Source: Eledone cirrhosa
Lineage: Eukaryota
NCBI GenBank assembly: GCA_964016885.1
Contig: CAXHJY010001755.1
Coordinates: 1 to 28,504 of the forward strand
Direction: 5' to 3'
Length of the DNA: 28,504 nucleotides
Under the pieces are notes generated by a model. It saw nothing but the letters and a program-made list of their open reading frames with translations. It did not search any database and had not been told where the DNA came from. Shown here one piece after another: positions 1 through 28,504 of this stretch (positions are counted from its first letter, which is position 1; every line of letters begins with the position of its first letter). The translations under genes and the position numbers were made by a program.

Positions 1-1560
1 GGTTGTGGGTTTGTGGTAGGTAATTTGGCATTGGTGAGTAATGTTTTCAGTGATTTCGGTTGTCTTTTGCTTTTGATTATTTTGTGTGTTTCAAGGGCTT
101 TTTTCATTCTTGGGTTTTGTTTTAGTAGTGGGATGTTCTTGTGAATAGTGTTGTAAGCTTCCGCATTTCTTGGGTTGTGTGTTGAGATATATAATAGAAT
201 ATTGGACGTACCTTGAATTTGTATCTGTTTTCGTAATTCATCAATGCCTATTGCTTTAGCCGTTTCTATTCCATTATTTATTAGTAATAGTGGGTACTCT
301 CTTTCGAGTAGAATTTCCTTTAATTCTTGAAGTCTTTTATTTCGCGTTTCATAATTGGAGACAATTGTGCAAATTCTTCTTGCTAGGTTAAAAAGAATGT
401 TCGTCTCCGGGTGCTTTGATGGTTGGAGGTGAATAGCAGGTATTGTTTGGAATCTGTTGGTTTGTAGTGTATGTCAGTTTCGATATTTGTGTGTTTTTTT
501 AAGATTAAGATGTCCAGAAATGGGAGTTGATCTTGGCTGCATTCCATTGTGAATTGGATGTGGTTATTGATGCCGTTTATTAAGTTTTTGAAATCCTTCA
601 GTTGGTCGAGTGTGTGGGACCAAAGAATGAGACAATCATCCAGTAGCGTTTCCAATTCTCTGATAAATATTTGTGGAAGTTAAATCCGTATTTTGATTTG
701 AACTGTTCATATATCCGGACTTCTAAGTATGCCATGACTAAGTTGCATAAGTTGGAGCGGCTTTTGTACCCATCGCAGTCCCCGATATTTGCTTGTAAGT
801 ATTGCCATCGAAATAAAAAAAGTTGTTCTGTAAGATGAATTTTAATCCCTCGGTGATGAAGCTTTTTTCTATTCTGTCAGGTATCTCATTGGGATATTTC
901 TCTAGCCAGAATCCTATTGTTTTTAGTCCGTATTGGTGTGGGATCGTTGTGTAGAGATTCACTACATCGAAAGACACAATGATAGTGTCGTTGTTGACAT
1001 GTTTGGGGAGGTGGTTTAAGAGGTCCAGATCGTCTCTTACAAGCTTGGTATGTGTTTTCAGAATTGGTTTTAGTAGTATGTCTATAAAGTTGCTCAGTCT
1101 GTGTGTTTCACATTGTGGGCCCGCTACAATTGGTCTTAATTTAAGGTCTGTGGGGTATTGTGTGTTCGCGCAGGCTGAGGTGGATTGTTTACAGGCATCG
1201 TTAATTTTTTTACACTTGTGGATCTTCGGAAGTCCGTAAAGGTTGCTGGTTTTGTATTCAAAATGTGTTAAATAATCGCGTTCCTTTTTAGTTAGGTCTT
1301 CCTGGTATCGATAAATCAGTGTGTTTAATCTGGTCATTGTTTTTGATTGCTGGTAGTTTTTTACTCTTTCATAGTAATTAGTATTTTGTAAGACAGAGAA
1401 CATAGAATTTTTATATTTTCAGGCTCCATAATGACAACAGTATTTCCCTGTCCGCTTCCTTAATTATAATGTCCGTATTATTTTTTAGTTCATGGATAAT
1501 CTCCCATTCCTTTCGACTCGTGTTGAGTTTGTGTTTAGGTTGCGGTAGTTCATGGTATGG
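1..1560 (-). pseudogene. Penelope-like retroelement reverse transcriptase ORF, frameshifted and 5'-truncated; runs off the window start, where a C-terminal GIY-YIG endonuclease would be expected
   Basis: Hand translation across frames gives IIIKEAD(R)G/NTVVIM (DKG-type motif, ~1430-1475), LYGLPKIHK, LRPIVA, SFDVVNLYTTIP, YKQISGTAMGTKAAP, WKRY/LDDC (catalytic motif split by a 1-nt frameshift near 645), LPFLDI, TDIHYKPTDSKQYL, NLARRICTIVS and linker RQPKSLKTLLT (~35-65). Frameshifts near 1440, 740, 645 and 415. Confidence 0.93.
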
Positions 1561-1704
1561 GAAGGTAGCTATGTGGTCACAACATTTAAATTGAGTTTGA
1601 ATTATTTTCCCACATATTACGTTAATTATTTTTCCATTTTGACGCTATAGTCACTTATATATTATGTAATACTGTTGGCTTCTTGCTGCAATAATTTCTA
1701 TACT

Positions 1705-1746
<42 letters not shown>

Positions 1747-1843
1747 ACAGAGAGAGAGAGACGATTATGAGGAAGAAAAATATTTTTTTTTTCCTTTTTT
1801 TGTGTGTCTCTCTCTATTTTCTGGGATAGAAAAGGATTAAAGC

Positions 1844-2098
1844 GAAATGTTTTACTTTGTGTGAAGTTTTAAGGTATTAGTTGATTTATTTATGGCATTT
1901 ATTTATCTATTTATATATTTAACATGTTTAACATGCGCGACACCACACTAATACATATCACTATCATTTGATAATGCATATAAATGCAGAAACCGGCAAT
2001 AGACAATAATTAAATATATAAATAGATAACTAAATGCCATTATTAAATAATAAATAAATCAACTAATACCTTAACACTTCACCAAAGTAAAACATTTC
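1844..2098. repeat. Imperfect inverted repeat (arms 1844-1922 and 2010-2098) enclosing a degenerate hammerhead
   Basis: gaaatgttttactttgtgtgaag...tatatatttaa is the reverse complement of ttaaatatata...cttcaccaaagtaaaacatttc, with a few substitutions and one ~10-nt indel. Confidence 0.85.
1961..2002 (+). ncRNA. Degenerate minimal hammerhead ribozyme (PLE type)
   Basis: ttgataa (two changes from CTGATGA), tgcat-ataa-atgca stem II, GAAA, palindromic CCGG stem III, ca, then atag pairing with upstream ctat. Core mutated. Confidence 0.45.
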
Positions 2099-2230
2099 TG
2101 ATTAATTGGTGAAATATATTTCTTTAATGGGATATATAAAGGAAGGTTAATCATACTTAAAGGTATAAATTTAATTATTACCCATACTAGTTATGCGTGG
2201 TTACACGCGTGTAAAAATTATCTCCTGTGT

Positions 2231-2545
2231 CATATGACTCCAGTTCCTCAATGAATTAACAACCCAACAAGGAACTGGGCATATCATAGTATTGGCAATA
2301 TTATACACCTAAACAACATATGTACTTGTCTATACCATACTAATTCAAACTGCCTGAAGAGGTCACAGCCAAAGATGGCTGTCACTGAAATATATATAGC
2401 AGTAATAAACGAAGGTAAATTTTAATCATTTGACTTTTATTTAACTTTATTTTACACTACTCCGGAGTAACCAAACCAACCTGCGCACTTCGTCGAGTGC
2501 TCCAGCCTGCATACTGAGGTGTTGGTATACAACCAACATAAACTC

Positions 2546-2548
<3 letters not shown>
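2231..2548 (+). mobile_element. PLE pseudo-LTR-like element, family A, copy 1
   Basis: Collinear over ~315 bp with 15498-15811. Contains an HHR, AATAAA just downstream, gtcgagtgctcc motif and terminal hairpin tgttggt-ataca-accaaca; ends in a microsatellite. Confidence 0.8.
2349..2403 (+). ncRNA. Minimal type-I hammerhead ribozyme, family A
   Basis: ACTGC-CTGAAGA-GGTCACAGCC aaagat GGCTGTCACT-GAAA-TATATA-TA-GCAGT: stem I ACTGC/GCAGT, complete core, palindromic stem III, AUA cleavage triplet. Confidence 0.88.
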
Positions 2549-2550
<2 letters not shown>

Positions 2551-2636
<86 letters not shown>

Positions 2637-2825
2637 ATACTATATATATATATAATACTTGTATAATACTATATATATATAGTATTATATATATATATAT
2701 AGTATTATATATATATATATAGTATTATATATATATAGTATTATATATATATAGTATTATATATATATATATAATACTATATATATATATATATATAATA
2801 CTATATATATATAATACTTGTATAA

Positions 2826-2876
<51 letters not shown>

Positions 2877-2937
2877 TATATATATATATATAGTATTATA
2901 TATATATATATATATAGTATTATATATATATATATAG

Positions 2938-3003
<66 letters not shown>

Positions 3004-3198
3004 CTGTAGATATAATACTATATATATAATACTATATATATATATAATACGATGTATATATAATACTATATATATATAATACTATATATATATAATACTA
3101 TATATATATATATATAGTATTATACAAGTATCGTATATATATATATAGTATTATATATATACAATACTATATATATATATATTAATATACAATACTAT
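2551..3198. repeat. (CT)n/(TA)n microsatellite with AATAC and GTATT interruptions in both orientations
   Basis: Read directly from the sequence. Confidence 0.95.
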
Positions 3199-3199
3199 A

Positions 3200-3384
3200 G
3201 GATTGGCAGTATCGGTAGAGGGTCGGACGCCATGCTTTCCAGCATAGTTACGTCCCTTTACGATCTGAGTTCAAATCCCGCCGACGTTGACTTTGCCTTT
3301 CATCCTTACGGGGTCGATAAAATAAAGTACCAGTAATGTACTGGGTTATTGCTGGCCTTGTGCCTAAAGTGTAGAAACAACTAT
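3200..3384 (+). mobile_element. tRNA-derived SINE (Octopus OR-type-like), short-tail subfamily
   Basis: A-box-like TGGCAGTATCGGTAG, B-box GAGTTCAAATCC, body ggggtcgataaaataaagtaccag, tail ggccttgtgcctaaagtgtagaaacaa; many homologues in the window. Confidence 0.88.
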
Positions 3385-3541
3385 ACATATATATATAATA
3401 CTATAACCAAAAGTTAAACAAGGTTCATTGATTAATCAATGAATATAGTTTTACAATAGATTAGAAGCACTCAACAAATGTTTTCTGGAGTTATTAATAT
3501 TAATTCAAAATATTAATAAACTATATTTATAAAACCATATT

Positions 3542-3606
3542 TATTTCATTATACATATTTCATGGACACCAAAGCAAATTATGGTGCGCTTTCATCAGAT
3601 AAAATA
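3542..3606 (-). ncRNA. Minimal hammerhead ribozyme, family C (left palindrome arm)
   Basis: Reverse complement of 3751-3815. Confidence 0.7.
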
Positions 3607-3750
3607 TAATATAGATAAGTTTTATAAACAAATATTGACATACCCTTAAAGAATGCGACCATGTCGGTTGGAGCTTCTGGAAGCTCCAACCGACATTTTC
3701 ACATTCTTTAAGGGTATGTCAATATTTGTTTATAAAACTTATCTATATTA

Positions 3751-3815
3751 TATTTTATCTGATGAAAGCGCACCATAATTTGCTTTGGTGTCCATGAAAT
3801 ATGTATAATGAAATA
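3751..3815 (+). ncRNA. Minimal hammerhead ribozyme, family C (right palindrome arm)
   Basis: TATTTTAT-CTGATGA-aagcGCACCA taatttgctt TGGTGTccat-GAAA-TATGTA-TA-ATGAAATA: 8-bp stem I (one GU), intact core, imperfect base of stem II. Confidence 0.7.
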
Positions 3816-3944
3816 AATATGGTTTTATAAATATAGTTTCCATTTGTTAATATATTGTATTTTTACTCCAAAAATTTGTTGAGTACTTTATATCAGTTAT
3901 AAAAATATTTGCTTGTTGTATCCCAACAAATTAAATAGAACTTC

Positions 3945-4015
<71 letters not shown>

Positions 4016-4190
4016 TTATATAACGTGCTTTTCCCCGAGGAGTTCCTTGAAAAGCTGGTGTGCCTCACAACAATATTGCACATCGATAATGTGCAATTGT
4101 TGCAACAGACCAACGAAACTGTACAGTCAGGACTTTGAAGAAAAAATAAGTATATATCTGTCTATTACTTCTTATTTTATAATTTATTAT

Positions 4191-4249
<59 letters not shown>

Positions 4250-4366
4250 TATATATAATATATATACATATATGTATATATAGATAATATATGTATATAT
4301 AGATAATATATGTATATATATATATTTATAGGATATATATATATACATATATGTATTTATATATAT

Positions 4367-4543
4367 AATTATTTCTACTTTAGGCACAAGGCTCTGTACA
4401 TTACTGGTACTTTATTTTATCGACCCCGTAAGGATGAAAGTCAAAGTCAACCTCGGCGGGATTTGAACTCAGATCGTAAAGGGACGTAACTATGCTGGAA
4501 AGCATGGCGTCCGATCCTCTACCATACTGCCAATCCACCGCCC
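4367..4543 (-). mobile_element. tRNA-derived SINE, short-tail subfamily, full length
   Basis: Close reverse-complement homologue of 3200-3384 with intact head gggcggtggattggcagtatggtag and B-box. Confidence 0.88.
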
Positions 4544-5372
<829 letters not shown>

Positions 5373-5489
5373 ATTAGTAGTTGAGTAGTTTAAGTGAATA
5401 TAACCTCACGTAGAAGAGTTATGATGTGGCTTGTGGGCCTCAGGGGTGTATTGATACTACAAACACATAGAAGCACGTACACAAAGAGT

Positions 5490-5911
5490 CATACATACAC
5501 ATATACTTTATATATATATACACATATATGGTTATATATCCATACTTATATTCATACATACACACATTCTTACATACATAATATATATATGTATACACAT
5601 ATATGTGTATCTATCTTTCTATAATATTCTATATGCACACTATATATATAAGTATAAATATATATATATATAAGCATACACACACTCACATACACACACA
5701 CACGCATATATATATATATATATACATACATATAAGCATATATATATGTATATTTGTATTTATATAGTTTTATGTATGTAGATATGTAAGTATAAATATA
5801 CATATATCTATCCATCTATCTCTTTATTTAACTATCTATCTATCTATGTATCTATGTATCTCTCTCTCTATATATATAAAGATTTATACACACACACATA
5901 TATGTGTGTAC

Positions 5912-5958
<47 letters not shown>

Positions 5959-6183
5959 TATATATATATATGTGTGCTTATATATATATATATATATAGT
6001 AAATATACATATATATAAGCATATAGACATCTTACCTTCTTCCATTACATTCATATGAAGAAACCCAACTGAGCCACACATACACTGTACAACCACCTGC
6101 ATAGGTGTTAAATTGGTCGCATATCTTTCCGTATCTGTGTGTTTACAGTGTATATCCATATTGTACACACACAGACACACACA

Positions 6184-6250
<67 letters not shown>

Positions 6251-6922
6251 CCATAAATATCTATACAAACATACATACATAAATACATACATACATACAT
6301 ACATACATACATACATACATACATACATACATACAAACATAATTATATATACATATATATATATGTAACCATACATACATACAGACATATATATATATTC
6401 ATATATATACATAGATGTATACTTGTAGGCATATAAGCTCACTGAGATAGTCATATATACACATACATTGACATTCATACACATGTATACACACGTATAT
6501 ATATAGAGAGACAAACATACATACGCATACATATATAATGACATGTACAGATGAATGCATTCACTAATACGTAAATACGTACATAGATTCATTTATAAAA
6601 CATACATACAAACGAACGCTCATACACATTTACACACAAACACATGCAGGCATACACGTAGGCACTTACAAACGTTTATACATACTCACATCTATATATA
6701 AACACACAGATTCATATATACATATGAATATTTCATACATATATACACATACAGACATACATACTTCCTTATAGAGATATACATAGTTACATAAATACAT
6801 ATATTCATATACACACATACGCATATACACACATATATATATACACACATATATATATATACATACATATATATATACATACATATATATACATATATAT
6901 ATATATACATACATACACACAC

Positions 6923-6981
<59 letters not shown>

Positions 6982-6984
6982 GAT

Positions 6985-7057
<73 letters not shown>

Positions 7058-7078
7058 TGTGTGTGTGTGTATATATAT
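5490..7078. repeat. Degenerate (TA)n/(CA)n/(TACA)n low-complexity block with short unique interruptions
   Basis: Read directly from the sequence. Confidence 0.9.
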
Positions 7079-7293
7079 GTCTACTTACAGACCAACACAC
7101 AGATACACTCACATAGACACAGGAGTAAGTACTGTTATATATTTGAAAGAATACAGTAAAGTGACCACGACACTTCAATACTGACTGTTGGATAAGCCGG
7201 GAGGTGAGAGAGTATCTGTCGGTCTGTCTCTGTCTGTCTCTCTATTTCTTGTCTGTCAGTCTGTCTCTGTCTTTCTCTCTGTCTGCCTCTCAC

Positions 7294-7349
<56 letters not shown>

Positions 7350-7363
7350 CCTATCTCCGTTTC

Positions 7364-7394
<31 letters not shown>

Positions 7395-7443
7395 TCTGGT
7401 CGATCATTCGTGACCTTTTTTACCAGCAGGGGAGAAGCGACAC

Positions 7444-7483
7444 ATGATGCTCCTTGCCATAAGGATAACCGTTTTCCTCTCAT
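7444..7483 (+). CDS. Weak candidate start-codon exon ([13 protein letters not shown], phase-1 donor), possibly a signal-peptide exon
   Basis: ATG at 7444, hydrophobic 13-mer, donor GTAAGT at 7484; upstream CT-rich tract and ttttttaccag/cag acceptor-like site. No homology support. Confidence 0.22.
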
Positions 7484-7717
7484 GTAAGTAGTAAGACTTT
7501 TCCTTTCCGCATGTATCCCCTTCCACCTCCCCTCATCCTCCTCCTCCTCCACCTCATCATCGCCATCATCATCATTATGTTCATCATTACACTGTTAACA
7601 ATCTATCCCTTTTTGTCTTCATCCATGCTACACAGGTTCCATATTCAAAGTTCTTTCTCTACTTCCTTGATTTTAAAAATATGTTTTTACATAATCATTT
7701 ACTACTTTAGTAATTTC

Positions 7718-7798
<81 letters not shown>

Positions 7799-7949
7799 CA
7801 TACATACATAGACATACATATATATATACATAAGCATACATACATATATATATATATATAGACATACATACATAGACATACATATATATATACATAAGCA
7901 TACATACATATATATATATATAGACATACATACATATATATATATATAG

Positions 7950-8000
<51 letters not shown>

Positions 8001-8088
8001 GACATACATACATACATACATATATATACATAAACATACAGACATATATATATATATATAAATACACATACATACATATATATATATA
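7718..8088. repeat. (TA)n/(TACA)n compound repeat with recurring GACATACA and AAGCATACA units
   Basis: Read directly from the sequence. Confidence 0.9.
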
Positions 8089-8288
<200 letters not shown>

Positions 8289-8302
8289 AGTGTGTGTGTA
8301 TA

Positions 8303-8350
8303 TACTTTTGCTAGATTCAGTCATTAGACAATGTCCATGCTGGGGCACCG
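8303..8350 (-). mobile_element. SINE 3'-tail fragment (ggtgccccagcatgg type)
   Basis: ccatgctggggcaccg shared with 9990-10041 and ~24862-24911, and similar to ~12390-12435 on the plus strand. Confidence 0.65.
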
Positions 8351-8464
8351 ACTTAATTTAGTTGAAAATATCGACCCGCTATGTTACGGGATGTAAACAC
8401 AAATACACACACAGACGCAAACATAAACATAGATACCTCCCTACAGGCATTATATTCTTTGCAT

Positions 8465-8545
<81 letters not shown>

Positions 8546-8569
8546 ATATATATATAATATATATATATA

Positions 8570-8608
<39 letters not shown>

Positions 8609-8769
8609 TATATACATATATATATATAATATATATTTATAGATTAATAGATAACAATGACGTTATGAAGAAATTCGAACTTTTAAAGCTTTAAACATAA
8701 AACAGAAAGAATAAAGGGAAAACACTCTCACGCCAACACACGCACACAAAGACATAAATACGTATGTAT

Positions 8770-9048
8770 ATATACATAAATAATATATATAAATATATAC
8801 ATATATATATACATATATATATAAATATAAATATATACATATATATATATAAATATATAGATATATATATATAAATATATACATATAAATATATACATAT
8901 ATATATATAAATATATATAAATATATACATATAAATATATAGATATATATATATAAATATATACATATAAATATATACATATATATATATAAATATATAT
9001 AAATATATACATATAAATATATACATATATATATATAAATATATACAC

Positions 9049-9079
<31 letters not shown>

Positions 9080-9332
9080 AATATATACATATATATATAT
9101 ATATAAATATATATATATAAATATATACATATATATATATATAAATATATATAAATATATATATATATAAATATATATAAATATATATATATATAAATAT
9201 ATACATATATATATATATATAAATATATACATATATATATATATATAAATATATACATATATATATATATATAAATATATACATATATATATATATATAT
9301 AAATATATACATATATATATATATACATATAC

Positions 9333-9385
<53 letters not shown>

Positions 9386-9397
9386 CATATATATACA

Positions 9398-9453
<56 letters not shown>

Positions 9454-9476
9454 CATATATATACATATATATATAC

Positions 9477-9547
<71 letters not shown>

Positions 9548-9858
9548 TATATACATATATATACATATATATACATATATACATATATACATATATATAC
9601 ATATATATACATATATACATATATATACATATATATACATATATATATATATACATATATATACATATATATATACATATATATATATATACATATATAT
9701 ACATATATATATACATATATATATATATACATATATATACATATATATATATATACATATATATACATATATATATACATATATACATATATACATATAT
9801 ATACATATATATACATATATACATATATATACATATATATACATATATATATATATAC

Positions 9859-9889
<31 letters not shown>

Positions 9890-9925
9890 CATATATATAC
9901 ATATATATACATATATATATATACC

Positions 9926-9957
<32 letters not shown>

Positions 9958-9985
9958 CAGATATATATATATATACATACATATA
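8770..9985. repeat. ~1.2-kb (TA)n microsatellite punctuated by TAAA then TACA units
   Basis: Read directly from the sequence; source of the 394-567 aa YI-repeat pseudo-ORFs. Confidence 0.97.
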
Positions 9986-9989
9986 TTCT

Positions 9990-10041
9990 TGTACTCTTTT
10001 ACCTGTTCCAGCAATTCGGCTGAGGCCATGCTGGGGCACCG
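9990..10041 (-). mobile_element. SINE 3'-tail fragment
   Basis: tactcttttacctgttccagcaattcggctgaggccatgctggggca is very similar to ~24864-24911. Confidence 0.7.
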
Positions 10042-10043
10042 AT

Positions 10044-10088
<45 letters not shown>

Positions 10089-10162
10089 CACACACACATA
10101 TATATATAAATGAAAGGATTATAAAGGAGAATGCAGACTGATAGAACATATTTATACAAAAG

Positions 10163-10204
<42 letters not shown>

Positions 10205-10286
10205 CACATATATATATATATACACATATATATACATATATATATATACATATATGTATACATTATATACATATATATATATACAG

Positions 10287-10335
<49 letters not shown>

Positions 10336-10356
10336 ATCTATATAATATATATATAT

Positions 10357-10404
<48 letters not shown>

Positions 10405-10408
<4 letters not shown>

Positions 10409-10586
10409 ATGTTGACGGTTTAGAGAAAGGAGTACTCAATACCGAAGTAGAGTTTTAATATTCATTTTATTAAGGCTAAATAGCGAGTCTTGTTACTCAG
10501 GAGTTTCGCCTGTTCATCACAGGGTCATCAGGGAACTCTTGTCTGATGACCCTGTGATAAAGAGGCGAAACTCCAGTGTAATAAAA

Positions 10587-10590
<4 letters not shown>
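10405..10590. mobile_element. Head-to-head pair of family-B hammerhead/pLTR copies in (TA)n
   Basis: Minus: CTGATGA(10531-10525)-cCCTG tgatgaa CAGGc-GAAA-CTC ct GAG-TA-ACAAGA, then aataaa and a tail with attgagtactcc. Plus: TCTTGT-CTGATGA(10543)-ccctgtgataaagaggc-GAAA-ctcc, then a deletion to aataaaatgaa. Confidence 0.8.
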
Positions 10591-10645
<55 letters not shown>

Positions 10646-10670
10646 GTATTAGGGACCCGGACTCTTTCCA

Positions 10671-10718
<48 letters not shown>

Positions 10719-11068
10719 TTGCGCGTGTGTATATATGTACAGTTATATATATAGATAATTTGATCATATAATTTGCAATATTTTTAATTATATATAAAAA
10801 GCAATTTACAAAAGCAAATTGAACTAATTATTTGAGGAAAAAGTTCTAACTAAACATAAACATATAGTATATATATATGTATGTATGTATTTATGTATGT
10901 AAACATATATACATATACAGTATAATTTATTGTACTATATATGCACACGGAACAAAGTTGCTACCCATGATTTGAAGGCCCAAATTTGACGACACCTCTG
11001 GAAAACAAGAGGCATCAAAATAGTGACCTTTCTTCATATGTATATGTATATATATATATATATATATA

Positions 11069-11160
11069 TAGTAATAATAATAAAATTGAAGACTAAAATC
11101 CAAAGAGGGCTCGATAAGGAAAATATATATCAAATATATAAGAACCGTAGAGCAAATATT

Positions 11161-11166
<6 letters not shown>
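11069..11166 (-). repeat. Short dispersed repeat ending in (TA)n (pLTR-tail-like), copy 1 of 3
   Basis: ccttatcgagccctctttggattttagtctt core also at 15900-15950 (+) and 21579-21628 (+). Confidence 0.8.
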
Positions 11167-11228
<62 letters not shown>

Positions 11229-11861
11229 TATGTGTATGCATGAAGGGATGAGTGTGTTTGTGTTTTGGTCGGCATTTATCTTTGTGTTTACTCTCTAAAA
11301 ACCGGTGCAGTTTATATATCTAGTATAGTTACTTTAGCTGTCATTTTATCGATCTCTAATTGCCGAAGCGCTATTCAATATGTAGTAGACTGGAATTTGT
11401 ACTGGGGTCTCTGCAATCGATTAAAACACCTTAAAGGGGTTTCTTTTATCAGTGTCGTAAGATTTTTTATAAACATCAGTAAAAGAATAAATGAATATTT
11501 ATTTTTCATCCGAAACGTGTGCGTCCCAACGCCAATGACCCATAATAATAGTCAATCACTATAAATAATAGTTGAGAAAATGGGGTTAATTACCCCTGGA
11601 GACGGGAAAACGTTGCGCCTCTGTTCACAATTTTCCGTTTCTATATTATTTATAGAAATCGATACTTATTTTGGTCATTTGCGTAGGACGCACACAATTC
11701 AAATTTCAAATATTCCCATCAGTCAACAAATTTGTTTATACAGATGTATATTTTATTTACCGGTCTCTATATTGAGACCCTCTTCACTATTACACTTCAT
11801 CCTAATCTGAGGTTTTCCGATAACCGTTATCTGTCATCGATGTATAGATGTATGCACCGTT

Positions 11862-11931
11862 GCAGGCCGGGCTGTGTGGTTAAGAAGTTTGCTTCGCAAC
11901 CATATGATGTCGGCTTTAACCCCACTGCGTG
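11862..11931 (+). mobile_element. tRNA-like SINE head (OK-type-like)
   Basis: ggctgtgtggttaagaagtttgcttcgcaacca... A-box/D-arm-like sequence and degenerate B-box ggctttaacccc; probable 3' half at 12290-12435. Confidence 0.6.
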
Positions 11932-12002
11932 TATATAATGTATATATATACTACATAGACACAAATATATAAATGAATGAATATATATATATATATATAT
12001 AT

Positions 12003-12196
12003 ATAGGAACAAGTAAGACCCCGACGGCTGAGCTCAAGCCGTTTCGACGGCTAATTCTGGACTGAATTAGCCGTCGAAACGGCTTGAGCTCAGCCGTCGG
12101 GGTCTTACTTGTTCCTATTACCCACTCTACTACCCTAAGTATTGAGTACTTTGGTGCGTAATGGTCCACCTGGTGCCTTACCACATTTCCTTCGTT
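12003..12196 (+). mobile_element. Fold-back element: perfect 55-bp inverted repeat made of the 3' half of a hammerhead, plus a pLTR-like tail
   Basis: Arms 12003-12057 and 12064-12118, loop tggact. Right arm reads stem II 3' strand, GAAA, CGGCT tgagctc AGCCG, TC (GUC site). Tail has attgagtact and ends in (TA)n. Confidence 0.8.
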
Positions 12197-12289
12197 ATAT
12201 ATATATATATATATATACATGTGTGTGTGTATAAGTGTCTGCGAATGTATTGTGTGCTTACGGTTACTGTTTGTGTATATCACGTATCC

Positions 12290-12435
12290 TAGCGCTTCAC
12301 CAATTATAGATCGATGAAATAATAATAAGTACCAGATTTGAAAAATAAGTACTGTGATCGATATACTGAACTAAAATCCTTGACAGTTGTTGACCTAGCA
12401 TGACCACAGTGTAATGAGCAAAACCAGTAAACAAA
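12290..12435 (+). mobile_element. Degenerate SINE body and 3' tail
   Basis: gatcgatgaaata...aagtaccag...aagtactgtgatcgat...cctagcatgaccacag...aaaccagtaaa resembles the SINE bodies and tails elsewhere in the window. Confidence 0.6.
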
Positions 12436-12551
12436 TTAGAGAATATAAGAAACCTTAGGACCCCGCTGCCTCGATGTTCTATCCGGTAGTACAGTCATCC
12501 ACATTATCATTTTTGACATTAAATTTTTTCAAATAAACCGAGACATCACAC

Positions 12552-12968
12552 AGTCAGACAAAATGCTGCTGGACAAAAAAAAAAAAACTTCAGTACAAAA
12601 AAATCCACTGAACAAATAATTTCTAGGGAAAAATCTCCACTCCTACCGGACAAAACAAAAACCTCATATAGTAAAATTTAAAACAAAGAGATTAACAAAA
12701 CTATATAATTTTTAATAGCTAACATTATTAAATGTAATTTACCTAATAAAGATTACACTAAACTATATATTCAAATTCTGTATTAAAATTTACTTTGTGG
12801 ATCTTTTGTCAGATGGGGTTTGTCCAAAGGGTTTTTCTCTCGGGGATATCGTTCGACGGGATCATTTTCCAGAGGTTTTGTCCGGTGGGATTCCGGGATT
12901 TTTGTCCTGTGGAGTTTTGTTCTGGTGCTTTCGGTAGGGTTCTGTCCTGGTGTTTTTGTTATCGACTC
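12552..12968. mobile_element. Degenerate Foldback/MULE-like MITE with modular subrepeat arms
   Basis: Left side has repeated (g)gacaaaa...tcc modules, right side repeated gg...ttttgtcc modules, with an AT-rich centre; no clear TSD. Confidence 0.55.
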
Positions 12969-13263
12969 TAAATTTTCTGACTCTTTTCCCGATCCATTGA
13001 AAGGTAAATAGCTAATATCAGGCTAGACAGTTCATGATCTCGAGTACTTGAGAAAAAACAAAACAAAACAAACAAACCAAGCTTACAGCGGCACATGTAT
13101 GTGTGTATGTATAGACACTCACGCACAATACATACATATGTATATAAAAGAAGGATTCATACGCAAATGTCGATATATATATGTGTGTGTGTGTATGATT
13201 AGACCTATATATGAATGTATATGTGTGTGCGTGTATGTGTATACATATCTTCTATGTGCGTAT

Positions 13264-13330
<67 letters not shown>

Positions 13331-13991
13331 AGAGGGACACAGAGAGAATGTGGTGGGTGAGGGGGGGGGTGTTAAGTCAGTAAACTTTTTGTGTTTAACA
13401 TACGTTCAGCTTTCGATTCACAGTTGCAGATTTATGTCTGTAAATTTTTCTATCGGATTGTAAACATAGAAAGGCCACATTTTAATCTATATTCTTTATT
13501 GTTCTTTTGGGTGGTATTGCTGTTGTTTAATTCAAAATTTGCCCTCTACTAAACAGACGTACGATCAAAAAGTGTTCCAGACATGACCATCCCATCATTT
13601 TTTCTTGAGCATTGTATACAGGATCACATTTATATATTTAGAGGTCCCAGCTACTAAAAAGAATAAGCTAACTCCCTATATGCTATGTATGGAACATACT
13701 CCAACATAATTTATTGGGCCTCTCCTTAATTGAGGCCCTAAGTACGTGTTTATTCTGTTTAATGGTTAATCCAAAACTGACTGTATATAAAAAACTGCAT
13801 TAACCAGCGTATACCCCCAATTTCAAAACTCTAGGATGTAATTTGAGGGATATTTGGTAGGTATTTTTAGTGAATCGATCAACAAGTTGAGGCTCTTTTC
13901 AAGGATCTGTTTGCCAGAGAATACAGAAGCCACATAATTTTACTTAATTTTCACCTACTCGTGAAATATATTGATACTTACAAATGAGCGT

Positions 13992-14088
13992 ACACACATA
14001 CACACAGACATATCTACACACATACACACAGACATATCTACACACATACACACAGACATATCTACACACAGACACACAGACATATCTA
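13992..14088 (+). repeat. 24-bp minisatellite (cacacatacacacagacatatcta), about 4 copies
   Basis: Read directly from the sequence. Confidence 0.9.
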
Positions 14089-14210
14089 TCTATCTCTCTA
14101 TCCATCTCTCAATTTGTAGGTGCACATTAAGATTTCTCTTATATACACACGCAGATTATATACATACATACACGCAGACATGAAGTGTATTAGTTTCACG
14201 CTGAGAGGTA

Positions 14211-14270
<60 letters not shown>

Positions 14271-14310
14271 TATACAATATATATATATACATATATATAT
14301 ATATAAAATA

Positions 14311-14342
<32 letters not shown>

Positions 14343-14348
14343 AAATAT

Positions 14349-14393
<45 letters not shown>

Positions 14394-14553
14394 ACATATA
14401 TATGTGTGTATGTGTGCGGGTGTAAAAAGTCCTCAATACCAAAGTTGAGTATAATATTTATTATATTACTGAGATTATTTTCACAATAAGTTTCACAATC
14501 ATGAAGCGAGTAACAGAGAGCAATTACATTACTATAGCAAATAAACACACACA

Positions 14554-14613
<60 letters not shown>

Positions 14614-14964
14614 CGTGCGTTCAAGATTTTCTAATTTTCCTAAGAATGTATAACTGTTTCGAGAATATATGTTTGAAAGTGACGCCCGAACGAGTATCCT
14701 CCACTACCAACTAACTTACCCTCCAACTCTGGCTCCCAGCCGACAGGATGGAGAATGCATTGCCCCGGAAGACGGCGAGGGAGAAGCGCTGTAACAGCCA
14801 CTCCACCTCGCGGGGATCGCACCAGCGGGTGGCCAACTCCACTCCAATAGCAATGTGGTAGTTCAAGAACGCCGGAAGCCTCCACTGTTACAGGCTCTAC
14901 CACAAACCTATCCAAGAGCAGCCGATACTTGGACAGAACTCTTTTATTCGTATGAAATCATCAA

Positions 14965-15016
14965 GACATTCCTGATGATTTTATACGAATGAAACAGTTC
15001 TAATCCCGTAGAAGTC
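14965..15016 (+). ncRNA. Candidate hammerhead within a short inverted repeat (14935-15001)
   Basis: gacattc-CTGATGA-ttttatacgaat-GAAA-c...gta-gaagtc: intact core, bulged stem I, weak stems II and III; degenerate mirror copy at 14935-14964. Confidence 0.4.
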
Positions 15017-15037
15017 ATTTATATATATATATATAAA

Positions 15038-15160
15038 TAAAATAAAATAAATAAGTCAAATGTTTAAAATTTGGCTTCGTTTATTACTGCTATATATATT
15101 TCGGTGACAGCAATCTTTGGCTGCGACCTCTTCAGGCAGTCCAAATATTTATGGTAGAGA
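15038..15160 (-). mobile_element. Inverted partial copy of the family-A pLTR
   Basis: Reverse complement of ~15596-15718 with few substitutions. Confidence 0.85.
15086..15140 (-). ncRNA. Minimal type-I hammerhead ribozyme, family A
   Basis: ACTGC-CTGAAGA-GGTCGCAGC caaagatt GCTGTCACC-GAAA-TATATA-TA-GCAGT. Confidence 0.9.
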
Positions 15161-15497
15161 TGATCTCAAAACTGACCAATGGGAGGAGTGACCTTACAAT
15201 TTTTTATAACATTGAGATTGGGTATAACACACACACATTTTATTTGGTTATTTTATGTTGTTCCTTTACCACATTATTCCTTCTACCACTTTATCATTTT
15301 TTGTGCTGACTCTAACACCAAAACCACTACCAACATAAGCGTAGAGGTCCGATGTACTTAACAATAACAAGAACAACCACCACAGATTGCCTTGCCTCAG
15401 ATCAAATTTCTATAGACTTTTGACTGAGGAATGTTCTCACAACTGACCAATGAGAGGAGAAGATGTCCTTTGACGCTGAAATTCGTTTGTTTAAATT

Positions 15498-15808
15498 CAT
15501 ATGATTCCAGTTCCTCAGTGAAACAACAACCCAACCAGGAACTGGGCATATCAGAGTATTGACAAAGTTAAACACCTCAACAACATGTCTACTCCTCTCT
15601 ACCACACTAATTCGGACTGCCTGAAGAGGTCACAGCCAAAGATTGCTGCCACCGAAATATATATAACAGTAATAAACGAAGCCAAATTTTAAACATTTGA
15701 CTTATTTATTTTATTTTACATTACTCCGGAGTAACCAAACCAAACTGCGTACTTCGTCGAGTGCTCCAATCTGCATACTGAGGTGTTGGTATACAACCAA
15801 CATATACT

Positions 15809-15811
<3 letters not shown>
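15498..15811 (+). mobile_element. PLE pseudo-LTR-like element, family A, copy 2
   Basis: Collinear with 2231-2548, same 3' end running into (TA)n. Confidence 0.8.
15616..15670 (+). ncRNA. Minimal type-I hammerhead ribozyme, family A (first stem I pair mutated)
   Basis: ACTGC-CTGAAGA-GGTCACAGC caaagatt GCTGCCACC-GAAA-TATATA-TA-aCAGT. Confidence 0.82.
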
Positions 15812-16049
<238 letters not shown>

Positions 16050-16271
16050 ACATACACAAATATATAAATATTCATGTATGTATACATAATGGCATGTATT
16101 ACATTAGAATTTTGAAAGAAGTGTATTCATCAATTTTGCTGCGTGACTTTGTATCAATAACAACTTGCATTTGCATCTTATATTTGTACTTTAAATTAAC
16201 ATACATGCACACATACGCACATACTCTTGTGTGTGCGTGTGTGTTTGTATGTGTGTATGTATATTCGTAAC

Positions 16272-16380
16272 GGATGCGTGTGACTTAGTGGTTAGGGGGT
16301 TGTTCTCACTATCTTAAGATCGTAGGTTCGATTGCGGCTCTACGTGCTTGGGCAATACATATTGTTTCGCATTGTACCTA
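16272..16380 (+). mobile_element. tRNA-like SINE head, degenerate
   Basis: tgacttagtggttagg A-box and ggttcgattgc B-box, followed by cttgggcaa..., typical of SINE bodies. Confidence 0.6.
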
Positions 16381-16477
16381 ATGCCAGGAGTTGCAACCGG
16401 CAAATAGTATCAAACATGGAAAGACTAAGGGAAACATTTTTATACACACACACACACGTTTTCTCACTCTCTCACTT

Positions 16478-16618
<141 letters not shown>

Positions 16619-16856
16619 ATGTATAGTGTATCAAAATTGATCACCAGGCGTAGTCATTCGAGTACGGGACGAGTTTGACTATCATATAGATGTATGTCGA
16701 GTGTCCGGAGGAGGGCATAATGAACATTTGTAAAAACATTTAACTAAACCTTTATTTAAAAAAAATTGCCCTTTTGAAATCGGATGATTCTCTTTGAAAC
16801 ACACTGTATGTATGTATGTGTGTAAATATGTATATACACATGTACCGCGCGGTTAA

Positions 16857-17085
16857 ACCACTGGGAGTGAAGGACCCTAGCCTTTGTCAGGGCATTCTTC
16901 TAGAAGAAGTCAACTCAGGAAACTGGGATAACTCCGATATAAAACCTGCGGCTCAGTAGTTACCGATGATGTTGATCTTTTCTTCTTTTCGGGTTATAGC
17001 TACTGTCGCTCAGAGCGTGGGATTGGCTCAGTGCACAGTCTTTCCTCACTTTAAAAAATATCTTCACGCACAGGCATTGCACGAT
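16857..17085 (+). mobile_element. Dispersed repeat, RTE-LINE 5'UTR-like/SINE derivative, copy 1
   Basis: Collinear with 25905-26112 (tagcctttgtca, ttctag.agaag, aactc.gatataa, gatgttga, gtggga.tggct, gcacaggcattgc). Family assignment is from memory of RTE 5'UTRs. Confidence 0.6.
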
Positions 17086-17714
17086 AGAATTAATTAATAA
17101 TTATTAATAATGGTATATCGTGCAATGGCCATACTCGATATCGAGGGGGCAGCCATCAAGTATGTATGTATATCAAAGGTAAAACTATATATACAATGCT
17201 CGAGGGAAAGTAGAGAATTACATATGATAGTATATAATTGTCACGTCTTTACTGTATTAGCTCGAAGTGTTTATATTTTATATATGTTTGAAGAGAAATA
17301 CATATGTATATTTATATGTATTTTATATTCTTAACTGTGTAGTCGATAGAATGAAATATTAGTGAAGCAGTGGAATAGCTAGATTTAATTGTCTATATCC
17401 TCCTTCTATAACTAGAGCATCGTTATATTCTGGTTTCAAATCGAATGCATATGGACTTCAGCTTCATCCCTTTGATGTTGTTAAACTAAGTATTAGTCAT
17501 GTATTGAGATAAATATATAGCATTGCCATGGTATATACTATTGTGTAATGCACGTAATCTAATACGACTTGATACTATGTACCATGCTTTCACTAAGGGT
17601 TTTAGGTGCTCATATAGTCGCGAGCAGATACAAACACCCTCTCGACACTATTCTCTTTATCCAGTGGAACTACTAGGATGTGAGAGTTGGAAAGAGCTGT
17701 ACCAGCAGTAGACT

Positions 17715-17830
17715 GGTATGTTCTTTCGTGATACCGAAAGGATAGAAGACAGATTGACATCGGTGGATTTGAGCAGAAAGAGCCGAGATAAAAGCATCGA
17801 ACGCTTTAACGACTTTGCCAAATTGATTGC
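17715..17830 (-). mobile_element. Old degenerate SINE
   Basis: gactggtatg...ccgaaaggata...cggtggatttga...ctttaacgactttgcca aligns loosely to the SINE copies in the window. Confidence 0.5.
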
Positions 17831-17935
17831 AATTGCCAGTTATAGAAATGAATATTTCAAAAGTAAATGAGGAGGCAAGCAAAGGTTTATTAATGAGAAG
17901 TAAGTAAAAGTATTTAAAAAATCTATTTAAATAAT

Positions 17936-18062
17936 TGTTTCTACTTTTGGCACAAGGCCATCAATTACCCCAGTGCATTACTGGGGCTTTATTTTATCGA
18001 CCCCATAAGGATGAAAGGCAAAGCTACCCTCGGCGGGATTTGAACTCAGAAAGTAAAGGGCC
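17936..18062 (-). mobile_element. 5'-truncated short-tail SINE with 16-bp TSD
   Basis: Flanked by aatctatttaaataat (17920-17935) and aatatattaaaataat (18063-18078), 2 mismatches. Confidence 0.88.
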
Positions 18063-19242
18063 AATATATTAAAATAATACACCCAAAGAGAGAGAAAAAA
18101 GAGAAAAATAAGGAGGAAGAAAAAATGTTTTAGAGGGTAAAATTGGGTATAGCAAACTCTACACTCTTGGCTGAGCAGTACATCACAGCTGTGCCTCACG
18201 GACAAGATGTCGAAATCTTTGCCCTGGTGAACAGCCGGTGACATCCGCTGCTTCAACCATTCCACCTTACTGGGCTACTTACTCGTGTGAGATGCCCTCC
18301 TCCTAGATTTTCAATGGAAAATGGCTGCCGAGGAGCGAGGATAACTTAGGGCTCTATAGCACCGACAGATAAAGTAAGAGGCCGGTTAAGACCCGATATT
18401 TGGTTTTCTGCTCCTCTGTGTTACGGACAGGAATACCCCGGTTTGTGGTGATGAGACTGGTACTGGTACTGGTAACGTGTCGCAACATGTGGCTTTCGAA
18501 AGAATTACAGAGCCAAGAATGTATAGAAACATTTATAGGTGTATGTAGAGCAGTTTCTCAAGCTGCTTTGGATTTGAATGCATTTTTCAAAACTATCACT
18601 TAACTTCGTAGTTACTCCTGCCAGCAATCTCTCTTTTGTCTATCATTTGATTATCTAGTTGATAATCAGTAAATTTGCAGTTTATCCAACACTGCGTTGT
18701 CTATCTACACAACAGACTATCCGACACTGAGTTATTGATTTAATCACAGCCACTCTAACATCTTAAAAGTCATAAGTCCGGTTCTCGACGACGAGTTTTC
18801 TCCTTTATTTCACGTTGATTTAGTTGAAAAAAAAAAGCATTGTCACACAGTGTTACGCTGAATCTCGCAAAACCTATTTTAAGGGGATACATGTCTGTGA
18901 AATATTCACTGACTTGCACACAAATATTACGAGCGGGCTGTCCCGTTATTAAAAAAACTAGAATATTCATCTTCAGGATCGACGGAAATCCAACACTATA
19001 CAACAACTAGTTGTCTATCTATACAACAGGGTAGCTCAGCCCAGTCTTCTCTCCAGACCTAGTAGTCTATGACCAGATGTCTATCCTGTAGTTTGGCTAA
19101 CATGTCACATATTGGTAAAATCTAGGGAATGTTGGATGGTATGTACAATGAGAAGTTCATGTTTAAGTGTCAGGCGACCGTTGTCAACCATTTTGTCAAT
19201 TTGTTTGTTGATATACATTCGAGCATGTAGTTAGGTGGCGTG

Positions 19243-19288
<46 letters not shown>

Positions 19289-19875
19289 AATACATATATA
19301 TACGCCGCACATATATATATACATTGTTCTATGCGCAAACACATATATATATATATATATATACATATATATGTGTGTGTGTAAATATATATATATATAT
19401 GTATATATATATGTGTGTGTGTATGTGTATGTATGCATGTGTATATGAAATTAGCGTGTATGTGAGCATATGGTGTATGTGTGACGGTAGGTGTGAACGT
19501 ATTTGAAGATGTGAATGTGTGCGTGTGTGTCATTGAGTGTGTATGTAATTAACTGCATACGTGTATTCATGATAATCTGTGGTTTTCACGGATGTTTTCT
19601 TCAAATAGAAAAACAAAGTGATAAGTCACAAACTAACTCTCTTTTCCTTTCCTTCATCTTCTTCACTAAAACCCCTATATTTATCTCCCTTCACCCTCCA
19701 CTTCCCTTACCTTTGCCGTTAAACTCACACTCACACGTACACACGCATACATTCATACATACACTCACACACGACCACTCTCACTTCGTTTCTCTCTTTA
19801 CCTATCACCTTCTTATTCTCCCATTCATCTGTACCTATTTATCAAACTCTCCCTAAGCCCTCACTCAGTACACAT

Positions 19876-19974
<99 letters not shown>

Positions 19975-20536
19975 TGTGTGTGTGTGTGTATGTGCGCCTG
20001 TGTAACTGAATACACACCGACACCAACATCCACTCATATATATATGTGTGTGTGTGTATGTGTCACATACAAATAGAATAGAGGAGGCGAGAGAGGAGAC
20101 CAGACACGAACTAGCTTGCAAGATGGTGTACTCCGCTAAACGCACCCAAGGGGCAGGGTATTGCTGTTAATTCGGACAACGGATTACCATCTCAGTTCAG
20201 GAACATTTCGTCCAATAGGTTTCCAGTGTTTCTATCTGGTAGATTCTACACTCAGGGCTTCCCACAACAAGATGATATGGTAGAATATAACTTGGACAAG
20301 AAGACATGCATTTGGATTCAGCCTGAAATCTCATGCGAGGGTCGGCTGATAACCTCATAGACTGTACAAGATACTCACATGGAATGACCAAATGAAGTTT
20401 ATTTTTCAACATAGTCCCCATAAAGAAACAATCCAGTTAGAGAAACAATGAGAAGAGTGTAAATTAATGCATGCAAGATTCTACAGAGCTAGCATCACAC
20501 CTTTGTAGTCAGTCTATGAACTATTCAGCCGAGCAT

Positions 20537-20617
<81 letters not shown>

Positions 20618-20623
<6 letters not shown>

Positions 20624-20790
20624 AGTAACACGACTGTTAGTTCACCATATTGAGAACAAATGTTTCACCTTATGCGGATCTTCAGCTCGGACTGAGTCTG
20701 GCTAACAAATGTTCTCAGTATGGTGAATTAACTGTCGTGAGACTACTTCTACCAAACTCGTCCCGTGGACTCAGTGCTCTACTACTACGT
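20618..20790. mobile_element. Inverted pLTR-like pair, family D; hammerhead on the minus arm (20652-20688)
   Basis: Arms ~20618-20664 and 20704-20750. Minus arm: GAG-CTGAAGA-tCC gcataa GGt-GAAA-CATTTG-TT-CTC. Plus arm keeps actgag...ctcagt stem I but has lost the core. Confidence 0.7.
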
Positions 20791-21167
20791 ATATAACCCT
20801 CCAATGTTCTACCTTTATATATATATATTGTTTCCTCCCGTTGCATTGTATTTTCTCTGCAACGGGAGGAAACAATAGCACCACTGACGATGTTGCAGAT
20901 GTGCAACGAAAGAACTTTGATAAACTATATATATGTGTTTGTGTCTATATTGTATCTGTATTATTTTTGACCGTTGGTCAGTCAATGGCAACATTGAGGA
21001 CCGAATAAATTAGATTACCGATATAAAAGAACAGAAGCGAAAAGCGAAAACCAACCAAACAGTGAGTGTGTTCTGTTATTAATTCTGGCAATATTACACA
21101 AATATGACCCTCCCCAAGTATAACAATATTTGTTTCGACACACGATTTCATATCAAAAACCTCGCAA

Positions 21168-21226
<59 letters not shown>

Positions 21227-21267
21227 CGAAACATAAGTCAATTGCATGAACTCATAATCCTTTATTT

Positions 21268-21323
21268 ACTGCTATATATATTTCGATGATAGCCATAGAA
21301 TGGCTATGACCTCATCAGGCAGT
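21268..21323 (-). ncRNA. Minimal type-I hammerhead ribozyme, family A variant
   Basis: ACTGC-CTGATGA-GGTCATAGCCA ttcta TGGCTATCATC-GAAA-TATATA-TA-GCAGT followed by AATAAA; compensatory C-G to U-A change in stem II relative to 2349-2403. Confidence 0.9.
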
Positions 21324-21424
21324 TAGTCAGATCTTAGATATGCCAGCTCTGTGTTTATGGTGTTGATGGTATATATATATATGTGTGTGTGTGTATATAT
21401 GTCTGTGTGTGTGTGTGTGTATGT

Positions 21425-21630
21425 ATATCCCCACTGAAGTCGGTGGTAACTACAGTTAAAAATGTACTCGATATAAATATTATTATAATTATATATATAT
21501 ATTTATTATAAGAACAGATTAACATTTAATCTGTTCTTATAATAAATATTTGCTCTACGGGTTTATATATATATATAATCCTTATCGAGCCCTCTTCGGA
21601 TTTTAGTCTTTACATTTATTATTACTATAT
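21425..21630. mobile_element. Two outward-facing pLTR-like tails around a perfect 24-bp-arm hairpin (21499-21549)
   Basis: atatttattataagaacagattaa-cat-ttaatctgttcttataataaatat. The right tail is the 3-copy repeat; the left tail (minus) is homologous to 24705-24757. Confidence 0.65.
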
Positions 21631-21763
21631 TAATTCTGACGATTTGGTCGGGTATCGACTGTAATTAAAGTTGAGTGACGTAACCTTTAACGATCAGCGA
21701 CTTTTAATCTCACCTGACTAAAGAAACAATTGTTAAAGAAAGAACCTCTCTATTGAAAATTAC

Positions 21764-21994
21764 CTTTGGCCTAGTGTGCCCGCACGATCATGCAAAGTGG
21801 GGTCCCTCCTCATTTTGTATACATTGTCCATACGTGGCTTGGTGCCCAATTTTCAACTGGGTCGTCGAGGTCCACTCCCTAACTAATGACATGCGACTTC
21901 TTCTGCTCAAAACCCAAAACATAGACTCAATTGAAGAACGCATTCGTCGTGTACTGACCAACATACCCCGTTACATCACTTCGGATCTTGGAAG
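21764..21994 (-). other. Candidate host-gene exon (5'UTR plus possible start MDNVYKMRRDPTLHDRAGTLGQ, CDS 21831-21764)
   Basis: Unique, higher-GC 231-bp segment bounded by atttttgcag acceptor and AAG|gtaatt donor. All frames have stops in the 5' part, so it is not an internal coding exon. Confidence 0.3.
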
Positions 21995-22300
21995 CTGCAA
22001 AAATCTCAGATTGCTCTTCTGGTCTCTTAATCATTTCAAAGTTTCCGTACATCTCTTTCATCCAAATGTAATGGAAACCAAACATACACACACCTATATA
22101 TATACATACATACATACAGACACGGAGAGTGCGCAAGCACACATACACTCATGGCACCCGCTAAAACTCAAGTACATATTCATCGATGGTAACAAGGACA
22201 GTATTGAAGTAGGGTATGACTATAGCAATATGAATGGGAATCACATATCTGTGTATATAGGTTATATACACATATTTTTGTGTACACACTTACACATACA

Positions 22301-22375
<75 letters not shown>

Positions 22376-22504
22376 TTATATATGTATGAATAAATAAATA
22401 TATGTATGTACGTGTATATATATGAAAATATATATATGTATATGAATAAATACATATATATATTCATACACACACACACACATATGCATATATACGTATG
22501 CGAT

Positions 22505-23245
<741 letters not shown>

Positions 23246-23840
23246 TCACACTCTTGTTGGCGTTGTTACAGTACGTGTTCAGGACTTCTTATTAGCAATA
23301 GTAGTCTAGGTGCAATAGTGATTACTAAAACACTTGCTATAACATCAGACTTAGGTTATTCGGTGGAAGGTTTCTCATTAGAGAGTAACAGAATTTCTAA
23401 TGGATTACACACAGTAGATAAGTGTCATCTGGTAAGAAGGCAGAGACAAGTACACTATATGTGCATTTTTGTTTGGTCTGTCTCGCATAATGCATTCGCT
23501 AGAACAAAGATAAAAGCAGTTCCTTGGAACAAAGATTTCCTATACGGATCACGATATCTTGAACGCAAATGATATTGCATTGAATAAAAACATTATTAGT
23601 TGTTACATACAATTTTATATCATTTAATGCATATAATGTTGTACATTAATTTCTAAACTAAACATACATGCATGCAGGATCCTGTAACTCCCGAGTGAGT
23701 CGTGTGGCTGCCATATTGACATGCGGTGTTTCTATGGCATTTTAAAAAACCTAGTGGAGCCTATCTACTCTCCAGTAGAATTCTTCCAGAAAAAGGATAG
23801 AACGTGAGAGAGAGGAAATGGGAAAGAGACATAGTGGAAG

Positions 23841-24000
23841 AATCGACCCCAGTATTAGACTGGTACATTTTTATTGACTTTAAATGGATGAAAGGCAAAG
23901 TTGACCGCGGCGGGATTTGAACTCAGAGAGCAGAGAACTGAAACGAATATCGAAAAGCATTCTATTCGATGTTCTCGCAAATCTGCCTATTCGTCGCCTC
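23841..24000 (-). mobile_element. tRNA-derived SINE
   Basis: gactggtac...ggatgaaaggcaaagttgaccgcggcgggatttgaactcag (B-box on minus strand). Confidence 0.85.
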
Positions 24001-24461
24001 TACATACGTGTATATGCATAGGTCATTTAAAATATAACTTGTTTTATAATTTTTATTATCCCTTAGACATTTTATAGGCGTGCATATACTGAAAGAGCTG
24101 AACACAATATTGTTACTGTTGATGTGCTATTGCGTTTGTTCATTAGTTCGCAGTCAGCATTCATCCAGCAGATTTCTCATCAAAGATGTTCCAGCTGAAA
24201 CAGTCTCGTCTCTTTAATTTTCAAACATAGCTTATCTTGGACTGCACTACCCACATTTATCATACATTGATAAGAGAGCAGCATGTATTTGAAGGCAATT
24301 GGGCTGTTTTATACTCGATGGAGATATGAAGAGACAATTAAAAACTGCTGAAAAAGTAGAATTTAGAAAACAAAATGCAAGTTAACAAAGTCCTGACCCA
24401 GAAAATAGATTACACATCTGTCTATTTGTAACGTATTTCGGAGAAGATTATATAACTGCGC

Positions 24462-24625
24462 AAGGCGGCGAATTGGCAGAGTTGTTAGAACGTCGGATAC
24501 AATGCTTTGTGGTGTTCGTTCCGACTCTCTGCTCTCTGAGTTCAAATCCCACCGAGGTTAATGTCGCCTTTCACCCATTCTAGATCGATAAAAAAGCACC
24601 AGTCAAATACTGGCGTGGATTCTTC
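24462..24625 (+). mobile_element. tRNA-derived SINE
   Basis: aaggcggcgaattggcagagttgttag head, ctgagttcaaatccc B-box. Confidence 0.85.
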
Positions 24626-24694
24626 CTCTATATCTATTTCTCTCTTCCATTCATTCCCTATCTATTCTTCTCCGGCTCATTACGTTCTGTCTTC

Positions 24695-24757
24695 ACTACA
24701 CATGTATTGAGTACCTTATTTACTGTGGTTACCCCCAACTCAAATTGAGACCTACTT
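24695..24757 (+). repeat. pLTR-tail-like fragment ending in (TA)n
   Basis: ttgagtaccttatttactgtggttacccccaact aligns with tcgagtacatttttaactgtagttaccaccgact (21425-21475 minus). Confidence 0.55.
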
Positions 24758-24782
24758 ATATATATATATAATATATATATTA

Positions 24783-24845
24783 CTGTAATCCTCCGCTATA
24801 TCGCGGTTCACTTTTCACGGTCCCGTATACATCGCGGATTTTTCG
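24783..24845 (+). mobile_element. Single pogo/Tigger-like MITE terminus
   Basis: TA-ctgtaatcctccgctatatcgcggttcac resembles Tigger-type terminal inverted repeats; no partner end recognised. Confidence 0.45.
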
Positions 24846-25301
24846 TTAGAACATAACTCTATTTTACTCTTTTACTTGTTCCAGCCATCCGGCTGAGGCC
24901 ATGCTGGGGCAACACTCTTGAAAAGTGAAGCATGTTGAGGTTAACAGGAGTCGAACATTTGACCGCTAGTTCCCTAGTCTAGTGCGTTATCCAATGATGT
25001 ACGTCTGAATAAAAAGTGTTTAAACTTAAACTTATTAAATAAGTTTCGATGTGATTGAGGTATATAGCGTAAGGAAGGGGCATCTTAATGCTTTAACTAT
25101 AAACAAATGTTTTTCTTCACTCTTTCACTATTATTACTCAAAGATTAACCTGCATAGGAATTCCCGAGAACTCGCAAACTCGCTACCTAAGGAAACCTCT
25201 TGTTGAGTCAAACAACCCCGTACGCTAAAACTATCCACAATACGGAATACTCACAACCTCACAACCTCTAACTGGATTACCTATAACGATAATTTGTTAT
25301 C

Positions 25302-25380
<79 letters not shown>

Positions 25381-25385
<5 letters not shown>

Positions 25386-25535
25386 GTAGAACCAACTTAA
25401 AACTAGTTAGAAAACTACTCAACAGAGTATTCGATACTTGCGGTGGTAGAATATGGCTGCATCATAAAGAGTATTGCCGAATCAATTAGTACCGAACTCT
25501 ACTGTCGAAACGGCAATAGCTCAGTCATCAGATCC
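25381..25535 (-). mobile_element. Degenerate relative of the 12003-12196 fold-back element
   Basis: gtcgaaacggcaatagctcagtcatc resembles gtcgaaacggcttgagctcagccgtc; residual inverted repeat gagtattgccg/cggcaatagctc; minus tail ttctaccaccgcaagtatcgaatactctg resembles ctctactaccctaagtattgagtactttg; ends in (TA)n. Confidence 0.6.
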
Positions 25536-25749
25536 AGTCGTTGATATTAGTGCTGATCGCTATAGCGATGGTAATGAGGTGAGGATGGGTGATGGGTATT
25601 GATGGTCATGTATTGCTGCCTGAGGTAGTGGTCGTAAGTCGTGATGCTGGTATGTATATCAATTATAGTGACTATGTATGTATGTATGTATGTATGTATG
25701 TATGTATGTATGTCAGGTCACCAGTTGGTGCTACTGGTAACATGTATTC

Positions 25750-26112
25750 CAGTACAACCTGTCCCATGGTCGGGTCGTTGGCGACTAAAGTGGCAACCCC
25801 ACCAAGGTTTCTTGGTGAGTAGGGTGACTTTGGACATCCTGCAGGACTAAAAACAAAACCTGTCAAAGGGCAAAGGAGCTCTTAAGAGTCAATGGCCATC
25901 CAAAATCACCGGGAGAGATGACCCCTTAGCCTTTGTCAAGGCAGAATTCTAGGAGAAGGAAAACTCTGATATAACACCTTGCAACCCTGATGGTATCCAA
26001 TGATGTTGACTTGTTCTTCTTTTTGGTAAATATCATCTTGGTTAAGAGAGTGGGACTGGCTTTGTGCAGTGCCTTTGCTCACTATAAAAGTTTCACGGCA
26101 CAGGCATTGCTT
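25750..26112 (+). mobile_element. Dispersed repeat, RTE-LINE 5'UTR-like, copy 2 (longer)
   Basis: Homologous to 16857-17085 over 25905-26112; contains ggagaaggaaaactctga. The 5' boundary is approximate. Confidence 0.6.
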
Positions 26113-26561
26113 TATATCTGGAGATCTCTCTGCACTTGTCGTCACATGGTACCATGGGCCCAGCACTATGTGTCAATAATTGTCACAAGTGTAGTGTTTG
26201 TACCAGAGTTTTCAAGTCTCTGGCTGGACTAAAAAGTCACAGTCGTTCAGCGCATCGGTAGGGGTTCTCCTACATGGAATTAAAGTAGTGGCCGTACTCG
26301 AAAACGAGTTGGCAGCCACCGTGTACGTACGTATTTCCCGTAGTAGTTGGGATGGTGGTGGATGAGTATAAAAATCTGCTATTATTTCGTTGTTTTCCTC
26401 TCGGTCTAGTAAGGAAGCGGCGGGTGAGTGGTGCATCGTTAAAATAATTGACAGGAGGTCAGCGAGGGATGTTTGAAAAAATAAGTTTATTTCCTTAGAC
26501 ACGCACAGATATACAAAAGTATAAAATATGGAGACTTTCCCTATAATCCGTTCCCCCCCCC

Positions 26562-26604
<43 letters not shown>

Positions 26605-26605
26605 C

Positions 26606-26657
<52 letters not shown>

Positions 26658-26660
26658 GTA

Positions 26661-26731
<71 letters not shown>

Positions 26732-27049
26732 ACATATATATATAAATATAAATATATATATATAAATAAATATATATATAAAGGTATACACTAATACATA
26801 TATAAAGGTATATACATATATATATATTTACACACACACGCACACATATATATATGATGCATATGCATTCATACAAACAAAATGTGTATATACATGTGTG
26901 TGCGTGTGCGTGTGCGTGTGCGTGTGCGTGTGCGTGTGTGTGTGTGTGTGCGTGCGTGCGCGCGTCTTATATTTTGGGAGGTTCACAGTGCGAATAAAAG
27001 CATACACAGTTGAGTTTCACTTCAGTGTTACTATTTGTTAGGTCACTGA

Positions 27050-27240
27050 GGGTGGTTGATTGACAGAATTGGTAGAACGTCGGACAAAAAGCTAATACAG
27101 TATTTTAGTCCGGCTCTTTACATTCTACGTGAAAATTCCACCGGGCCTTCGTCTTTCGTTCTCCGGGAGTCGATAAAATAAAGTACCAGTAATGTGCTGG
27201 GATAATTGCTGACCTTGTACCAAATGTAAAAACAATTATC
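27050..27240 (+). mobile_element. Degenerate short-tail SINE
   Basis: gattgacagaattggtagaacgtcggac head and gagtcgataaaataagtaccag body. Confidence 0.8.
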
Positions 27241-27246
27241 AATTAT

Positions 27247-27719
27247 GGATTGACAATATCGGTAGAGTGTCGGAAAAATATGCTTTGTGGCACAATTGTT
27301 TCTACTTTAGGCACAAGGCCAGTAATCACCCAGTGCATTACTGGTACTTTGTGGCATAATGTTATGTACCTATATGTTCTGAGTTCAAATACCCTCAAGG
27401 TTAGCTTTGCCTTTCATCCTTCCGATGTCGATAAAATAATTGTTTCTACATGTGGCACAAGGCCAGCAATTATCCCAGTCTATTACTGGTACTTTATTTT
27501 ATCGACCCCCGTAAGGATGAAAGGCAAAGTTAACCTCGGCGGGATTTGAACTCAGACCATAAAGGGCCGTAACTCTTTGCTGCAAAGCATGGCGTCCGAC
27601 CCTCTACCCATACTGCCAATCCACCGAAATAATGTACCAGCAACGCACACGGGTCGATTTAATCGACTCTCCCTTCTCCCAAAATTGTTGGCATTGTGCC
27701 TAAATCATAAACTATTATT
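27247..27719 (+). mobile_element. Long-tail host SINE interrupted by two antisense SINE insertions
   Basis: Removing 27293-27356 and 27441-27633 restores a collinear SINE (head, B-box, gtcgataaaataat-gtaccag, gggtcgatttaatcgact, tail). Confidence 0.85.
27441..27626 (-). mobile_element. Near-full-length short-tail SINE with 7-bp TSD aaataat
   Basis: TSD at 27434-27440 and 27627-27633. Confidence 0.9.
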
Positions 27720-27733
27720 TAGTTAGGTAACTA

Positions 27734-27819
27734 ATTCATATCTCAGTTATTTTAGTAACCAAATAGTTATTTTATTATTCATATCTCAGTTATTTTAGTA
27801 ACCAAATAGTTATTTTATT
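27734..27819 (+). repeat. Exact 43-bp tandem duplication
   Basis: attcatatctcagttattttagtaaccaaatagttattttatt twice. Confidence 0.92.
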
Positions 27820-28043
27820 GTCATATTTATATTGGTATTGAACTCAGAACAATGTTGTTGAGAAAATGAATCCCTTAACATCACACATATACATGCGCTT
27901 CACACAAACATATAGAGGCACACACACATACAGACACACATGTCCGTGAGTGTGTGTATGTGTTCATACAAATTCGTTCAGGAAGGAAAGAGAAAGTGAG
28001 TTTGTAAAATATATATACCCACCCACGCGTCTATTTGTGTGTG

Positions 28044-28504
<461 letters not shown>

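Follow-up and report, generated by a model that had tools for sequence, protein, structure and literature searches.

A palindromic insertion of Eledone cirrhosa probably built from two separately primed cDNAs of a Penelope-like element

Introduction

In the accounts available in part, endonuclease-containing Penelope-like elements (EN+ PLEs) are described with a hammerhead ribozyme and a start site in their pLTRs, partial tandem copies, (TA)n targets, head-to-head inverted 5' copies, a tail at one end only, and junction palindromes (PMC8557442, PMC3846280, PMC2377424); the inverted 5' copies and one-sided tails are documented in two of them (PMC8557442, PMC2377424). The palindromes have been read as products of self-priming in a paper that also places putative TATA and Inr elements in the pLTRs (PMC3846280), and the formation of inverted ends and one-sided tails was called unresolved elsewhere (PMC8557442). 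As far as the accessible text of these accounts goes, they invoke self-priming or resolution by the endonuclease, and state no rule on which ends are combined. Closest in biochemical terms is PAc, the Poseidon element of Anolis. In vitro, this enzyme, for which a dimer is predicted, nicks both strands of an AT-rich target and extends them, starts reverse transcription internally at two sites that bound the tail, and uses an uncleaved RNA template, ribozyme cleavage being dispensable; in the parts of the account seen, neither inverted copies nor the two target ends are connected with these two sites (PMC11167929). Metazoan PLE hammerheads have a type I layout with a palindromic loop 3, dual motifs on opposite strands, and, as in Cercyon of Schistosoma, a described U3-A8 core variant (PMC4209133, available in part).

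The family analyzed here has the EN+ PLE traits listed above. It differs from the available descriptions in that the tail measures 78 nt rather than 30-40 nt, and in that most inserts are two-arm units of about 200 bp with a fixed stop. The two internal start sites that bound the tail, the putative nicking and extension of both strands, the AT-rich target and the uncleaved template recall PAc; however, priming is reported to proceed without homology there, whereas both sites read TAT against (TA)n here, and the start sites of PAc lie in the ORF but those of our family in the 5' UTR (PMC11167929, as seen in part). The predicted ribozyme has the type I features named above, including the U3-A8 core, but with a stable stem III of 5-6 bp, a loop II of 37-39 nt, and C3 together with A8 in many copies, in contrast to what the seen parts describe (PMC4209133). 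What we regard as new, beyond the known inverted copies and one-sided tails, is the combination of one tail-less (S) with one tailed (L) terminus in each insertion, hereafter the S+L rule, together with the fixed stop. Neither the rule nor the stop appeared in the literature searched, as far as its accessible text goes. Likewise, no application of twin priming to PLEs was found in that literature, most subscription papers lying outside it, and the available parts of a bioRxiv retrozyme preprint and of a paper on Octopus vulgaris repeats contain nothing on a two-arm structure.

Results

The palindrome of the window

The window, i.e., the whole stretch of DNA analyzed, is a complete 28.5-kb contig from a 3.0-Gb genome rich in TA repeats. 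Positions 12003-12118 are its longest perfect inverted repeat when microsatellites are excluded (z = -18, 200 shuffles). The perfect palindrome originally predicted for 12003..12196 was borne out in the form of two perfect 55-bp arms (12003-12057 and 12064-12118) around the loop TGGACT, followed on the right by a 78-nt tail ending at 12196, so that the hairpin unit has 194 bases (12003-12196), with (TA)n on both sides. In agreement with the 3' half of a PLE hammerhead predicted for this inverted 5' junction, the right arm carries GAAA, then a stem III of 5-6 bp, and then GUC. The ribozyme 5' half is missing, and the copy is without the hammerhead core and the 5' strand of stem I. Numbering is relative to the T of TAGCCGTC, set as position 0 (window 12068), and the features are listed in Table 1. 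The join may lead from S(-10) to L(-4), or from S(-14) through a 4-nt GAAT overlap, the latter being possible because the window subfamily has C at -11; the S arm may thus reach -14 (12067), as this subfamily has TCATTCAG upstream. The possible GAAT/ATTC overlap could also form a hairpin (+0.1 kcal/mol). Our best explanation of the whole feature, which we consider probable, is a short PLE insertion made of two head-to-head copies of the 3' part of the pLTR.

Table 1. Features of the palindromic insertion and its flanks (window coordinates)
Feature	Position	Strand	Basis or remark
(TA)n target, left flank	11981..12002	.	ATA runs on into the S arm; 3-nt match to the TAT of the element
S arm, inverted copy, +51 to -10	12003..12063	-	sequence
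Apex loop TGGACT, cDNA-sense copy of AGTCCA (-10..-5)	12058..12063	+	S arm only
L arm, sense copy, -4 to tailed end +129	12064..12196	+	sequence
Hammerhead stem II 3' strand	12068..12075	+	partner strand absent from the window copy
GAAA, stem III with palindromic TGAGCTCA loop, GUC triplet	12076..12098	+	predicted cut after 12098
Stem I 3' strand: GGGGT, then TTCC	12099..12115	+	alignment of intact copies
TAT of the S priming site, where tail-less copies of the family end	12116..12118	+	in each run, about 2,900-3,400 reads change to TA at this point
78-nt tail, spanning the S to L sites	12119..12196	+	tandem copy (L100)
(TA)n target, right flank	12197..12217	.	sequence

Abundance of the family and its donor element

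A 22-mer of the right arm had 53,708 exact matches in the genome. Short palindromes, with at most 18 nt between both stem II strands, were found at 12,728 loci, chromosome-scale contigs included; their junctions were varied, and the arms had diverged in most copies (49 of 61 imperfect). Insert sizes ranged continuously from about 200 bp to several kb with an ORF. In one tandem copy (L100), the L site continued as TAT into the 5' UTR and then into an ORF with its ATG at +221, which ran for 700 codons without a stop and contained the motifs GLYRDDGL and VIYQC..AYIGL, named by eye. Homologues of this ORF numbered 2,119 in the full-length range at E<=1e-30, mostly without names, and a Pfam scan of the element ORFs, including that of L100, gave no match. 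Between the RT and endonuclease regions there was a linker, CNCPDRSICPLDNRC, which is not an exact match to the CX2-5CxxC of the Cys-rich linker of the Neptune/Nematis clades. By these motifs, the donor is assigned to the EN+ PLEs, with a single ORF predicted to encode an RT plus, at the C terminus, a GIY-YIG endonuclease; pLTRs from partial tandems, an inverted copy and an optional tail were all present. We presume that it is of the Neptune/Nematis type, Nematis being a guess. An RT fragment at 738-1418 (-), with PLE-like motifs by eye, was discarded as donor, being dissimilar to the donor ORF, and C17:41.45 Mb, considered as the chromosomal counterpart of the window for an empty-site test, was a different locus.

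Candidate hammerhead ribozymes in intact copies

As originally expected, intact copies of the predicted ribozyme exist elsewhere in the genome, with 2,363 exact matches to 5' halves. The layout of 38 core-keeping copies was ACCCC-(T/C)TGANAAG-CTCGGCTA-(37-39 nt)-TAGCCGTC-GAAA-stem III-GTC-GGGGT, the core and the start of stem II reading (U/C)UGANAAG-CUCGGCUA. The true 5' strand of stem II is (G)CTCGGCTA, which lies upstream of TAGCCGTC at a distance of about 37-39 nt, and comparison with these copies placed the palindrome apex within the stem II loop. This contradicts the claim that the hairpin folds exactly at stem II: GACGGCTAATTC/GAATTAGCCGTC is not stem II of the ribozyme, its left strand being an inverted copy. 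Moreover, the intact form predicted from that claim, CTGANGA-GACGGCTAATTC, had only 7 matches; each of these lies in an unrelated repeat and is followed by neither GAAA nor a stem III. The helices were 91.6% paired among 18 intact copies, and two pairs had changed on both sides, covariation not exceeding that of shuffles. An Rfam search with an intact ribozyme copy returned no match, and with the window no hammerhead stood among the 150 best of 266 matches. From their layout, we consider the intact copies candidate type I hammerheads, with predicted self-cleavage at GUC. A large minority of the intact ribozymes listed for C1 had C3 opposite A8, which should weaken the core; this subfamily is possibly inactive, yet it has spread.

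Two fixed termini, one of each per insertion

Copies of the family ended against (TA)n at either +51 (S) or +129 (L), 78 nt apart, and the S end was confirmed by raw-read breaks into TA. Both sites read TAT in the donor, which matches a primer ending in ATA. Among 63 short palindromes chosen regardless of tails, 62 were S+L, one was L+L and none was S+S. A second, overlapping set of 66 head-to-head pairs contained 58 S+L, no S+S, two L+L and six unclassed; on reading, both L+L pairs were S+L. This set came from 22-mer loci within the initial 14 Mb of C1, namely 30 search loci and 40 fetched regions, covering the 100 listed 22-mer places except the last few; the 63-palindrome set adds 19 regions taken in positional order from the list of palindromes, with two listed places skipped unseen and one copy unclassed. 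When tail-biased matches were included, 70 S+L and one S+S were counted among 71. The rule is based on loci fetched from the first 21 Mb of C1, and the sole exceptions found were one S+S (L012:690-800) and one L+L (L202). The S+S copy was situated in a TA array, at a distance of about 770 bp from a same-subfamily copy of the S+L kind.

The arms as separate cDNAs

Neither arm was consistently the longer in the short palindromes: the S arm exceeded the L arm in 24, the reverse held in 23, and 15 had arms of equal length. Seven of 55 adjacent S+L pairs had no or almost no sequence in common, and in six more the S arm was much the longer. Both arms reached -10 at 4,840 loci, and at 601 of these a single base stood between them, which leaves no space for a primer hairpin. 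The raw reads from three samples also contained non-overlapping joints (on L017, 1495/1496 to 1549/1564), as did run contigs, and strand-switch joints at -10/-9 recurred in the reads of three separate samples; as a class, these structures are not assembly artefacts. Raw reads on the window palindrome itself were uninformative about spanning of the apex, as 12064-12067 are natural bases, and a drop in RAD-read depth was confounded by the pile of read ends at an AATT site; only joints and S-end breaks were used.

In 59 of 61 copies the two arms agreed at the diagnostic columns, where 21.7 such copies were expected, and mismatches numbered 1.6 within copies and 4.2 between copies. Thus, both arms of a copy come from one donor subfamily, which is compatible with a single RNA, with two RNAs of one donor, and also with a snap-back of cDNA. 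One copy (L112:720-912) had arms that differed at three adjacent diagnostic bases; its tail matched the subfamily of the left arm, pointing to template switch or conversion. Junctions at five loci (L018, L019, L097, L099 and L105) had short fillers copied from nearby arm sequence, resembling the templated insertions of end joining. One-base fillers were C or G in 44 of 50, a bias for which the C(-11) subfamily and the loss of T/A cases to TA microhomology are confounders. Target-site duplications were not readable in (TA)n. The junction statistics suggest twin-primed insertion, i.e., two head-to-head cDNAs, one for each target end.

A fixed stop in the loop of stem II

The apices had been predicted to be non-random relative to stem II, and this proved right: among 117 arms that reached position 0, 96 stopped at 0..-17, five at -18..-75 and 16 beyond, both arms typically stopping 4-14 nt upstream of the stem II 3' strand. 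Single arms joined directly to TA stopped at the same place, so the collapse of long palindromes is not the cause. All S and L arms that reached the stop crossed GUC, and only one of 72 L arms ended near +31, indicating an uncut RNA template.

The AGT at -10..-8 was invariant in 18 aligned intact copies, diverged ones included. We take the TCATTY/TYAGTC context of the stop to resemble the insect initiator consensus. A diverged sister family kept TTAGT at the same place, and two of its palindromes (L009 and L239) stopped there, a third (L214) being longer. Family B (10405-10590 in the window) also formed S+L palindromes, in a sample biased by its choice for likeness to an S+L query; each arm had the whole core, and the stop was at AGTT upstream of it. 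As judged from these two further families, the stop follows a motif and not stem II. We lean towards the stop being the RNA 5' end, with a putative transcription start at the initiator-like YAGT within the stem II loop.

The evidence on this start site was mixed. The ORF start was spanned by 30 copies, about 14 of which reached the upstream pLTR; only one (L172) ended at -9, the remaining long copies reading through -10 or ending elsewhere. The prediction that full-length copies end at -10 thus held in 1 of about 14, and the start-site reading needs a second, read-through class of RNA. A TATA-like TATTTAAA about 30 nt upstream was rejected as a promoter box, not being conserved across subfamilies. 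An untemplated G preceded A(-10) in 17 of 78 single arms (counted by hand) and A(-5) in about 8 of 31, therefore no one cap site was singled out; a cap comparison of 8/31 with 0/33 at C starts was set aside, since the pattern leaves too few free places for TG. One insertion (L191:195-1371) contained three segments: an S arm, a piece that began at -9 and entered the ORF over a length of about 960 nt (+960), and, starting once more at -9, an L arm; this suggests a template jump after run-off.

Discussion

The S+L rule, the symmetric arm lengths, the non-overlapping joints, the joints at which the two arms reach an identical base, the single arms with this stop and family B together indicate two separately primed cDNAs. 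We are confident, to a high degree, that each target end would prime its own cDNA as in L1, with host repair or the RT joining the two; twin priming, in which the cDNAs start at two fixed RNA sites and are joined at their 3' ends, is our probable account of the insertions. The enzyme would cut both strands of (TA)n, and one target end would prime at S and the other at L on the element RNA. The cDNAs would run off the RNA 5' end about 60 nt (S) and 140 nt (L) later, and would be joined blunt, by microhomology or with short fillers. We somewhat favor an RNA that starts at YAGT in the stem II loop, which would miss half of the ribozyme and could not self-cleave, and long copies would derive from read-through tandem RNAs. 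For L1, Ostertag and Kazazian reportedly described twin priming in 2001, both target ends being said to prime on the element RNA and the cDNAs to be joined, often at microhomology. There, the second site is said to be an opportunistic one, with little overlap between the arms, whereas here both sites are fixed and internal, and the cDNAs usually copy the same stretch, which gives a palindrome.

The original prediction was that nascent cDNA snapped back at stem II of the ribozyme and primed its own second strand, and a self-priming explanation of PLE palindromes is, in the text seen, already published (PMC3846280). The clustering of apices near stem II and the donor-specific variants common to both arms are what a snap-back would give; ATTC-TGGACT-GAAT could form a marginal hairpin at the end of the S cDNA, and the single S+S copy could have arisen so. 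However, the apex lies in the loop, without the true stem II partner, and in family B it is upstream of the core. A snap-back predicts S+S or L+L palindromes, or an L arm that is always longer, and not 62 S+L of 63 with lengths balanced at 24:23. The non-overlapping joints (7/55), in which arms hold sequence missing from the partner arm, largely refute it, and both the one-base fillers at 601 loci where the two arms reach -10 and the single arms with the same stop speak against it. In the window, the loop is a cDNA-sense copy on the tail-less arm, which is impossible from fold-back of a tailed cDNA, and fold-back of a tail-less cDNA supplies no tail. We therefore regard this reading as very unlikely. 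Self-priming on an antisense template, proposed from rotifer PLEs (PMC3846280, seen in part), would yield head-to-head palindromes through a hairpin intermediate, with the tail left at one end after the endonuclease trims that of one arm (after PMC3846280 and PMC8557442, both seen in part). It needs self-complementarity at the apex, which is missing at many joints (A-runs at L015 and L026; fillers of 0-1 nt), and extra deletions to account for the non-overlapping joints and for single arms with the same stop; moreover, in the available parts of the in vitro account, it is on sense RNA that the RT starts at the two tail ends (PMC11167929). This makes it quite unlikely in our judgment. Clonal amplification of a MITE- or SINE-like unit from one rearranged ancestor would explain the high copy number, the size of about 200 bp and the recurrence of some junctions, but junctions vary from copy to copy, the same junction occurs in different subfamilies, the ends are asymmetric, and the inserts form a continuum up to multi-kb units with the ORF, making this origin highly improbable. 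The structure is not that of a MITE, with terminal inverted repeats at both ends and a uniform clonal make-up, given the asymmetric ends and variable apices, nor of a non-LTR retrozyme, with tandem units of complete ribozymes, being a single two-arm insert with half a ribozyme. An assembly or library fold-back artefact could be suspected, as the window is the whole of a small contig; it has next to no probability in view of the number of loci (12,728), with varied junctions and on chromosome-scale contigs, the same joints in reads of three samples, and the divergence between arms in 49 of 61 copies.

Twin priming could also be right with a common stop that is not a transcription start but reflects cutting of the RNA, an end related to splicing, or pausing of the RT. 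Reading through -10 is seen in most long copies, the cap signal is unspecific, and TTTAG at -9 and CCAG at -4 look like splice acceptors; the Penelope of D. virilis has an intron end in its ribozyme (PMC4209133, seen in part). On the other hand, a sequence-driven pause of the RT would be expected to halt long cDNAs at the upstream pLTR as well, where 1 of about 14 stops, a splicing-related end is at odds with the lack of a constant upstream exon at the joints, and ribozyme cleavage should give +31 ends, near which one of 72 L arms was found. Also, the stop tracks an AGTY motif in families with different ribozyme geometry. We rate a stop of this kind as rather unlikely.

A wider version of the twin-priming account, which we offer tentatively, is programmed two-ended PLE integration, in which a dimer would prime each target end at one tail-bounding site of a single capped mRNA, the start site would lie in the element's own hammerhead loop II, and the ribozyme would act as a brake on transposition. 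If so, the promoter-made RNA would have half a ribozyme at its 5' end, and the complete ribozyme of the 3' pLTR would cleave before the downstream priming sites, on their upstream side; promoter-made mRNA would yield only hairpin inserts of about 200 bp, and full-length copies would need uncut read-through RNA.

The junction rule (one S, one L, one stop) joins the in vitro results of 2024 into a testable mechanism, and, coming from tens of thousands of junctions, argues against self-priming. It would also explain a large class of near-perfect hairpins of 55-60 bp, which repeat annotation could misfile as MITEs and which, if transcribed, would be double-stranded RNA substrates.

Other palindromes in the window

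The family B copy at 10405-10590 was an S+L palindrome in head-to-head arrangement, each arm having a complete CTGATGA..CGAAA core; the tail of this family has ACTCTAC..GTATTGAGTAC in common with the main family, and its copies are numerous and older (about 85% alike). A long head-to-head palindrome at about 3540-3940, with its apex at 3678, had motifs like a minimal hammerhead (CTGATGA..GAAATA) on both arms and ended at TA; by these motifs it is probably a third PLE family. At 20820-20930, a palindrome with 20-bp arms was followed by CTGACGA..GAAA, between TA runs and with a different geometry.
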